A DNA stretch of 64,000 nt from IMG/VR virus record IMGVR_UViG_3300034141_000082; one strand, written 5' to 3'. Origin of the DNA: a virus. The position numbers and the translations under genes are program-made. This document shows positions 1-64,000 of this stretch, piece by piece (within the stretch, counting starts at the first letter, position 1; each line of letters starts with the position of its first letter). The notes under the pieces are model-generated. The model saw nothing but the letters and a program-made list of their open reading frames with translations, searched no databases and was not told where the DNA came from.

Positions 1-1224
1 ATCCTCGGCGACGCCTTCTACCCGAACCTGCCGGTCGCTCTCGGCAACGGCAAGGTGCTGGTCATTACCGTCCGCGAGGACCGCGACGGCGACGAGGCAT
101 TCCACCCCGAGGCGCGCGTCTACACGATGACCGACAACGGCTGGACCCGCTCGACCGCCTCGGACCTGCCGCGCCAGTCGTACAACGCCCAGGCCGTGTG
201 CAAGACCCTGGACAGCTCCGTGCTCGTGCAGACCGACCGGACCACCGCCGGCGCCGCCGCCCCGGGGTATTACGTCGCCACCGTCAACGGCGACGTCGTG
301 ACCGGCGGAGCCCTGGCAGCCGTCACCGGCACCGGGCCGGCCCGCAGCCACAGCAACTCGATGGTGCGCCTGCCGAACACGAACGACTTCCTGGCCTGGC
401 GCCAGCACGACGACGCCGTCTACGTCGACCTGGTCCGGGTCAGCGGCACCACCTGCACCGTGCTGGACACCGCCACCGTCGCTCCGCCGTCCGGCTTGAC
501 CGACCCGGACCTCCCGCGGGCGCTCGTCCTGGACGGCGCCACCGCTGCGCTGGGCGCGCTCAGCTACGACACCAAGGTGCAGTTCGTGCGTGCGTCGGTT
601 GTCGGCGAGTCGATCACCATCGACACCGACGAGCTGACGACCACCTACACCGAGGGCGCCACTCTCTACCCGGGCTCCCTGGACCACACCGCGGAAATCA
701 TGCTTCGCGACGGCTCGGCCGGCTCTCGCGTCGTTAAGCGCCTCAGCGTCGACTACTCCGGCAGCGCCTTCTCCACCGAGCCGATGCCCATCATCCAGAC
801 CACGGAATCCTCGCCACCCGGGTATGAGCTGCGCACCGAAGACGGCGGCATCGACCCGTTCACCGACGCCCAGTATTTCCCGATCGCCGGTGACCTCTAC
901 GTCGCACGGCGCCTTTCGGACGGCCCCACCGACTCCAACTGGATTGTCGTTCAGCAGTACGACCAGGCGACCGGCACAATCAAGGCGACGGAGTGGAGCA
1001 AGGGCCAGATGAACGGCAGCGGTCCCGAGCTGCTCAGCACCACGCCGTTGCACATGGTCTACGAACCCGCGACCAAGCAGCTCGTCGTAACCGCCAGCGA
1101 GCAGTACTTCCCGAACCTGGAAGACGCAGAGAATTTCAGCCTGAACGCACGGATCGCCACGTTCCGCACGACGTACGTCCTGGCCCAGGGGCTGCGCAGT
1201 CAGGGCTCGGCCTTCTCCGGCTGA
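1..1224 (+). CDS. Probable minor tail/structural protein, 5'-truncated by the window edge
   Basis: Frame 1 is open from base 1 (ILGDAFYPNL...). Thr/Asp/Val-rich, beta-type composition; sits at the end of the rightward structural arm. Confidence 0.5.
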   Translation: MLGDAFYPNLPVALGNGKVLVITVREDRDGDEAFHPEARVYTMTDNGWTRSTASDLPRQSYNAQAVCKTLDSSVLVQTDRTTAGAAAPGYYVATVNGDVVTGGALAAVTGTGPARSHSNSMVRLPNTNDFLAWRQHDDAVYVDLVRVSGTTCTVLDTATVAPPSGLTDPDLPRALVLDGATAALGALSYDTKVQFVRASVVGESITIDTDELTTTYTEGATLYPGSLDHTAEIMLRDGSAGSRVVKRLSVDYSGSAFSTEPMPIIQTTESSPPGYELRTEDGGIDPFTDAQYFPIAGDLYVARRLSDGPTDSNWIVVQQYDQATGTIKATEWSKGQMNGSGPELLSTTPLHMVYEPATKQLVVTASEQYFPNLEDAENFSLNARIATFRTTYVLAQGLRSQGSAFSG

Positions 1225-1296
1225 CCAGATCAGCTCGCTCGATTGCCGGTAGCGATCACGCACCGTAGTCTGAGGATCAGACCCCGAGGAGTGATA

Positions 1297-1674
1297 ATGC
1301 CAGACAGCGGTTCGCCCCCCACCCCGGGGGAACTCGCGCGCAGTCTGCGCGACCTCCTCGTGCGCTTCGACCAGCTTTTCGCTCGGGTCGAGCAGAACTA
1401 CGTGACCAAGGAGGTCCACGCCGTTCAGCTCGAACTCCTGAAGACGCAGAACTCCGGGACGTCCAGCGCGATCGAGGCCGAGCGGGAGCTGCGCAAGACC
1501 GAGCACGCCGAGATAAACCGGCGCATCAAGGGTCTGGAAGACGGACCCGAGGTCAGCCGGCGACTCGCTGCTCTGGAGGACGCCCAGCGCTGGCTCATCC
1601 GTACGGTGGGAGGGATCGTCATCGCTGCTGTAATTACCGCCGCGATTGCATCTCGGTCGGTTGTGGGACAATGA
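1297..1674 (+). CDS. Coiled-coil protein with C-terminal TM helix (possible lysis accessory)
   Basis: GAGGAG RBS before ATG 1297; C-terminal WLIRTVGGIVIAAVITAAIA is hydrophobic. Confidence 0.6.
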   Translation: MPDSGSPPTPGELARSLRDLLVRFDQLFARVEQNYVTKEVHAVQLELLKTQNSGTSSAIEAERELRKTEHAEINRRIKGLEDGPEVSRRLAALEDAQRWLIRTVGGIVIAAVITAAIASRSVVGQ

Positions 1675-1892
1675 CGGGACACGAGGTCATCGGCCAGGAC
1701 GCGGCGGGCGACCACAGCCGGCCAGTCCCGCGGCAGCAGTCGGGGGTACCATCGGAAAGCGAGCTCCAACAAATGAGAGACAAGCAGATCCTGGAGGTCA
1801 TCCGGGAGACGGTGGTGGAGCTGCGCAGCATGGGCGACCGGCTGGAGCGGCTCGCAAACATCCATTCCCAGCCCAGCGGCGAGCGCGTCTGA
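1671..1892 (+). CDS. Hypothetical protein
   Basis: ATGA overlap upstream and TGATG overlap downstream. Confidence 0.65.
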   Translation: MTGHEVIGQDAAGDHSRPVPRQQSGVPSESELQQMRDKQILEVIRETVVELRSMGDRLERLANIHSQPSGERV

Positions 1893-2218
1893 TGCCCGGC
1901 CAGGAGCCGACCCCGGTCGAGACCGCCCCCACCGCGGACGAGCTGAGCGTCGCACTGAAGAAGCTGACCGCCCTGCTGGAAGAGAATTACTTCCGTCAGC
2001 GCGGCAACAGCACGCTGCGCATCGCACTCGCCGCGGTTCTGATCTTCGTCACCACGCTGCTGACCTCCAGCTCGGTCAGCTACTGCATCACCGCCTCCCA
2101 GCCCGCCGGCTGGTGCGCCGCCGTCCCGGGCGTCAGCGCCCGCGACGCCCGCGTACAGGACGAGCGCAGGTTCACCGACCTGGAGCGTCGTCTCACCCAG
2201 CTGGAGGATCGGCAATGA
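1892..2218 (+). CDS. Membrane protein
   Basis: TGATG-coupled start; TM segment IALAAVLIFVTTLL; CxxxxxxxxWC after the TM. Confidence 0.65.
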   Translation: MPGQEPTPVETAPTADELSVALKKLTALLEENYFRQRGNSTLRIALAAVLIFVTTLLTSSSVSYCITASQPAGWCAAVPGVSARDARVQDERRFTDLERRLTQLEDRQ

Positions 2219-2583
2219 TCGCCGCCATCGACGTCTTCCAGGCGCTGCCCATCGAGTACGCCCCGCTGATCCGTTGGTTCTCCCTCATCGCCGGCATCAC
2301 GGCCATGCTCCTGATGCTCGCCCTGTTCTGGGCGTTCCGCGGCTACGTCCGTGGCTACGGCCTGTTCATCCTGACCGGCATCCTCTGCTACCAGGCGGCC
2401 ACCATCTACGGCAACGCCTTCGCCCTGTCGCAGGACGAAGTGCCGCTGAGCTCCGCGACCGTGCTCATCACCATCGGGCACCTGATCTTCATCGGCGTCG
2501 GCCTGGAGCCGGCCCGGACGAAGCGCGTCCGGATCTCACGGGGCAACACGAACATCGACCGCTGGCAGCGTCCGACGGACTGA
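2215..2583 (+). CDS. Multi-pass membrane protein
   Basis: ATGA overlap; three hydrophobic segments. Confidence 0.7.
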   Translation: MIAAIDVFQALPIEYAPLIRWFSLIAGITAMLLMLALFWAFRGYVRGYGLFILTGILCYQAATIYGNAFALSQDEVPLSSATVLITIGHLIFIGVGLEPARTKRVRISRGNTNIDRWQRPTD

Positions 2584-2659
2584 CCAGGCGTTTTCCTTCG
2601 CACGGCGCCCGCGCCGTGGTAGACCTGTCACCACTGAAGGGCCTCCCGGAAGGAACAGC

Positions 2660-2998
2660 ATGGCTCAGAAGGTAATCGTCCAGCTCGTCGATGACCTGGA
2701 CGGCGGCGACGCGGACGAGACGGTCCGGTACGCCCTCGACGGCGTCAACTACGAGATCGACGTGTCGAAGAAGAACGCGCAGCGCCTCCGCACCACGATG
2801 GAGGAGTTCACCAGCAAGAGTCGGCGCGCCGCCGGCGGCCGGCAGACACAGCCCCGTGGAGCTCGCCGCGGAGCCGTCCGGCAGTCCGAGCCCGGCGCCG
2901 TCCGCGCCTGGGCCAGGGAGAACGGCCACACCCTCAGTGACCGGGGCCGCATCCCGGCCGACGTCATGGAGAAGTACCAGGCCGCGACGAAGTCGTAG
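2660..2998 (+). CDS. lsr2: Lsr2-family nucleoid-associated protein (full length)
   Basis: MAQKVIVQLVDDLDGG..ETVRYALDGVNYEIDVS N-domain; VRAWARENG..SDRGRIP DNA-binding domain. Confidence 0.95.
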   Translation: MAQKVIVQLVDDLDGGDADETVRYALDGVNYEIDVSKKNAQRLRTTMEEFTSKSRRAAGGRQTQPRGARRGAVRQSEPGAVRAWARENGHTLSDRGRIPADVMEKYQAATKS

Positions 2999-3015
2999 CA
3001 CCACCGGACACACTG

Positions 3016-3050
3016 AAGAGCCGCCGGCGTGCGGGACGCCGGCGGCTCTT
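3016..3050. terminator. Bidirectional intrinsic terminator at the convergence of the two arms
   Basis: Perfect 15-bp stem AAGAGCCGCCGGCGT/ACGCCGGCGGCTCTT with a 5-nt loop. Confidence 0.85.
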
Positions 3051-3064
3051 GTCGTGCGTGGGGG

Positions 3065-3259
3065 TCAGGATGTGTCGCGAGCCCGCCGGTTGCGGCGGAC
3101 GGCGAGGAGCAGGTTCAGCGCTGCAATCTCGGCGTCGGTGGGCCGCCAGGCCACGTACGCCTCGCTGCGGGCCCGAACGGCGCGCCGCTCCCGTCGGGTC
3201 AGCCCATCGTCACCGCGCCGCTCCAGGACGCGCAGGGCGCCGGCCAGGGCCCTCAGCAT
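3065..3259 (-). CDS. Hypothetical protein
   Basis: Overlap-coupled to the upstream gene; MLRALAGALRVL... Confidence 0.5.
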   Translation of the reverse strand: MLRALAGALRVLERRGDDGLTRRERRAVRARSEAYVAWRPTDAEIAALNLLLAVRRNRRARDTS

Positions 3260-3492
3260 GACGACCTGTCCATTCCGTTGGCGGCGCAGAGCGAGTCGGC
3301 GGCCTGCTCCCACGTGGCGTAGCCGATGCCCGCGGGGATGTAGATCCAGTGGCGCCGGCCGTAGATGTCGTAGTCCAGCGCACGGCGCATCACCCACCAG
3401 ACACCAGGCACGAGCCGGCGGATGCGGAACACCGGTGGTGCGGACTCGTCGTCCTCGAACAGGCGACCGATCAACCCGTGGATGCCACCCAT
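3253..3492 (-). CDS. Hypothetical protein
   Basis: TGATG overlap with the RuvC stop. Confidence 0.6.
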   Translation of the reverse strand: MGGIHGLIGRLFEDDESAPPVFRIRRLVPGVWWVMRRALDYDIYGRRHWIYIPAGIGYATWEQAADSLCAANGMDRSSC

Positions 3493-4058
3493 CACGCCGC
3501 ACGCTCTTTCGTCAGCTTCAGCGCGGCGGCGTTCCACGGATTCTTCTTCACCGCGGTGAGGGCCAGCAGCCGGTCCGAGGAGAGCTGGTAGGTCGGCTCG
3601 CCGAGCAGGTGCATGCCGAGTTCGCGCAGCACGCTGGCGTCGGCCTGGTTGTGGTCGCCGGCGAAGTCGACGCCGGTGATGCGGCTCCACTCGGACAGCA
3701 CGAGATCCTTGTTGCCGCGGCCGGTGCCGGTGGCGAACTTGGCCCGGCCGCCGGGGCTGACGCTCACGAGGGGGATGCCGCGCTGGGCGATGGCGAGCTT
3801 GATCACGCCGGCCGCTTCGCCGATGCCGAACACGTCGCCGAACTTCTTCAGGCCGTAGTTGTATGCCTCGATCACCACGAGATCGACACGGTGCTCATCG
3901 AGCAGCGCGGTGGCGTGGTCGTAGAGAAAGGTCAGCCGCGCGCCGGTCGGCTCCTTCGCCTTCAGCTTGTTGATCCAGGTCTCGTGACCGCCGTCCGGCC
4001 GCGCAATCCCGGTCCCGGCTGGGCTGGCGTCCACGCCCAGCACCCTCCACCCGCTCAT
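3492..4058 (-). CDS. ruvC: RuvC-like Holliday junction resolvase
   Basis: VLGVDAS..TG, VVIEAY, GEAAGVIKL, KFATGTGRGNKD, HNQADA motifs. Confidence 0.9.
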   Translation of the reverse strand: MSGWRVLGVDASPAGTGIARPDGGHETWINKLKAKEPTGARLTFLYDHATALLDEHRVDLVVIEAYNYGLKKFGDVFGIGEAAGVIKLAIAQRGIPLVSVSPGGRAKFATGTGRGNKDLVLSEWSRITGVDFAGDHNQADASVLRELGMHLLGEPTYQLSSDRLLALTAVKKNPWNAAALKLTKERAA

Positions 4059-4357
4059 CGCGCGAGCCAGGCGGTCAGCTCGGCGGCCTTGGCCGGCCGC
4101 GTCCCTGTGCCGTCGTCCAGGACGTTGCCGTACGCCTTGGCCCCGCCGCCCTCGGCCTGGCTCCAGTACGCCTGGAACGCCCGCACGAGGCCGCCAGGGA
4201 GGTGCTTGCGGCCGACCACGGCCCACGCCTTCGCGCCGGTCTCCGGGTCGCGGGCCTCCTGGACCACCACCTCGAACCCCGCGGCCGTCGCCTTCACCGC
4301 GAGCCGGCGCGGCGACGTGGGGGCGTCGGCTGGGTCGAGCAGGGTGATGCTGTGCAT
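4055..4357 (-). CDS. Hypothetical protein
   Basis: ATGA overlap with ruvC; GAGG RBS. Confidence 0.6.
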   Translation of the reverse strand: MHSITLLDPADAPTSPRRLAVKATAAGFEVVVQEARDPETGAKAWAVVGRKHLPGGLVRAFQAYWSQAEGGGAKAYGNVLDDGTGTRPAKAAELTAWLAR

Positions 4358-4382
4358 CTCGATTTATCCTCTCGTAGAGCCG

Positions 4383-4418
4383 AAAAAGGGGGCGACCGCG
4401 TGAACGGTCGCCCCCTTC
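4383..4418 (-). terminator. Intrinsic terminator after the SSB gene
   Basis: GGGGGCGACCG/CGGTCGCCCCC stem followed by a T-run on the minus strand. Confidence 0.8.
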
Positions 4419-4432
4419 GATTGCGGGGTGGC

Positions 4433-5005
4433 TCAGAAGTCGTCGAGCCCGGCAGCGTCGAGCGCGGCCACGGTCTCGTCCTTCGCGGGCGCGGCCTTGG
4501 CTGCCGGCTTCTTGGCGGGCGCGGCCTTGGGGGCCGGGGCCGGCGTGTCGTCCTCGTCGTCGAAGTCCGAGGGCTTGACCAGGGGGGCGTTCTTGTAGCG
4601 GTAGACCATTTCCTTCGTCGGGCTCCAGGCGCGCTTGATGCGCTCGCCCTCGGACTTGAACTTGGCCCAGAACTCCCCGCCGGTCTCGACGTCCTCGGCC
4701 TCGGCCTTGACGAGTGCCTCGATGAACGCCTTCTTCTGCGCGCCCCACCACTTGATGTAGATGGCGCGCTTGCCGTCGTCCTCGCGGCCCTGGTCGTCGA
4801 CACCCTCGTTGAGGTCGGTCTGCACGATGATGCGGACCTTCTGCTTCTGGTTGCCGTCCTCCCAGAACTCCAGCTCGTTGTCCTCGTCTCGGGACTGGAT
4901 GACGTCGGCCGAGATGACCGTGCCGCCGACGATGTCCCCGACGTTGGGGAACTTGGCGCCGCGGGCGCCACCGGTGGAGGATGCGATCAGTGCCTTGATA
5001 CCCAT
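4433..5005 (-). CDS. Actinophage-type single-stranded DNA-binding protein
   Basis: AKFPNVGDIVGGTV..Q...WEDG..K.K..I..QT pattern; acidic/Pro-Ala tail; next to the exonuclease. Confidence 0.7.
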   Translation of the reverse strand: MGIKALIASSTGGARGAKFPNVGDIVGGTVISADVIQSRDEDNELEFWEDGNQKQKVRIIVQTDLNEGVDDQGREDDGKRAIYIKWWGAQKKAFIEALVKAEAEDVETGGEFWAKFKSEGERIKRAWSPTKEMVYRYKNAPLVKPSDFDDEDDTPAPAPKAAPAKKPAAKAAPAKDETVAALDAAGLDDF

Positions 5006-5078
5006 GCGTGATTTCTCCATCTCAGAGGTTTTTTCCTGTGTGATAAATCTACGATCTGTGAATTTTTCGCGCCCCCGC

Positions 5079-5864
5079 TCACGCCGATCTGGCGGGCCGC
5101 TTCAGCAGTCCGGCAACGGTGGTCGCGGTGACGGTCGGGTTCGCTGTCGGGCATGTCGGGCGGCCGGGCGCCGGGGTGGCGAACGGGCAGCGCCGGCAGA
5201 AGTCGTCGACCGTCTTCAGGCGCTCCAGCGTGGCGGGAAGGCCGTCGTCCTCGACGGCCTGGAGAACGCGGCTGGCACGATTCAGGGCGGCTTGGGCGAC
5301 GGCCGGGTTGTAGGGCTCCTCGAACCAGAGCCGCTCACGGAACTCGCCGGCCGCGGGCATCGCCACCACCGCGACGGCGTTCACTGCGAAGCCCTCGTTC
5401 TCGTACCCGGCACCGTAGAGCTGCCCCTGGACGCGGTAGGTCTGCCCTGGACCGTGCGTCTTCTTCTCCTTGATGCTCCCGGGGCCCGGGACCTTGATGT
5501 CGACCACGGTGCCGCTGGGGACGTGGAAGAGGTCCGCGGTGCCCCAGATCTCGGTCTCGCCGTTGGTGGTGACCAGCTTCCCGACCATCACCTTGCGCTC
5601 GGTCAACCACAGGCCCTCGCCGTAGCGGATGAATTTGTCCTCGGCCCAGGCGTGGTAGCCGACGCCGACGGTCTGCCGGTGCTGGGTCTCGGGCTTCTGC
5701 CGATCGTCGGCCTGGGCCAGCTGGTAGGCCAGCTTGCGCGGGCACGGCGTGCCGAGCCCGGACGGGCCGATTAATTTCTGCTGCGAGCGTTCGTGTCCTG
5801 CCATGCCTGCGAGCACCGTCTTGGTGAAATGGTCTTCGGCGCTCAGCGACGTGTCAGGGGTCAT
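5079..5864 (-). CDS. Cas4-family (RecB/PD-(D/E)xK) exonuclease
   Basis: GPSGLG..CPRK, GTADL, VDIK, Q.QLYG and C-terminal C..CPF. Confidence 0.85.
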   Translation of the reverse strand: MTPDTSLSAEDHFTKTVLAGMAGHERSQQKLIGPSGLGTPCPRKLAYQLAQADDRQKPETQHRQTVGVGYHAWAEDKFIRYGEGLWLTERKVMVGKLVTTNGETEIWGTADLFHVPSGTVVDIKVPGPGSIKEKKTHGPGQTYRVQGQLYGAGYENEGFAVNAVAVVAMPAAGEFRERLWFEEPYNPAVAQAALNRASRVLQAVEDDGLPATLERLKTVDDFCRRCPFATPAPGRPTCPTANPTVTATTVAGLLKRPARSA

Positions 5865-5882
5865 CCTTCCACTGTAGGAAAA

Positions 5883-5917
5883 CAAGAAACGCCCGGCCCC
5901 CAGGCCGAGCGTTCTTG
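5883..5917 (-). terminator. Probable terminator after the holin
   Basis: Imperfect hairpin CAAGAAACGCCCGGCC..GGCCGAGCGTTCTTG. Confidence 0.5.
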
Positions 5918-5931
5918 GTCGAACAGGTATT

Positions 5932-6213
5932 TCAGAGCTGGCGCTTCGGCTCCGCGGAGAGGAACGGGACGAAGGTCTTCAGGAAGCTTTCCACGGCCGG
6001 CACCGCCAGGACGCGGGTCACGCCGGCGGCGATGGCGAGGGCCAGAGCGCTCCAGCCGGTCGCCTCGCCCGCGTCGTCACCGAGCGCGGCGTCGTAGATG
6101 AGCGGCGCCATCGAGCAGAGCGCGACGAGCGCGGCGAACGCGGTGCGCAGGGTGGCGCGCCAGGGCTGGCGCACCTGGGTTGGGGTGGCCTGGGGGAGGT
6201 CGACGTCAGGCAT
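5932..6213 (-). CDS. Holin (actinophage type)
   Basis: TQVRQPWRATLRTAF..., two TM helices, GVTRVLAVPAVESFL; strong AAGGAG RBS. Confidence 0.75.
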   Translation of the reverse strand: MPDVDLPQATPTQVRQPWRATLRTAFAALVALCSMAPLIYDAALGDDAGEATGWSALALAIAAGVTRVLAVPAVESFLKTFVPFLSAEPKRQL

Positions 6214-6214
6214 T

Positions 6215-6580
6215 TCATTCTCCTTCGGTGGGGATGAGAGGGCGGTACGGGTTGATGAAGCGGTCGGGGTCGGGGTACGACTCCAGCGTGGTGGCGATCT
6301 GGGCGCGGAAGAAGTCCTGCACGTGGGGCTGGACCAGCTTGTAGGCCCAGTCCTTCAGCCGCGCACAGTCCTCCTCGGTGAGGTGCGTGTCGTCGATGTG
6401 CGGACCCTGCGCGTCGATGGAGAAGCGGCCGGCGCTGTGGATCTGGACGCCGGCGGGCATCATCAGCATGGCGCCGTCCTGGGTCACGAGGAAATGGTAG
6501 TCGTCCAGGAAAATGGGCATGATGAGCGCGCCGTCAAGATGCGCGAAATCAGCTGCCCCGCTCAGCGACTCGGTCGCCAT
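6215..6580 (-). CDS. Hypothetical protein
   Basis: GAGGAGG RBS. Confidence 0.65.
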   Translation of the reverse strand: MATESLSGAADFAHLDGALIMPIFLDDYHFLVTQDGAMLMMPAGVQIHSAGRFSIDAQGPHIDDTHLTEEDCARLKDWAYKLVQPHVQDFFRAQIATTLESYPDPDRFINPYRPLIPTEGE

Positions 6581-7259
6581 GTGCCCTCCTCAGCTGGTGA
6601 GCGCCCACGTCGGCGGCCACCGGTGCGGGTCCGATTACTCGTGCTGCTCTCAGATTACCGTTGGCAGTAATTCCCTCGCACTCCACGCGAACCCTTCCGG
6701 TCAGCGGGCCGGCGTAGCGGGCCACGGCCTTCGGTCGGCGGTTCTCGTCGACCACGAAGAGAAATCCCTTGTGCGCGAGGCAGGTGTAGACGTGCGGGAA
6801 CTTCACCTTGAACGCGGCGCTGGAGTAGCCGCCGGCGACGCTGCGGATCACAATGCCCTCGGCGCCGTCCGCCGCCGCCCGCTCCCAGGCGAGGTGCACC
6901 GGGGCCGCGGGAAGCGGGTCGAAGCCGGCCTCGACCAGCGTGTGTAGGCGGGCGGGGAACGACTGGTCGCTGGACAGGTCGAACGGCACCCACGAGCCGC
7001 CGCCGGTGCGCAGCGACGAGAGCGCGCTCTCCCACGTTCCGGTGCCGACCAGCTCGCCGTCGACCAGCGTGCCGACCGGCATGTCCGGCAGGCCCGCGGG
7101 GGCCGGCGCGCGGTGCCCACCACGGGTGAGCCCGTACGGTCCGTCAGCGGCCCAGACGACGGCCAGGCGGACACCATCCAGCTTGCTCTGCGCGAGCCAG
7201 CCAGAGCCCAGGTACGGGCTGATGGAGGCCGCCTTGGTCGAGACGTTGAGCTTCACCAC
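6549..7259 (-). CDS. Minimal ATP-dependent DNA ligase (236 aa)
   Basis: Motif I SKLDGVR, III VDGELV, IIIa PFDL, IV EGIVIR, V FKVK; short OB-like tail; GGAGG RBS before GTG 7259. Confidence 0.8.
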   Translation of the reverse strand: MVKLNVSTKAASISPYLGSGWLAQSKLDGVRLAVVWAADGPYGLTRGGHRAPAPAGLPDMPVGTLVDGELVGTGTWESALSSLRTGGGSWVPFDLSSDQSFPARLHTLVEAGFDPLPAAPVHLAWERAAADGAEGIVIRSVAGGYSSAAFKVKFPHVYTCLAHKGFLFVVDENRRPKAVARYAGPLTGRVRVECEGITANGNLRAARVIGPAPVAADVGAHQLRRAHGDRVAERGS

Positions 7260-7435
7260 GGGGACTTCACCTCCCAGGCTTGGACGATGTAGGGGTAGAG
7301 CGGGGCGTGCGAGAGCAGGTTCGACTCGCGCGCGACAGCCTCGGCGTGGGCCTTGCTCTCGTAGAGCGAGCACAGCAAGTGGTGCTCGTACCCGGGCCGC
7401 TCCTCGTGAATGAAGAAGACGCCGTAGACCGTCAC
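7253..7435 (-). CDS. Hypothetical protein
   Basis: Overlap-coupled between Ku and the ligase. Confidence 0.6.
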   Translation of the reverse strand: MTVYGVFFIHEERPGYEHHLLCSLYESKAHAEAVARESNLLSHAPLYPYIVQAWEVKSPW

Positions 7436-8262
7436 GACAGCAGGTCCGCTTCGAGCAGCGCTTCCAGGTCCGCCGTCGCCGCGTTCTCTGCGAACGTGAC
7501 GCGCTCGCCGCGGGGCTTGACCAGCGCCTCGGCACCGGCTGCCTCCGCCTCGTTCGCGGCACGGCGCAGCGCCTCGCGGCCCGGGTCGATGGCGAGCTCG
7601 GCGATCTCGTCACGGGTGACCGGCTCGGCGGCCATGCTGAACATCGCCCGCGCCCGGTCGACCATGCGAGGGTCGGCGTCCGGCGGCTCGATCGGCGCGG
7701 CCCGCAGGTCGGCCGCGGGCACGAGCTCCACCATCGTGAGCAGGCCGTTGTGCGCGCCGATCCGGTAGAGCTTGGCGACGCTGCGCGATGCCCACGCGGT
7801 GACCAGCACCAGGCCGTCGTCCTCGATGGCCCGCACCAGCCCGAGGTAGGCGACGGCGTCGCCGGGGGCCGGCGTGAGCCAGTACAGGTTGCTCGACTCC
7901 ACGGCGCTGTCGCGCAGGTCGTAGGGGTCGACGGCGTGCGTCTGCATCACGTCACGCAGCGGGGCGACGTCGAGCAGGCGGTCGGCCTGCGCCGACGCGG
8001 CCAGCGGCACGAGGGCGCCGGTGTCGGACTTGTAGGCCCGGACCTCCTCGCCGACGACGTGCTGGCCGCCGGCGGAGCACACAGCGCAGAAGCGCTCGCT
8101 CTGAATCGGGGTCGCCTCGTGCGGACCGTCCTCGGTGCCCTTGCAGAAGGTGCTGGCGGAGGGCGCCTTGTAGACCCCGGAGTACACGCTGACCGTGATG
8201 CTCATCGGGCCCACGGACAGGACGACGTTGCTGCGACTGGAGCGCTTGCTGGCGGGCTGCAT
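7432..8262 (-). CDS. ku: Ku-like DNA end-binding protein
   Basis: Colinear by eye with bacterial Ku: LSVGPMSITVSVYSG, PIQSERFCAVC, EVRAYKSDTG.LV, YWLTP...AY.GL.RAI, ADLEALLEA; AGGAGG RBS. Confidence 0.85.
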   Translation of the reverse strand: MQPASKRSSRSNVVLSVGPMSITVSVYSGVYKAPSASTFCKGTEDGPHEATPIQSERFCAVCSAGGQHVVGEEVRAYKSDTGALVPLAASAQADRLLDVAPLRDVMQTHAVDPYDLRDSAVESSNLYWLTPAPGDAVAYLGLVRAIEDDGLVLVTAWASRSVAKLYRIGAHNGLLTMVELVPAADLRAAPIEPPDADPRMVDRARAMFSMAAEPVTRDEIAELAIDPGREALRRAANEAEAAGAEALVKPRGERVTFAENAATADLEALLEADLLS

Positions 8263-8273
8263 GGTGCCTCCTC

Positions 8274-9215
8274 TCAGAATTCGGTTTCGCCGACGTCGAT
8301 CAAGTCCTTCAACGTCTGGCAGTCGAGCAGGTCGGCGCTGGAGCAGATGCGGATCAGCGCGGTCATCTCGTGCGCCACCGGTGGTCGGCCGGTCGCCTCG
8401 ACGAACGCGGCCGACATCAGCGGCAGCACCGGGTCGGGCAGCGGGTTGATGTCGCCCAGCGCCTTCGCCACCTCGCGCAGCAGCGCCAGGTCGCGCCGGT
8501 GCAGGCTCGTCACCGAGGCGACGGACTCCATCGACCACTCCGACCGCTCCGCGAACAGGAACAGCGCCAGCGCGACGCTGCGGGCCGTGGACGGCGCGCC
8601 GCCGCCGCGGGTCCAGCGCAGGTGCCAGGGGGAGATGCAGTCCCGGGTGGAGCAGGAGACGTGCACGCTGCCCCGGCCGCCGCCCATGTCGACGCACATC
8701 AGCGTGGTCATGATGTAGTGCCGGATGGACTCGCGCCGGCCGTCGGGGGTGGTGATGCGACGGGAGTTGCGGATGATGCACTGCCCCTTGGTCGAATAGG
8801 CCAGCTGGCCGCGCTCGTTCGTGAGCAGGTCGTGCAGGCCGGGCAGGATCTTCTCGGCCGCGTTCACCATCGCCAGGCCCTTGCGGTTGCCGATGGCGAT
8901 GTTCAGAGACTTGGTCAGGTTGCTCTGGCGGACAGGCTTCACGTCGTGCCAGGTGAATCCGTCGGGGCTGAACCGGCCGCCCCAGACGCCGATCTCGTTG
9001 CCGGCTTCGGCGGTCTCGCCGCAGACCTGCCGGATTGGGCAGGCGTTGCAGTTCTGCGCCGCGATCCAACGAGCCATGAACGACTCGGTGGTCTGGTCGA
9101 AGAGCTTCTCCTGGCCGTTGCAGGGGGTTGGTCGGTGGAGGTCGAGAGCCTGCTCCATCGGGTTTCCCCGACGCCAGAGCGTCTCCCAATCCGCGTGACG
9201 TGGGACGCTGACCAT
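8274..9215 (-). CDS. WhiB-family domain fused to a degenerate HNH/His-Cys Zn loop and a possible HTH
   Basis: C..(x23)..CxxC(x5)C and GVWGG; later CSTRDCISPWHL; SMESVASVTSLHRRDL. Confidence 0.75.
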   Translation of the reverse strand: MVSVPRHADWETLWRRGNPMEQALDLHRPTPCNGQEKLFDQTTESFMARWIAAQNCNACPIRQVCGETAEAGNEIGVWGGRFSPDGFTWHDVKPVRQSNLTKSLNIAIGNRKGLAMVNAAEKILPGLHDLLTNERGQLAYSTKGQCIIRNSRRITTPDGRRESIRHYIMTTLMCVDMGGGRGSVHVSCSTRDCISPWHLRWTRGGGAPSTARSVALALFLFAERSEWSMESVASVTSLHRRDLALLREVAKALGDINPLPDPVLPLMSAAFVEATGRPPVAHEMTALIRICSSADLLDCQTLKDLIDVGETEF

Positions 9216-9517
9216 CAGTCGTCACCCATCCCGAGGTCGTCGAGCTCGCCGTCGTCGTCGATCGTCGCCTCGTACTCGTCGAGCGACATCGTGTGCGCCT
9301 CGTCGAGACCGGCCAGGATGTCCCGGACGTAGCCGTTGAGGCTGTCGACCATGTCCTCGACGATGGGCCGCACCGGCTCGGCGTCGCGGTCGAAGGTGAG
9401 GATGTGCGAGGTGGTCACGGGCGAGCCCTCGGCGGTCATGCGCGGGGCGGTCATGTAGATGATCTGCACGCTGTCGCCGTCGACCTCGACAGCGTTCACT
9501 CGAATTTCGTCGGCCAC
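9215..9517 (-). CDS. Acidic hypothetical protein
   Basis: TGATG coupling with the WhiB gene. Confidence 0.7.
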   Translation of the reverse strand: MADEIRVNAVEVDGDSVQIIYMTAPRMTAEGSPVTTSHILTFDRDAEPVRPIVEDMVDSLNGYVRDILAGLDEAHTMSLDEYEATIDDDGELDDLGMGDD

Positions 9518-9518
9518 G

Positions 9519-10394
9519 TCAGATTCCCTTCTCGGCGCGGATTCGCATCCGCTTGACGCCGGCGTGGTCGGCCACGAGGCCCGACGGGGTCGGCTTGATG
9601 TAGCGGCGTCGGATGAGCACCGCTTCGACGTCGTTCAGACCACCGGGCGCGCCGAGAATTCGGGCCAGCGCCTGTCGGCCGATGGGCCGACCGTGGTCGA
9701 TGAGGTAGGCGAGCATCTGGAGCGCGGAGTCGTCGAGACCGTCGCGCGTCAGCTGCGCCATCTCGACTGCCTTCTCGGGCCCGGCGGCCCAGAAGCCGAG
9801 GATGTTGCGCATGGTCCGCGGGTTGCCGACCGCGGCGCGCAGGAGCACCTCACGGCCGTGGGTGTCGAGGGTGATGCCGAACCGCGAGGCGACCTGGTCG
9901 GCGATGCGGCCGAGCTCCTCGTCGGTGTAGGCGATGTCCAGGCGGATGGGGAACCTAGAGAAGACCGTCTGGGGGAGCTGGCCGCGGTTGGTCGTCGCGC
10001 CGAAGGCGGTGAACCGGACGCTGCGGCCGATGCCGCGTGCGCCCTCCAGCGTGTCGAGCAGCCAGGTCTGATTCGCGTAGCTGTGGATCTCGTCGAGGAG
10101 CAGGAGCATGTCGTCCTCGATGTGGGCCAAGATCCAGTCGACCTCCTTGCGGTCGGGCTTGGCGCTGACGAGGATCACGCCCGCGGCGCTGATCTCCTTG
10201 GCGATGGCGAGGCCGAGCGACGTCTTGCCGAGGCCGCCGGCGCCGGTGAGCGCGAGCATGTGACGCGGGGGCCGACGCTCCTGAGCGGAGGCCGTCATCT
10301 CGAACGTGATGACCTCTTCGATGCCCGCGGGCAGGATGAGCTCGTCGAGCGACAGCTCCTCGGCCAGGCGTTCGGGGGTAATCAGGGTAGCCAA
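9519..10394 (-). CDS. ruvB: RuvB-like AAA+ branch-migration ATPase
   Basis: Walker A GAGGLGKT, LLDEIH, FTAFGATT, SRFPIRL..Y..EEL, GNPR, GLD, wHTH ending KPTPSG; AAGGAG RBS before TTG. Confidence 0.8.
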   Translation of the reverse strand: MATLITPERLAEELSLDELILPAGIEEVITFEMTASAQERRPPRHMLALTGAGGLGKTSLGLAIAKEISAAGVILVSAKPDRKEVDWILAHIEDDMLLLLDEIHSYANQTWLLDTLEGARGIGRSVRFTAFGATTNRGQLPQTVFSRFPIRLDIAYTDEELGRIADQVASRFGITLDTHGREVLLRAAVGNPRTMRNILGFWAAGPEKAVEMAQLTRDGLDDSALQMLAYLIDHGRPIGRQALARILGAPGGLNDVEAVLIRRRYIKPTPSGLVADHAGVKRMRIRAEKGI

Positions 10395-10490
10395 TTTGTC
10401 ATCTCCTTTCTGTGTCTCTCACAATTCTCCGGGCGCGCAAAATCAGTGTCTGTACTGCGTACGGGGGACTAAATTCGCTGTATTGCAGCG

Positions 10491-10502
10491 CCATCCGGGT
10501 GA
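10491..10502 (-). promoter_or_regulatory. TCACC-N3-ATGG upstream box (variant) before ruvB
   Basis: TCACCCGGATGG on the minus strand; the downstream CGATA element is not conserved here. Confidence 0.5.
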
Positions 10503-10806
10503 AGTTCCTTGATCCACCCGCCAGACCGCAGACAGCCGAGACACCCCAAAATCAGGCTGCCTACACTGCACTTAGGTCCTTCTGAGATAGCTAGCGATCA
10601 GAGCCGATCGTGTGGTCGATGGCCCCTTGCGCCGCTGAAGCGAAGCGGAAGCGGGCGGCGGGACCGGAGGGCCCGAGGGCCAGAGAGCCACCGTCGGCAG
10701 AAGCTCTCTCAGAATTCTCAAACCATCTAAGACACCCCGGGCCGGCCCTCCGCTGGCGCTCCGGCCGCCCACCTGCCTCGCACCCCTGAACCCCCTGAAC
10801 TCAGAC

Positions 10807-10856
10807 GAAAGGTCCGGCACCCCTCCGCAGGCAACGAAGGGGGCCGGACCTCTCTT
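10807..10856. terminator. Long hairpin, probable bidirectional terminator
   Basis: AGGTCCGGC/GCCGGACCT plus an inner CCCCTCCG/CGAAGGGG stem; T-rich tails on both strands. Confidence 0.7.
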
Positions 10857-11032
10857 TCAAACCGCAGCTTGCGTCAGCTCACCGGTTCCCAGCTAGCAGC
10901 GATCTCTCAGCCGGCGAGGACGTCAGATTTTCGCCCTGTAGCCGTCGGCCTCATGGAGACGCTTCGGGTGGAGGTGATGAGCATTTGAGCCCGTTGACGA
11001 GCGGGCCTGGTGAGCCGGTCCACTGCGGTGGG

Positions 11033-11191
11033 TCAGACGCCGGGGGCTCGGAAGTCCCGGCAGCGGGTGCACGAGCGCGAGAACTCCACGCGCCCGGAGG
11101 GGTAGCGCAAGACGTGCTGCTTCCACCGGTGCCCCCGCACGCGGCAGATGGTGTTCTCCTGGAGAGCGCGCCACAGCACGCCGAGCTCCAT
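11033..11191 (-). CDS. Small Cys/His protein (not in ORF track)
   Basis: MELGVLWRALQENTICRVRGHRW...CTRCR; overlaps the upstream stop. Confidence 0.6.
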   Translation of the reverse strand: MELGVLWRALQENTICRVRGHRWKQHVLRYPSGRVEFSRSCTRCRDFRAPGV

Positions 11192-12123
11192 CACAGCCGA
11201 CTGTCCAGGATCGACGCCGCCCGCGCCCGGTAGAACTCCGTGCTCCCCGGGTCGGTGCCCGCGTTGAGCAGCGCTGCCAGCACGCCCGCCATCGCCTCCT
11301 TCGAGCGACGCACGTCGCCGAAGGCGCTCACCGCGTGCAGCTTCAGCGACACCTGCTGCTTGTCGATCTGGCCGAGGATGAAGAACTCGTCGGGCTCGCC
11401 GGCCGTCTCGCTGGGCAGCCGAAGCCCGTGCCAGAAACCGACGACCGCGGGCAGCGGCTCCGGAGGCGCGGCCGTCTGGGCCAGCATGTCCCGCTGCTCC
11501 GTCACCGACGTGAGCTCACGCTCCAGGATCGTGATCCGGTGTCGGGCCTCGGCCAACCGCTCGGCATCCGAAGGCGGCCCGATCGGGCGCCGCTTGCCCA
11601 GCGTCTCGCGGTAGACGAACTCGTCGACAGCGTGACCCAGGTCGAAAGTCGGCACGGGAGGCAGCGCTCGACGAGCCGTCTCGGCGACGGCCGCCACTGA
11701 CCGCTGCACCTTCTCCAGAGCTTGCGTGATCTCGGGCGAGAGCTCCTCCTCGTCCGCGGCCCGGTAGTCCCCCTCGGTCGGCTCCGCCTCCGCCACCGGC
11801 TTCTCCCCGGCCGCCTCGGCGAACTCCTTCAGCAGCTCCAGGCTGTCGTCCGGCCCGGGGTCGGTGATGCCCGGGATGCCGAGCCCGGGCTTGCTGACCG
11901 ACACGCGCTCGCCGTGGAAGGCGACCAGGCGCAGCAGATCGTCCCGGGCCTTGGCGGCAAGCCTGAACGCCTCGACGACGTTCTCGTAGTCGCTCTCGCT
12001 CAGCAGCAGGCCGGACTGGCTCCTCCGGTTGTAGTCGTTGAACACGTCGTCGCGCAGGTTGAGCATCTGCCAGAAGTCGTCGAACGCCTTCGCCAGCACG
12101 GCACGCCGCTCGCCGGCCCTCAT
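11191..12123 (-). CDS. Hypothetical coiled-coil protein
   Basis: 310-aa ORF with phage codon bias, overlap-coupled. Confidence 0.7.
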   Translation of the reverse strand: MRAGERRAVLAKAFDDFWQMLNLRDDVFNDYNRRSQSGLLLSESDYENVVEAFRLAAKARDDLLRLVAFHGERVSVSKPGLGIPGITDPGPDDSLELLKEFAEAAGEKPVAEAEPTEGDYRAADEEELSPEITQALEKVQRSVAAVAETARRALPPVPTFDLGHAVDEFVYRETLGKRRPIGPPSDAERLAEARHRITILERELTSVTEQRDMLAQTAAPPEPLPAVVGFWHGLRLPSETAGEPDEFFILGQIDKQQVSLKLHAVSAFGDVRRSKEAMAGVLAALLNAGTDPGSTEFYRARAASILDSRL

Positions 12124-12437
12124 CGCACCCTCAGCAGGGCGTCGAGCTCGGTCTTGGTGACGACGACCGCGGGCTGGAGAACGATGGCGCCGCCCGGGTG
12201 GTAGTCCACGATATAGAGCTGGTCGGGCCTGACGTAGCCGACGAGGTCGACGCGACCCTTGCGGTCAACCTCGACGACGTCGAGCGCGTCCGGGTCGGCC
12301 ATGCGCAGCACCAGCTCCTCGGCGTAGCGGGCCTGTGCGGGGTCGGGATCGCGCAGCCCGCTGGTCGGCACCGCGGGCTCGAAGTCCTCGTCGCCGTAGT
12401 GGTCCAGGAACGCCTGGCCGATGTCGCCGCCGCTCAC
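12120..12437 (-). CDS. Hypothetical protein
   Basis: Overlap-coupled. Confidence 0.65.
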   Translation of the reverse strand: MSGGDIGQAFLDHYGDEDFEPAVPTSGLRDPDPAQARYAEELVLRMADPDALDVVEVDRKGRVDLVGYVRPDQLYIVDYHPGGAIVLQPAVVVTKTELDALLRVR

Positions 12438-12670
12438 GGCCGGTTCGCCTTCCGGCTGGCCTTCTGCCGGCTGGTCTTGCTGCGCCGCTTCGCCTTCGTC
12501 GCGGCCGACACGGTGCCGCGGTAGACCTGCTTGCCCTGGAGGCCGGCCAGGATCGCCAGCTGGTAGGGCGTGACGGGCTTGATCTTCGGGGCCTCGGTGG
12601 TGCCCTCGACTGGCTCCTGGCGCTTGAACAGTGCGCGGACCTGCTCGCGGATGGAGAGGTTCAGCCTCAT
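12434..12670 (-). CDS. Small basic protein (actinophage-type YxGTV..KAxRRxK)
   Basis: Lys/Arg-rich tail; start-associated leader upstream. Confidence 0.7.
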   Translation of the reverse strand: MRLNLSIREQVRALFKRQEPVEGTTEAPKIKPVTPYQLAILAGLQGKQVYRGTVSAATKAKRRSKTSRQKASRKANRP

Positions 12671-12704
12671 ATCAATTTCCCTTCTCTCGATGTGTGATCT
12701 TGGT

Positions 12705-12890
12705 CTAGCGCTTCTTGCCGGTGAGCTCGTCCATCGTCCAGTAGCCCTCGATGTTCTCGGTCCGGACGGCGCCGCACTCGCAACGCCTCAGCAGCGTCGT
12801 CACGTCGCCACCGGTCCTGATCCAGGTGAAGTGCTTCAGGCGCACCGTGCGGAAACGGTGTCGGTGCAGCCATCTCCATTTCAGGTTCAC
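12705..12890 (-). CDS. Small Cys/His protein
   Basis: AGGAGG RBS; HRF...RCECG. Confidence 0.65.
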   Translation of the reverse strand: MNLKWRWLHRHRFRTVRLKHFTWIRTGGDVTTLLRRCECGAVRTENIEGYWTMDELTGKKR

Positions 12891-12958
12891 GATTCCTCCT
12901 CTCGAAACGACGAAGGGCGGCCTGCCCCAGCAGACCGCCCAGCACCGTCAACGTTCTG

Positions 12959-13222
12959 TCAGGTGCCGGCCCGCCCCGGGGCGCTCTGCGGCCGGGCCAT
13001 CGCGCTGGCGACGACCTCGACGTCCGCCTTGGCGTCGCCGACGAGCTCGGTGGCGATCTCCTTGCGACGCTCGGGCTCGTTCGTCAGGTAGTTGACGAAG
13101 TGGGCCCGGTTGATCCGGCCGCGACTTCCGACCTCGACGCCCTGCTCCTTCAGCCAGGCCCGCACCTCGCTGGCCTGGTAGGGCTGGACGTCGCTGGATG
13201 GCTGGGTGCTCTTGCTGCTCAT
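12959..13222 (-). CDS. Lsr2-like DNA-binding domain without the N-terminal oligomerisation domain
   Basis: EVRAWLKEQGVEVGSRGRI matches the Lsr2 C-domain. Confidence 0.8.
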   Translation of the reverse strand: MSSKSTQPSSDVQPYQASEVRAWLKEQGVEVGSRGRINRAHFVNYLTNEPERRKEIATELVGDAKADVEVVASAMARPQSAPGRAGT

Positions 13223-13309
13223 TTTCGATGTGTCCTCTCGCTCAGGGGTTTTCCATTTCTAAATCTAGGGACGGCTGTCCCGGTGCGCCCCCGCGCGGAG
13301 TTGATTTGG

Positions 13310-13471
13310 TCAGGAGAAAATGCTGCCCCAGATATTCACGATCAGCCAGAGCAGGCACAGCCCGACGAAGACCGCGGCCAGGAGCCCGATGACGACAGCG
13401 ATTCCGCTGGCGGCGTAGGCGAAGACGTCGAGGACGCTCAGCCCCGGGCGCGGCGGCTTGGGCCGGCTCAC
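13310..13471 (-). CDS. Small membrane protein
   Basis: GTGA overlap; long hydrophobic C-terminus. Confidence 0.6.
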   Translation of the reverse strand: MSRPKPPRPGLSVLDVFAYAASGIAVVIGLLAAVFVGLCLLWLIVNIWGSIFS

Positions 13472-14139
13472 CGGAGCACGTTCCGCTGGATCGGGTGGGA
13501 TGAGTAGCCCCTTCGATGCCCGCTGCTGATCCGCAGAGCGGTCTCGATCTCCTGGTGGAGAGCCTCCAGGGTGAAGCCGCGGTAGTTGCGCAGCACGGCA
13601 TCGAATTCCCACTCGTCGAGCGCGGTCTCACTGACATGCCGCAGCCCCTCGCGGTAGGAACCAGTGACGTCCCGCTGGACTCGCCACACCACCCCGCTCC
13701 GCTCCGTAATCGCAGCCGCCTCGTTCGGGAAGCGGCAGTCCGGGATCACGTAGCTGACGCCGGGCTGGAGCCGGTCGAGCAGGGTGTTCACCCAGATCTC
13801 GCTGCTCAGGGTCTGCCGGCCCATCTCGGTGCCGATGCGCTGGAGGACGGCGCGGAACTCGGCGCCGTGGACGGGATGGTCCTTGGCGTCCTCGTAGCCG
13901 TGGGCGCTCTCCAGGCCGGTCCACCGAACGGGCCGACCCGCGTAGTGGTTGTAGCCCACGATCGGGTTCAGCGCCCGCGCGCACTCGCGCACGGCGTCCG
14001 CGAACGCGATCTTGGTGTAGCCGCGGTTCGCGACCAGGTAGTTGGCCGCGGTGTCCTTCCCGGACCTCGCCGGCCCGGCCAAGCCGATCAGCCTGGGCAA
14101 GTCACGCCCGGGTGGCAGGCTCGGATGTTGGGTGGTCAC
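13468..14139 (-). CDS. Deoxynucleoside monophosphate kinase
   Basis: IGLAGPARSGKDT, FADAVR, R..LQRIGTE.GR, IPDCRFPNE, HVSE. Confidence 0.9.
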   Translation of the reverse strand: MTTQHPSLPPGRDLPRLIGLAGPARSGKDTAANYLVANRGYTKIAFADAVRECARALNPIVGYNHYAGRPVRWTGLESAHGYEDAKDHPVHGAEFRAVLQRIGTEMGRQTLSSEIWVNTLLDRLQPGVSYVIPDCRFPNEAAAITERSGVVWRVQRDVTGSYREGLRHVSETALDEWEFDAVLRNYRGFTLEALHQEIETALRISSGHRRGYSSHPIQRNVLR

Positions 14140-14327
14140 ATGTCCTCCAGCTTCAGCCAGACGGTGTCGCCGGCGGTCGATATCAGGTTGCCTTCGCCGT
14201 CCTCTTGGGCCGGCTCGATCTCGACGGCCCGCACGTTGAACAGGCCGCCGTTGTCCTCGTCCATGCCCATCACGAGGTCGTTGTCGTTCGCCAGTGCGAG
14301 CAGGGCGCGCAGCGTCCCAACCCTCAC
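14136..14327 (-). CDS. Hypothetical protein
   Basis: Overlap-coupled. Confidence 0.6.
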   Translation of the reverse strand: MRVGTLRALLALANDNDLVMGMDEDNGGLFNVRAVEIEPAQEDGEGNLISTAGDTVWLKLEDM

Positions 14328-14509
14328 GGCTCGTCCACCAACTCGATGTCGATGTCGACGAGGTCACCCAGGCCCAGCCCCTTGGGCCCGCCCGAAAGCA
14401 CCCCTTGATAGCCCTCCAGCGACAGCCCGGTCTCGTCGTCCAGGTCGACCTGGTCCTCGTCGAGATCCTCGATCTCCAGGTAGCCGGTCACCTTGATTCG
14501 CTGTGCCAT
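14324..14509 (-). CDS. Acidic hypothetical protein
   Basis: GGAGG RBS. Confidence 0.65.
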   Translation of the reverse strand: MAQRIKVTGYLEIEDLDEDQVDLDDETGLSLEGYQGVLSGGPKGLGLGDLVDIDIELVDEP

Positions 14510-14524
14510 TTCAACCTCCTTCTC

Positions 14525-15001
14525 TCAGGCGCCCTGCAACAGGGCGTTGATCTCTCGGTCCAGGTTCTGCGCGATCTGCTCCGCGTGCTGCTTCAGCGCG
14601 ATGCCCAGCAGCAGGGTGAAGCACTGCAACTGGTCCAGCGGGAAGCGCGTCACGACGGAGTGGGGGACGTGCTCGTCGGGGTCCGGCGGCTCGTGGCTGA
14701 AGAGCCGGATGTCCAGCACCGTGGACTGCTTCAGCAGCTGGATGTCGCCGATCCCGCGGACGATGCCCTCGGTGCCCTGCACTGTGTCGCGCAGCATCTC
14801 GTGGTCGATGCGCCAGGCGACGGTCTCCGTGCTCTCGTGGAAGTTGAGCTGCACGGCGAACGGGTCGGCCACGTCCCACTGGAGGACGGTCTTGATCTTG
14901 CCCACCAGGGAGCCGTCGCTGGCGTCGATCAGCTCGGCGACCGACTCCATGTGGACTCGGCTGGATGGGCTCTCCGGGGTTGTGCTGGGCTTCTCGCTCA
15001 T
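14525..15001 (-). CDS. SsgA-like (SALP) cell-division/sporulation protein, copy 1
   Basis: LQWDVADPFAVQLNF..VAW....ML......GIGDI; C-terminal LDREINALL. Confidence 0.75.
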   Translation of the reverse strand: MSEKPSTTPESPSSRVHMESVAELIDASDGSLVGKIKTVLQWDVADPFAVQLNFHESTETVAWRIDHEMLRDTVQGTEGIVRGIGDIQLLKQSTVLDIRLFSHEPPDPDEHVPHSVVTRFPLDQLQCFTLLLGIALKQHAEQIAQNLDREINALLQGA

Positions 15002-15040
15002 CTCCAATATCTCCTCTCTCGATGTGTGATTTCAGTCAGG

Positions 15041-15220
15041 TCATAACCATCGCCGTGCCGACTTGGCCGGCGCCGCGTCCCTGCGCTGCTGGTCGACGAC
15101 GATCGCCGACGCGAAGGCGGCCACGCCCACTCCGAACGCCGCACCGTAGAGCCCGACGATCAGCAGCACGAAGCCGCCGATGCCGAGCAGGTAGGGCGTG
15201 CAGGGCCAGATGCGCCTCAC
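15041..15220 (-). CDS. Small membrane protein
   Basis: Two hydrophobic segments; GTGA overlap. Confidence 0.6.
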   Translation of the reverse strand: MRRIWPCTPYLLGIGGFVLLIVGLYGAAFGVGVAAFASAIVVDQQRRDAAPAKSARRWL

Positions 15221-15585
15221 GGTCCGACCGCCGGGTCGTCGGTCGGCCACTCGCAGTCGCAGTCGTCCTGGTTGTGCTTGGCGACCGGCCCACCGAACTC
15301 TGACCGATCACGCAGGGACTTCAGCAGTGCCTCGCGCTCCTGCTCGACCTTGCACCGGTCGATGCCGAAGAAGTCGGCCATGAGCTGTTCGGGCGAGCGC
15401 GGGTCCTCGACGAGGATGTCCTTGTTGTAGCGCATGTCGTCGACCTGCCAGCTGGCGAGGAACAAGTCCTGTGCCAACAGCCAGTCGATGAACTCCTGGA
15501 CAGTCTCCGCCTTGCCCGACGCGATGACCTGTCGCTGCTTCTCCAGCTCGGGCATCTCGGGCAACCAGTCTCGCGTCGGTGCCAT
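15217..15585 (-). CDS. Hypothetical phage protein
   Basis: EFIDWL...LMADFFGID..KVEQER pattern. Confidence 0.7.
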   Translation of the reverse strand: MAPTRDWLPEMPELEKQRQVIASGKAETVQEFIDWLLAQDLFLASWQVDDMRYNKDILVEDPRSPEQLMADFFGIDRCKVEQEREALLKSLRDRSEFGGPVAKHNQDDCDCEWPTDDPAVGP

Positions 15586-15755
15586 CAGTCCTTCGCTCTC
15601 TCGGGCAGTCGCACCACGTTGAATGCGTTCGCTCCGGTCTCCTGGGTGATCCAGTCGCCGAGGTAGAGCCGCAGCCCGACCTCGTCCACGGTGACCTCGT
15701 CGTGCCCGGTCCGCTTCAGCAGGAACCGCGCCCGCCGGCGCGCCGCCTCACTCAT
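15585..15755 (-). CDS. Hypothetical protein (not in ORF track)
   Basis: MSEAARRRARFLLKRTG..., overlap-coupled on both sides. Confidence 0.55.
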   Translation of the reverse strand: MSEAARRRARFLLKRTGHDEVTVDEVGLRLYLGDWITQETGANAFNVVRLPERAKD

Positions 15756-16074
15756 GGTCGTCGTCCTCGCAGTCGCACTCCTCGCCGATCGCCATCTCGA
15801 TCTCCGTCTTCGCCACGGACATCAGTCCGATGGCCGTCCACGGCGGCGTGCTCGGCCCCGGGATGGTGTGCATGCCCCGCGTGCCGTCGCTCGCCATCGT
15901 CTCGACGACGAGGATGAAGCCGGACACGACCTGTGCACGCCCGTCTCCCAGCGGGTAGAGCGCGTTCATCAGCTGCTGGACGAAGCCGTTCAGGTCGGTG
16001 ACGGGGGCCTCGTCGTTGGACGGCCAGGCTGGCATCCCGTCGGGCATCTCGCCCCCGGGCTGGTTCTCGGTCAT
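15748..16074 (-). CDS. Hypothetical protein
   Basis: GGAGGG RBS. Confidence 0.65.
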   Translation of the reverse strand: MTENQPGGEMPDGMPAWPSNDEAPVTDLNGFVQQLMNALYPLGDGRAQVVSGFILVVETMASDGTRGMHTIPGPSTPPWTAIGLMSVAKTEIEMAIGEECDCEDDDHE

Positions 16075-16412
16075 GTTCCCTCCTTCGTGTCGATCTCGAT
16101 GAACTCGCTGGGATGGAACGGGCCGGGGTCGGCCACGCCCTCGAACCAGATCTCCAGGGGGTAGAGCTCCTTCGGCAGGTGCTGCACGTCCACGACGGTC
16201 AGGAAGCGCTCCTCGCTGGTCCAGCCCTCGGCGTAGACGCTGCCCTCGGCGTTCGCGGGCACCGGCCGGATGCGGTCGCCCCGCTGGACGTCGTTGCCCT
16301 GGATGAACACGCGGTCGCCGTAGATCAGGTTGTTGGTGAACTCCTGGGTGAGATGGATGAAGTTCTCGCCCGTCTCCTCGTCGCGCTCGTACTCGAACTC
16401 GTCGTCAGCCAC
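16071..16412 (-). CDS. Hypothetical acidic protein
   Basis: AGGAG RBS before GTG. Confidence 0.65.
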   Translation of the reverse strand: MADDEFEYERDEETGENFIHLTQEFTNNLIYGDRVFIQGNDVQRGDRIRPVPANAEGSVYAEGWTSEERFLTVVDVQHLPKELYPLEIWFEGVADPGPFHPSEFIEIDTKEGT

Positions 16413-16617
16413 GGGTCTCCTTCTCCGAGTAGGCGCCCTCGGGCACCGGGATCTCCTGGACTCTGCGGCGGACCACATAAGCCCACTTCTCCCACATGAG
16501 CCGGTAGTCGGATCGCAGCTCTTCCCACGGCAGCTGCTCCTCGCCCTCGTCGAACCGCTCGTACAGCCACCGCGCCAGGGGATCGCTCACCCACTTCGCC
16601 GGCTTGTCCTCAGCCAT
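16405..16617 (-). CDS. Hypothetical Trp-rich protein
   Basis: Overlaps the thyX stop. Confidence 0.6.
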   Translation of the reverse strand: MAEDKPAKWVSDPLARWLYERFDEGEEQLPWEELRSDYRLMWEKWAYVVRRRVQEIPVPEGAYSEKETRG

Positions 16618-17308
16618 CCTTCGTCCCCTCGCTGAAGTCGGCGTAGGTCGCCGGCGCGATGCCGCACAGCTGCCGCAGCAACTCCCCGGCCAGGTCGCGG
16701 ATCTCGGCATCCGCCCCGGGGGCGTAGCGCTTGGAGATCACGTCCCGCCAGGCCCGGTGGTTGCCGGTGACGACGATCTTCGTCTCGGTCATGTTGGGGA
16801 GCACGGCACGCGCGGCCTCTCGGGCCTTCTTGCGGTCGAGCCCCTTGTCCTCCAGGAAGCCGACCAGGGACACGTAGGCGCCGCGGGCAGTCTCCATCGC
16901 GTCGTCGAGCACGTCCACGGCCATCTCGTACTCGGCCAGTGCCGGCGGCACGACGTAGTCGACGTCGTCCGACTTCACGAACCGCTGCGACACCTGCGAG
17001 TAGCTGAGATGCCGGTGTCGGATCAACTCGTGCGTCAACGCACGGCTCACGCCCTCGATGTAGAACGTCGCGCTCGCGTGTTCCAGCACGCTGAAGTGCC
17101 CCTGGCTGATGATGTTGCGCAGGTAGGCGGCGTTGTCCCGGCCGCTCGGGTTGGACCAGCTCTGGTAGCAGGCTCGCCCGGCGAACTCGGCGAGCAGGTC
17201 GGCCCGCCGTCCGACGCTCTGCCATGCCGGCGCGAGCTCCTCCATCTTGGTGGCGCCGTTGAAGTCGGCGCCAGCGAGCGCGGTGTGTGCGATCAGGGTG
17301 GCCTTCAT
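16610..17308 (-). CDS. thyX: Flavin-dependent thymidylate synthase
   Basis: EFAGRACY, GHFSVLEH, RHRHLSYSQVSQR, GNHRAW, AEIR. Confidence 0.97.
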   Translation of the reverse strand: MKATLIAHTALAGADFNGATKMEELAPAWQSVGRRADLLAEFAGRACYQSWSNPSGRDNAAYLRNIISQGHFSVLEHASATFYIEGVSRALTHELIRHRHLSYSQVSQRFVKSDDVDYVVPPALAEYEMAVDVLDDAMETARGAYVSLVGFLEDKGLDRKKAREAARAVLPNMTETKIVVTGNHRAWRDVISKRYAPGADAEIRDLAGELLRQLCGIAPATYADFSEGTKDG

Positions 17309-17628
17309 ATTCGATCTCCTCTCAAATATTCCTGAACCGAAACCGGCATGTCGCCGTCGTCGGGGCTCTCGTATCCCCAGCGCTGGCCCGGCATGCCGTG
17401 CACGTCACACGGGCGCATCGCGGCGAAGCCGTGGTTGCGGCAGGCGGGGTCGTCGCCTTCGCGGTCGCACGAGCAGCAGAAGCAGTCCGTCCGCTCCTCG
17501 ACCCAGTCCGTAGCGAGCACCCTGCGCCGGCGGATGATGCCGGGCTCCGTGTGGACCTCCACCCAGGACTCGCCGCCCTTGGGCAGGCGCTTGTGCTCGG
17601 TGATGGAGCGGTCCGGGTAGATGCTCAT
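17305..17628 (-). CDS. Cys/His-rich hypothetical protein
   Basis: CFCCSC..DPACRNH..RPCDVH. Confidence 0.65.
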   Translation of the reverse strand: MSIYPDRSITEHKRLPKGGESWVEVHTEPGIIRRRRVLATDWVEERTDCFCCSCDREGDDPACRNHGFAAMRPCDVHGMPGQRWGYESPDDGDMPVSVQEYLRGDRI

Positions 17629-17819
17629 CAGTCCTCGTCCGGAACGTAGGTCGCCGGCTCACCGGTGAAGCCCTGCACCCAGAACCGCGCCTTCTCCTGG
17701 CACTCGGGTCGGTGGCAGACCTCGGTGGAGGCGTGCGAGCGGTTGAGGTCGATGCCGTCCGGCTGGTTGGTCATGATGCCCTTCCGGGCGTGGCGCTCGT
17801 TGTAGAAGTCCCTGCTCAT
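17628..17819 (-). CDS. Hypothetical protein
   Basis: Overlap-coupled. Confidence 0.55.
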   Translation of the reverse strand: MSRDFYNERHARKGIMTNQPDGIDLNRSHASTEVCHRPECQEKARFWVQGFTGEPATYVPDED

Positions 17820-18103
17820 CCGCCGCCTCCCGGCTGCTTGAACGGCCAGGCGTCGTGCTCGTGGAAGAGGTCGGTCGCGTCGTAGACGAAGGCCGACGCG
17901 CCGTCCAGCAGGTGCTGAACGATGGCGTCCTCCAGGTGCTCGACCTTCTCGTAGTCGGACAGCAGGAAGGTGGCGGCGGTCTGTCCGGGCTGGTTGACTC
18001 GGACGGCCTGCGTCTCGGGGTCGTACTTGATCGTGGATGGGCCGCCGCGCCACACTTCGGTGGCGGGCGCGTAGCGTGGCCGGTCGTCGTCCCAGGGCGG
18101 CAT
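17816..18103 (-). CDS. Hypothetical protein
   Basis: TGATG coupling. Confidence 0.6.
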   Translation of the reverse strand: MPPWDDDRPRYAPATEVWRGGPSTIKYDPETQAVRVNQPGQTAATFLLSDYEKVEHLEDAIVQHLLDGASAFVYDATDLFHEHDAWPFKQPGGGG

Positions 18104-18282
18104 CAGGGCACCTCGTCCAGCTCGACGACGGCCACGATGCGCCAGGCTCGCGAGTCGTGCTTCAGCGCGACCGTCAGCTCAGCCTCCGCGTAGTCGCGGT
18201 CGGGGTAGATGTCCTCTGACCAGTCGGCGGCGATGACGCCGTCCTCGTCCTCGTGGACGAGCATGAATCCCAGCACCTTCAT
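18103..18282 (-). CDS. Hypothetical protein
   Basis: GAGAGGAG RBS. Confidence 0.65.
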   Translation of the reverse strand: MKVLGFMLVHEDEDGVIAADWSEDIYPDRDYAEAELTVALKHDSRAWRIVAVVELDEVP

Positions 18283-18494
18283 GTTGTGCTCCTCTCTGAT
18301 CTCTGAATGTGGAATCTCCGAAATGCCTTCACGAGCAAGATGCCCACGCCGAAGGCGATGACGCACCGCACGATGGTGCGTGCACCGAGAACGCTGAGCG
18401 AAGTCCAGGACACAAGACCGTCCACGATGACGTCGTATCCGAGAAAGATTGCCGCTATCGCGATGTCGAGCGCGAGCTCTTTCTTCCAGCTCAT
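18279..18494 (-). CDS. Small two-TM membrane protein
   Basis: MSWKKELALDIAIAAIFLGY...; ATGA overlap; lower GC. Confidence 0.55.
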   Translation of the reverse strand: MSWKKELALDIAIAAIFLGYDVIVDGLVSWTSLSVLGARTIVRCVIAFGVGILLVKAFRRFHIQRSERSTT

Positions 18495-18580
18495 CGGTCG
18501 GGCTTGGTCAGCCAGATTATGAACGCAAAGAATGCAAGAACCGCCAGCACCATGATGACGTAGGCCGTGTTGTCGTCCAT
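18491..18580 (-). CDS. 29-aa single-TM peptide (not in ORF track)
   Basis: MDDNTAYVIMVLAVLAFFAFIIWLTKPDR; TGGAG RBS; directly after the tRNA-like element. Confidence 0.6.
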   Translation of the reverse strand: MDDNTAYVIMVLAVLAFFAFIIWLTKPDR

Positions 18581-18604
18581 CTCTGATCTCCAATCTCTCG
18601 GTAG

Positions 18605-18650
18605 TGGACGCGGGCGGGCTCGAACCGCTGAACTTCCGTCAAGCGCATCC
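18605..18650 (-). ncRNA. 46-nt tRNA-like minihelix (acceptor stem + T-arm, no D or anticodon arm)
   Basis: GGATGCG/CGCGTCC 7-bp stem with one U.G; T-stem GCGG/CCGC; T-loop TTCGAGC; discriminator A; 14-nt linker. Confidence 0.65.
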
Positions 18651-18660
18651 TCGTACACTT

Positions 18661-18706
18661 ACATTATCGTCTCGCCAGCTCCGCACTTGATAGGCCATTT
18701 AGGTGA
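18661..18706 (-). promoter_or_regulatory. Repeated promoter-like motif (TCACC-N3-ATGG N25 CGA-TAATGT)
   Basis: Same box and spacing as four other copies. Confidence 0.65.
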
Positions 18707-18709
18707 TGC

Positions 18710-18880
18710 TCACACCCAGAAGACCATCATGCCTGCGGCGAAGAACACGCAGCCGCAGAAGAAGCCGAATGCGAATGGCACCAGCCACTTCTCCATCGCG
18801 GACCCTCCATCATTGGTTCGTCGGGCCGGCACCTCGACAGGTGCCGGCCCACGGCTGTGCCGCCCCCGTGGGGCAGCCAT
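18710..18880 (-). CDS. Small membrane protein
   Basis: C-terminal WLVPFAFGFFCGCVFFAAGMMVFWV. Confidence 0.55.
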   Translation of the reverse strand: MAAPRGRHSRGPAPVEVPARRTNDGGSAMEKWLVPFAFGFFCGCVFFAAGMMVFWV

Positions 18881-19122
18881 CAGTCTTCCTTCGCCCATTC
18901 GGCACCGATGATGCGGCTGTTCCGAATGGTCAGCTCCACGACGCGCAGATCCTCTGGATTCCTCCGCACGTAGTTGGAGATCGCGTAACCCACTTGCGCG
19001 TCCTGTCCGGTGAGCCAGCTTCTTCCGTCGCTGGTGAAGACGCGGTAGGTAGGGTTGCCGTTGTTGCTGTAGCCCTTGCGTTCGATGCGGGTGATGACGC
19101 ACTTCTCGGTCAGGGTCTTCAT
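18880..19122 (-). CDS. Hypothetical protein
   Basis: S.NGNP.Y.V pattern; TGATG coupling. Confidence 0.65.
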   Translation of the reverse strand: MKTLTEKCVITRIERKGYSNNGNPTYRVFTSDGRSWLTGQDAQVGYAISNYVRRNPEDLRVVELTIRNSRIIGAEWAKED

Positions 19123-19325
19123 CAGTCCGGCCTCCCTTGCTCGTCGAAGTAGGTCACGGTGTTGATGAGCCCTTGCGCTCTTCGCACCGTCGCGCTCTCG
19201 CTCATGTGCATCAGGCAGCAGGGCGCGCTGTAGACGAACATGAGGGCCGTGGTCTCGTGCCCCACCATCAGGCATGGAGCGCACGGATACGTCTCCGGCG
19301 GCAGGCTCATGTCCAACACGCTCAC
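19122..19325 (-). CDS. Cys-rich hypothetical protein
   Basis: CAPC...CCLMH; overlap-coupled. Confidence 0.6.
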   Translation of the reverse strand: MSVLDMSLPPETYPCAPCLMVGHETTALMFVYSAPCCLMHMSESATVRRAQGLINTVTYFDEQGRPD

Positions 19326-19702
19326 GCCAGCGCCCCCTCGTACTGCTCCACGGTGGCGCCGTCCGCTCGCACGATCAACGCCACGCCATCACCGAATTCG
19401 TACTTGTCGCCGGCCACGCGCAGGGCCAGCTGGCCCCGCTCGTACAGCACCTCGACGTCCGCCCTCCCGTACCCGGCCATGCGCTTCGCCGTCGTGCCGG
19501 TGGTCCAACCGCCGTGGTTGTAGACCACGTCGCCGTTCGGCTTGAAGATGAGCACGTTGGTCTGGCGGTAGCGCACCGCGATGTCGGGCTTGATCTCGCC
19601 GGGGGTGTCGAGCTCGACGAGGCTCGTCTCCTCGCCCGGCAGCTTCACGCTGGGGAGCGTGCCGAGCACGAGGTCAGCACGCTGGTATGTTCCGATTCTC
19701 AT
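19322..19702 (-). CDS. Hypothetical phage protein
   Basis: GGW.T.TT.KRM motif; AAGGA RBS. Confidence 0.7.
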   Translation of the reverse strand: MRIGTYQRADLVLGTLPSVKLPGEETSLVELDTPGEIKPDIAVRYRQTNVLIFKPNGDVVYNHGGWTTGTTAKRMAGYGRADVEVLYERGQLALRVAGDKYEFGDGVALIVRADGATVEQYEGALA

Positions 19703-19861
19703 CTGGAATGTGTCCTTTCTCTATGCGCCTCTCTCAGCGGTCACCGCCGAGGGCGCGATCATACTCCCTTCGGTCGACGTGCTGTAACCCCGGCCGCCTC
19801 ACCCTGTGCGGTAGCGACGGCCGGGGCCTTGATGGCAGTTGCCCGGTGGAACCCGATCGTG

Positions 19862-20398
19862 TCATGAATCACCTTTCTCGAAGTCGGCCATGAAGTCTAC
19901 ACCAGCTTGCGTCAGCCAGAACTCTTGAACGAGCACCGGCGACGGCTTCCCCGGAAGCCTCGTCTTGCCTACCGTTTCGCCTCCCACCAGGCCCTCCTTC
20001 TTCAACGCAAGGAGATGCCTGGTGGGAATTGGGCCGATGCCGGTGAGTCGGATGGACGATCCGTCTCGGGGTAGTCGCTTCATCTCCTCGATCTGAACCT
20101 GGTTCGGCTCCCACTTGACCTTCGGTGCAGCAGGCGTGCGGGGCCCCCGCTCTATCGCGGGCTTGGCGTTCTTTGCCCGCTCGATGCAGAACTCGCACAC
20201 CGGGTGTTCGAGTCCGAGCTTGGTCGATCTTTCGAGCCGAGGCTTGATGACGGCGAGCTGACGTTCGGCGGTGATTGCCTTCTTGGACCCGGGCACGGCT
20301 CGCGCCAGGTTCCGGGCCACTCGGGCCAGGTCGTTCTTGTCGCGGAGCACCTGAGCCAGGCGGTGAACGCACAGCTCCCGCTGCGTTTTCAGATCCAT
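19862..20398 (-). CDS. Zn-binding + winged-HTH-like protein, paralog A
   Basis: CxH...CxxC, then LP.DG...L.K.GL...LT.AG. Confidence 0.6.
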   Translation of the reverse strand: MDLKTQRELCVHRLAQVLRDKNDLARVARNLARAVPGSKKAITAERQLAVIKPRLERSTKLGLEHPVCEFCIERAKNAKPAIERGPRTPAAPKVKWEPNQVQIEEMKRLPRDGSSIRLTGIGPIPTRHLLALKKEGLVGGETVGKTRLPGKPSPVLVQEFWLTQAGVDFMADFEKGDS

Positions 20399-20411
20399 TC
20401 CACCGCCCTCC

Positions 20412-20909
20412 TCATCCTCGGCACCGACGCAGCATCTCCAGTCCCGCCGGGGTGATGGCGAGGGTCCAGGTCTGGGCGTAGTTGCCGCGCCGCCGGTGGA
20501 CCCGGCCGGCGTCCTCCAGGATCAGGAAGCCGCGCTTCACGAGTGGTCGGGCCGACGCCAGCTTGCCGGCGCCGAGCACGGCCGGCTCGGTCGGCGTCCC
20601 GTCCTCCGGCAGGCCGGACAGCATGTCGAGCTGTCGGTCGGTCGGCGGGATGTCCTCGGGCGCCACGATCTCGGCGGCGGGGCGGTTCAGGCAGGTGCCG
20701 CACGCGGGCTGCTTGGCGAGCTGCTCGCGGTTGTTGGCGAGCTTCGCTTGCGCGGCTTCCAGCCGAGCCTGCGCCTCCCGCACGCGCTCGGGGCGCTTGG
20801 CCCAGGCGCGCATCCTCACGGCGTTCTTCAGGTCGGCCATGGCGTGCGCGATCTTCATCGCGTTGTGTCGACAGAGCTTGACGGTCTCGACTGGTGGTGC
20901 GGTGTCCAT
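20412..20909 (-). CDS. Zn-binding + winged-HTH-like protein, paralog B
   Basis: CRH...CGTC, then LPEDG...LVKRGF...ITPAG. Confidence 0.6.
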   Translation of the reverse strand: MDTAPPVETVKLCRHNAMKIAHAMADLKNAVRMRAWAKRPERVREAQARLEAAQAKLANNREQLAKQPACGTCLNRPAAEIVAPEDIPPTDRQLDMLSGLPEDGTPTEPAVLGAGKLASARPLVKRGFLILEDAGRVHRRRGNYAQTWTLAITPAGLEMLRRCRG

Positions 20910-21184
20910 CAGAACGCCCTCGGGTCGTGCCGGGCCGGCACGTAGCGCGGCATGGGCAAGGTGGTCCCGCGGCGGTCCCGCTGGACGGGGATGGTGGTGG
21001 TGCGGCGGTCGTCGTGGACGGCGGCCCGTCGGACGATGTCACCGGGGTGCTCCAGCTCGATGGCGAGCTCGTCGTTGTGGTAGCCGAGTGAGACCTCCAG
21101 CACGGCCACGACGGTGCGCGTGCGGGGCCGCGGGGCGGCGAACATGCTCAGCGCGGTGGTGGCGACAACGTGCAGCATCTCCAT
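20909..21184 (-). CDS. Hypothetical protein
   Basis: Start-associated leader upstream; TGATG coupling. Confidence 0.55.
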   Translation of the reverse strand: MEMLHVVATTALSMFAAPRPRTRTVVAVLEVSLGYHNDELAIELEHPGDIVRRAAVHDDRRTTTIPVQRDRRGTTLPMPRYVPARHDPRAF

Positions 21185-21193
21185 CTCCAATCT

Positions 21194-21475
21194 CTATGTA
21201 TTCTCTCTCGCCAGTCTAGACCCGTCACGACTATTACATGGTCCGCAGGCTGGCCTAATATTGTCGCGCTTGTACGTTCCCCCGTACTTCTTCGGCACGA
21301 TCCGGTCGACCGTGATGGTGTCCAGGTCGACCAGCACGCCGCAGCCGAACGCGCAGGCTGCGACGATTCCGTTCCCGAACTCCCGCAACAGCCACAGCTT
21401 GCGTCTCAGCCTGTCGCGGGAGTTCCCGCGGTCATTCGTATTCGTAGTGCCCCGACGTGCTGGCCGGGTGGACAT
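21194..21475 (-). CDS. HNH endonuclease (small actinophage type)
   Basis: CAFGC...TVDRIVP...GGTY..DNIRPACGPCN. Confidence 0.85.
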   Translation of the reverse strand: MSTRPARRGTTNTNDRGNSRDRLRRKLWLLREFGNGIVAACAFGCGVLVDLDTITVDRIVPKKYGGTYKRDNIRPACGPCNSRDGSRLARENT

Positions 21476-21478
21476 GGC

Positions 21479-22096
21479 TCAGTCGGTGGTGGGCGGCTCG
21501 ACCGGCGCGTCCTCGGGGGCGGCCGGCGGCTCGTCCTCGGGGGGCGTGCGGCGGGCGCGCTCCTCGGTCAGCAGGTCGTAGAGCACGTCGAGCACGTCGG
21601 GATCGGCGGTCTTCAGGTACTCGGCCACGGCGCGGTACGACAGGGAGGAGAGGTCGGCTTCCGCCAGCTCGGTGACATCGGCCTGGAACGTCTGGGCCGT
21701 GACGAATCCGCGGCGGATCAGCTGGTCGTGGGCGACCCGACTGAGGAACAGCACGCGGTCGTCGTCGGCGGTGTCGAGGTACACGGCGATCTCGGCTCCG
21801 GTCACGCTGTCCAGGTCGACCTGCGGAGCCGCGACCTCGGCCTCGAACTCGCTGGCGATCGAAGGCAGATAACCGCGACGGGAGAGCGCGGCCCGCGCGG
21901 CGTCGTACAGGCCGAAGACGCGGTAGTTGTCGGCGTCGATGAGGTACTCGTCGACCTCTTTCCGCGTGAGGGTGTCGAGGATGTCCACCGTCCAGTTCCA
22001 GGCCACCTTCTCGGCGGCGTTCTTCTGCTCGGCCACCAGGGCCGGGTCGAGCTGGGGCTGCTCCTTGGTGCCGAAGAATCGCTTGAAAATGCTCAT
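21479..22096 (-). CDS. Protein with three internal helical repeats
   Basis: LDTLT..EV.EYL.DAD / LDSVT..EI.VYL.TAD / LSSLS..AV.EYL.TAD; ATGA overlap with the sortase stop. Confidence 0.7.
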   Translation of the reverse strand: MSIFKRFFGTKEQPQLDPALVAEQKNAAEKVAWNWTVDILDTLTRKEVDEYLIDADNYRVFGLYDAARAALSRRGYLPSIASEFEAEVAAPQVDLDSVTGAEIAVYLDTADDDRVLFLSRVAHDQLIRRGFVTAQTFQADVTELAEADLSSLSYRAVAEYLKTADPDVLDVLYDLLTEERARRTPPEDEPPAAPEDAPVEPPTTD

Positions 22097-22788
22097 CGTG
22101 TGATGGCCTCCTGTCGAGTAAGGGCCGCGTGGATAACCTCGCGGCGGTGATTCCCGGTCAACAGGCAGGTGACCAGGGTGAGCAGCTTTCGTGTAGCTGG
22201 TCGGTCGGGGTGCTGCGGGTTCGGCTGGACGACGCGCATGGCGTCGGGCTCTACGACCTCGCGCTTGTAAATCACGTAAGTGAAGCGCTCGCCGGCCGCC
22301 TCGATGACGACGGCGTGCCCGACGCGCAGCTGGTGGACGTTCTTGAAGATCGCATTGCTCCGGTGTCCGGCGATGGCGACGTTGCCGATCTCGCCGGGCA
22401 GCGCCGTGCCGGGGAAGTGGCCGGGGTTGCTCTTGATATCGGCTTCTCGCACGCCCTCCTTGACGGTCCAGGAGCCACCGATCTGGGGGATGCGGAGGGT
22501 GAAGCTGTCCCGGCCCAGAACGGGGCGCAGCGGCGAGCTGTAGGGCTGCCGTGGCGACTCCAGCGTGCGGGTCGCGGGCGGGTCGACGAGTGGGGCGACT
22601 TCGATGATGCCCAGTGCGGGTTCCACGGGCGCGTCGTGCTTGGCGACAGCCATGTACCCGGTGGTGACGATGAGTGCGGAGATCAGACCGGCGCCGACGA
22701 TGACGGCCAGGTCGTGCGGGTGGAGCTTTCGACGACCCTGCGCGGAAGGGCGGACCGACGATGCTCCGCCCTTCCGAGCGGTGGTCAT
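22093..22788 (-). CDS. Sortase (class E/D-like)
   Basis: N-terminal TM; LRIPQIG, GHFPGTALPGEIGNVAIAGHR, TLVTC, downstream Arg (catalytic H/C/R). Confidence 0.92.
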   Translation of the reverse strand: MTTARKGGASSVRPSAQGRRKLHPHDLAVIVGAGLISALIVTTGYMAVAKHDAPVEPALGIIEVAPLVDPPATRTLESPRQPYSSPLRPVLGRDSFTLRIPQIGGSWTVKEGVREADIKSNPGHFPGTALPGEIGNVAIAGHRSNAIFKNVHQLRVGHAVVIEAAGERFTYVIYKREVVEPDAMRVVQPNPQHPDRPATRKLLTLVTCLLTGNHRREVIHAALTRQEAITR

Positions 22789-22934
22789 CGCCCGCGCGGA
22801 ACGATGCGGGCGACTGCCGAGGCTGTGGCGACCACGGCGAACGCCGCCAGCGCGATCCAGATGGGACCGCCCATGAAGGCGACGCCCCCGCCGACACCGG
22901 CAGCGCCGGTCACCGGGAGGAAGTTGTCGTACAC
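22785..22934 (-). CDS. 49-aa LPVTG sorting-signal micro-protein (not in ORF track)
   Basis: MYDNF-LPVTG-AAGVGGGVAFMGGPIWIALAAFAVVATASAVA-RIVPRGR; AGGAG RBS; its stop overlaps the sortase ATG (ATGA). Confidence 0.85.
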   Translation of the reverse strand: MYDNFLPVTGAAGVGGGVAFMGGPIWIALAAFAVVATASAVARIVPRGR

Positions 22935-22938
22935 GAAA

Positions 22939-23988
22939 TCACCAGCTCCTTTCGCTTGACGTACACACGTCGAGGTAGGCCCTCGCGTGGATGGATTGCA
23001 GGTAGAGGTCGTACGCCACCTCGAACATGGTGGCCGCCAGCATGGCGTGTTTCCACCCGCGATCCTTCACCGTGACCACGCGCTCCAGAACGAAGATCGC
23101 GGTCACGGCCATCCACACCGGCTGCACGGACATGCCGGTCTGGAAGATGAAAGCCACTGCGAGAGTGGACAGGTACAACGCGGTGATGAGGATGCCGACA
23201 GCGGTGAGCACCTGGCGTCCCCAGTAGCGCCAGGTCACCTTGGTCAGTCCGTATTGCAGGCAGTTCTCGATGGCCCCGCGCTTCCACCGGAGGCGCTGGT
23301 TCCAGAGTGCGCGCCAGGTGAGCATCACCTCGGTCTCCAGCGTGCAGCCAGCGGGGGACAGCACGCGGTAGCCGAGGTGGAGCAGGGCGAAGGTGAGCTC
23401 GTTGTCCTCGGTCAGCACGGTGGTGTCGTAGATGCCGCCCCGGCCGTCGCCGGCCGGCAGCACGCCGCCCAACCGGGCCGCGGACACCACGTGCAGGGTC
23501 TCTACGCGCATCACTGCGGCCGTGCCGGTGACCACCAGGCACTTCCCCTTCAGACGCCGCACGTCGCGGGCGTAGCGGGCGTACTCGCTGCGCTGGAGGT
23601 AGCCGACCAGGCCGCCGCCGGGGCCGCCTCGGAAGGTGCCTCCGACGGCTCCCAGCATGGGGTCCGCCTGGGCGTGGGTCATGGCGGTCTCGATGAAGCC
23701 GGGGTCGAGCGTGCCGTCTGCGTCCATGACGAGGACGAAGTCGTCCCCGGCCATGCCGGGCAGCAGGGCGCGCAGGGCCTGGTTGAGCCCTCCCGCCTTG
23801 ACGTGCCGGTTGTCGACGGTCTCGAACACCTCCACGCCAGCGGCGTAGGCGAGCTCGATGGTGTCGTCGGTGCAGTTGTCGGCGACGACGATGATCTGGT
23901 CGGGCGGGAGGGTCTGCCGGTGGAGGCTGGCGATGGCTGCCTGGATCACGTCGGATTCGTTGTGCGCGGGGATGAGCGCGACGATCAC
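22939..23988 (-). CDS. Processive family-2 glycosyltransferase (PgaC/IcaA/cellulose-synthase-like)
   Basis: IPAHNE, DNCTD, KAGGLN, DAD, TED, QRLRW; C-terminal TM helices. Confidence 0.92.
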   Translation of the reverse strand: MIVALIPAHNESDVIQAAIASLHRQTLPPDQIIVVADNCTDDTIELAYAAGVEVFETVDNRHVKAGGLNQALRALLPGMAGDDFVLVMDADGTLDPGFIETAMTHAQADPMLGAVGGTFRGGPGGGLVGYLQRSEYARYARDVRRLKGKCLVVTGTAAVMRVETLHVVSAARLGGVLPAGDGRGGIYDTTVLTEDNELTFALLHLGYRVLSPAGCTLETEVMLTWRALWNQRLRWKRGAIENCLQYGLTKVTWRYWGRQVLTAVGILITALYLSTLAVAFIFQTGMSVQPVWMAVTAIFVLERVVTVKDRGWKHAMLAATMFEVAYDLYLQSIHARAYLDVCTSSERSW

Positions 23989-24173
23989 GGGGCCTCCATT
24001 TCTACGGGTTGAAGTCGGTCAGCCAGCACGAATTGCTCATGCCCGCCGTGGTCGAAGGTGATCCACCGTGCGGGCTCGCCGAACGTGCCCTTGACGGTGA
24101 TGGTCAGGTCGGGGTCGAAGGTGCCTTGGCGACCCGGCAGGAACCGAGCGGTGCTGCCGGGGGTCAGGCCCAA
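23985..24173 (-). CDS. Hypothetical protein
   Basis: GTGA overlap with the GT2 start. Confidence 0.55.
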   Translation of the reverse strand: MGLTPGSTARFLPGRQGTFDPDLTITVKGTFGEPARWITFDHGGHEQFVLADRLQPVEMEAP

Positions 24174-24180
24174 CCGCTGC

Positions 24181-24444
24181 TCACGCGAGTCCCGAGCCCG
24201 TACGGCCTGCGCTGGTGACGCTGGTGACCTGCGGGTGCTCCAGCATGAGATCCGCCAGGTGCTCCAGCCGGCCGTCCAGGTCCAGGGCGTAGTCGTAGCC
24301 GTCGTCCGGCACCTCGATGCCGAAGCGGACCGGGATGGTTCTCGTCGCGGGCTCGTCCTCCTTGTTGGCCCAGTATTCGGACACCGCCTTGACCTCGGCG
24401 ATGGTGCGGTCCCAGCGGGCGCGCTCGGCGTCGCTCAGTGCCAT
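24181..24444 (-). CDS. Hypothetical protein
   Basis: GAGAGGAG RBS. Confidence 0.65.
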   Translation of the reverse strand: MALSDAERARWDRTIAEVKAVSEYWANKEDEPATRTIPVRFGIEVPDDGYDYALDLDGRLEHLADLMLEHPQVTSVTSAGRTGSGLA

Positions 24445-24529
24445 GCCACTCCTCTCAGTACGTGCCAGGACGCGCGAGGTTTTTCTCTGCGGGCCTAGCA
24501 GGGTGGGGCTGGTGTCTCTGGGTGGTAGC

Positions 24530-24745
24530 TCAGGCGCCCAGCTCCACGGTGACGCCCAGCAGCTCGGCCGCCGCCTCGATGGCGTCGCGGAGGTAGGCGA
24601 CCTCGACCTCGTAGTCGGGAGCGTCTCGGGCCTCGTCGGTCGCCGTCTGGAAGATGTTGAGCAGCAGCTCACGGCGGGCCGCAGCAGCGGCGTCGATCCG
24701 GGCCTGGGTGGCCTGCTCGGCGAGCAGGCGCTCGGTGGGGGTCAT
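24530..24745 (-). CDS. Hypothetical helical protein
   Basis: ATGA overlap. Confidence 0.65.
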   Translation of the reverse strand: MTPTERLLAEQATQARIDAAAAARRELLLNIFQTATDEARDAPDYEVEVAYLRDAIEAAAELLGVTVELGA

Positions 24746-25008
24746 CGGGCGTCCACCGGCACGACGCTGACGTCCAGGACTTCCTGGACGAGGTCGGTGT
24801 CCTCGCGGCTGTCGATCCCGTAGGGCATGTCCTCGGCGACGGCGCTGCTGATGGCGGACGTCAGCTCGGCGAGCAAGTCGGTCCTGACCTCACCGTAGGC
24901 GTTCACAGTGGCGAGATCGACCTTCACCTTCACCAGGAAGGTAGCCTCCATCTGGACGATCTCGGGCTGGATGGGATTGCCGTCGGCGCCCTTCACCTTG
25001 CGTGCCAT
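24742..25008 (-). CDS. Hypothetical protein
   Basis: GAGGAG RBS. Confidence 0.65.
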   Translation of the reverse strand: MARKVKGADGNPIQPEIVQMEATFLVKVKVDLATVNAYGEVRTDLLAELTSAISSAVAEDMPYGIDSREDTDLVQEVLDVSVVPVDAR

Positions 25009-25024
25009 TTCGTACTCCTCTCGT

Positions 25025-25402
25025 TTACCACCAGTAGTGGATCAGGTACTCACCGGAGGGAAGATGTCCTTCGGCGACGAGGTAGCGCACCACCGACTCG
25101 GCGGACAGCGCGGGCACGTTGTCGTCCAACCAGCTGTTGCGCTGGAAGTCGTGCCGGAACTCCATGTGGTCCACCACGGATCGGTCGAATGCGAGGTAGT
25201 CGGCCACGGTCGGCGCGTCCTCGTCCTGCCAGGACTCGCCGCGGGTGTTGAAGGAGTCGTGGGTGTCCTGGCCGGCTCCCTCGTAGTGGGTGCGAGCGCG
25301 CATGCGGAGCGCGTCCCACTTGACGCCTAGCAGCTCGGTGACGAACTTGGTCAGGTCGTGGCAGTCGAGCACGTTGACCGTGCGGAATCGCAGCTCGCTC
25401 AT
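25025..25402 (-). CDS. Hypothetical protein
   Basis: AGGAGG RBS; ends in YLIHYWW. Confidence 0.7.
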   Translation of the reverse strand: MSELRFRTVNVLDCHDLTKFVTELLGVKWDALRMRARTHYEGAGQDTHDSFNTRGESWQDEDAPTVADYLAFDRSVVDHMEFRHDFQRNSWLDDNVPALSAESVVRYLVAEGHLPSGEYLIHYWW

Positions 25403-25413
25403 CTCGCCTCCTC

Positions 25414-25578
25414 TCAGTAGCCCCAGCCACAGCCGGGCGTCGAACAGTCGGCGCGACGCTCCACGTCGCCCTCACTTCCGGGGATCTCCACCCACCACCG
25501 GTGGACGGTGTCGTGCCCGCACTGCGGGCAACGGTTACGGGGCGCCGTAGTTGACGTAATGCTCGAATCGGGCGGCAT
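25414..25578 (-). CDS. Zn-ribbon peptide (not in ORF track)
   Basis: CPQCGH...CSTPGCGW; overlaps the upstream ORF by 44 nt. Confidence 0.5.
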   Translation of the reverse strand: MPPDSSITSTTAPRNRCPQCGHDTVHRWWVEIPGSEGDVERRADCSTPGCGWGY

Positions 25579-25699
25579 CGTCGATCACCTCGTCTGCGGT
25601 CTGGTGCTTCCGCTGGTCGTTGGCGGCCTCGCCCTGGTGGATTCGACTTGCGATCTCCAGTGCGGCGAGGCGAATCGTCTCCATCCGGTTGAGGCTCAT
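25535..25699 (-). CDS. Hypothetical protein (not in ORF track)
   Basis: MSLNRMETIRLAALEIA..; ATGA overlap. Confidence 0.55.
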   Translation of the reverse strand: MSLNRMETIRLAALEIASRIHQGEAANDQRKHQTADEVIDDAARFEHYVNYGAP

Positions 25700-26052
25700 C
25701 CGAACCTCAGATCGTCGAGCACGGTGAGCTGGATGATGACGTCGACTGCATCGGCGCCGAGGTCGTCGTTCCTGATGTCCTGCACGATGTCGCGCCGGAC
25801 TCCGGTCTCACCGGCGGCCACCTTGCGGGCGGTCGCGCGGAACTGGTCCCGGGTGAAGCTGTAGTCCTCGATGTCGCCGAAGCCGTCGGTGAACGCCACC
25901 AGGAAGGTGCCGTCACGCTCGCCGCCAACGACCTGACCGATGCCGTCCACGTACCAGTCCCAGCACTCGGCGCCGGAACCGAGAACGACATTGTCCACGT
26001 CCTCGTCGGTCCAGTCCGGAAGGGTCACGCTGTCGACCACGGGCCACCTCAT
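25696..26052 (-). CDS. Hypothetical phage protein
   Basis: D.GADAVDVIIQ..V....FG terminus; A-rich leader. Confidence 0.7.
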   Translation of the reverse strand: MRWPVVDSVTLPDWTDEDVDNVVLGSGAECWDWYVDGIGQVVGGERDGTFLVAFTDGFGDIEDYSFTRDQFRATARKVAAGETGVRRDIVQDIRNDDLGADAVDVIIQLTVLDDLRFG

Positions 26053-26132
26053 TTCTCATCTCGGATTTGTGTTTTATTTTTTACTTCGGCGGTCCCCCGG
26101 CCGGACTGGATAGCCCAGCCGGGTGACGCGCG

Positions 26133-27488
26133 TCAGGGAGCGGTGAGGGTGCGCAGGTGCGCGCGGATCTTCTCGTTGGCCTCGGCCTCGGTGAAGGCCG
26201 AGACGGCGTAGGAGCCGAAGTCGCCGACCTTGATCTGGAAGAATTGCTCACGCGGGGTGATTTTGACGGTGAGGTGCGGGTTGACGGCGGCGATAAAGCT
26301 GTCGTAGTCGCCGCACCAGTTCCTGCGGACCGCTTCGGCGGAGAGCATGCGGCTGATCGTGGCGATGTCGGCCGCGTGCGCGTCGGTCGGGGCGGCGGCC
26401 GGGTTGACGGCCGCGACGTTCCCGGCCTCGAACCAGCGGGCCTCGTGGTTGTCGAACTGGACGCGGAAGGGGACGGAGGACTCGTCGTCGTGGGTGATCG
26501 TGCCCTCGTCACCGATCTGGATGTAGCCGCCGACCTGGATGAGGGACCGCACGCGGTCGCCCACCTTCGGTCGGGCGGGAGCGACCGGCGTCGGAGTCGC
26601 GTCGGCCGGCTCCAGGTCCGTGGCGCGGAACCACCACTGCCTGTCGTCGCCCTCCATCCGCACCTGGAAGGGGATCGCCGTTGCGTCGTCCCGGACGATC
26701 TCACCGAAGTCGCCGGTGCTGACTCCGCTGTTGTCCAGGCTGTTGCTGACGATGCGGACCCGGTCCCCGACGCGGAGCCGGTTGGGAGCGGCCAGCTTGA
26801 ACCGCCAGGCGTACAAGCCTTCGTTCGTGACCCCGGTGGCGACGTTGCGCACGTCGACCATGCTGCCGCACTCCCCGATGATCTCGACCACGTCACCCTG
26901 GCTCAGTATGGAGAAGGTGGCGTTCCCCGGCTCCTCGGTGTTGGTCTTCAGGGTGACGCGGTCGCCCGTCCGTAGGGGTCGGCTCTCGGTGCTCGTGGTC
27001 ACGTTGGTGGCCTCCTCGCTCTCGGGGGCGTCCTCGCCCAGCCATTCGATGTGGTTGACGTTGGTCCAGCGGACCGGGCTGCGACCGTCGGAATCGGTGT
27101 ATTCGAGCTGGATCTCGCCGTCGCCGTCGGAGGTGTCGTCGTCGCGGAGACGGCCGACAATTCCGGCCTCGATCTGGCGGCCCTGGCTGTTCCGGTGGGT
27201 GCGGGTGATGCGGTAGTAGCCCGCCTCGTACTCCGTGCCACTGTCGTCGGAGCAGTCGCCGCAGTCGCAGTCGCCCGAGTCGTCCACCTCGTCGTCCTCG
27301 TCCACGTTGACCGCCTCCAGGTGTGAGTAGTGGATGAAGCCGCTGCCTCCGTCGCCGTACACGTACAGGTCGCCGTCGCTGTCCGGTCGGGCGGACTCGC
27401 GCAGCTCGACCAGCGTGCCCGCTGCGAAGCGGTCACCGCTGATGGTCACGCGGTACTGGCCGCGATGAAATGTGGTGTCGAGACTCAT
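26133..27488 (-). CDS. Tandem SH3/KOW-like repeat protein A
   Basis: Repeated (L/P)x(V/T)GDRV units; C-terminal EAVRRNWCGDY. Confidence 0.7.
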   Translation of the reverse strand: MSLDTTFHRGQYRVTISGDRFAAGTLVELRESARPDSDGDLYVYGDGGSGFIHYSHLEAVNVDEDDEVDDSGDCDCGDCSDDSGTEYEAGYYRITRTHRNSQGRQIEAGIVGRLRDDDTSDGDGEIQLEYTDSDGRSPVRWTNVNHIEWLGEDAPESEEATNVTTSTESRPLRTGDRVTLKTNTEEPGNATFSILSQGDVVEIIGECGSMVDVRNVATGVTNEGLYAWRFKLAAPNRLRVGDRVRIVSNSLDNSGVSTGDFGEIVRDDATAIPFQVRMEGDDRQWWFRATDLEPADATPTPVAPARPKVGDRVRSLIQVGGYIQIGDEGTITHDDESSVPFRVQFDNHEARWFEAGNVAAVNPAAAPTDAHAADIATISRMLSAEAVRRNWCGDYDSFIAAVNPHLTVKITPREQFFQIKVGDFGSYAVSAFTEAEANEKIRAHLRTLTAP

Positions 27489-27555
27489 TTCTGATTTCTC
27501 CTCTCTGACGTTCCACTGCCGGGCACCGACCGAAGCCGATGCCCGACAGAAGCCG

Positions 27556-29229
27556 TCAGTCCTCGTCGACCACGCAGACGTTGGAGAACCTGTCGTCGAT
27601 GTCCGTGATCTCCACGTCCTCCAGGTCGTCGTCGAACTCCAGCTCGCCGTCGGTGTTCAGGGAGTCGCAGGACGACCGCAGGTCGTAGACGTCCGGCGTG
27701 CTGCCGTCGGAAGCGCGAGCCCGGACGGTGTAGGTCCGGGTGATGGTGAACTCCACCAGCGGGTTCTGGCAGTACACGTCGGGGTCGATCCCGGCGTCCC
27801 GGAGCGTCTCCCGGACGACGGAGCACCAGTCGTGCTCGCGGGCGGCTTCCATCGCGTGCCTGGCGACGTTGCGCTTCAGCTCCTCGATGTTGCGCTCGTA
27901 CTCGGCGCGGACCTCCCGCTTGGCGTCGCGCACCTGCTGCGCGACCTGCTCGGCGGTGAACGTCTCGACGGCCGGGGCGGGCGTCTCGACGGCCGGGGCG
28001 GGCTCGGCTGCCTGCTCGAAGCCGGACTCGACCAGGTAGTAGTCGAAGGCCGGGGCGTCGTCGTATCCCAGGTTGCGGGGGTCGTGGTGCTTGTCCATCC
28101 GGACCTTCCAGGAGCTGCTGCTCCGGCCGACCAGCGTGCCCAGGTCGCCCACGGTCACGTTGGCGCCGTGGTTCCCGGTCTCGGTCACCCGGATGCGGTG
28201 CCCCACTGCCGGGAACGGGTCGGCGACGGCCGGGGCGGGCTCGATCTTCTCGAAGGTCCCCCCGCGCACGTCGTAGTCGGTGGCGATGTAGCAACCGCCT
28301 CCGTAGGCGCCGCCGTCGTGGGCCTCGTCGAACTGGACTCGCATGGAGCCGCCCGGCGTCCCGTGGCCGTCGAACTGGCTGACGGCGCCCAAGGAGCCGC
28401 GCGGCACGCCGTCCCAGCTCCTCGTGAGCCGCACGCGGTCGCCGATCGCGAAGCCGTGGAAGGTCAGCGGCGCGTCGACCACGGGCTCGCCGTCGGCGGC
28501 CACCGGCTCGGTCACGACCTTCTGGACGTACCCGAAGTAGGCCGGGTCGATCCGGTGGCGCTCCTGGTTGTCCAGTCGCTCGACGGTGAAGGTCTCGGCA
28601 CCGCGGGCGCGGACGACGCCGCGGGTGCCGCGGGGCGCGATCAGGTAGATGTCGGAGGTCACGACCTCGACGATGTCGCCTTCGTTCACGTCCATGCTGT
28701 TGGTGATCGGGACCAGTCGCTCGGTGGTGGCGGGGGCATCGGTGGTGGCGGTCATCTCGGATGACTCCTCTCGATCGGAGGGAAGGTCGGGGGTGACGAT
28801 GGTGAGAAGGCGACGGGTCCACATGAAGGGCGCGAAACCCTCGCCGTCGGGACGCTCGTCCAGCGGCTTCAGCCAGCTGTGACCGGCGGAGGACCGGCCG
28901 GGCCACGGGAGGACCTGCGCCCGGAAGCCGGTCCAGGTCGGGCCGTGGTGGGGGAGGGGGTCCGTGATGGAGACGATGTCGCCGGGCTCGAACGTTCCAG
29001 CGGGGCGGACCAGCGTGAGGTTCTCGGTGGACCAGTTGAAACCGTCTCGCCTACGGACGTCGGGGCGGTCGGCCAGCGGAACCAGCCAGGTCTGATCGGA
29101 CTGAGTGCGGCCGGGATCACGCTCGTCCACCTGAGCCAGGAAGCCGTCCCAACCGAGATCCAGCCAGTCCTGGTGCGACTGGACGCAGATCCGGACGATG
29201 TCCCCGACGTTGAACGGGCCGCCGCTCAC
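27556..29229 (-). CDS. Tandem SH3/KOW-like repeat protein B
   Basis: FNVGDIV, FEPGDIV, VNEGDIV, FAIGDRV, AVGHRI; C-terminal EAAREHDWCSVV. Confidence 0.7.
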   Translation of the reverse strand: MSGGPFNVGDIVRICVQSHQDWLDLGWDGFLAQVDERDPGRTQSDQTWLVPLADRPDVRRRDGFNWSTENLTLVRPAGTFEPGDIVSITDPLPHHGPTWTGFRAQVLPWPGRSSAGHSWLKPLDERPDGEGFAPFMWTRRLLTIVTPDLPSDREESSEMTATTDAPATTERLVPITNSMDVNEGDIVEVVTSDIYLIAPRGTRGVVRARGAETFTVERLDNQERHRIDPAYFGYVQKVVTEPVAADGEPVVDAPLTFHGFAIGDRVRLTRSWDGVPRGSLGAVSQFDGHGTPGGSMRVQFDEAHDGGAYGGGCYIATDYDVRGGTFEKIEPAPAVADPFPAVGHRIRVTETGNHGANVTVGDLGTLVGRSSSSWKVRMDKHHDPRNLGYDDAPAFDYYLVESGFEQAAEPAPAVETPAPAVETFTAEQVAQQVRDAKREVRAEYERNIEELKRNVARHAMEAAREHDWCSVVRETLRDAGIDPDVYCQNPLVEFTITRTYTVRARASDGSTPDVYDLRSSCDSLNTDGELEFDDDLEDVEITDIDDRFSNVCVVDED

Positions 29230-29387
29230 TTGCTGGCCTTGACGAACCGGCCCTTGCTGTCGCGCGCCGGTCCCTTCGGCTTCGGCTTGAAAGTGGCCGC
29301 CGCGATGCGCGCCACGATCTCGGTGTGGTTCATCGTCGGCTTGTGGATGGTGTGGGCGCGCCGGGCGCGCGGGGGAGCGTAGACCAT
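29226..29387 (-). CDS. Small basic protein with RDxKGRF motif (not in ORF track)
   Basis: MVYAPPRARR...ARDSKGRFVKASK; GTGA overlap downstream. Confidence 0.6.
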   Translation of the reverse strand: MVYAPPRARRAHTIHKPTMNHTEIVARIAAATFKPKPKGPARDSKGRFVKASK

Positions 29388-29422
29388 CTCCGATCTCTCC
29401 AATCTCTGATATTTGCTCTCAG

Positions 29423-29471
29423 TATTAGTATCGGCTCAACGTTCACCGGACTCTAGCCGCCATTCGGGTGA
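29423..29471 (-). promoter_or_regulatory. Repeated promoter-like motif
   Basis: TCACCCGAATGG N26 CGATACTAAT. Confidence 0.7.
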
Positions 29472-29473
29472 CG

Positions 29474-29656
29474 CTAGTACATGCTCTTTCGAAGCAGAGT
29501 GTCCCTCGCTCGCACTTGCGCGAGCGTCGTCATCTTCTTCTCCAGCTCGCGCCATCTGGCCTCTCGGGAGGCAATGATCCGGCGCTCGTAAACCAGACCG
29601 AAGACGAAGATGGCGACGACTGCCACACCGACGAAGACGAGGAGCGGATCGCTCAC
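29474..29656 (-). CDS. Small membrane protein
   Basis: N-terminal TM. Confidence 0.6.
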   Translation of the reverse strand: MSDPLLVFVGVAVVAIFVFGLVYERRIIASREARWRELEKKMTTLAQVRARDTLLRKSMY

Positions 29657-30099
29657 AGCTCGGCGCGCGGGCCGGTGAACGACTCCACCGTGACGTCCCC
29701 GGCCAGCTCGGATCGGGTGGACGGCACGCGGTCGTCCCCGGCGGCAGCGGTCACGAAGATGGGCTGTCCGATGGTGACCGCGATGGTGTCCTGGTCGAAC
29801 GCGCGGGCCACCTCGGCGAGCTCCTCGACCAGCTTGGAGAGGTAAGGCCGGGGCGTGAACAGCGTCCAGATGGTCGAGTCCTCCGGCACGCCGTTCCAGA
29901 TGCCGGTGCCGGAGTGGATGGTGTCGTGACGGCCGACCGTCGCGCCGATGGCGAACGAGACGACGGAGCGGAAGGTCAGCCAGTCGTCGTCGGACATCGG
30001 GGTGGAGCCGACGTTGCGGCCGACGGAGATGGTCAGCGTGTTGCCGGGCAGGATCTCGGGTGCGACCACGGGGAGTCGGCCGTTCGGGTTGCTGCGCAT
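29653..30099 (-). CDS. Hypothetical phage protein
   Basis: TISVGRN..PM...W..F..G.G.W.G..E...F.QD.IA pattern. Confidence 0.7.
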   Translation of the reverse strand: MRSNPNGRLPVVAPEILPGNTLTISVGRNVGSTPMSDDDWLTFRSVVSFAIGATVGRHDTIHSGTGIWNGVPEDSTIWTLFTPRPYLSKLVEELAEVARAFDQDTIAVTIGQPIFVTAAAGDDRVPSTRSELAGDVTVESFTGPRAEL

Positions 30100-30199
30100 A
30101 TCGGCACCTTCTTTCATCTGTGATGTATGGGGGAGTGTTGTCCGATGGACACTACGATCCACCGACTTGCCCAGCCGATGAACCATAGAGAGCAGCGGA

Positions 30200-30511
30200 T
30201 TAGTAGTCGAGGTTCTGCGAGCGGTAGAAGTCGACCAGCCTGGAGAGAACCTTGCCAGCGAAAATCAGGTCGTCATCGGTGATACGGCCGAAGTCGTGCT
30301 GGAAGCGAAGCTCAGTAGCAAGGAAATCGTCCGAGCCGAACGCGCATACCGGGCTGTGTCGATACTGCCATTCGGCCGGGATCTCCTCGGCACTCGCGTG
30401 CCAGAGGACATCGGCCACCGAGAAGAATGCGTTGAGGGCGGAACCCCAGGGATCGAAGCCGTCGTCGATCTCACGGAACAGTGCGAGTGCGGGATTCTTC
30501 GTCTTGACCAT
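30200..30511 (-). CDS. Hypothetical phage protein
   Basis: DPWG...F.VA.VL...W.YR pattern; GGAGG RBS. Confidence 0.7.
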   Translation of the reverse strand: MVKTKNPALALFREIDDGFDPWGSALNAFFSVADVLWHASAEEIPAEWQYRHSPVCAFGSDDFLATELRFQHDFGRITDDDLIFAGKVLSRLVDFYRSQNLDY

Positions 30512-30512
30512 C

Positions 30513-30758
30513 TCAAACCTCCGATGCGAAGAACTTGCGAACCCATTCGGTGCCGAACTTGCCGAATCGGCTGGGGTCGGTCACGAATGTCTGGGAGCCG
30601 TCGGGCAGGACCATGACGACGGGGCCGCCGTACGTGCTGCCGACGAATTGGATCTTCTGAGTGGGGTCGTCGCCGTAGGTGACATCGGCGGTGACGCTGA
30701 ATTGCCCAGCGATTCCCGCGTGGCGCCGGACGTTCTCGACCTTGGATTTCCACTGCAT
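30513..30758 (-). CDS. Hypothetical phage protein
   Basis: FVGSTYGGPVVM...TFVTDP.RFG; GGAGG RBS. Confidence 0.7.
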   Translation of the reverse strand: MQWKSKVENVRRHAGIAGQFSVTADVTYGDDPTQKIQFVGSTYGGPVVMVLPDGSQTFVTDPSRFGKFGTEWVRKFFASEV

Positions 30759-30821
30759 ATCTCAGTCCTCCGAATGTCTAATCTCTGATATCTCGGCACG
30801 TTCCTTACTGCCTCACTGCTT

Positions 30822-30868
30822 AATGTATCGGCCAGCTGAGCCGGGGAATTAATCCGCCATTCGGGTGA
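30822..30868 (-). promoter_or_regulatory. Repeated promoter-like motif
   Basis: TCACCCGAATGG N26 CGATACATT. Confidence 0.75.
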
Positions 30869-31007
30869 CGCTACAGGACGCTGTAGCCCTCACGCTCGAA
30901 GTGGCTCCGGCGCACGCTGTGCTCCGTTCGGTCGATGCACGCCCACCGGATCTCCCGCTCACCCTTGCGAGCGATGATGGTCAGCGCCGGATCGGCGCCA
31001 GCCAGTC

Positions 31008-31691
31008 TCACGCCGCACCGATGTAGTCGGCGAGCTGGGCCTGGTCTGCGATTGCGTCCAGAGCTGCGGCCCGGATCTGCGGCGTGATCATGACGATGGG
31101 CAGACCCTTGGCCGTGAGGTACTGCCGGATCACCGCGTCCTGCTCCTCGCGTCGCGTCAGCGGCTTGACCGGCTTGACCGGCTTCTCTCCGGTGGTCTGA
31201 GCCGGGACAACCGCCGTGGGGTCGGCGGTCGTCCCAGCGGTTTCGGTGGAGTCGACGTCGGCCGTGGCGACCGTGACGTCATTCTCCTGAACGGGCCGAC
31301 CGTGATAGTCGTCGTCAACCCAGACTGCCGAGTAGGTGATCTGTCCGGCAGCCGCCAGCCCGTAGCGGGCACGATCTTCTGCCGTCACGCTGGACTCCCG
31401 AACGATCATCTCGTCTCGCATGAGGACTCGGCGCATCGTCGGCCGGACCTCGGCATCCTCGGGAATGTCGTCGGTAACCCTACCCGATCCCAACGGGCTG
31501 ACGTTCGGCGCCGTGGACCAGGAGTAGACCTTTCGGCCCGCCGTGAGGGAACGCCGTCCCAGCGGCATCGGGTCGTTGTCCGGGATGATGAAGGATTTGC
31601 GACCAACCGTCATCGTCTCGCCCCGGTCGACGATGCCGGGCGTGTAGCGGTAGACCGGAGGAGCGGAGCGGTGATTGCCTCGCTTGCCCAT
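31008..31691 (-). CDS. Hypothetical protein
   Basis: Start-associated leader and GAGG RBS. Confidence 0.65.
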   Translation of the reverse strand: MGKRGNHRSAPPVYRYTPGIVDRGETMTVGRKSFIIPDNDPMPLGRRSLTAGRKVYSWSTAPNVSPLGSGRVTDDIPEDAEVRPTMRRVLMRDEMIVRESSVTAEDRARYGLAAAGQITYSAVWVDDDYHGRPVQENDVTVATADVDSTETAGTTADPTAVVPAQTTGEKPVKPVKPLTRREEQDAVIRQYLTAKGLPIVMITPQIRAAALDAIADQAQLADYIGAA

Positions 31692-31736
31692 GATCCGTAC
31701 CTCTTTCATCTCTGATTTGTGATTGCGTCTCTGAGT

Positions 31737-31782
31737 ATGTTATCGGCTTGTGTAGCGGACACTTAAGCCGCCATTCGGGTGA
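31737..31782 (-). promoter_or_regulatory. Repeated promoter-like motif
   Basis: TCACCCGAATGG N25 CGATAACAT. Confidence 0.75.
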
Positions 31783-31787
31783 CGTTC

Positions 31788-31922
31788 CTAGCGGATGCCC
31801 AGCTCACGGCGGATGTGCGAGGAGGGACGGCCGGTCGCGCGGGAGATCTGGTGGACGGCCCGGTTGGAGCGGGTGCCCTGGGCCATCGCGAGACGGTACG
31901 CAGCCTTGATGTCGATCAACAT
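31788..31922 (-). CDS. Small HTH-like peptide
   Basis: AVHQISRATGRPSSHIRRELG. Confidence 0.55.
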   Translation of the reverse strand: MLIDIKAAYRLAMAQGTRSNRAVHQISRATGRPSSHIRRELGIR

Positions 31923-31938
31923 GTCGGATCTCTCTTTC

Positions 31939-32015
31939 ATCTGTGATGTATAGGTGGCCTGCCCACCATAGCCAGGCTCAACCATAGTTGAGCTTGACTA
32001 AAGCCGTCAGGTCAG
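31939..32015 (-). repeat. ~77-bp intergenic direct repeat, copy A
   Basis: Closely matches 32324-32401; contains hairpins. Confidence 0.85.
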
Positions 32016-32311
32016 TAGTCCAGCGGACCGGCGCACATTCCGCAGGTGGAGTCCTCGGGCAGGTCGGCCCCGAGAACGATCTTGGGGAAGTCGCCCGAGT
32101 CGAACGACTCTTCGTCGGCCCGATCGATCTGGAAAGCCGCCGCGATTTCATCCAAGTTGTCCTCGGCAGTCACGTCGCCCATCCAGTCGGCCTTGACCAT
32201 CGCCCAACCGTCGTACTTCTCACCCTCGCCCGTGGGGAGAGCTTCCCCGATGCATCCGGGGCAGTACAGGTCGGCGTTGAACGTGTAGGCCACGATCGCG
32301 GTGAGTCGCAT
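32012..32311 (-). CDS. Hypothetical Zn-binding phage protein
   Basis: ADLYCPGC...IDRADEESFDSGDFPK...CGMC. Confidence 0.7.
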   Translation of the reverse strand: MRLTAIVAYTFNADLYCPGCIGEALPTGEGEKYDGWAMVKADWMGDVTAEDNLDEIAAAFQIDRADEESFDSGDFPKIVLGADLPEDSTCGMCAGPLDY

Positions 32312-32323
32312 GTCGGTTGCCCA

Positions 32324-32401
32324 ATCTGTGATGTGTATAGGTGGCCTGCCCACCATAGCCACTCTCACCATAGGTGAGGATGACTAAAGCTGTCAGGTCA
32401 G
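32324..32401 (-). repeat. ~78-bp intergenic direct repeat, copy B
   Basis: Closely matches 31939-32015. Confidence 0.85.
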
Positions 32402-32517
32402 AGCTTGATGTCGAGAACGGTTCCCTCGCAGGCGTTCGTCATTGCGACGATTCGCGCACGGTCGGCCGGGCTCATGTTGCGGAAGATTCGAGCTATCTGG
32501 TCGGGTGGGGGGAGCAT
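32398..32517 (-). CDS. 39-aa hypothetical peptide (not in ORF track)
   Basis: MLPPPDQIARIFRNMSPADRARIVAM... Confidence 0.5.
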   Translation of the reverse strand: MLPPPDQIARIFRNMSPADRARIVAMTNACEGTVLDIKL

Positions 32518-32523
32518 GACGGG

Positions 32524-32673
32524 TCAGCCCTTCAATTCGTTGAGAACGGTACTCCAGGTGCCCATCGGGGCGATGTGGGAAGGTGCGACGGCGCCGCACC
32601 CCCTGCACTCACGTGTTCGGCGGGAGTGGGATTCGTGGGTGCCCAGGACGGGGCACGTACCGATCTCAGCCAC
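32524..32673 (-). CDS. Small Cys/His peptide
   Basis: CPVLGTH..H...CRGC. Confidence 0.5.
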   Translation of the reverse strand: MAEIGTCPVLGTHESHSRRTRECRGCGAVAPSHIAPMGTWSTVLNELKG

Positions 32674-32806
32674 GGTGAGCGTACTTGGAGTCGATGTTGA
32701 CCGTGGGATCACCCCAGGGATCGACGTAGGTCGCTGCGACGTGGTCCTCGTAGGGGTGGTGCGGGTAACCGCAGGAGGAGCAGGTGGGAACCTTTCGCAC
32801 GCCCAT
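32666..32806 (-). CDS. Small Cys/His peptide (not in ORF track)
   Basis: MGVRKVPTCSSCGYPH; start-associated leader. Confidence 0.55.
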   Translation of the reverse strand: MGVRKVPTCSSCGYPHHPYEDHVAATYVDPWGDPTVNIDSKYAHRG

Positions 32807-32843
32807 GATCGTTCTCTCTCTCATCTGTGATGTATGGGATGTA

Positions 32844-33044
32844 TCAGGAGACTGCGAGCAGTGCGGCAGTCAGACGCTCGTTCTGTGCGGTCAATCTTTC
32901 GATTTCTGCAACCATCGCACGCACATCACGGGCGACACTACCAGCGGTACCCGAGACGTTCGCGCAAGTAACGGTGTCATTCGGGTGCGCTTGTCCTACT
33001 GCCCAGAGAAACGAACCGGGGGCCGGTGCCAATTCGGTTGCCAT
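32844..33044 (-). CDS. Hypothetical protein
   Basis: First gene after the 33100 promoter motif; start-associated leader. Confidence 0.6.
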   Translation of the reverse strand: MATELAPAPGSFLWAVGQAHPNDTVTCANVSGTAGSVARDVRAMVAEIERLTAQNERLTAALLAVS

Positions 33045-33099
33045 GATCCGTTCTCTCTTTCATCTGTGATGTATGGGGCGGTTCGCTTGGCTTCTAGTT

Positions 33100-33146
33100 C
33101 TATTATCGGCTGCTGCCCTATCTTACTGTATAGCCCATCTGGGTGA
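33100..33146 (-). promoter_or_regulatory. Repeated promoter-like motif (variant)
   Basis: TCACCCAGATGG N26 CGATAATAG. Confidence 0.65.
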
Positions 33147-33561
33147 CTCTCTGTCCTGGCTTCCGGTGTCTCTCCCCCTCCCTATCTGTATCGGCTTGCC
33201 TGCCCGGTTCCTTTAGCCTCCCGTCTCCCTTTCTTTCCGTCCGGCCCCGGTGGCCCTTGCCCTCCCCCTTGCTTGTAGTACTAGTATGGCATGGCTCCAC
33301 ACCAGAACCTATAGCCTGAGCGTCTTTCTGGGCCAATCTCAGGCACCTCATTGCCGACCCTACCGAAAAGCCGTGACGGGTCTGCTAGCGCGTCTGCGGG
33401 CATCCTACGGCTTCTCAGTGCCGTCCCAGAATCTACCGTCGGTCAATAGATCCCCCCGGGGTTCCCGCCACGGGTTCTGGCACCTAAGAAGTACGTCAGC
33501 ACCTTCCCAGATACGTCAGTCGTTTTTTCGCCATAAAGACATATAGTAGACCGTAGTGCCC

Positions 33562-34002
33562 TCACCGCGATCCTTCCAGGATATCACAAATGGCCTGGTC
33601 AAGCGCTTCGGCGACGCGGTCCGCGTGCGTATCGACATTCATCACCGCACGCACCGCATTCACGAAGATTTTCAAGTCACTGACCATGATTCGATAGGTG
33701 AAGCGCATGCCCTTCTCGTTGATGAAGCGCAGAATGGCGAAATTGGGGTCGAGCTGGTCGTAGTCGAACCGCACCAGGCCGACGCCGGTCGGCCGGCAGG
33801 TGCTGATGTGCACGAGCAGGTCGAAGGCGAAGACCGCCTGCTGGACGTCCTTCTGGTTCGCCGCCATCGTGAGCCGCACGGCCACCGGGTCGGCGCGCGT
33901 AAATTCGAGCTCAGCGGTCACCGCGCACCACCCGCTACCGGGGCCGTTGCGGTCGAGCTGGTAGATGGGCATGGGCCTGTAAATATCCGTCATGTCGTCC
34001 AC
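33562..34002 (-). CDS. SsgA-like (SALP) protein, copy 2
   Basis: VTAELEFTRADPVAVRLTM...VFAFDLL...GVGLV; LDQAICDIL terminus. Start may be 33993. Confidence 0.7.
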   Translation of the reverse strand: MDDMTDIYRPMPIYQLDRNGPGSGWCAVTAELEFTRADPVAVRLTMAANQKDVQQAVFAFDLLVHISTCRPTGVGLVRFDYDQLDPNFAILRFINEKGMRFTYRIMVSDLKIFVNAVRAVMNVDTHADRVAEALDQAICDILEGSR

Positions 34003-34053
34003 TGTCGCTCAGCGTGGGGGTGCTCGCCCCCGCCCAGACCTACTTTGAACGAC

Positions 34054-34437
34054 ATGAGCCCATCCCCCGACGGCACGACGCCGGCCTCCGACACGGCGGA
34101 CGCCGAATTCGACACGACTGCCTACGACCGTGCCCTGGACCGCATTTTCGCGGATGAGGACCTGGAAGAGGTCATCGGCCTGGCGATCGGCGCCGGCTCG
34201 ATGTGCTGGACCAACATCTCCGGGGCCGGAGAATTCGACAGTCTGGCGGCGACCACGATCAACGACGCTGTCCTGCGTCGCATCGCCGCCGAGCGCATCC
34301 GCACCTCGTACCCGCGCCCGGACGGCGACACCTTCGTGCTCGGCCCCTACGTCATCGCCAGCACCGGCCACCCGCGGCCGGACACCGTCATCAACTGGGG
34401 TGGCGTGAATTTCGTCGTTGCTCCCACCGAGGTCTGA
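34054..34437 (+). CDS. Hypothetical phage protein, probably leaderless
   Basis: TACTTT 7 nt before ATG; IG.AIGAGSMCW...G.GEF motif. Confidence 0.65.
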   Translation: MSPSPDGTTPASDTADAEFDTTAYDRALDRIFADEDLEEVIGLAIGAGSMCWTNISGAGEFDSLAATTINDAVLRRIAAERIRTSYPRPDGDTFVLGPYVIASTGHPRPDTVINWGGVNFVVAPTEV

Positions 34438-34440
34438 GCC

Positions 34441-35175
34441 GTGGCCGCCTCGACCGACGCCACGCTGATGGCGGCACGCTTCGCGCCGTGGGCGACCACG
34501 CGCAAGTCCGTGCTGGCCGAGGCGGCCACCACCCTCGGCCTCACCCCGCGGCCGAACTGGCGCGGCCCCTCGCACGAGGAGCTGCGCGTCGAGCTGGAGA
34601 TCCTGGCCGCCGGCACGGGGGTCACCATCATCGGCCGCGACCGCCGCGACATCCGCGAGGGCCCCGCCTCCCGGTACCAGACGCAGGCCGCCTGGACGGT
34701 GGCCGCGGACGGCGCCGCCCCGGGCCGGATCACCTGGGACATCGACTCGGGCAAGATCGGCGGCCAGATCCGCGGGCCGCAGTACCGCCCGTTCGTCGAG
34801 GGCCTGCCGGCCGCCCTGGACAAGGCCCGGTCTGAAGCCAAGATCACCCGTAACAACCTCCACGACCAGATCGCACTCACGATCATGGACGCCGCCCCCG
34901 CGGCCCCCTACTCCAAGCTCGCCCACATCGGCGCCGGCAGCTGGATGGTCATGCCGGCCGGCGCCGACTTCGAGCGGTTCTGCCGCTTCATGCGCGCCAT
35001 CGGCATGCCGGTGCGCGACAAGATCTTCGTGGACGGTCCGCAGCGCAGCATGCTCGCCGTCCTGGCCGCCTCCCTGGAGAGCGCGGAGAGCCGCTTCGGC
35101 ACCCGCTCGGGCTGGCTCGCCGTCGCCCGCCGGTCGCACGCCGACCTGCGCGCCGCCGTCATGGAGTCCTCGTGA
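34441..35175 (+). CDS. Hypothetical protein
   Basis: Strong phage codon bias. Confidence 0.7.
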   Translation: MAASTDATLMAARFAPWATTRKSVLAEAATTLGLTPRPNWRGPSHEELRVELEILAAGTGVTIIGRDRRDIREGPASRYQTQAAWTVAADGAAPGRITWDIDSGKIGGQIRGPQYRPFVEGLPAALDKARSEAKITRNNLHDQIALTIMDAAPAAPYSKLAHIGAGSWMVMPAGADFERFCRFMRAIGMPVRDKIFVDGPQRSMLAVLAASLESAESRFGTRSGWLAVARRSHADLRAAVMESS

Positions 35176-35414
35176 TCGCGGCCCTGATCGCTCTGCTTCT
35201 CGGCCTGATCTCCATCAGCGCCGTGCTCTGGCTGGTCACCAAGCAGGAGGCAGCGATGAAGTGCGTCTGCGGCGATGCAATTTCTTATCACAACGGGCCG
35301 GACGGTAGCTGCACCGCTGTCCACGCACCGCACCGAGACGACGACTTCGGCGTCTCGTGGGTCTGCGGCTGCCCCGGGTTCACCACCCCCAAGATCGTGT
35401 CGAGGAGAGCCTGA
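35172..35414 (+). CDS. TM + CxCxxxxxxH..C..CxC Zn-finger-like protein
   Basis: CVCGDAISYH...C...CGCPGF. Confidence 0.6.
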   Translation: MIAALIALLLGLISISAVLWLVTKQEAAMKCVCGDAISYHNGPDGSCTAVHAPHRDDDFGVSWVCGCPGFTTPKIVSRRA

Positions 35415-35830
35415 TGACCGGCCTGTCCATCGCCCTGGTGCTCGCGTATTTCGCGATCGGCCAGGTGCTGTCTGCGGTGATCGTGCGCCGTGTCGTCAAC
35501 CTCAACCGGCGCTACCAGTTCACCCGGGGCGACTTCAATTTTAACGACGTGCGCTGGGTGGTGGGCGCCGGCCTGTTCTGGCCGATCATCGGCTTCTACG
35601 TGATCTACCACCTGCACCGCTACGCCCGCCTCTTCTGGAAGAACGAGTTCTGTCTGTGCGTCCACGGCCGAGGCCGGCACGCCGACTCGCCGTCCGGCAA
35701 GCACACCGGGCACTGCACGGTCCGCCGGCCGATCCCGACCCGGCTCCTGTTCGACCCCGAAGCTGAAATCCCCTGGGAGCGCTGCGAGTGCGTCGACTTC
35801 CGCCCCGTCCCCCCGGAGGAGAACCGATGA
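35414..35830 (+). CDS. TM + Zn-finger-like protein
   Basis: CLCVH...H...HC...CECVDF. Confidence 0.6.
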   Translation: MTGLSIALVLAYFAIGQVLSAVIVRRVVNLNRRYQFTRGDFNFNDVRWVVGAGLFWPIIGFYVIYHLHRYARLFWKNEFCLCVHGRGRHADSPSGKHTGHCTVRRPIPTRLLFDPEAEIPWERCECVDFRPVPPEENR

Positions 35831-38199
35831 TCGGCCCCTACGAGATCGTCCGGGCCTACATCGACGCCGGCTGGGACGCCCCCTTCCCGCTGCCCGCCGG
35901 GAAGAAGTTCCCCCCGCCGGAGGGCTTCACCGGCGCCGGCGGCCGGTACCCCACGAACGAGGACTTCGAGCGCTGGATCGACCAGGACCGCTACGGCAAC
36001 TACGGCGTACGCGCCCCGCTCGGCGTCATCGGCATCGACTGGGATTTCTACAAGGGCCACCAGCTCTACGACTGGGTCATGCCCTACATATCCCGGGCCC
36101 CGCGGTCGACGTCCAAGGGCGGGGACGACGAGTCCGCGATCTACTGGGTGCGCGTCCCGGTCAATCTCGTCGAGCAGCTGCGCGACCGGCACTTCGCCGA
36201 GGCCGGCACCGAGGTCATCCGGGCTCAGCACCGCTACGCCGTCGTCTGGCCCTCGGTCCACCCGGACACCGGCCAGACCTACCGCTGGTACGCGGCCGGC
36301 TCGGAGACGCCGCTCGACGGCCCGCCCGAGCTCGACGACCTCCCCGCGGTCACGCAGGAGGTGCTCACCAAGGTCATCGCCGAGTACGGCGGTGGCCGCC
36401 GCACCGGTAAGTCGAGCGGGGTGAGCGGGCGCGGAGCTGGGGAGCTCGCCCCTGCGGTGGAGCTCAGCGAGCTCGGGAGCCTGAAGGCCCTGGTCCGCGG
36501 CTACCACCCCTACGACGTCGAGGTCGGCCCCGAGCTGACGGCCCGCCGTGCGATCTTCGAGGCCAGCCGGACCGGCGACATCCTGGGCGACCTCGACGAC
36601 CTCGTCGGCGGGGCTGACGCCTGGGAGTCCTCGGTCGGCACACTGAGCTTCAAGCTCATCTCGCTGGCCCTGGCCCCCTGGAGCGCGCTCACGCTGGAGC
36701 GGGTTGTCGAGCTCGTCGAGGAGAACGGCCCCACCTGCGAGCTCGCGGTGCAGCGCGGCGTGCACGACCACCGCGGTACCTGCTGGACGGCGGCCGACAA
36801 CCGGGTCCGGGCCGAGCGCTCCATCGAGCAGCACGACGGCGGGTGGACCCAGCTCCCGGCCGAGCTCCGCCGCGATGTCCGCGAAGCCGCCGATGACAGC
36901 ACCGCGGCCCCGGCCGATGTCAGTTCACAGACATCGGCGCCGGCCGCCCCGGCCTTCGACGACGAGGACGACGACTTCTTCGACGAGCCCGTCCGGCGCG
37001 ACCCGGCCGCCATGTTCCTGCGCCTGGACCGCAGCCTCACCCGCCAGGCCCGCCCGCGGCCCATCGCCGGCGGCCTGCTCTACGAGAACGTCTTCAACAT
37101 CGTCTCGGGTCGGGGCGGCCTGGGAAAATCCACCGCGGTCCAGGCGATCTGCGCTAAGCACGGCCCGACTCTGTGGCTGTCCACCGAGGAGAGCTGGGGC
37201 GCCGTCCACGACCGCGCGCTGGTGCTGGGGTACGAGGACTTTTACGCCCCGAACGAGCCCCTTACCGTCATGGACTCGCCGGTAATTTTCCAGTGGCTCG
37301 CCACAACGCCCGATGTCCGCACCGTAGTGATCGACAATCTCCAGGCTTTCTTCAAATTGGGCGCCGATTCAAACAATAACACCGTGGTCCGCGACGCCTT
37401 CCTGGAGTTCTACCGCCAGGCCGAGGCGCTGCGCATGACCGTGGTCGGCGTCTCCCACCCGCCGAAGTCCGGCGCCACGGCGGTGCAGGGGTCCGCCGCC
37501 TGGGAAGAGGTGGCTCGCCACGTCCTGAAGATGCAGGAGCTTGACGAAGAGGGCTACCGCGGCCTCGCGCTGAGCGTCGCGAAGACCAACCTGCACACCC
37601 GGGCGTACGACACCTGGCCCGTCACCATCGAGACCGTCGAGATCCCCATCCCCTCGGCCGACGGGACCATCGAGACGACGAGCCGAGCGCACTTCCCCGA
37701 GAGCGACGTCCTGCGCGAGCTGCTCCGCGGCTACATGGGCGGGCACGTCGCCGACGCCAAGGCCGCCGCCGGCCAGCGTGCGAACGCCAGGCACCGCCCA
37801 GAAGAACTCCCGCAGATCGACGACCTCGACCTGCTCATCACCCACAACTGGGTCGAGCCCTCGATCATCGCCGCTCGATGGAACATCCCGGTGAACCGCG
37901 TGCGAGGGCTGGCCGAGATGCACGACCTCGTCCTGCACACCGCGGCGGACGGCCGGCTGGTCTGGGTTGCCGAGGAAGGCGACGACACCTGGCTCGCCGG
38001 CGCGGCCGTGCCGACCGGCACCTTCGAGGTCGACCAGCTACTCCGCCAGCTCCAGGTCACCCAGACCACGCACCTCACCTGGCTCATCTCGGCCGCCGGC
38101 CTGGACGCCGACTACCGCGACACCGCGGTCACGATCACGAACCGCGAGCGCGACGAGGTCGACCAGGCCCTGCGCGACGCCGGACTGGAGGAACTGTGA
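35827..38199 (+). CDS. Bifunctional primase/polymerase fused to an AAA/RecA-like helicase
   Basis: PFPLPAGKKFPP..GN.G.R...IDWD..YAVVWPSVHP; Walker A GRGGLGKS; VVIDN; HPPK..GSAA. Confidence 0.88.
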   Translation: MIGPYEIVRAYIDAGWDAPFPLPAGKKFPPPEGFTGAGGRYPTNEDFERWIDQDRYGNYGVRAPLGVIGIDWDFYKGHQLYDWVMPYISRAPRSTSKGGDDESAIYWVRVPVNLVEQLRDRHFAEAGTEVIRAQHRYAVVWPSVHPDTGQTYRWYAAGSETPLDGPPELDDLPAVTQEVLTKVIAEYGGGRRTGKSSGVSGRGAGELAPAVELSELGSLKALVRGYHPYDVEVGPELTARRAIFEASRTGDILGDLDDLVGGADAWESSVGTLSFKLISLALAPWSALTLERVVELVEENGPTCELAVQRGVHDHRGTCWTAADNRVRAERSIEQHDGGWTQLPAELRRDVREAADDSTAAPADVSSQTSAPAAPAFDDEDDDFFDEPVRRDPAAMFLRLDRSLTRQARPRPIAGGLLYENVFNIVSGRGGLGKSTAVQAICAKHGPTLWLSTEESWGAVHDRALVLGYEDFYAPNEPLTVMDSPVIFQWLATTPDVRTVVIDNLQAFFKLGADSNNNTVVRDAFLEFYRQAEALRMTVVGVSHPPKSGATAVQGSAAWEEVARHVLKMQELDEEGYRGLALSVAKTNLHTRAYDTWPVTIETVEIPIPSADGTIETTSRAHFPESDVLRELLRGYMGGHVADAKAAAGQRANARHRPEELPQIDDLDLLITHNWVEPSIIAARWNIPVNRVRGLAEMHDLVLHTAADGRLVWVAEEGDDTWLAGAAVPTGTFEVDQLLRQLQVTQTTHLTWLISAAGLDADYRDTAVTITNRERDEVDQALRDAGLEEL

Positions 38200-39122
38200 A
38201 GAAGATCAAGGCCAACGAGCTCCTCCTCGGCGACAAGCTCGCGGACGGCGGGGTGGTAGTCGGCCGGCACGGCAACGGCGCCATCGTGCTGGCCCGCCCC
38301 GACAGCGACAACGGCTGGGTCCGTGAGGAGCGGTTCATCTTCGACTGGGCCTCCGGCGACCCCCGCGAGGTGTACCTGGCGCACCGGCCGGTCGGCTGCT
38401 CGGTCTGCCGCCACGCCACCGAGGACCCGGGCGTCGACCACCCGGTCTGCACCCCCGGCCCCGGCCCCGACCTGTCGGCCGCGGTGGACGCCCTGCTCAC
38501 CCTCGGCGGGGAGCTCGTCACGCCGGTCGCGGTCGGCGCCCTCGGCCCCTGGCACCCGGCGCTCGGCGGCATGGAGTTCACGGTCTTCGACACGGAGACG
38601 ACCGGCCTGCACCGCATCGACGACCGCATCACGGAGATCGCGGCGATCCGGCTGTCGGTCAATGGCGAGATCTCCCGCATGGAGTCGCTGGTGAACCCGG
38701 GCATCCCGATCCCCGCGCGCATCACGGAGATCACGGGCATCACCGACGAGGACGTCGCCGGCGCGCCGCGGGAGGCCGAGGTGCTGCGCCGGTTCTCCGA
38801 CTTCTGCCGGGGCAGCGTGCTGGTCGCGCACAACATCGAGTTCGACGCAGCGTTCATCTCGAACGGCGGGGACCGGCACGGGATCGACTTCGAGATCGTG
38901 CGCCAGCTGGACACGCTGACGATGGCACGCGGCAAGCCCGGCACGGCCGGCCTCATCGCCCGCAACGAGGTGGCGAATTTCAAGCTGACCACCCTCACGC
39001 AGGCCCTGGGCATCAAGCACCAGGACGCCCACCGAGCGATGGCCGACGTCGAGGCGACGGCCCGTCTGCTGGACCACCTGCTGAAGCTGAAGTACCGCGC
39101 GCAGGCCGACGAGGCCGCCTGA
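38196..39122 (+). CDS. DnaQ-like DEDDh 3'-5' exonuclease with N-terminal extension
   Basis: FDTETTG, AHNIEFD, HRAMADV. Confidence 0.92.
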   Translation: MKKIKANELLLGDKLADGGVVVGRHGNGAIVLARPDSDNGWVREERFIFDWASGDPREVYLAHRPVGCSVCRHATEDPGVDHPVCTPGPGPDLSAAVDALLTLGGELVTPVAVGALGPWHPALGGMEFTVFDTETTGLHRIDDRITEIAAIRLSVNGEISRMESLVNPGIPIPARITEITGITDEDVAGAPREAEVLRRFSDFCRGSVLVAHNIEFDAAFISNGGDRHGIDFEIVRQLDTLTMARGKPGTAGLIARNEVANFKLTTLTQALGIKHQDAHRAMADVEATARLLDHLLKLKYRAQADEAA

Positions 39123-39256
39123 AAATCCCCGATGTTACGCTGGGTCGAATGCGCTCTACGCGGTTGCTCTGCAATTTATCTTCACAGACGATGATGAAGA
39201 TGAAGAGCCGCCGCTCTCTTGCGGGCGTCTCGCCGAATCGCGAGAGGATAAATGCG

Positions 39257-39541
39257 ATGCCAGGACCGCGGTGTTCGGTGGGGAAGATGCTCGGCGAGCT
39301 GGGGGAGACCGACAAGGCCGCCGTCGAGAACGCCATCAACGGCGGCTCGGTCTCGGCTCACGACCTCAGCCTGGTGCTGCGGACCTACGGCTACCGGGTC
39401 ATGCCGCAGACGATCCGCCGGCACGCCCGCGACCTGTGTTCCTGCACCGCAGACCCCGACGGCGTCTCCGTCGAGCTCTCCCGCGCCGGCTCCATCGACG
39501 GCGCGCTCACGCTCCTGACCACCAAGGGAGGTCGGGCGTGA
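39257..39541 (+). CDS. Small Zn-binding/HTH-like protein
   Basis: C.VG..L..L...IRRH..LCSC; GAGAGGA RBS. Confidence 0.6.
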   Translation: MPGPRCSVGKMLGELGETDKAAVENAINGGSVSAHDLSLVLRTYGYRVMPQTIRRHARDLCSCTADPDGVSVELSRAGSIDGALTLLTTKGGRA

Positions 39542-40779
39542 CGCTCGGCGATGAAATCGGCAACATGATCCAGAGCAACGTCGCGCGCCCGGCGCCGGCC
39601 GTCCCGGCGGCCACCGCCCCGCGGGGCTGGGAGCCGAAGGTCGACTACGACGAGACCGAGGGCCAGGGCGTCACGCCCCCGCGGCCGGCCGGCGAGACGC
39701 CCCCGTCGCACGCGGAGATCCTGGCGGAGTTCGGCCTGGACCCCGAGGCGTGGCAGGTGCTGACCCTGCGCCGCAGCCGCTGGCAGATGCAGTCGCCCGA
39801 GGGTCCGATCTGGCTGGAGGCGTACCGGGCCACGTTCCGCGCGGTGTCGCCGTCGGACCCCCGGGTCGTGAAGGCCGACGTGGACGAGCTGGCCGCCGAG
39901 ATCCGTGGCTTCGATCCGATCCGCGTCGCGTCCTTCTCCTCCGGCGGCGCTCGGGCGGCCTTCGTCGTCGCGCTGTCGGACATGCAACTCGGCAAGGGCG
40001 AGGGCGGCGGCTCGATGGCGACCGTCAAGCGCATCCTGGACTCGTACGGCCACGCCGCTGCCCGGCTGGCCCAGCTCCGCTCTCTCGGATACCAGATCGA
40101 CACCGTCGCGCTGGTCGGGCTCGGGGATCTGGTCGAGCAGTGCTTCGGCCACTACGCCATGCAGACCTTCCAGGCCGACCTGGATATGCGCGAGCAGCGC
40201 AAGATCGCCTGGCGCCTCACGCTGAAGGCCGTGCAGACCTTCGCCCCGCTGGTCGACAACGTCCGGGTGACGGGGATCGCCGGCAACCACGGCGAAGGGC
40301 GCAACGGCGACGGCAAGGCGTTCACCACGTTCGCCGATTCCGACGACCTGCTTCTCCTCGACGCGGTCGGCGACATCGTCTCGCAGTGCCCCGGGCTCTC
40401 GAACGTCTCCGTCGAGCTCCCGACTGATCCGCTGGCGCACACCATCGAGCTGGCCGGCACCACGGTCGGCCTCGTGCACGGTCACCAGTTCCGCACCGGG
40501 AAGTCCGCGGGCGAGAAGGCGCATGCCTGGTGGCTCGGTCAGATGATGGGCCTCCAGCCGATCAAGGACGCGAACATCCTCCTGAACGGCCATTTCCACC
40601 ACCTCGCCATCACCGAGTACGCGCAGGCCGGCCGGACGACGATCCAGGCCCCGGCGATGGACGGCGGCTCGGCCTGGTTCACCGGCAGCAGCGGCCAGTC
40701 GGCCGCCCCCGGAATGCTCACCCTCCTGGTCGGCTCGGAGCTCGGTCCCCGCCAGTGGGACGAGCTGAAGGTCGTCTGA
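39538..40779 (+). CDS. Mre11-like metallophosphoesterase
   Basis: SDMQLG, GDLVE, GNHG, HGH, GHFH. Confidence 0.88.
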   Translation: MTLGDEIGNMIQSNVARPAPAVPAATAPRGWEPKVDYDETEGQGVTPPRPAGETPPSHAEILAEFGLDPEAWQVLTLRRSRWQMQSPEGPIWLEAYRATFRAVSPSDPRVVKADVDELAAEIRGFDPIRVASFSSGGARAAFVVALSDMQLGKGEGGGSMATVKRILDSYGHAAARLAQLRSLGYQIDTVALVGLGDLVEQCFGHYAMQTFQADLDMREQRKIAWRLTLKAVQTFAPLVDNVRVTGIAGNHGEGRNGDGKAFTTFADSDDLLLLDAVGDIVSQCPGLSNVSVELPTDPLAHTIELAGTTVGLVHGHQFRTGKSAGEKAHAWWLGQMMGLQPIKDANILLNGHFHHLAITEYAQAGRTTIQAPAMDGGSAWFTGSSGQSAAPGMLTLLVGSELGPRQWDELKVV

Positions 40780-40803
40780 CCTACTGCCCTCGGAGCCACA
40801 CCC

Positions 40804-40947
40804 ATGCAATTCTTCGTATTTGTCGACGGCAAGATGCTCGGGCAGATGGAGATCGCTGACGATCTCGCCTTGGACAGACTGCTATCACAATTCCCGCAAG
40901 CTACACTCAAAACTACGGCGCAAGTTCTCGACGAAGGGTGGAGGTGA
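40804..40947 (+). CDS. 47-aa hypothetical peptide (not in ORF track)
   Basis: MQFFVFVDGKMLGQMEI...; GGAG RBS; lower GC. Confidence 0.45.
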   Translation: MQFFVFVDGKMLGQMEIADDLALDRLLSQFPQATLKTTAQVLDEGWR

Positions 40948-40951
40948 CGTC

Positions 40952-41338
40952 GTGGCTGCCGTCTATAATTTCGGGGTCGACCAGGGCAGCACTGTCCGAT
41001 TCTCGTTCACCTGGAAGCACAACACCGGCACCGCGGACGATCCCGTATTCGAGCCCTACGACCTCACCGGCTGCACTGCTCGCATGCAGGTGCGCCAGGC
41101 CCGCGGCAAGCCCCTGATTTTCGAGGTCTCGACCTCTACGACCGACGGAAGCCTAGCTGTGCAGCCCGGCGGCGTGCTGGGCCGGATCGACGTCTGGCTG
41201 TCCGACGAGAACACCGACCTGCTCGACCTGAAGATCACGAAGTACGACATCGAGGTCGCCTTCCCGGGCGGCGACGTTCAGCGCGTACTCGAAGGCCGCA
41301 TCACTTCCAACCCTTCGATCACGAAGGACGAGAGCTGA
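40952..41338 (+). CDS. Ig-like beta-sandwich virion protein (fibre adaptor type)
   Basis: [11 protein letters not shown]...[12 protein letters not shown]...YDIE...RVLEG.I...P.IT. Confidence 0.75.
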
Positions 41339-43173
41339 TGTCTGAGCAGATTATCGTCGTCCGTGATGGCGACGACCTCACCGAGATCGTTACCGCCGGC
41401 GAGGCCACCGTCCAGCTGGACGTGCAGGCCGTCGTCGGCCCCCGCGGCGACGCCGGCCCCACCGGCGCGACCGGACCTACTGGCCCGACCGGGCTGAGCG
41501 GAGCGACTGGTGCGACTGGCCCCACCGGATCAACCGGCCCTGTGGGAAGCACCGGACCCGACGGAGCCACCGGCGCGACCGGGGCGACCGGCCCCGCGGG
41601 CGCGACGGGCTCCACGGGCGCAACCGGCCCGGTCGGAGCAACTGGCGCTACCGGGACTGCCGGAACCGCAGGCGCTGTCGGCGCCACCGGTGCCACCGGC
41701 CCCGCGGGCGTAACCGGGGCGGACGGCGCCGCCGGCCCCACCGGTGCCACGGGCCCCGCAGGCTCCACCGGACCCGCTGGCGCGTCGGGGGCCACTGGCC
41801 CCGCAGGCGTGGCCGGCGCCACCGGCTCTACGGGCCCCGCGGGCGCGACGGGCTCCACGGGCGCAACCGGCCCGGCCGGCGCGGACGGCGCCACGGGGGC
41901 GACTGGAGCAACCGGCCCCGCGGGCGCCACCGGAGCCACCGGCGCGACCGGCGTCGGGACCACAGGCGCGACAGGCCCCGCCGGCGCCACAGGTGCCACT
42001 GGTCCGGCCGGTCCCCCCGGGGCTGATGGCGGTGGCGGCGAGGGCTCGATCGGCGCCACGGGCCCGACCGGCGCGACCGGCCCGGCCGGCTCCGCTGGAG
42101 CTCCCGGCGCCACCGGCCCCGCGGGCCTGACCGCGCAGGGCGCCTGGAACGACACCGACACCTACGTCGCCAACGACGTCGTCACCCACGAGGGCTCGAC
42201 GTACCGCGCGACCGCTCCCATCGCGGCCGACACCGAGCCGGGCGCCGGCGGCGCCCCGGTCACCACGCTGAAGGCCGCGCGCACCAGCACGCCGTTCGAC
42301 ACGGTCGGCCAGAAGAGCGCTTTTACCCGTCTGCTTGCCACCTCGCCACACGTCGTGACGCAGATCGTGCTGAAGACGATGCCCGGCGCTGCCGGCGTCG
42401 CCACCGTCGGCCTGGTGACCTCTCCGGTGCCCTCCACCCCAGGTGAGGTCGTTTTCGATCTCGGATCAGTCGCCGGGGTCGTGTTCGACGGCAGCGGCGC
42501 GGACGTCGTGGTCAACCTGCCGGCTCCGGCGATCCTGTCCACAGATTCTTCGACGAACATCGTCGCGGTCGGCACCTCGGACGCCGGCGCGGCGACGTGG
42601 GCCTGGGGCAACAGCCCCACCAACACAGGTGTCACCAGCAGCAACCAGTGGTACCGCTCGTCGAACGACCCCGGTGACCCCTGGGAGCAGTACGACTTCG
42701 GCCCTGCCCTGTGGACCCTCAACGAGGTCGCCAGCGCGGAGTCCCCCTGGGAGCTGCTGGCCGCCAAGGGTGACGACGGAGCCGCCGGCGCAGCGGGCGC
42801 CACCGGTGCCACCGGCCCCTCGGGCTCGGCCGGCGCCGCAGGCCCCACCGGTCCCACCGGTCCCTCGGGCTCGGCCGGCGCCGCAGGCCCCACCGGCGCG
42901 ACTGGACCGACCGGAACGACCGGCTCCGCGGGCGCCACGGGTGCCACTGGTCCGGCCGGCGCCGCAGGCCCCACCGGCGCGACTGGGCCGACCGGAACGA
43001 CCGGCTCTGCGGGCGCCACGGGCGCCACTGGCCCGGCCGGCTCCACCGGACCCACCGGCGCGACCGGCCCCACCGGCGTGGGTTCCACCGGGGCGACCGG
43101 CCCCGCAGGCCCCACCGGAGCCACCGGCCCGTCCGGCAGCGCAACAACCCCCTTTCTCCTGATGGGAGCATGA
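41338..43173 (+). CDS. Collagen-like (G-X-T) fibre protein
   Basis: Two long Gly-X-Thr tracts flanking a globular domain; ends in PFLLMGA. Confidence 0.85.
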
Positions 43174-43174
43174 A

Positions 43175-43501
43175 ATGCCCACATACCGTCCCCTGGGCCA
43201 GGTGGCGCCTTCGGCCGCAACGGCTACGCCGCTCTACACCGTGGGCGCCGTCACGAACGCCGTGATATCCACAATCATGGTCTGCAATCAGTCGGCCACG
43301 CCGACCACGTACCGGATCGCCATCCAGCCCGCGAACGAGACCCTGGCGGCCAAGCACTACATCGCCTACGACGTGACGCTCGGCGCCAACCAGGCCACGG
43401 CCTACACGCTGGGGATCACCCTCGCGGCAACCGACGTAATCACCGTCTACGCCGCAGCGGCCACCGTTTCTTTCAGCGCTTTCGGCGCAGAGACCGTCTG
43501 A
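43175..43501 (+). CDS. Virion-associated beta-sandwich protein
   Basis: LGQ.APSA...LYTV...IST..VCN...YRIA...HYIAYDV...LGITL...VSFSAFG.E. Confidence 0.7.
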   Translation: MPTYRPLGQVAPSAATATPLYTVGAVTNAVISTIMVCNQSATPTTYRIAIQPANETLAAKHYIAYDVTLGANQATAYTLGITLAATDVITVYAAAATVSFSAFGAETV

Positions 43502-43516
43502 GACAGGAGCTAAATC

Positions 43517-44305
43517 GTGACGATCACCCAGTACAACGCGACAGCGGCTGCTGCCAGCGGCAAGACCCTGAAGACCCAAGAGTTCCTGTCAAATGGCACA
43601 TGGGTCTGCCCCACTGGCGTGCTCGCCGTGGACGTGTTCCTCGTCGCCGGCGGTGGCGCCAGCGGCGGCCTCAGCAACGCCGCCACCGGTAACGCTTCTG
43701 GCGGTGGCGGCGGCGGTCAGGTCATCAAGCGCACGATCACGGTTGTCCCCGGCACCTCTTACGCCGTCACGATCGGCTCTGGCGGCTCGGGCGTCACGGG
43801 CAACGTCGGCGGAAACGGCAACGACTCCAGCTTCGGGGCACTGCTCACAGCGATCGGCGGAGGCGGCGGCGGTCTGAACGGCTTCGCCGGTGTCGACGGC
43901 GGCAACGGTGGCGGCGGCGGCGGGTCAAGCGGCACCGGGTCGTCGGTCGCTGGAGGCGGCGGTGGCGCCGGCGGTCACGGTGGAACCCCGGTTATCTTCT
44001 CGGCCCCCAACAGCACCATGTTCCGAGGCGGCAAGACGACGGCTGGCGGCCACGGCGGCGGGGCCGGCTGGCAGTCCCTTTGGGCTCCGGGCGGCTACGG
44101 CGGCATCGGAGTCGATGGCTACGGCGGCGGCGGCTGCGGCGGCGGCATGCAGGTTCAGGGCATGGGCGCGGACGGTGGCGGCAACCAGGCTCAGGCGGGT
44201 ACGGCGAACCGTGGTGGTGGCGGCGGCGGGATTGTCGGGTCCGGCAGCAACCAGGCGGGGACCTCGGGCGGCTCCGGCTACTGCCGCGTCACCTGGGCGG
44301 AGTGA
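43517..44305 (+). CDS. Glycine-rich domain virion protein
   Basis: F.SNGTW.CP.GV..VDVFLVAGGG, GGGGG runs, G.SG...VTW. Confidence 0.8.
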   Translation: MTITQYNATAAAASGKTLKTQEFLSNGTWVCPTGVLAVDVFLVAGGGASGGLSNAATGNASGGGGGGQVIKRTITVVPGTSYAVTIGSGGSGVTGNVGGNGNDSSFGALLTAIGGGGGGLNGFAGVDGGNGGGGGGSSGTGSSVAGGGGGAGGHGGTPVIFSAPNSTMFRGGKTTAGGHGGGAGWQSLWAPGGYGGIGVDGYGGGGCGGGMQVQGMGADGGGNQAQAGTANRGGGGGGIVGSGSNQAGTSGGSGYCRVTWAE

Positions 44306-44490
44306 TCTCGGTGGCGGGCAAGGAGCCGAAGCCAGTCGAAAAGACAGGCAAGACACCGCCTATTGTTCCGCCCCCGGTGACGACCACCAACGCCTCGACG
44401 TCAGCCTCCGTCAGCACGAGCGCCTCGACGTCGGACACCCCGATGACTAACGCCTCGACCTCCACCTCTGACGCCACCAACAAGAAGTGA
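44302..44490 (+). CDS. Ser/Thr-rich low-complexity peptide
   Basis: GTGA overlap; T(N/S)AST repeated three times. Confidence 0.4.
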   Translation: MISVAGKEPKPVEKTGKTPPIVPPPVTTTNASTSASVSTSASTSDTPMTNASTSTSDATNKK

Positions 44491-44554
44491 GCTTGCCCGA
44501 CCAGATGCGCTGACGACGGGGGCCGGCGGGGGCCGGCCGCCCGACAATTCAAGC

Positions 44555-45631
44555 ATGAGAATTCACGTCGTCTCCCTGCCGCACACCCAGGTCTCCCGCG
44601 AATTTGAGTGGTGCGCGTACACCGCGAAATGTAGGCGGCTCGCGAAGATGATGGCGCTCCAGCAGATCCCCATGTTCCTGTACGCGGGCGAGCTCACCGA
44701 CGCCGAGACGAAGGCCAACCTCGCCGAGGACATCTGCATCGTGGGCCCGGAGGACCGCCTGAAATGGTACGGCTCCGAGCAGTGGTCCGAAGATCAGATC
44801 TTCCACCACTGGGACCGGACGCACGACTCCTGGACGCGGATGAACCACACCGCGGTGGACGAGATCGCGTCCCGCTGGCAGGACGGCGACATCCTCGGCG
44901 TCATCGCCGGCGTCTGCCAGGAGCAGATCGCCACCGAGCTGGCCGAGCGCGGCATCAACGCCCCGGTCGTCGAGTGGGGGATCGGCTACACCGGCGTGTT
45001 CGCGCCCTACCGGGTTTTCGAGAGCCATGCCCACCGGCACCACGTCGCCGGCCTTCAGCGCGACGACGACTTCCGCCCGCTGGACACGGTGATCCCCAAC
45101 GCCTTCGACGTCGCCGACTTCATCTACCGGCCGACCCTGGGCCCGGTGGCCGACACCAGCTACCTGCTCTACCTCGGCCGCATGATCGAGCGGAAGGGCC
45201 TGGACACCGTGGCCCACTTCGCCGACCTGGGTCGCCACCTCGTTTTCACCGCCGGCCAGGGCGACATCCGGGTCGCGAACGCCGTCCACTGCGGCGTGGT
45301 GCGGGGCAAGGCCAAGGCCCGGCTCATCGCCGGCGCGCAGGCCGTGCTCGTCCCCACCCGCTACGCCGAGCCGTTCGGCGGGGTGGCCGTCGAGGCGATG
45401 ATGAGTGGAGTGCCCGCGGTCACGACGAACTGGGGCGCGTTCACCGAGACCATCCCCGCCGAGTACCGCGCTTCCACGCCCTACGAGTTCGAGCAGGCAG
45501 TCGACCGGGCGGCCATCGAGGACCGTCACAATTTCCAGCAGCGCGCCTGGGCCCGCTTCTCACTGGAGCCGGTGTCGAAGATGTACGCCGAATACTTCGA
45601 GAAGGTCTTGACCCACCACCGCTCCCGCTGA
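44555..45631 (+). CDS. GT-B (family 4-like) glycosyltransferase
   Basis: YLGRMIERKG, P..Y.EPFGGVAVEAMMSGVP..T.WGAFTE. Confidence 0.9.
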   Translation: MRIHVVSLPHTQVSREFEWCAYTAKCRRLAKMMALQQIPMFLYAGELTDAETKANLAEDICIVGPEDRLKWYGSEQWSEDQIFHHWDRTHDSWTRMNHTAVDEIASRWQDGDILGVIAGVCQEQIATELAERGINAPVVEWGIGYTGVFAPYRVFESHAHRHHVAGLQRDDDFRPLDTVIPNAFDVADFIYRPTLGPVADTSYLLYLGRMIERKGLDTVAHFADLGRHLVFTAGQGDIRVANAVHCGVVRGKAKARLIAGAQAVLVPTRYAEPFGGVAVEAMMSGVPAVTTNWGAFTETIPAEYRASTPYEFEQAVDRAAIEDRHNFQQRAWARFSLEPVSKMYAEYFEKVLTHHRSR

Positions 45632-45666
45632 TTGCGGCATAAATTCAGCGGCCTCATTCTAAGAAT

Positions 45667-45852
45667 ATGAGCTGCAACCACTGTGCCGACGAGCACCTCG
45701 CGCCCGACGACGACTGCCCGTTGGCCGAGGTAGCAGACGACCTGGACGACGACGGTTTCGCCGACGCCGCCCCCAATTCCGACGACTGGGACCTGGCCGG
45801 CGTGCCGCTCCCGGACGAGACCGCTGACGAGGACGAGGAGGACACGCCGTGA
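45667..45852 (+). CDS. Acidic hypothetical peptide
   Basis: Overlap-coupled to the endolysin. Confidence 0.5.
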   Translation: MSCNHCADEHLAPDDDCPLAEVADDLDDDGFADAAPNSDDWDLAGVPLPDETADEDEEDTP

Positions 45853-46691
45853 CGGCTCGCACCGGCACCGCCGCCCGCCTCCTGGAAGTGCTCGCCCCGG
45901 AGGTCGGCTACCGCGAGGGAACCGGGAACCGGAACAAGTATGCGGCCATCGCCGGCCACGCCAACGGATTCGCCTGGTGCGCCACGTTCGTCTGCGCCAC
46001 CGCGAAGATGGCCGGCGTCACCGGCGTCCCGAACTCGGCCTGGACCCCGTACCAGGAGTCGCAGTACAAGGCCAACGGCCGCCTGCACACCACGCCCATC
46101 GTGGGCGCCCAGTTCTTCGTGTATTTCGTCGGTGAGGGTCGCGTCGCCCACACCGGATGGGTCACCGGCATCGCCGCCGGCGGTCGCAGCGTCTACACGG
46201 TCGAGGGCAACAGCAACGACAACGGCTCCCGCGAGGGCATCGAGGTCGTGCGCCGGGTCCGCCCGGTGCTGCGCGCCAGCGGCTCCAGCGGCATCCGCTC
46301 CTACGGCTACCCGACCTTCGTCCGGCCGCCGACCTCGACCACGACGACCGCGCCGGCCAAGCCGGTCGCGTTCTCGGTCCGGGCCCTGCGCAACGCCCTG
46401 TTCGTCCGGCCGCGGTCGGACGTCTGGGACGCCACGCTGACCAAGGGCTCGGGCATCGTTCGCCGCGCCGGCCAGCACGGCGTCACGCGCAGCTGGACCG
46501 ACACCGACGTCCGCTACCTCCAGGGCCGGGTCGGCACCGAGATCGACGGCGACTGGGGCAGCGACAGCGCCACCGCGCTGAGTCGTGCGATCAAGCGCGT
46601 GCAGGTCGTCCTGGGCGTGGCTCCCGACGGCCGGTGGGGCCCCCTCACCGACGCCGCCTACTTGCGGGCGAAATCCCGTCACGCGAAATGA
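45849..46691 (+). CDS. Endolysin, CHAP domain + peptidoglycan-binding tail
   Basis: EVGYREG..NKY..WCATFV, AHTGWV, TVEGNS; DGDWG/DGRWGP repeats. Confidence 0.88.
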   Translation: MTARTGTAARLLEVLAPEVGYREGTGNRNKYAAIAGHANGFAWCATFVCATAKMAGVTGVPNSAWTPYQESQYKANGRLHTTPIVGAQFFVYFVGEGRVAHTGWVTGIAAGGRSVYTVEGNSNDNGSREGIEVVRRVRPVLRASGSSGIRSYGYPTFVRPPTSTTTTAPAKPVAFSVRALRNALFVRPRSDVWDATLTKGSGIVRRAGQHGVTRSWTDTDVRYLQGRVGTEIDGDWGSDSATALSRAIKRVQVVLGVAPDGRWGPLTDAAYLRAKSRHAK

Positions 46692-46740
46692 CCCGGCTGT
46701 CGGCGCCGACCGCCGGGCACCACAAGGAAAGGGGCCAGAA

Positions 46741-46971
46741 ATGACCAACCCGCGACCGAAGAAGTCCGATTACACCGTCAACGAGGACGGGGGCGTCGTG
46801 TTCACCGGCGACCCCGACAACTACTCGGAAACCTTCGCTGCCTCCCTGGTGGAGGGCCTGGAGCTCGGCTCCCAGCCCGCCCCCACGGGTGACCCGAAGA
46901 AGGTCACCAAGGAGACCGCGGCTCGCACCACCCCGAAGAGCAACCCGAACATCGAGATGGGAGCAGTCTGA
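46741..46971 (+). CDS. Hypothetical protein
   Basis: AAGGA/GGGG RBS; TGATG coupling. Confidence 0.55.
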   Translation: MTNPRPKKSDYTVNEDGGVVFTGDPDNYSETFAASLVEGLELGSQPAPTGDPKKVTKETAARTTPKSNPNIEMGAV

Positions 46972-47186
46972 TGGCAGTCGAGGACAGGGACTACGCAGCG
47001 ATGGCCGCGGTGCAGGGCGACAGCGACACGCCCGTCACCGCCGACAAGCTCGCCGACGCCCAGAAGGTCGAGCAGCCCAAGGAGGGCGACGGCGGCCTCC
47101 AGGACTCCGAGGACGAGAAGGACGAGACCACGGTCACGCCCGAGCAGCCCGTGCGGCGCGGCCCCGGCCGTCCCCCGCGCAGCTGA
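46971..47186 (+). CDS. Hypothetical protein (ends in RRGPGRPPRS, AT-hook-like)
   Basis: TGATG coupling. Confidence 0.55.
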   Translation: MAVEDRDYAAMAAVQGDSDTPVTADKLADAQKVEQPKEGDGGLQDSEDEKDETTVTPEQPVRRGPGRPPRS

Positions 47187-47201
47187 TCTCACCTCCTGAA
47201 C

Positions 47202-47241
47202 GAGGCGCCGCCGGCCGGACGATCCCGGTCGGCGGCGTCTT
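47202..47241 (+). terminator. Probable terminator
   Basis: GAGGCGCCGCCGGCCGG/CCGGTCGGCGGCGTCTT stem. Confidence 0.6.
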
Positions 47242-47271
47242 CCCATCCCAGACCAATCTTGGAGACCCGCG

Positions 47272-47826
47272 ATGCTGACCGACAGCCGAATCCAGCAGGC
47301 CGTGCACTGGGGCGACCTGGAGATCAGCGGGTTCAACGACAGTCAGCTCCAGCCGGCCAGCTACGACATCCGGCTCCACGACGAGGCGCTTCAGCTCAGG
47401 CCCGGCCTGCCGCTGGACCCCCGCGAGAACGCCGAGCCGGAGTTCGAGCGGGTTCTGATCCCCGAGAGCGGCGCCGTCCTGCGCGGTCGCGGCTTCCTGC
47501 TCTGCTCCACCGCGGAGCGGGTCCGGGTCGGCCCCGGCTTCGTAGGGCAAGTAGAGGGGAAGTCGTCCCTCGGCCGCCTCGGCCTGATGGTCCACGCGAC
47601 CGCCGGCTACATCGACCCGGGGTTCGACGGTCAGATCACGCTGGAGCTCAGCTGCGTGCACGACCGCGGCGTGAAGATCTACCCGGGGATGCGGATCGGA
47701 CAGCTCGCCTTCCGGTACTGCGGTTCGGGGGACCGCCTGTACGAGGGCAAGTACCAGGGCCAGGAGGGCCCCACGGCCTCCCGCTACCACCAGAACTGGG
47801 ACGCCCTGCTGGAGCAGTGGCGATGA
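47272..47826 (+). CDS. dcd: dCTP deaminase
   Basis: LQPASYDIRL, EGKSSLGRLGL..HATAG.IDPGF.GQITLE, YPGMRIGQL, KYQGQ.GPT.SR. Confidence 0.95.
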   Translation: MLTDSRIQQAVHWGDLEISGFNDSQLQPASYDIRLHDEALQLRPGLPLDPRENAEPEFERVLIPESGAVLRGRGFLLCSTAERVRVGPGFVGQVEGKSSLGRLGLMVHATAGYIDPGFDGQITLELSCVHDRGVKIYPGMRIGQLAFRYCGSGDRLYEGKYQGQEGPTASRYHQNWDALLEQWR

Positions 47827-48515
47827 GCGGCGACTTCGACCTCGACCTCGACTTCGACGACGGCCCCGCGGACCCGCTGAGCCACGTCGAGGAGGGCGCC
47901 CCGCCGCTGACCGTCATGACGGTCGCCGGGTTCGAGCTGCCCGTCCTGGAGCCGGCCGAGAAGCGCTTCTACGAGACCATGCGGGACAAGTACACGACCG
48001 AGTACGTGATGACCGACCCGTCGGACATCGCCGACCTGGACGCCGTCCTGACGTACGAGCTGATGGTCTACCGGCTGTCGACCCAGCTGGGCCGCGGCTA
48101 CGACGCGAACCGATTTCCGCTCAGCCCCAAGGACATGGCCCAGCTCCAGCGCACGCTGAAGGAGGCCAGCGAGCACCTCGCGAAGCTGAAGGACGCCCTG
48201 GGCGTCTCGAAGTCCGCCCGGGACCGCGCCGCCGGCGAGGACACGGCCACCTACCTGACCGGCCTGCTGAAGCGGGCCAAGGAGTTCGGCGTCCACCGCA
48301 ACAGTCAGACGCTGGAATCCATAGCGCTCGCGCACGAGATCGGGTCCGTCGTCGGCACGTACCTGCGCAGCAACGAACTGGAGCGGTCGAAGACCAACTT
48401 CCGCACGGCCGAGGACATCCTCGCCTGGATCAACGAGACGGTGTACCCGCGGTTCACCAAGCTGGACGAGGACTTCCGGGCGAACCAGCAGTCGCAGTGG
48501 GTCGGTGAATTGTGA
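47823..48515 (+). CDS. Probable terminase small subunit
   Basis: Helical ORF overlap-coupled directly upstream of the large terminase. Confidence 0.55.
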   Translation: MSGDFDLDLDFDDGPADPLSHVEEGAPPLTVMTVAGFELPVLEPAEKRFYETMRDKYTTEYVMTDPSDIADLDAVLTYELMVYRLSTQLGRGYDANRFPLSPKDMAQLQRTLKEASEHLAKLKDALGVSKSARDRAAGEDTATYLTGLLKRAKEFGVHRNSQTLESIALAHEIGSVVGTYLRSNELERSKTNFRTAEDILAWINETVYPRFTKLDEDFRANQQSQWVGEL

Positions 48516-50071
48516 CCGCCTACCGCCGGCTCACCGAGGAGGAGGCCCACCTCGTCTGCCTGCTCCAGGACGACAGCGGCATCGACCTGATGGAGTTCGC
48601 CTACCGGGCCGAGGCGTCACCGGACAACTGCTACCGGCTGAGGAATTACCAGTGGTACTGGTGGTGGTCGCCGGACAAGTACAAAATGAGCGCCTGCGCG
48701 CGTGACGTCGGCAAGACGGAGAACCTGATCGCTGAGGCGTGCGCCTTCCCCTACGCGCACCCCGGGTACGATTTCTTCCTCACCGCGCCGACGAGCGACC
48801 ACCTGCGCCCGCTGGTCGACAAGATCGAGGAGCGGGTGCTGTCGATCCGCATCCTGCGCGAGCTGCTCCAGTCCCGGAACGGCAAGAACGGCATCAGCCG
48901 CATCCCCAGCTTCCAGGCCCTGTTCACCAACGGCGCCAAGATCATCACCCGGCTGCCGAAGTCCGACGGCCAGGGCGTGAAGGGCCAGCACGCGCTGAAG
49001 GTCCGGGTCGACGAGGGCCAGGACTTCCCCGAGCCCGCCTGGAACGAGCTGTTCCCGACCCTGCGATCGGACCTGCCCGGTTCGAGCATGAGCATCTTCG
49101 GCGTCACCGCCGGCCTGGCGAACCGCTTCGACGAGTTCGCGTCCGACCCCGACACCATGTTCACGGTCTTCCGCAAGATCGGCCCCGAGCGACCGACGTG
49201 GGGCGACGAAGAGCGCATCGCCGCCATCAAGAAATACAAGGGCGAGACGAGCATCGACTACGGCCGGAACATCTTCGGCCTCAGCCTCGGCGTGCACTCG
49301 AACTGGTACGTCACCGCCCGCCTCATGGCGTGCGTGCGGGTCGAGGAGACCCCCTGGGCGATCCAGTACAACCGCGACGTCTACCAGCACATCGAGATCG
49401 ACAGCGAGGCCCTGCGCGGCACCGGGCGGACGGCGGCCGGAGAGGTCCACATCCCCGCGTCGCACCTGGAGCCCGACTACGCCTCCTACTGGGCCGGCTA
49501 CGACGTCGGTCTGACGAAGGACCCCTCCGAGATCCTGGTCTTCGGCCAGTACGACCGCCCCGGCCTGCCGTCCGGCTTCCGCCTTCTGACTCGCGTGAGC
49601 ATGAAACGCATCTCGGCCGGCGAGCAGATCGAGGTCGTGAAGCGCCTGTGCACCAGCTACGGCAACCGCCTGCGCCGCATGGCGATGGACGGCACCGGCC
49701 TGGGCCTGCCCGTGGCGCAGATGCTGCTCACCATCCCCGAGACCCGCGACGTCGTCCGCGGCTACGGCTTCAGCGAGAAGATCACCGTCGGCTGGGAGGA
49801 CCGCAAGCTCGCCCCGCGGGAAAAGCCCGAGGCCCTCGAAATCAAGAAGAAGTCGCCCGAGCACGGCCTCGACGTCATGCGCGAGCTCATCGACGAAGGC
49901 CGCCTGGAACTGCCGATGGACGTGCCGCTGCTCACCGAATGGCAGGGCGTCGGCGAGGACCACACCCTGCACGCCGGGTGGATGTTCGGCGTCGCTGTCC
50001 GCCAGCACGAGATCGACGGCAAGAAGGAATTGTTCGCGGCCCGGCCTCCGATCATTCCCGCTATCGGCTGA
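48512..50071 (+). CDS. Terminase large subunit
   Basis: ARDVGKT Walker A, VDEGQD Walker B, AGYDVG and MDGTG RNase H motifs. Confidence 0.9.
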   Translation: MTAYRRLTEEEAHLVCLLQDDSGIDLMEFAYRAEASPDNCYRLRNYQWYWWWSPDKYKMSACARDVGKTENLIAEACAFPYAHPGYDFFLTAPTSDHLRPLVDKIEERVLSIRILRELLQSRNGKNGISRIPSFQALFTNGAKIITRLPKSDGQGVKGQHALKVRVDEGQDFPEPAWNELFPTLRSDLPGSSMSIFGVTAGLANRFDEFASDPDTMFTVFRKIGPERPTWGDEERIAAIKKYKGETSIDYGRNIFGLSLGVHSNWYVTARLMACVRVEETPWAIQYNRDVYQHIEIDSEALRGTGRTAAGEVHIPASHLEPDYASYWAGYDVGLTKDPSEILVFGQYDRPGLPSGFRLLTRVSMKRISAGEQIEVVKRLCTSYGNRLRRMAMDGTGLGLPVAQMLLTIPETRDVVRGYGFSEKITVGWEDRKLAPREKPEALEIKKKSPEHGLDVMRELIDEGRLELPMDVPLLTEWQGVGEDHTLHAGWMFGVAVRQHEIDGKKELFAARPPIIPAIG

Positions 50072-50145
50072 CGCTGGGGGCGAAACAATTTATGTCCCCC
50101 TACTCTGGCTAAGAAGGCCACAAGGCGAGGTAGCGGAGGCACAGC

Positions 50146-51687
50146 GTGGCGGTAGAGACAGTCAACGAGACCGGCCTCGCACTCCCGAATTCGGTGCTGC
50201 GAGAGACCGCGTCGCACGTCATGCGCGCGATGGACGAATGGCGCCCGGTCGACCGCAACGGCTCGATGTCGATGTTCACCCGCGGCACCTTCCACCAGCC
50301 GCGCACCGCCCTTCAGGCGATCCACGCGGCCCGGAACGCGATGCACGACGACGTCGTCGGCAACGCGCTGGAGCTGCTGGAGGGCATCAGCCTCGACACG
50401 GTCTCCTGGGAGTCTTCCGACCAGGAGGTAGCCGCCGCCTGGAACCGCTCGGCGGCCGAGATCGACCTCGACTGGTTCGTCCGCGCCGCGCTGCGCGAGC
50501 TCAACACCCTCGGCCGGATGACCGTGGCGACCTGGTGGGGCACCACCGAGGCCCGCCCGGCCGGCACCGGCCCCGCCGGAAAGCGCGCCCGCCGTCGCGT
50601 CTCGCGGGTCATGCCGCAGCGCCTGGTCATCCTGCCGGCGGAGAAGGTCTTTCGCATCGCGTCGTTCTGGGGCGTCGACAAGCTGCTCTGGCTCGCCACC
50701 CAGGAGGAGCACGACGCGCTCGTCGCCGGCCTGGATCCCACCAGCGACCGCCTGATCCTGGGCTCGTACCCGGTACCGGTCGACCTCAACGCCGACATCA
50801 TCGCCCTCGGCGGCGACCCCGAGCGCTGCTGGCTGCTGGACCCCCGCTCGGTGTGGCAGTACCGCCTGCCGGGCGAGGACTACGGCACCGGCACCGCCAC
50901 CCCGATGGCGCGCGTGCTGCCCTGGCTGGAGCAGAAGGCGCGCCTCATGGACGCCGACCGCGCCTCCCTGATCGGCGCCGCCAACTTCGTGCTCGTCTTC
51001 AAGATCGGCACCGACCTGGCGCCCGGTCAGCAGGAGGAGATCACGGCCTACCGCGAGGGCATGACCAAGATCGCGAAGATGCCCGTCATCGTCGGCGACC
51101 ACCGGCTCAACGTCGAGATCCTGGCGCCCGACACCGCCGCGGTGCTGAACGCCGACAAGCACGCCGTGGTCAACAACCGGATCGCGGCCACTGTGCTGGG
51201 GCTGCCCGACGACGACATGCTGCCCGGCAGCGGCCGGCTCGACCCCGAGGTCGCCGCCCGGATGATGGTCGCCCGCGCCAAGTCGCGCCGGCGGATGCTC
51301 CAGCGGGCGCTGGAGGCCAACCTGGGCCGCGTCGGCTCGAAGCTCAACGGCGACGAGTTCCTGGAGAAGGTCCCCTCGCTGGCCTTCACCCCGCGCGAGA
51401 TCCCCCTCGTGGGCGTCACCGCGGCGATGAACGCCGTGCTCGCCGCCCGCCAGCGCAACGACCTGTCCCGCCAGTCCTACCTGGAGGGCCTGGGCTACGA
51501 CCAGGACGTCGAGCGGGTCCGCCGCGAGCGCGAGGCCGACGAGGGCTTCGACGACACTTTCCAGACCCACGAGCCCTTCGACTCGCCGGGGGGCGGGAAC
51601 ACGAACAACAACGGGGGCGACACGAACGGAGGCGGCAGGCCGCTTGGAGCGAAGTCGACGGACACCGGCGAAGGGAACAAGTCGTGA
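50146..51687 (+). CDS. Portal protein
   Basis: 513 aa, position after TerL, helical composition. Confidence 0.75.
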   Translation: MAVETVNETGLALPNSVLRETASHVMRAMDEWRPVDRNGSMSMFTRGTFHQPRTALQAIHAARNAMHDDVVGNALELLEGISLDTVSWESSDQEVAAAWNRSAAEIDLDWFVRAALRELNTLGRMTVATWWGTTEARPAGTGPAGKRARRRVSRVMPQRLVILPAEKVFRIASFWGVDKLLWLATQEEHDALVAGLDPTSDRLILGSYPVPVDLNADIIALGGDPERCWLLDPRSVWQYRLPGEDYGTGTATPMARVLPWLEQKARLMDADRASLIGAANFVLVFKIGTDLAPGQQEEITAYREGMTKIAKMPVIVGDHRLNVEILAPDTAAVLNADKHAVVNNRIAATVLGLPDDDMLPGSGRLDPEVAARMMVARAKSRRRMLQRALEANLGRVGSKLNGDEFLEKVPSLAFTPREIPLVGVTAAMNAVLAARQRNDLSRQSYLEGLGYDQDVERVRREREADEGFDDTFQTHEPFDSPGGGNTNNNGGDTNGGGRPLGAKSTDTGEGNKS

Positions 51688-52436
51688 GCACCGAACACGA
51701 GCTACACCAGCGACGCTCGGAGATCCTGGCCCGGATGCGGGCCGACCGGGCGACCGCGGCCCTGCTGGAGTCCCTGACCCCGCCGCCGGCCGCCCTGCCG
51801 GTCGTCGAGCAGGAGCAGAGCCTGTTCCACACGACCGTGATGCCCGCCTCGCCGCTCAGCTCCGACGATGGGGAGCCATCGACAACCCCTGGCGGAACCC
51901 CCGCGACGGAGACTGCTCGATCTGCGACTGCTCCGACACAGCGCGCACTAAGCGTTGGTTTTGCCGGGAGGCTGGTGAGGGCTGACGAGGTCAACCTCAA
52001 CGGCGCATATTTCTCCCGCGAAGACCTGGACTTCGGTCTGGCGTCGCTGATGATGGCGCCGGCGACGTACAACCACGTCGGCGACGGGGCGATCGGGTAC
52101 ATCACCGAGGCGAAGACGATGGAGACGGCCGACCACGGCTACCACATCGACATCCGCGGCCGGCTCTGGACGGCGCGCTTTCCCTTCGTGGCCGACTCGC
52201 TGGAGACGACGATGGCCGCGGGTCAGGCCGCTCTGTCGATGGAGTGCGTCGCGTCCGCGGTGGGCTGCATGACCGAAGGCTGCATGACCGTCGCGACCGA
52301 GTTCGAGGAAGCCTGCGAGCACATCGCACAGCGCACCGGGCCGCGGCGAATGATTCGGCCGACGTTCTACGGGGCCGCGCTCATCCTCGACGGCATCAAG
52401 CCGGGATGGCCCGGGGCAAGTCTCGCGCGCGACTAA
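51684..52436 (+). CDS. Capsid maturation protease-like protein
   Basis: N.NG..F..EDL, NH...IG, GRLW..F, SMEC, F.GAALI; lies between portal and scaffold. Confidence 0.7.
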   Translation: MSTEHELHQRRSEILARMRADRATAALLESLTPPPAALPVVEQEQSLFHTTVMPASPLSSDDGEPSTTPGGTPATETARSATAPTQRALSVGFAGRLVRADEVNLNGAYFSREDLDFGLASLMMAPATYNHVGDGAIGYITEAKTMETADHGYHIDIRGRLWTARFPFVADSLETTMAAGQAALSMECVASAVGCMTEGCMTVATEFEEACEHIAQRTGPRRMIRPTFYGAALILDGIKPGWPGASLARD

Positions 52437-52450
52437 CCGACTCCGGGCGG

Positions 52451-52483
52451 TTGCAGGGTAATTTTCACCCACTTACCCTGCAA
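52451..52483. promoter_or_regulatory. Perfect 11-bp inverted repeat upstream of the scaffold gene
   Basis: TTGCAGGGTAA-N11-TTACCCTGCAA. Confidence 0.6.
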
Positions 52484-52538
52484 TAGAAGGCGCCAATAAA
52501 GCGCTCTCTCAGAATTTCCCGCCCGAGGAGGAAGAATA

Positions 52539-53075
52539 GTGACTGCCAAGCCGCAGGGCACTCCCCTTCAGCTGGAGATCGCAGACGCCTCGGGCGCCCC
52601 GATCCCCGCTGACGACAAGGTCGCCATCCTGGTCGCCCACCAGGTCGCCGTCGAAACCGCGTCGCTCAACGACGAGGTCAAGACGCTGAAGACCGAGAAC
52701 GCCAGCCTGAAGGACCAGCTCGACGTCGCGGAGGCCGCGAAGGCCGCCGCCGTCAAGGAGTTCGAGGACTACAAGGCCGAGCAGGCCGCCGCCGCCGAGC
52801 GCGCGTCGCTCGTCGAGGCCCGCACCGCCGAGGTCGCCAAGGTCGCCCCCGCCCTGGAGGCCACCGAGGACCGCGTGCAGCGCTGGACCTCGATGGACAA
52901 GGCGTCGTTCGACAACTACCTGGCCGAGCTCGCGGCCGTCGCCGGCACCCCCAGCCAGTCCGCCCCGACCGCGCCGTTCGACGCGACCACGGGCGAGACC
53001 GCGATGAGCAACGTCCGTACCGCATCCACCACCGGGGGCACCAGCGCCACTCGCGCGCTGCTGCTGCCGGCCTGA
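52539..53075 (+). CDS. Scaffolding protein
   Basis: Ala/Glu coiled-coil; GAGGAGG RBS; position. Confidence 0.75.
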   Translation: MTAKPQGTPLQLEIADASGAPIPADDKVAILVAHQVAVETASLNDEVKTLKTENASLKDQLDVAEAAKAAAVKEFEDYKAEQAAAAERASLVEARTAEVAKVAPALEATEDRVQRWTSMDKASFDNYLAELAAVAGTPSQSAPTAPFDATTGETAMSNVRTASTTGGTSATRALLLPA

Positions 53076-53100
53076 AGTCGAACCGAGAGGAGAAAAGACA

Positions 53101-53631
53101 ATGCACAACTTCGGTGACAGCTTCGGGTTCCGGCGCAGCGACGAGATCCTGCACTCCGGTGCCGAGGCCAACCTGAAGGTCCCCGTGACGGGCACCTTCC
53201 TCCAGGGTGACGTGGTCGAGCTCGACCCCGCCAACCCCGGCTACGTCAAGAAGAGCGCGACCGACCTCCCGCTGGTGCCCGGCATCCGCGGCCTGCTGGT
53301 CCAGTACGGCGAGCTCCGCAACGAGCCCGGCCTGACCCGCAACGTCATCCACAACACCCGGGACCTGAGCGCGGTCGTCAACGACGCGCAGACCGTCGTC
53401 GTCACCGGCGCCGGCATCAAGGTCTGGGTGAAGAACCTCACCGCGGTCACCGCCGGCTCCGGCCGCCGGGCGTACCTCGCGGAGGACCGGGTCACCCTCG
53501 CCAGCCTCGCGGTCGGCGACCTCGTCAAGTGGAACGGCTCGAAGTTCGTCGAGACGTCCGACGCCGCCATCGCCATCGGCACGGTCACCAAGGTGACCGC
53601 CACCGGTGCCGAGTTCACGCTGAACAACTGA
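53101..53631 (+). CDS. Capsid decoration/cement protein
   Basis: Small beta-rich ORF between scaffold and major capsid genes. Confidence 0.65.
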   Translation: MHNFGDSFGFRRSDEILHSGAEANLKVPVTGTFLQGDVVELDPANPGYVKKSATDLPLVPGIRGLLVQYGELRNEPGLTRNVIHNTRDLSAVVNDAQTVVVTGAGIKVWVKNLTAVTAGSGRRAYLAEDRVTLASLAVGDLVKWNGSKFVETSDAAIAIGTVTKVTATGAEFTLNN

Positions 53632-53645
53632 GAGGAAGCAGTCCG

Positions 53646-54602
53646 ATGGCTGGAGAGCTGAACCTGAAGAGCTTCCTCGCCGGTGTCGCACGTCAGACGC
53701 CGACCGCGGAACTCGCCGCACGCCAGGCCGCCGCCAACGCGGAGGCCCGGGAGAACTGGGGCGACCCCCGCTGGCACAAGGAGCAGTCCGCACTGATCGC
53801 CGAGGCGGTCGACGCGGGCTTCACCAACCCCGAGGTGTTCCGCGGCGTGCTGCGGTTCCGCAACCTGGGTGCCAACGACAAGCTGGTCCACCGCACCCGC
53901 AAGGGCCTGAAGATCTACGCTTCGGCCCACGGCGGCTACGTGGACGAGTCGACCCTGTCGATCGACACCTTCGAGGCCCCCAAGACGCCGATGGCGTGGC
54001 ACGTGGTCGCCTCCGAGGACGACATGCTGTCCGACTACGCGGTGCAGATGGCCGAGCTCGTCGGCCTGGCCCGTCAGGCCGAGCAGGCCGAGATCGTGCG
54101 CCGGCAGCTGCTGCTGCTCCAGGCCGCGGTGCCGTCCTCGTCCCCGTACTACGTGGACGCGACCGGCTCGGGTCTGACCGCCGCCGTCCTGAACGCCGCG
54201 ATCCGCGGTGTCGCCGACGCCGACCGTCCGGGCGGCGGCCTCCTGCCGACGCAGATCACGATCATCGGTCGCGCCGCGGCCGTCGACGAGATCTCGGACT
54301 TCACCGGGTTCAGCGACACCCAGCTCGACGAGATCAACGCGCAGGGCTGGCTCGGCCGCTACCGCGGTGCGCGCATCAACCGGCTCGTCAACTGGACCGA
54401 CGGCGAGGGCACGTCCTTCATGCCGGAGGACGAGGTCTGGGTCGTCTCCGACGACGCCGGCGACTTCGCCCGCTTCGGTCAGGCCCGGGTGAACACCTGG
54501 ACCGAGAACGAGCTCGACAAGACGCACACCAAGTCGCGTCGCGAGGTCGGCGGCTTCATCGCCTACCCGCAGAACGTGCGTCGGATCAAGCTCGCCGCCT
54601 GA
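53646..54602 (+). CDS. Major capsid protein
   Basis: 318 aa, very strong codon bias, G.Y.G..I, followed by a terminator; position. Confidence 0.85.
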   Translation: MAGELNLKSFLAGVARQTPTAELAARQAAANAEARENWGDPRWHKEQSALIAEAVDAGFTNPEVFRGVLRFRNLGANDKLVHRTRKGLKIYASAHGGYVDESTLSIDTFEAPKTPMAWHVVASEDDMLSDYAVQMAELVGLARQAEQAEIVRRQLLLLQAAVPSSSPYYVDATGSGLTAAVLNAAIRGVADADRPGGGLLPTQITIIGRAAAVDEISDFTGFSDTQLDEINAQGWLGRYRGARINRLVNWTDGEGTSFMPEDEVWVVSDDAGDFARFGQARVNTWTENELDKTHTKSRREVGGFIAYPQNVRRIKLAA

Positions 54603-54640
54603 TCCAGCGCAGCACGATCGCCCTGGGATGGGGCCGCAAG

Positions 54641-54680
54641 ACCAGGAGGGGCTCGGCCGGGAGGCTGGGCCCCTTCTGGT
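54641..54680 (+). terminator. Terminator-like hairpin after the capsid gene
   Basis: ACCAGGAGGGGCTCGGCC/GGCTGGGCCCCTTCTGGT. Confidence 0.65.
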
Positions 54681-54720
54681 GTCCCCGGGGCATTGGGTGT
54701 CATGCAGTAGTATTTCGGAC

Positions 54721-54963
54721 ATGAGCGACGCCGTACCTGACGCCGTGCCCGATCATCGACAGATTCGAGAGCTGAACGACGAACCCGACCGGGTCCGGGC
54801 CGATGTGCAATATCTGATGCAGCGCGAAGGCGTCAAGAGCACCACGGCCATCGCACGGGCGATCTCGATGTGCGCCATGATCCGCCGGGTGGAGGAGCAC
54901 GGTGGGGAGGTCTGGCTCAGCGCCAGTCCCGGACACCGGCCGCGGTCGATCTGGTTCCGCTGA
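54721..54963 (+). CDS. Ribbon-helix-helix (CopG-like) DNA-binding protein
   Basis: VQYLMQREGVKSTTAIARAI...GGEV.L. Confidence 0.55.
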   Translation: MSDAVPDAVPDHRQIRELNDEPDRVRADVQYLMQREGVKSTTAIARAISMCAMIRRVEEHGGEVWLSASPGHRPRSIWFR

Positions 54964-54966
54964 GAC

Positions 54967-55173
54967 TCAGCCGGCCCGCAGGCGCAGGGGCATCTCCAGC
55001 CCGCACACCAGGCAGACCACCACCGCGCTGGACTGGGTGACCTCCCGGTAGCTCGGCCACCGCTCGCCGAAGTTGCGGACCTTCTGCATGAACTTCTGCT
55101 CGGTGATGCGCAGGTCCAGGCTGCGGGCCTGGCACCGGGGGCAGGGCGTGTACTCGATCGTCGAATCCGCCAT
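54967..55173 (-). CDS. Zn-ribbon protein
   Basis: CPRC...CLVC; AGGAAGG RBS. Confidence 0.6.
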   Translation of the reverse strand: MADSTIEYTPCPRCQARSLDLRITEQKFMQKVRNFGERWPSYREVTQSSAVVVCLVCGLEMPLRLRAG

Positions 55174-55218
55174 CGTGCGCGCCTTCCTGTGATATACACG
55201 AACGGTGGGGGCAGGGAA

Positions 55219-55524
55219 ACGCCGCCCGCCCTGGGTTTCGTCGGCTTACCCGGGCGGGCGGCGTCTCGTCAGCTCGGGGCGCTGGCTCGGGTGTCCGTTC
55301 CCCGGCGCGCCGCCGAGCACCGCGCCGGCCCACTAGTACCCTCGGTTGACCCGGCGCGGGTCTGTGGGGATGCCGCCCCCGGCACCCGGCGTCTCCACGT
55401 CGCCGGGGGCGGCACCCTTGTTGGCGACTGCCGGCCTTCGAGTCACGTCGCCACGGGGGAGGCTTCCTGACTCGCTGGGCCGGCGGCCCCCTCCGCGTCG
55501 CTCTTCACCTGGAAACGACGCGGA
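55219..55524. ncRNA. Array of six or more consecutive GC-rich hairpins; candidate structured RNA
   Basis: Perfect stems of 13, 9, 13, 7 and 9 bp plus an 11-bp bulged stem; no convincing ORF. Confidence 0.45.
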
Positions 55525-55535
55525 AGCTCTTCGAT

Positions 55536-55706
55536 TTACGACATGGTCTCGATGTTGACCCGGACGATGACCAGCTTGCTGCCCTCGCCCGAGCTCTCCA
55601 GCAATTTGTCCAGGTGCAGCTGCGCGGCGGCCGTCGCCCGGGTGGAGAACCCGTCCTTGAAAACGTACCGCAGAATCACCACCGGCAGGGGCGGAAGTCG
55701 GGTCAC
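55536..55706 (-). CDS. Hypothetical protein (not in ORF track)
   Basis: MTRLPPLPVVILRYVFKDGF...; GTGA overlap. Confidence 0.5.
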   Translation of the reverse strand: MTRLPPLPVVILRYVFKDGFSTRATAAAQLHLDKLLESSGEGSKLVIVRVNIETMS

Positions 55707-56017
55707 CACCACAAGGTTTTCCCTTCTCGGACGCTGGAGAGCAGGGTGCGCAGGTGCTCGATCGCCTGGGCGCGGTCCGACGTCGCGTACTCGTCGCCGA
55801 AGACGTAGAACAGCACCTCGTCCGGCCCGACCGAGTAGCGGAACGGCTCGTGGCCGCCCGAGCGTGACGTGAACTCCAGGGACATGCGGTCCAGGTCGTT
55901 CATGAAATGCATCGCGGGCGCCCTCGCCGCGCGGGCCACCGGCGGCGGCTCGCGTCGGCGGCGTTCGGTGAGCTGGGCGGGCAGCAGGCCGGCGCCCCGC
56001 CGGCGCGGTGGCATCAC
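55703..56017 (-). CDS. Hypothetical protein
   Basis: Overlap-coupled. Confidence 0.55.
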   Translation of the reverse strand: MMPPRRRGAGLLPAQLTERRRREPPPVARAARAPAMHFMNDLDRMSLEFTSRSGGHEPFRYSVGPDEVLFYVFGDEYATSDRAQAIEHLRTLLSSVREGKTLWW

Positions 56018-56418
56018 GGCAGCAGCCCGATGCTGCGCGCGGACTCGATGTCCATCTCGACCGAGGCGGCCCCGGTCCGCTTCACCCGGCGCATGTCGCC
56101 CACGGCCTCGGCGGTGCGGCGCAGCGCGGCCGGCAGTCCGTCCAGCACGTTGGTCGTGATGACCGGTTCGGCGCGGTGGCGACCCCGCGGCTTGCGCCGG
56201 CGCACCGGTGCCGGCTCAGCGCCGACGGGCAGGTCGCTGACGTCGATCGGCTCGGTGCGCTCGCGCCACTCCGGCGGGCACAGCTCGGTCGACGTCGTGA
56301 ACAGCGCCGGCATGCCGTGGGTGGGGGTGTTGGTCCCGAACCAGACTCGGTCCCGGGGGTCGTACGTCGTCACCATGTCGGGGCTCCAGATCGTGCAGGG
56401 GCTTCCTCGGCGGGCCAT
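56014..56418 (-). CDS. Hypothetical protein
   Basis: Follows the integrase. Confidence 0.55.
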   Translation of the reverse strand: MARRGSPCTIWSPDMVTTYDPRDRVWFGTNTPTHGMPALFTTSTELCPPEWRERTEPIDVSDLPVGAEPAPVRRRKPRGRHRAEPVITTNVLDGLPAALRRTAEAVGDMRRVKRTGAASVEMDIESARSIGLLP

Positions 56419-56450
56419 GACCCATTTCTAGACCATTTCACTCGCCGCTG

Positions 56451-57539
56451 TCACGCGGTCCCGCGCAGTAACCGAAGGTTTCCGCCGTTCTCGGCCGGCG
56501 GGGTCAGCAGTTCGGGGCGGTGCTCCACCACGTAGCAGTCGCGCTCGTCCTCGCAGTCGTGCATGGGGTGCAGCTCCCCGGTCATCGAGCTCCACCCGCA
56601 CGCCACCTCGGCCAGCCCGACCCGCACGTAGGTGCTGGTGACCGTGGAGCTCATCGAGTGCCCGGCCCACGTGGCCGCCACCACGAAGCTGGACGCGCGC
56701 TCCATCCGGGTGACCGCGGTGTGCCGCATCCAGTGGCAGGAGACGCCCAGCTCGGCGCCCCACCCGGTGATGGCCCTCAGCACGTCCCAGTCGTCCTCCA
56801 GGCGGTGCCTGGACCAGTCGTAGAGGGTGGACGTGGGTCGGGCCAGCTCGGCCGCCAGCGACGCCGACAGGGGCAGCACGCGGGTCTTGCGGCCCTTCTC
56901 GGTCACCATCACCGTGCGGGTCGCGGCCCGCACCGCCCCGGGCTCCAGGTTCAGCAGGCCCTCCCGCCTGGACCCGGTCTCCAGCAGCCAGCGCAGCATC
57001 CACATCGTGCGCTCGTGGTGGCGGGTCGCCACGGTCAGCAGTTCGGCGGTCTGGGTCCGGGACAGCGCGTGCCGCTCGGACTGCCCGCGGGCGGGCTTGG
57101 GGACCGACAGGGCGACGTTGCGCTCGACCAGGCCGTCCTTCAGCGCCGCGCCGAACAGGTGCCGGGCCGCGGCGACGGCGTGCTCGGCCGAGGACTGCCC
57201 GCCGTGGTGGCGCCGGCGGACCGCGGTGTCGCGCGCGGTGCGGGCCAGCTCGGCCACGTCGCTGGGCACGATGTCGCGCAACGGACGCTCGCTCCAGCTG
57301 GACTCGATCAAGGTCAGGGCCCGGCCCCAGGCGCTGATGGTGCCCGGCGTCAGGCCGGATCGGATGCGGGGAAGGTAGTCACCCACCGTGATGTCTGCGG
57401 TCATGGTCCAGGCATCGGCACGCCGTCCGGCGGCCTTGAACGCCCCGCCACCCACTGTGAGTAGCCGATTACTTTTGCTGGTGTCCGAGGGGGGACTCTG
57501 CCGGTCACTCTCAGTTGCCTGTCCGTTTCGTCGTGTCAT
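56451..57539 (-). CDS. int: Tyrosine recombinase/integrase (alternative start 57404)
   Basis: Catalytic R (TGSRR), K (EKG), HxxR (HWMRH), H (WAGH), Y (STYV). Confidence 0.88.
   Translation of the reverse strand: MTRRNGQATESDRQSPPSDTSKSNRLLTVGGGAFKAAGRRADAWTMTADITVGDYLPRIRSGLTPGTISAWGRALTLIESSWSERPLRDIVPSDVAELARTARDTAVRRRHHGGQSSAEHAVAAARHLFGAALKDGLVERNVALSVPKPARGQSERHALSRTQTAELLTVATRHHERTMWMLRWLLETGSRREGLLNLEPGAVRAATRTVMVTEKGRKTRVLPLSASLAAELARPTSTLYDWSRHRLEDDWDVLRAITGWGAELGVSCHWMRHTAVTRMERASSFVVAATWAGHSMSSTVTSTYVRVGLAEVACGWSSMTGELHPMHDCEDERDCYVVEHRPELLTPPAENGGNLRLLRGTA
57479..57497 (-). other. Candidate attP core matching a tRNA 3' end (tRNA-Leu(GAG)-like)
   Basis: AGTCCCCCCTCGGACACCA = end of T-loop + CCCCC + CTCGGAC + A + CCA; next to or inside int. 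The tRNA-Leu assignment is from memory. Confidence 0.75.
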
Positions 57540-57618
57540 GACCGTAAATCTACTCGGCGGCTGTCCAGACCGGCAGATGCTGGGGGCCGATCACCCCGGC
57601 CAGACCTAATCTGACTAC

Positions 57619-58092
57619 ATGACGCGGAAAACGAGCACAGTGAGTGAAGAGATCTGGGAGGTCGTCGGGGAGGGCCAGGTCTGGCTGACCCTGGTCGACG
57701 GCCACGGCCGCCCGACCTACAAGTCCGTCGGCGGCCCCGGCGGCGGCAAGCGCATCCGGCTGAAGCCGACCGACCGCGAAAACATGGAGTACGCCGCCGG
57801 CGACTCCAACCCGTTCGCCACCGGGCGCCTGCGCCGGGTCGACGGCGAGCACGCGGCCGAGGCCCAGACGGCCAAGACCGACGAGGAGCTCCTGGTCCTC
57901 CTGGAGTCGCCGGACCTGACGGCCGCCCTGGACGCCGAGTCCGAGTTCAACGTCCGCCGCCTGCGCGCGATGGCCGAGACCGGCACCGCCTCGAAGCGGG
58001 TCACCGTCCAGCAGCTGCACGACATCAAGGAGGTCATCGACCGTCGGTGGCCCCAGCCGGCCCCGCCCGCCAGCCAGCTGAACATCGACTGA
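57619..58092 (+). CDS. Hypothetical protein
   Basis: TGATG coupling to dnaE. Confidence 0.7.
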   Translation: MTRKTSTVSEEIWEVVGEGQVWLTLVDGHGRPTYKSVGGPGGGKRIRLKPTDRENMEYAAGDSNPFATGRLRRVDGEHAAEAQTAKTDEELLVLLESPDLTAALDAESEFNVRRLRAMAETGTASKRVTVQQLHDIKEVIDRRWPQPAPPASQLNID

Positions 58093-61000
58093 TGCCGTTC
58101 GTCCACCTGCGCGTCAGGTCGGACCTGTCGTTCCTCCAGAGTGCGGCCCGCGTGGACCAGATCGCGCGGGCCGCTGCTGCTGACGGGGCGCCGGCCGTGG
58201 CCCTGACCGACGTCCGCATGCACGGCGCCTGGCGCTTCCAGCAGGCGTGCGCCAAGGCCGGCGTGCGCCCGATCCACGGCCTCGAAGTCGACCGGCACCT
58301 CGCGGTGCACGCGATCGACGACGTCGGCATGCACAACCTCATCCGGCTGTCCTCCCTGGACACCTGCACCGCGGCCGACCTCGGCGCCCACAGCGACGGC
58401 CTGATGGCGATGGCGAGCAGCCGCCCCTGGCTGGAGGCGCTGCGCGAGCCGTTCGGCGACCGCCTGCACGTCGAGGTGCAGGGCATGGGCCCGCGCGTGC
58501 CCCGCGAGGTGCACGAGCTCGCCGCCGAGCTGGGCCTGCCCACGGTCGCGACGCACAACGTCCGCTACCTGGTGCCCGACGACCGGCACGCCTACGCCGC
58601 CCTGCGCGCCCTGGACACCCGCGGCCGGGTCAGCGACTTCCTGCCCGACGCCGACTGGCTCCACATGCTCAGCGCCGAGGAGATGTACGAGTACGTCCTG
58701 CGCGACCACGAGGGCCTGGCCGAGCGCACGCTGGCCTACGCCGAGCGCTGCCACGGCGCGCTGACGCCAGAGCTGCACATGCCCCGCTTCCCAGTGCCGG
58801 TCCCCGGATGGGACGAGGAGCAGTACCTGCGCGCTGAGGTCGACGCCCGCCTGGACATCATCTACGGCGGGCTCCGCGATGAGCAGCGCCCGGACGTCGG
58901 CGGGCGCGAGTCCTACGAGCTGAAGGTCATCTGCGAGATGGGCTTCGCTGGCTACTTCCTCGTCGTCGCCGACTACATCGCCTGGGCCCGCGAGCACGGC
59001 ATCCGCGTCGGCCCCGGCCGCGGGTCGGGCGCCGGCTCGCTGGTCGCCTACGCGCTGGGCATCACCGCGCTGGACCCGATCCGCCACGGCCTGCTGTTCG
59101 AGCGCTTTCTGAACCCCGAGCGCGTGAGCCTGCCCGACTTCGACGTCGACTTCGACGACGTCCGCCGCGGTGAGGTCATCGCCTACGTCGCGGACAAGTA
59201 CGGCCACGACCGCGTCGCACAGATCTGCAACCTCGGCCAGATGAAGTCCCGGGCCGCGCTGAAGGACGCGAACCGCGTGCTGGGCATGCCGTTCGCTCTG
59301 GGCGAACGCCTCTCGAACTCGATGGGCGCCAGCATCGCCGGCCGCCCGATGGACCTCGTCGCGGTCATCGACGAGGAGCACCCTCGATACCCCGACGGCG
59401 AGCCGATGCGCGCCCTGCTCGACAGCGACCCCGAGGCCGCCGCGGTGTTCGAGCTCGCGCTGAAGATGGAGGGCCTGCACCGCCAGTCCGGCGTCCACGC
59501 CGCCGGCGTGCTGCTGGCCGACGTGCCGCTGACCGACATCGCCCCGCTGATGAGCCGCGACGGCGAGGACATCGCGCTGTCCCAGTGGGACTGGGTCGAC
59601 GCCGACTCGATGGGCATCGTCAAGTTCGACTTCCTCGGCCTGTCCACGCTGCGGGTGCTGTCCGACGCCCTGGACAACATCCGCGCCGGCGGCCACGAGC
59701 CGCCCGACCTCCAGGCGCTCATCGACGACCCGACCGACCCCGAGACCTTCCGCCTGCTGGCGGCCGGCGAGACGGTCGGCTGCTTCCAGATCGAGACCGG
59801 CCCGATGCGCTCCCTGCTGCGGCAGATGGAGTGCTCCAGCTTCGAGGACATCGGCGCGACCCTGGCGCTGTACCGCCCGGGGCCCATGTCCATCGGGTCG
59901 CACATCGCGTACGCGAAGCGCAAGACCGGCCAGGCGCCAGCCGACCCGCTGCACCCCGAGCTCGCGGATGCGCTGGCCCCGGTGCTCGACGAGACCTACG
60001 GCCTGCTCGTGTACCAGGAGCAGATCATGGCCGCCGCCCAGGCGGTCGCCGGCTACACCCTCGGCGGCGCCGATCTGCTGCGTCGGGCGATGGGCAAGAA
60101 GGACCCAGAGAAGATGGCGCTGGAGGAGACCAAGCTGCGCGCCGGCATGACCGAGCGCGGCTACAGCGACGAGGCCGCGGACGCCCTGTGGAACGCGATC
60201 AAGGGCAACGCCGACTACTCCTTCAACAAGGCTCACTCGGCCGCCTACGCCGCCATCACGTACCAGACCGCCTACCTGAAGGCCCACTTCCCGGCCGAGT
60301 TCATGGCCGCGCTGCTGACGTCGGTCCGCGACGACAAGGAGAGCACCGCGCTCTACCTGAGCGAGTGCCGCCGCATGGGCATGGAAGTGCTGCCGCCGGA
60401 CGCAACCTTGTCCAAGGCGGGTTTCTCCGTGGAGGACAACAAGATCCGCTTCGGCCTGGGCGCGGTGCACGGCCTCGGTGATGCCGTCGTCGCGCAGATC
60501 ACCCGCGAGCCGATCGACGCTGCCACCGTGCTGGACTGGGTCGCCAACGCCCCGCCCGCGGCCCGGAATAAAAAGACGCTGGAGGCCCTGGTCAAGTCCG
60601 GCGCGTTCAGCCGCCTGCCCGTCACGCGCAAGGCGCTGCTGGCCGCCGTCCCGCAGGTGCTCGACGTCGCCAAGATCATCGGCTTCGGCCGCGACCACGG
60701 CTTCGACCTGCCCGCCATGTCGGACGTCGCGATGCCCGACGTCGAGGAGTTCACCCGGTCCGAGATCCTCCAGCTGGAGCGCGAGACCCTGGGCCTCTAC
60801 GTCTCCGACCACCCGCTCGCCATCATGGCGCAGGACGTGGCCGAGATGTCCACGCACTCCATCGGCGAGCTCGGCCGCCTGGCCGACCGCGACCGCGTGC
60901 GGATCGCCGGCCTCGTGGTCATCCTGGCTCAGAAGACGACCAAGAAGGGCGGCGCCCCCTGGGCCATCGCCACCTTGGAAGACCTGGACGGGTCCGTCGA

Positions 61001-61376
61001 GGTGCTGCTGTTCCCGAAGTCCTGGACCAAGGTCTCCCATCGGATACGCGAGGGCTCCGTCGTCGCGATCGAGGGCCGCGTCTCCATGCGCGACGGCGGG
61101 GTCTCGGTCATGCCCGACGAGGTCACCGTCCTGGAGCCCGGCCCCGCCACGCCGACCGCGGTCACCCTGCGCCTGCCGGCCCGGGTCATCACCCGCGAGG
61201 TCGCGCTCGATCTGTTCGGCATCGCCAGCGAGTTCCCCGGGAACTCCTTCCTGGAGATCGTGGCGATCGATGGCGAACGCGCGCAGATGGTGAAGGTGAA
61301 CGGCGTGAGCGCTTCACCCGAATTCGTACTCCAGCTCAAAAAGCGCTACGGGCCGCGAACGGTGACCCTCGGCTAA
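58092..61376 (+). CDS. dnaE: DNA polymerase III alpha subunit (C family)
   Basis: PGRGSGAGS, FERFLNPER.SLPDFDVDF, HAAGV, KFDFLGL, YQEQIM, YSFNKAHS, C-terminal OB fold. Confidence 0.97.
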   Translation: MPFVHLRVRSDLSFLQSAARVDQIARAAAADGAPAVALTDVRMHGAWRFQQACAKAGVRPIHGLEVDRHLAVHAIDDVGMHNLIRLSSLDTCTAADLGAHSDGLMAMASSRPWLEALREPFGDRLHVEVQGMGPRVPREVHELAAELGLPTVATHNVRYLVPDDRHAYAALRALDTRGRVSDFLPDADWLHMLSAEEMYEYVLRDHEGLAERTLAYAERCHGALTPELHMPRFPVPVPGWDEEQYLRAEVDARLDIIYGGLRDEQRPDVGGRESYELKVICEMGFAGYFLVVADYIAWAREHGIRVGPGRGSGAGSLVAYALGITALDPIRHGLLFERFLNPERVSLPDFDVDFDDVRRGEVIAYVADKYGHDRVAQICNLGQMKSRAALKDANRVLGMPFALGERLSNSMGASIAGRPMDLVAVIDEEHPRYPDGEPMRALLDSDPEAAAVFELALKMEGLHRQSGVHAAGVLLADVPLTDIAPLMSRDGEDIALSQWDWVDADSMGIVKFDFLGLSTLRVLSDALDNIRAGGHEPPDLQALIDDPTDPETFRLLAAGETVGCFQIETGPMRSLLRQMECSSFEDIGATLALYRPGPMSIGSHIAYAKRKTGQAPADPLHPELADALAPVLDETYGLLVYQEQIMAAAQAVAGYTLGGADLLRRAMGKKDPEKMALEETKLRAGMTERGYSDEAADALWNAIKGNADYSFNKAHSAAYAAITYQTAYLKAHFPAEFMAALLTSVRDDKESTALYLSECRRMGMEVLPPDATLSKAGFSVEDNKIRFGLGAVHGLGDAVVAQITREPIDAATVLDWVANAPPAARNKKTLEALVKSGAFSRLPVTRKALLAAVPQVLDVAKIIGFGRDHGFDLPAMSDVAMPDVEEFTRSEILQLERETLGLYVSDHPLAIMAQDVAEMSTHSIGELGRLADRDRVRIAGLVVILAQKTTKKGGAPWAIATLEDLDGSVEVLLFPKSWTKVSHRIREGSVVAIEGRVSMRDGGVSVMPDEVTVLEPGPATPTAVTLRLPARVITREVALDLFGIASEFPGNSFLEIVAIDGERAQMVKVNGVSASPEFVLQLKKRYGPRTVTLG

Positions 61377-61405
61377 ACTGAGGCTGACGCCTCCAGGAGG
61401 ACATT

Positions 61406-61912
61406 ATGACGATTTTCACCGACGACGCTCCCGTCGCCGCCATGAAGCGCGCTCTCGCGCCGCCTGGAGCCTTCACGTCCACCTGGCCGAACGTCAGCGA
61501 CCAGGAGGTCGCCGAACTCCTGGGCGACGGCTTCTCCCGGGCGCGCCTGGCCGGCTGGTTCCCGACGGCCACCTACGACCCCGACTCGCTGGAGGTCGAC
61601 CCCGACCTCACCGACGCCGGCCTCATGCTGGTGATCCAGTACGCCGCCCGGCAGGTGCTCCAGCAGCGTCTGCTCACCCTCCAGTCCGGCGCCAGCTACA
61701 AGGCCGGCCCGGTCGAGTACTCGACCAGCGCGCAGTCCAACGTCCTGGTCGCCCTGCTGCGCAGCGCCGAGCAGGAGATCGAGCTCCTCCGGACGCAGGT
61801 CGCCCGCCGCATCGTGCCCGAGTTCGGCGACATGACCGCAATCCGCCTCGGCCTCAGTGCCGGCCAGCTCGCCCTGCACGAGTGGTCCTACGGCATGCCC
61901 GAGCTGTACTGA
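61406..61912 (+). CDS. Probable head-tail adaptor
   Basis: GGAGG RBS; position; KAGPVEY. Confidence 0.6.
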   Translation: MTIFTDDAPVAAMKRALAPPGAFTSTWPNVSDQEVAELLGDGFSRARLAGWFPTATYDPDSLEVDPDLTDAGLMLVIQYAARQVLQQRLLTLQSGASYKAGPVEYSTSAQSNVLVALLRSAEQEIELLRTQVARRIVPEFGDMTAIRLGLSAGQLALHEWSYGMPELY

Positions 61913-62355
61913 TGGCCGGGCCCAACCCGCCCGGCTTCGCGCAGGCGGACTTCGAGGCGGGCATCCGCCTGGCGATGCAGCTCGGCACCCCGGTCGACCC
62001 CGCGCGCCGCCCGGTCTTCGTCCTGCCGGTCCCCGCCGACAGCAACGAGGACGGCCAGGGTCTGCCCTGGGACATCACCGGCGACATGACCGAGACCAAC
62101 CCCACGGTCTCGAACGTGCTGTGCGCCGTGGAGTTCAAGCCCGCGGGCAGCAACCTCACCGACGCCGGCGGCGTCTACGCCCAGCGCGCCACCATCATCG
62201 TGACCCTGCTCCATGCGGAGTGGCTCCTGGTGCGGACCGCGGTCGCCGTGAAGACGTCCGGTGGCACCTACAACCGGTGGCACGACGCCCCCGATCTCGC
62301 GCTCGGCACCGCCGGCGTGTACCAGCTCTACTTCACGGCGGGGGACATCCTGTGA
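61912..62355 (+). CDS. Probable head-tail stopper
   Basis: TGATG coupling; position. Confidence 0.55.
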   Translation: MAGPNPPGFAQADFEAGIRLAMQLGTPVDPARRPVFVLPVPADSNEDGQGLPWDITGDMTETNPTVSNVLCAVEFKPAGSNLTDAGGVYAQRATIIVTLLHAEWLLVRTAVAVKTSGGTYNRWHDAPDLALGTAGVYQLYFTAGDIL

Positions 62356-62861
62356 TGCGACACGCACGCCGGCACATCGAGGCATCGGCCAAGGCCCACC
62401 TCGTCACCCAGCTCACCGCCCTGGGCTGGATGGGCCCGACCCGGCCGTTCAACGCCCCGAACTCGCCCAACATCGCCATCGGCTTCATCGGCCTGGACGG
62501 CTCGACGCTGGTCGCCGCGGGCGGCCCGATCCCCCTCGTCAGCGTCTCGATCCCCGGGGACAACGAGGACGAGGAGACCGAGGTCGGCGGCGCCGCGGTG
62601 CAGACGGCCTACGACCTATTCGTCAGCGTGATCGCCGTGCCCGCCATCGTGGGCGTGCTCACCGAGGACATCGTCGACATCCTCGCCGGCCGCATCGTCC
62701 GACCCACCATCCCGTTCATCAACCAGGCCACCCAGCTCACCGTCGCCGGCGAGACCCTGGAGGTGGAGGACGTCCACTCGGACCGGGCCCGACTCGACCG
62801 CCCCGACTGGATGCTCATCACCGCCACGGTGGTGCGCGACTTCAGCCGGAGCTGGGCCTGA
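62355..62861 (+). CDS. Probable tail terminator
   Basis: TGATG coupling; position. Confidence 0.55.
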   Translation: MRHARRHIEASAKAHLVTQLTALGWMGPTRPFNAPNSPNIAIGFIGLDGSTLVAAGGPIPLVSVSIPGDNEDEETEVGGAAVQTAYDLFVSVIAVPAIVGVLTEDIVDILAGRIVRPTIPFINQATQLTVAGETLEVEDVHSDRARLDRPDWMLITATVVRDFSRSWA

Positions 62862-63586
62862 TGGCCGAGAAGGACTTCATCCTCAAATACGCGGTCAACC
62901 AGCGCGGCGCCACCGAGTACAGCAAGGAGATGAAGGACGGCGCCGCCCGCGCCGAGCGCGCCGCCGCCGCCATCGACCGCGTGCGGATGCGCGGCGTCCG
63001 GCTCAACGCCAACGCCCGTGGTCTGTCCGCCGCCATGCGCCGCGAAGCGGCACGACGTGACCGCGACCGCCAGCGCGTCATCACCGCGGCCAACGACATC
63101 AGCCGTGGCCTACAGGCCGCCGTCGTCAAGGAGATCGGCATCGGACTGCGCCGGCCGGGCGGCTCCACCGGCAAGCTGGCGAAGGTGACCGCCTCGGGGC
63201 GGAACCGCGGCTTCACCACTTCGCGCGACGTCATCAACACCGGCGTCGGCCGCTTCAGCTGGCTGCTCAACAACAAGCAGGTCGACTACGCGCTCGCCAT
63301 CGAAGGCGGCACGCGCAAGCACGTCGGCCGCTCGATCTCCGGTCTGTGGATCGCTTCGACCGGCCGGCCCACCGGCTTCGGCAAGCCGACCAAGACCGCA
63401 CGCTTCGTCGCCATGCGTGCACAGGACGCCGCGAAGACGCTGGTCGCCGCCGGCCGCAAGAACTTCCGCGTCGCCGGGGTCATCCGCAAGGAGATCGTGG
63501 CGCATAAGGACTACCGGGCCGCGCTGACGAATTACCAGCCCAAGCAGCGGATGCTCGCCGAGATCCGTCGGATTTACGGCGCCTGA
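62861..63586 (+). CDS. Basic neck/tail-completion protein (HK97 gp10-like)
   Basis: DYALAIEGGT motif; Arg/Lys rich. Confidence 0.55.
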   Translation: MAEKDFILKYAVNQRGATEYSKEMKDGAARAERAAAAIDRVRMRGVRLNANARGLSAAMRREAARRDRDRQRVITAANDISRGLQAAVVKEIGIGLRRPGGSTGKLAKVTASGRNRGFTTSRDVINTGVGRFSWLLNNKQVDYALAIEGGTRKHVGRSISGLWIASTGRPTGFGKPTKTARFVAMRAQDAAKTLVAAGRKNFRVAGVIRKEIVAHKDYRAALTNYQPKQRMLAEIRRIYGA

Positions 63587-63999
63587 AGGTCGCTGGCCTT
63601 GCGACGCTGGCCGCCGTGCCCCTGGATCGGCGCATGGGGATCGGTTGCCAGCCAGCGGAAGAGGCCAAGGGCACGCTCGGCGTCCTCGCCAAGAAGGCCG
63701 ATCGCCATGTTGCACTTCGGGTGGAGCAGGCCGCGGACGTGGCCGTCCGCGTGCGAATGGTCGATGACGCAGCCAGCACCGTTCTCCTCGTCCCACTCCA
63801 TAGGCTGCCCACAGGGGCACAGCCCTCGCTGAGAGTCGAAGAGCGCCCGCTTCTCAGAAGTGCTGATCCCCCACGTCCATACCTGCTTGCACTCACGGGT
63901 GCAGCGCAAGCAAAATTGGGTACGACTCGTGATGGTCGCGTCGCAGATGCCGGCGTAGTCGCCGTAGCCAGTACAGGCGGCGCCAATCCGCGCTTCTCT
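63574..63999 (-). CDS. Endonuclease VII-family HNH protein, 5'-truncated by the window edge
   Basis: Q.G.CPC...IDHSH..G.VRGLLH.KCN.AIG...ED; frame stays open to the window end. Confidence 0.85.
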   Translation of the reverse strand, partial: REARIGAACTGYGDYAGICDATITSRTQFCLRCTRECKQVWTWGISTSEKRALFDSQRGLCPCGQPMEWDEENGAGCVIDHSHADGHVRGLLHPKCNMAIGLLGEDAERALGLFRWLATDPHAPIQGHGGQRRKASDLQAP

Positions 64000-64000
64000 G

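Follow-up and report, generated by a model that had tools for sequence, protein, structure and literature searches.

A divergent, phage-only SsgA-like protein encoded at the DNA end of an uncultured phage lineage

Introduction

Filamentous actinomycetes use proteins of the SsgA/SsgB family for placing division septa, and the SsgA-like proteins (SALPs) positively regulate where FtsZ is placed in those actinomycetes that sporulate. The host proteins SsgA and SsgB interact, and SsgB recruits FtsZ (PMC8061694). In SsgB, residue E120 bonds R55 and stacks on Y35, fixing the angle of helix alpha-3; the Y35H substitution blocks division, V115G, G118V, and E120G lead to tilted or rotated septa, and FtsZ binding is retained in all of these mutants, so that changes to the alpha-3 anchor rotate the division plane (PMC8061694).

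SALP genes of phages are of a kind already known. An ssgA homologue has been reported in phage Dagobah (PMC7650747), and phage ssgA homologues have been listed among phage development genes (PMC10117723); no functional test of a phage SALP was found in the literature searched. A search of BFVD returned SALP-fold proteins of cultured actinophages, among them the Streptomyces phages BillNye, TunaTartare, and Ibantik (E-values of 1e-6 to 1e-4), and tblastn with a cellular SALP returned Faust, Annadreamy, Limpid, Beuffert, and Ankus. The Faust and Ankus proteins matched the Pfam SsgA profile at 57–60 bits.

Here we analyzed a 64,000-nt stretch of DNA from an uncultured actinomycete phage (IMG/VR record IMGVR_UViG_3300034141_000082; hereafter the window), which carries two SALP genes, copy 1 and copy 2. 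Copy 2 is ordinary in kind, being one more phage SALP, and it represents a real, divergent, phage-only subfamily that is functional and has probably long been vertically inherited. What is new is the proof of its fold, the definition of its family and synteny, the residue differences from SsgB, and a mapped DNA end.

Results

The earlier note had proposed a gene for a second SsgA-like protein on the minus strand at positions 33562–34002. This ORF is present, encodes 146 aa if counted from the GTG at 34002, and contains the motifs quoted for it (AELEF, DPVAVRL, FAFDLL, and GVGLV), but its GTG start did not stand. The GTG is out of frame in one relative (L002), and the start codon in all relatives corresponds to the ATG at 33993; we therefore took this ATG as the true start. 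Copy 2 thus spans 33562–33993 (minus strand, stop codon TGA at 33562–33564) and encodes 143 aa (P0001). Its dN/dS was 0.22–0.25 when compared to relatives with 87% and 61% identity, indicating purifying selection and hence a functional gene, and together with the conservation of the ORF this value rules out a pseudogene or a chance ORF. The copy 2 gene contained no TTA codons, so bldA-type control is not indicated.

Profile searches placed copy 2 in the SsgA family. The Pfam SsgA profile (PF04686; cut-off of 25 bits) matched it at 26.8 bits with an E-value of 5e-6 over profile positions 1–93 of 98, and all six members of its family matched the same profile, with a best E-value of 1.8e-13. A profile built from the six family clusters aligned over its full length with S. 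coelicolor SsgA/SsgB (6slc, E-value of 4e-11) and T. fusca SsgB (3cm1, E-value of 2e-9). The AF2 model of copy 2, built from the family alignment (pLDDT of 83.7), had the topology of SsgB, with the seven-strand sheet and three helices of its Whirly-like 'bell'. SsgB chains ranked first in a Foldseek search with this model (TM of 0.69–0.79; 6suj, 6slc, and 3cm1), VIA-align superposed it on SsgB with a Z of 16.4 and an rmsd of 2.6 Å over 117 residues, and 30 of 30 ESM Atlas neighbours were SsgA clusters. The SsgA-like assignment, for which a profile search returning a non-SALP fold had been named as the refuting outcome, is backed by profile, fold, and language-model searches, all of which returned SALPs instead.

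Copy 2 did not score as an orthologue of a named host SALP. Among the NCBIfam equivalogs for SsgA to SsgG, the best match of copy 2 was SsgD (NF052496) at 25 bits, below the cut-off of 185. Its context is not the conserved chromosomal ssgB locus; it lies among phage genes (terminase, PrimPol-helicase, DnaE, and integrase). When 1.84 billion representative proteins were searched exhaustively with phmmer, the protein's own cluster and three others with 37–42% identity were recovered, and a word-indexed search added two further family members with 87% and 61% identity. The subfamily is phage-only and rare, with six clusters in approximately 15 billion proteins. Searches with copy 2 against 50,697 phage records (tblastn) returned nothing, and scans for its family in IMG/VR, JGI metagenomes, and GTDB genomes gave no matches.

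Comparison with SsgB revealed a shared framework with altered residues at key positions. Copy 2 and SsgB of S. coelicolor (6SLC/6SUJ) and T. fusca (3CM1) are alike in fold and topology (Z of 16.4 and 15.9, rmsd of 2.6–2.8 over 117 residues), are of comparable length, are both acidic, and have the DPxAV, FAxDLL, GxGxVR, and C-terminal LD motifs in common, whereas their sequence identity is 19–23% and the VWP of SsgB is replaced by F-D-x-D-x-L-(D/N/S)-P. Residues common to all SALPs (DPxAV, FARDLL, and GDVR) are kept in the copy 2 family at D, P, A, V, F, A, D, L, L, G, V, and R, whereas only three of the six members retain D70. In both profile and family alignments, the position of Y35 is aliphatic (V/I/L/M); that of R55 is an invariant F ("FAFDL"), and that of E120 is an invariant D (D125). 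The alpha-3 anchor thus appears, from these alignments, to be rebuilt in the copy 2 subfamily, so an altered rather than canonical activity would be expected. The loss of Y35 and R55 could equally reflect a function unrelated to FtsZ.

Among phage SALPs, those of BillNye, TunaTartare, Ibantik, Faust, Annadreamy, and Ankus have the same fold as copy 2. These phages, however, have genomes of 120–130 kb and are unrelated to the present lineage, and their SALPs are shorter (120–125 aa), present in one copy per phage, and encoded away from the genome end. Dagobah gp31 (QMP84409.1; relatives P0010–P0014) is, like copy 2, a phage SALP encoded near a PrimPol replication gene. Unlike copy 2, it is canonical, with a Pfam score of 75 bits and with R55, G118/E120, and the GGE loop kept, and its gene is single-copy and lies within an operon, which is not the case for copy 2. 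No match was found by tblastn between Dagobah and copy 2, and a search of genome contigs with Dagobah gp31 returned nothing.

The position of copy 2 is constant in every relative, down to 35% identity: the SALP gene diverges from a gene for a 244-aa protein, which is followed by the PrimPol-helicase and an RNase T-like exonuclease, with an extra small ORF preceding the 244-aa gene in some related phages. In agreement with its earlier placement at a divergence point, the start of copy 2 lies 60 nt from the first plus-strand gene at 34054. The replication arm (34054–38199, plus strand) comprises a 127-aa ORF, the 244-aa protein, small ORFs, and the PrimPol-AAA_25 helicase (35788–38199, plus strand), followed by RNase T-like and phrog_284 exonucleases. 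The 244-aa protein (34441–35175, plus strand), which heads the replication operon in all relatives, had no match in Pfam, PHROG, or NCBIfam; its AF2 model (pLDDT of 87, pTM of 0.82) gave a best PDB match with a Z of 6.5.

The divergent control region (33994–34053), the 60 nt between the two start codons, is conserved at nearly every base, including in relatives whose proteins have just 35–40% identity. Toward the SALP gene it reads GACAGT-N7-ATG in the window and (G/C)A(C/G)AGT-N7-ATG in relatives, and toward the replication arm it reads TACTTT-N7-ATG, a spacing that corresponds to the geometry of actinobacterial leaderless promoters. Judged by this spacing, the boxes may be leaderless -10 boxes forming a back-to-back early promoter pair. 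A scan for a sigma-70-type consensus upstream of copy 2 found no site. An imperfect 31-nt inverted repeat with the GC-rich centre GGGGGCGAGCACCCCC extends across both start codons; the GC-rich hairpin was rejected as a structural element, being absent in two relatives (L005 and L008). Elsewhere, an 11-nt motif, ACATCACAGAT, occurs in five copies at 30116–33072 (0.35 expected). Every copy is on the minus strand, where it precedes the ATG of one of five left-end genes by 15–19 nt, and a GA-rich stretch comes next. The motif resembles a start-associated or early-promoter element.

Downstream of copy 2, the 3' flank (33500–33561, minus strand) leads to the physical ends of the DNA. Nine contigs from eight runs and five family members stop at the homologous base, 56–60 nt past the SALP stop codon, and in three of these right-end contigs the sequence passes directly into that of an Illumina adapter, AGATCGGAAGAGC. 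Placed on the window, the right end reads ...CTGACGTATCTGGGAAGG and stops at 33502. The left end is given by a Logan contig from another run (L019), which starts at 33500 with GCTGACGTAC... and does not differ from the window over 900 nt; in one left-end contig that was end-repaired, the start is 2 nt further along. A single base, the T at 33501, separates the right and left ends, and an 8-nt repeat, CTGACGTA, is present on both sides. These positions point to unique, near-blunt virion DNA ends, and it is the joined form that the window and two ENA contigs show. A direct terminal repeat was ruled out because the assembly graph would then go on past the end, but ten contigs stop dead.

With the end approximately 60 nt past its stop codon, copy 2 is the terminal gene of the linear virion DNA, transcribed toward the end. 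Joining of the ends places it at the head of the long leftward arm, a sharper description than a divergence point. No intrinsic terminator was found in its 3' flank. At the left end, approximately 450 nt (33045–33499, GC content of approximately 59%) contained no convincing ORF, tRNA, or Rfam match and could hold packaging or replication signals.

Two genes elsewhere in the window touch on how such ends might be joined. A divergent Ku homologue (7432–8262, minus strand) matched TIGR02772 over its full length with an E-value of 3.6e-7, far under the cut-off, and a ligase-like ORF (6549–7256, minus strand) matched phrog_114 with an E-value of 1e-6 and an NHEJ ligase with an E-value of 0.0075. 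The mycobacteriophages Corndog and Omega circularize by end-joining. By analogy, the near-blunt ends and the Ku- and ligase-like genes make end-joining circularization a lead for this phage.

The location of copy 2, adjoining the replication operon and 60 nt from a DNA end, would also suit a Whirly-type nucleic-acid-binding protein acting in replication, end protection, or packaging, with no role in cell division. The SALP fold lies within the Whirly/MRP/PUR superfold, which formed the next tier of matches to the copy 2 model (Z of approximately 10 for MRP1/2 and 8–9 for Whirly proteins), and the Dagobah SALP gene lies two genes downstream of PrimPol. However, the copy 2 family is acidic (pI of 4.5–5.6, net charge of -2 to -10), and SsgB is far closer in structure (Z of 16.4) than any nucleic-acid binder, and we consider such a role very unlikely.

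Copy 1 (14525–15007, minus strand; P0008 is its 141-aa form) matched Pfam SsgA at 32.1 bits. It lies 18.6 kb from copy 2, in line with the 19 kb given earlier. When HMMs from four SALP groups were applied to the 692 ORFs of the window, these two ORFs alone matched. A 3329-aa protein with seven weak stretches (P0007) was rejected as a spurious match, being a Big_9/cadherin adhesin. The copies have Pfam SsgA, strand, and phage in common, whereas copy 1 has an insertion of approximately 12 residues in its second half and lies mid-array, beside thymidylate synthase ThyX (Thy1), DNMK-like, and Lsr2-like genes. An Lsr2-like gene is likewise found near the SALP gene of Faust. Searching phage records with copy 1 by tblastn gave a chance match only.

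Identity between the two copies was near nil, as the earlier description of copy 2 as highly divergent had it: BLASTP aligned just 20 C-terminal residues, and hhalign gave 21% identity with a probability of 57% and an E-value of 1e-4. By hhalign, each copy was nearer to cellular SALPs than to the other copy, with probabilities of 94.6% (E-value of 7e-8) for copy 2 and 89% for copy 1; copy 2 matched Dagobah-type SALPs at 94.8% (E-value of 5e-8). A maximum-likelihood tree of 17 sequences, with a single cellular clade because the genome scans gave nothing, did not divide the two copies at an 84/85 split, both falling to one side of it. Their branches were 1.7 and 2.8 substitutions per site long, and the program warned of long-branch attraction; on this tree, long-branch attraction and an old in-phage duplication cannot be separated. 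The independent acquisition of copy 2 proposed in the earlier note is thus neither shown nor excluded.

The lower GC content of copy 2 on which that proposal drew is real (61.6% versus 68.4% for the window), but it is common to the whole 30–34 kb stretch (59–64%), and the gene is 4–12 points under the neighbouring arm in all six relatives. Low GC content was therefore rejected as a mark of recent acquisition; being regional and lineage-wide, and with the gene's position fixed across deep divergence, it argues for long residence rather than recent uptake.

Both copies are retained in a related phage from run SRR16016013, with 87% identity for copy 2 and 78% for copy 1. Dagobah, Faust, and Ankus have one Pfam SsgA match each, so that two SALP copies in one phage are unusual in this small sample. 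These observations, together with the interaction of host SsgA and SsgB (PMC8061694), would fit two phage SALPs working as a pair in the manner of the host proteins, one localizing and the other recruiting FtsZ, a reading that covers the suggested agonist and antagonist roles. The genes are, however, 18.6 kb apart in different transcription contexts, and their co-occurrence was seen in one relative only, the contigs of distant relatives being too short to tell; we regard such a pair as decidedly doubtful. Different timing of the two copies, also suggested in the earlier note, is plausible from their positions, copy 2 heading an arm with a back-to-back promoter region of its own and copy 1 lying 19 kb downstream in a long array.

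An extended version of this pairing, to which we attach little probability, would be a phage-encoded two-component system for septum positioning, in which two SALPs that have diverged beyond mutual recognition act like SsgA and SsgB to re-aim host FtsZ, with the terminal copy 2 expressed first, lacking the R55/Y35 anchor and with a reoriented alpha-3. If this were true, infected hyphal compartments could be walled off or reshaped.

The other genes of the window are also those of a phage. The nearest relative of its large terminase subunit, from a mangrove-soil phage, was 31.6% identical; no nucleotide relatives were found among 50,697 phage records, and blastn of the 6-kb neighbourhood matched only 140 nt of a Gordonia phage PrimPol gene. 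An exact 24-mer search from the left end had no match in metagenomes, and tRNA and Rfam scans of the window returned nothing. ENA and JGI contigs with the same genes measure 76,538 and 76,530 nt, from which the genome is probably approximately 76.4 kb. The phage encodes a DnaE-type polymerase, the PrimPol-AAA_25 helicase, exonucleases, and a tyrosine integrase (56451–57539). Also present are a 313-aa protein (8274–9215, minus strand) with a WhiB-like N-terminal part (phrog_12112, E-value of 6e-8) and an 87-aa protein (12959–13222, minus strand) with an Lsr2 DNA-binding domain (Pfam, 28.9 bits).

The integrase makes expression of copy 2 from a prophage equally possible. Copy 2 might then be a morphogene of lysogenic conversion that changes how the host develops, in favour of the lysogen or its spread, for instance through hyper-septation or fragmentation, as occurs when SsgA is overexpressed, or through changed sporulation. 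The gene is moron-like, with its own control region, a place at the genome end, and a GC content under that of its neighbours in every relative; moreover, SsgA overexpression changes wall and morphology (PMC2440963), and Streptomyces pellets can be dispersed by prophage activity (PMC11302927). Nevertheless, the control region is back-to-back with that of the replication operon, for which silence would be expected in a lysogen, and no prophage copy of the gene was found in 185,579 species genomes. We judge lysogenic conversion to be unlikely.

Discussion

Development of the host restricts how far phages spread, and early in infection phages repress developmental genes (PMC10117723). Against this background, and given the homology to SALPs, the SsgB fold, the purifying selection, the fixed synteny, and the genome-end position observed for copy 2, our preferred reading, to which we give about an even chance, is that it is a phage SALP expressed early, which engages the FtsZ/SALP machinery of the host so that developmental septation is diverted or blocked. 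Its early expression, host target, and direction of effect are what we infer. Copy 2 would be transcribed, possibly as a leaderless message, from the compact back-to-back promoter region that it has in common with the replication operon, and would on that account be an early gene. Like host SsgA and SsgB, it would engage the FtsZ-based septation machinery, through either FtsZ itself or the host SALPs. Since residues required for the normal function of SsgB are missing from it, diversion or blocking of developmental septation and sporulation would be the most likely effect, and the infected hyphal compartment would stay productive as a result. The WhiB-like and Lsr2-like genes of the same phage were counted in favour of this developmental-modulator reading.

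The mapped ends fix the terminal place of copy 2 and show how the DNA ends are built in an uncultured 76-kb phage lineage. In the copy 2 subfamily, natural substitutions occur at exactly those SsgB positions whose mutation blocks or rotates division, and they offer a probe of alpha-3 geometry in septum placement; the subfamily is also a probe of how phages interfere with multicellular development.
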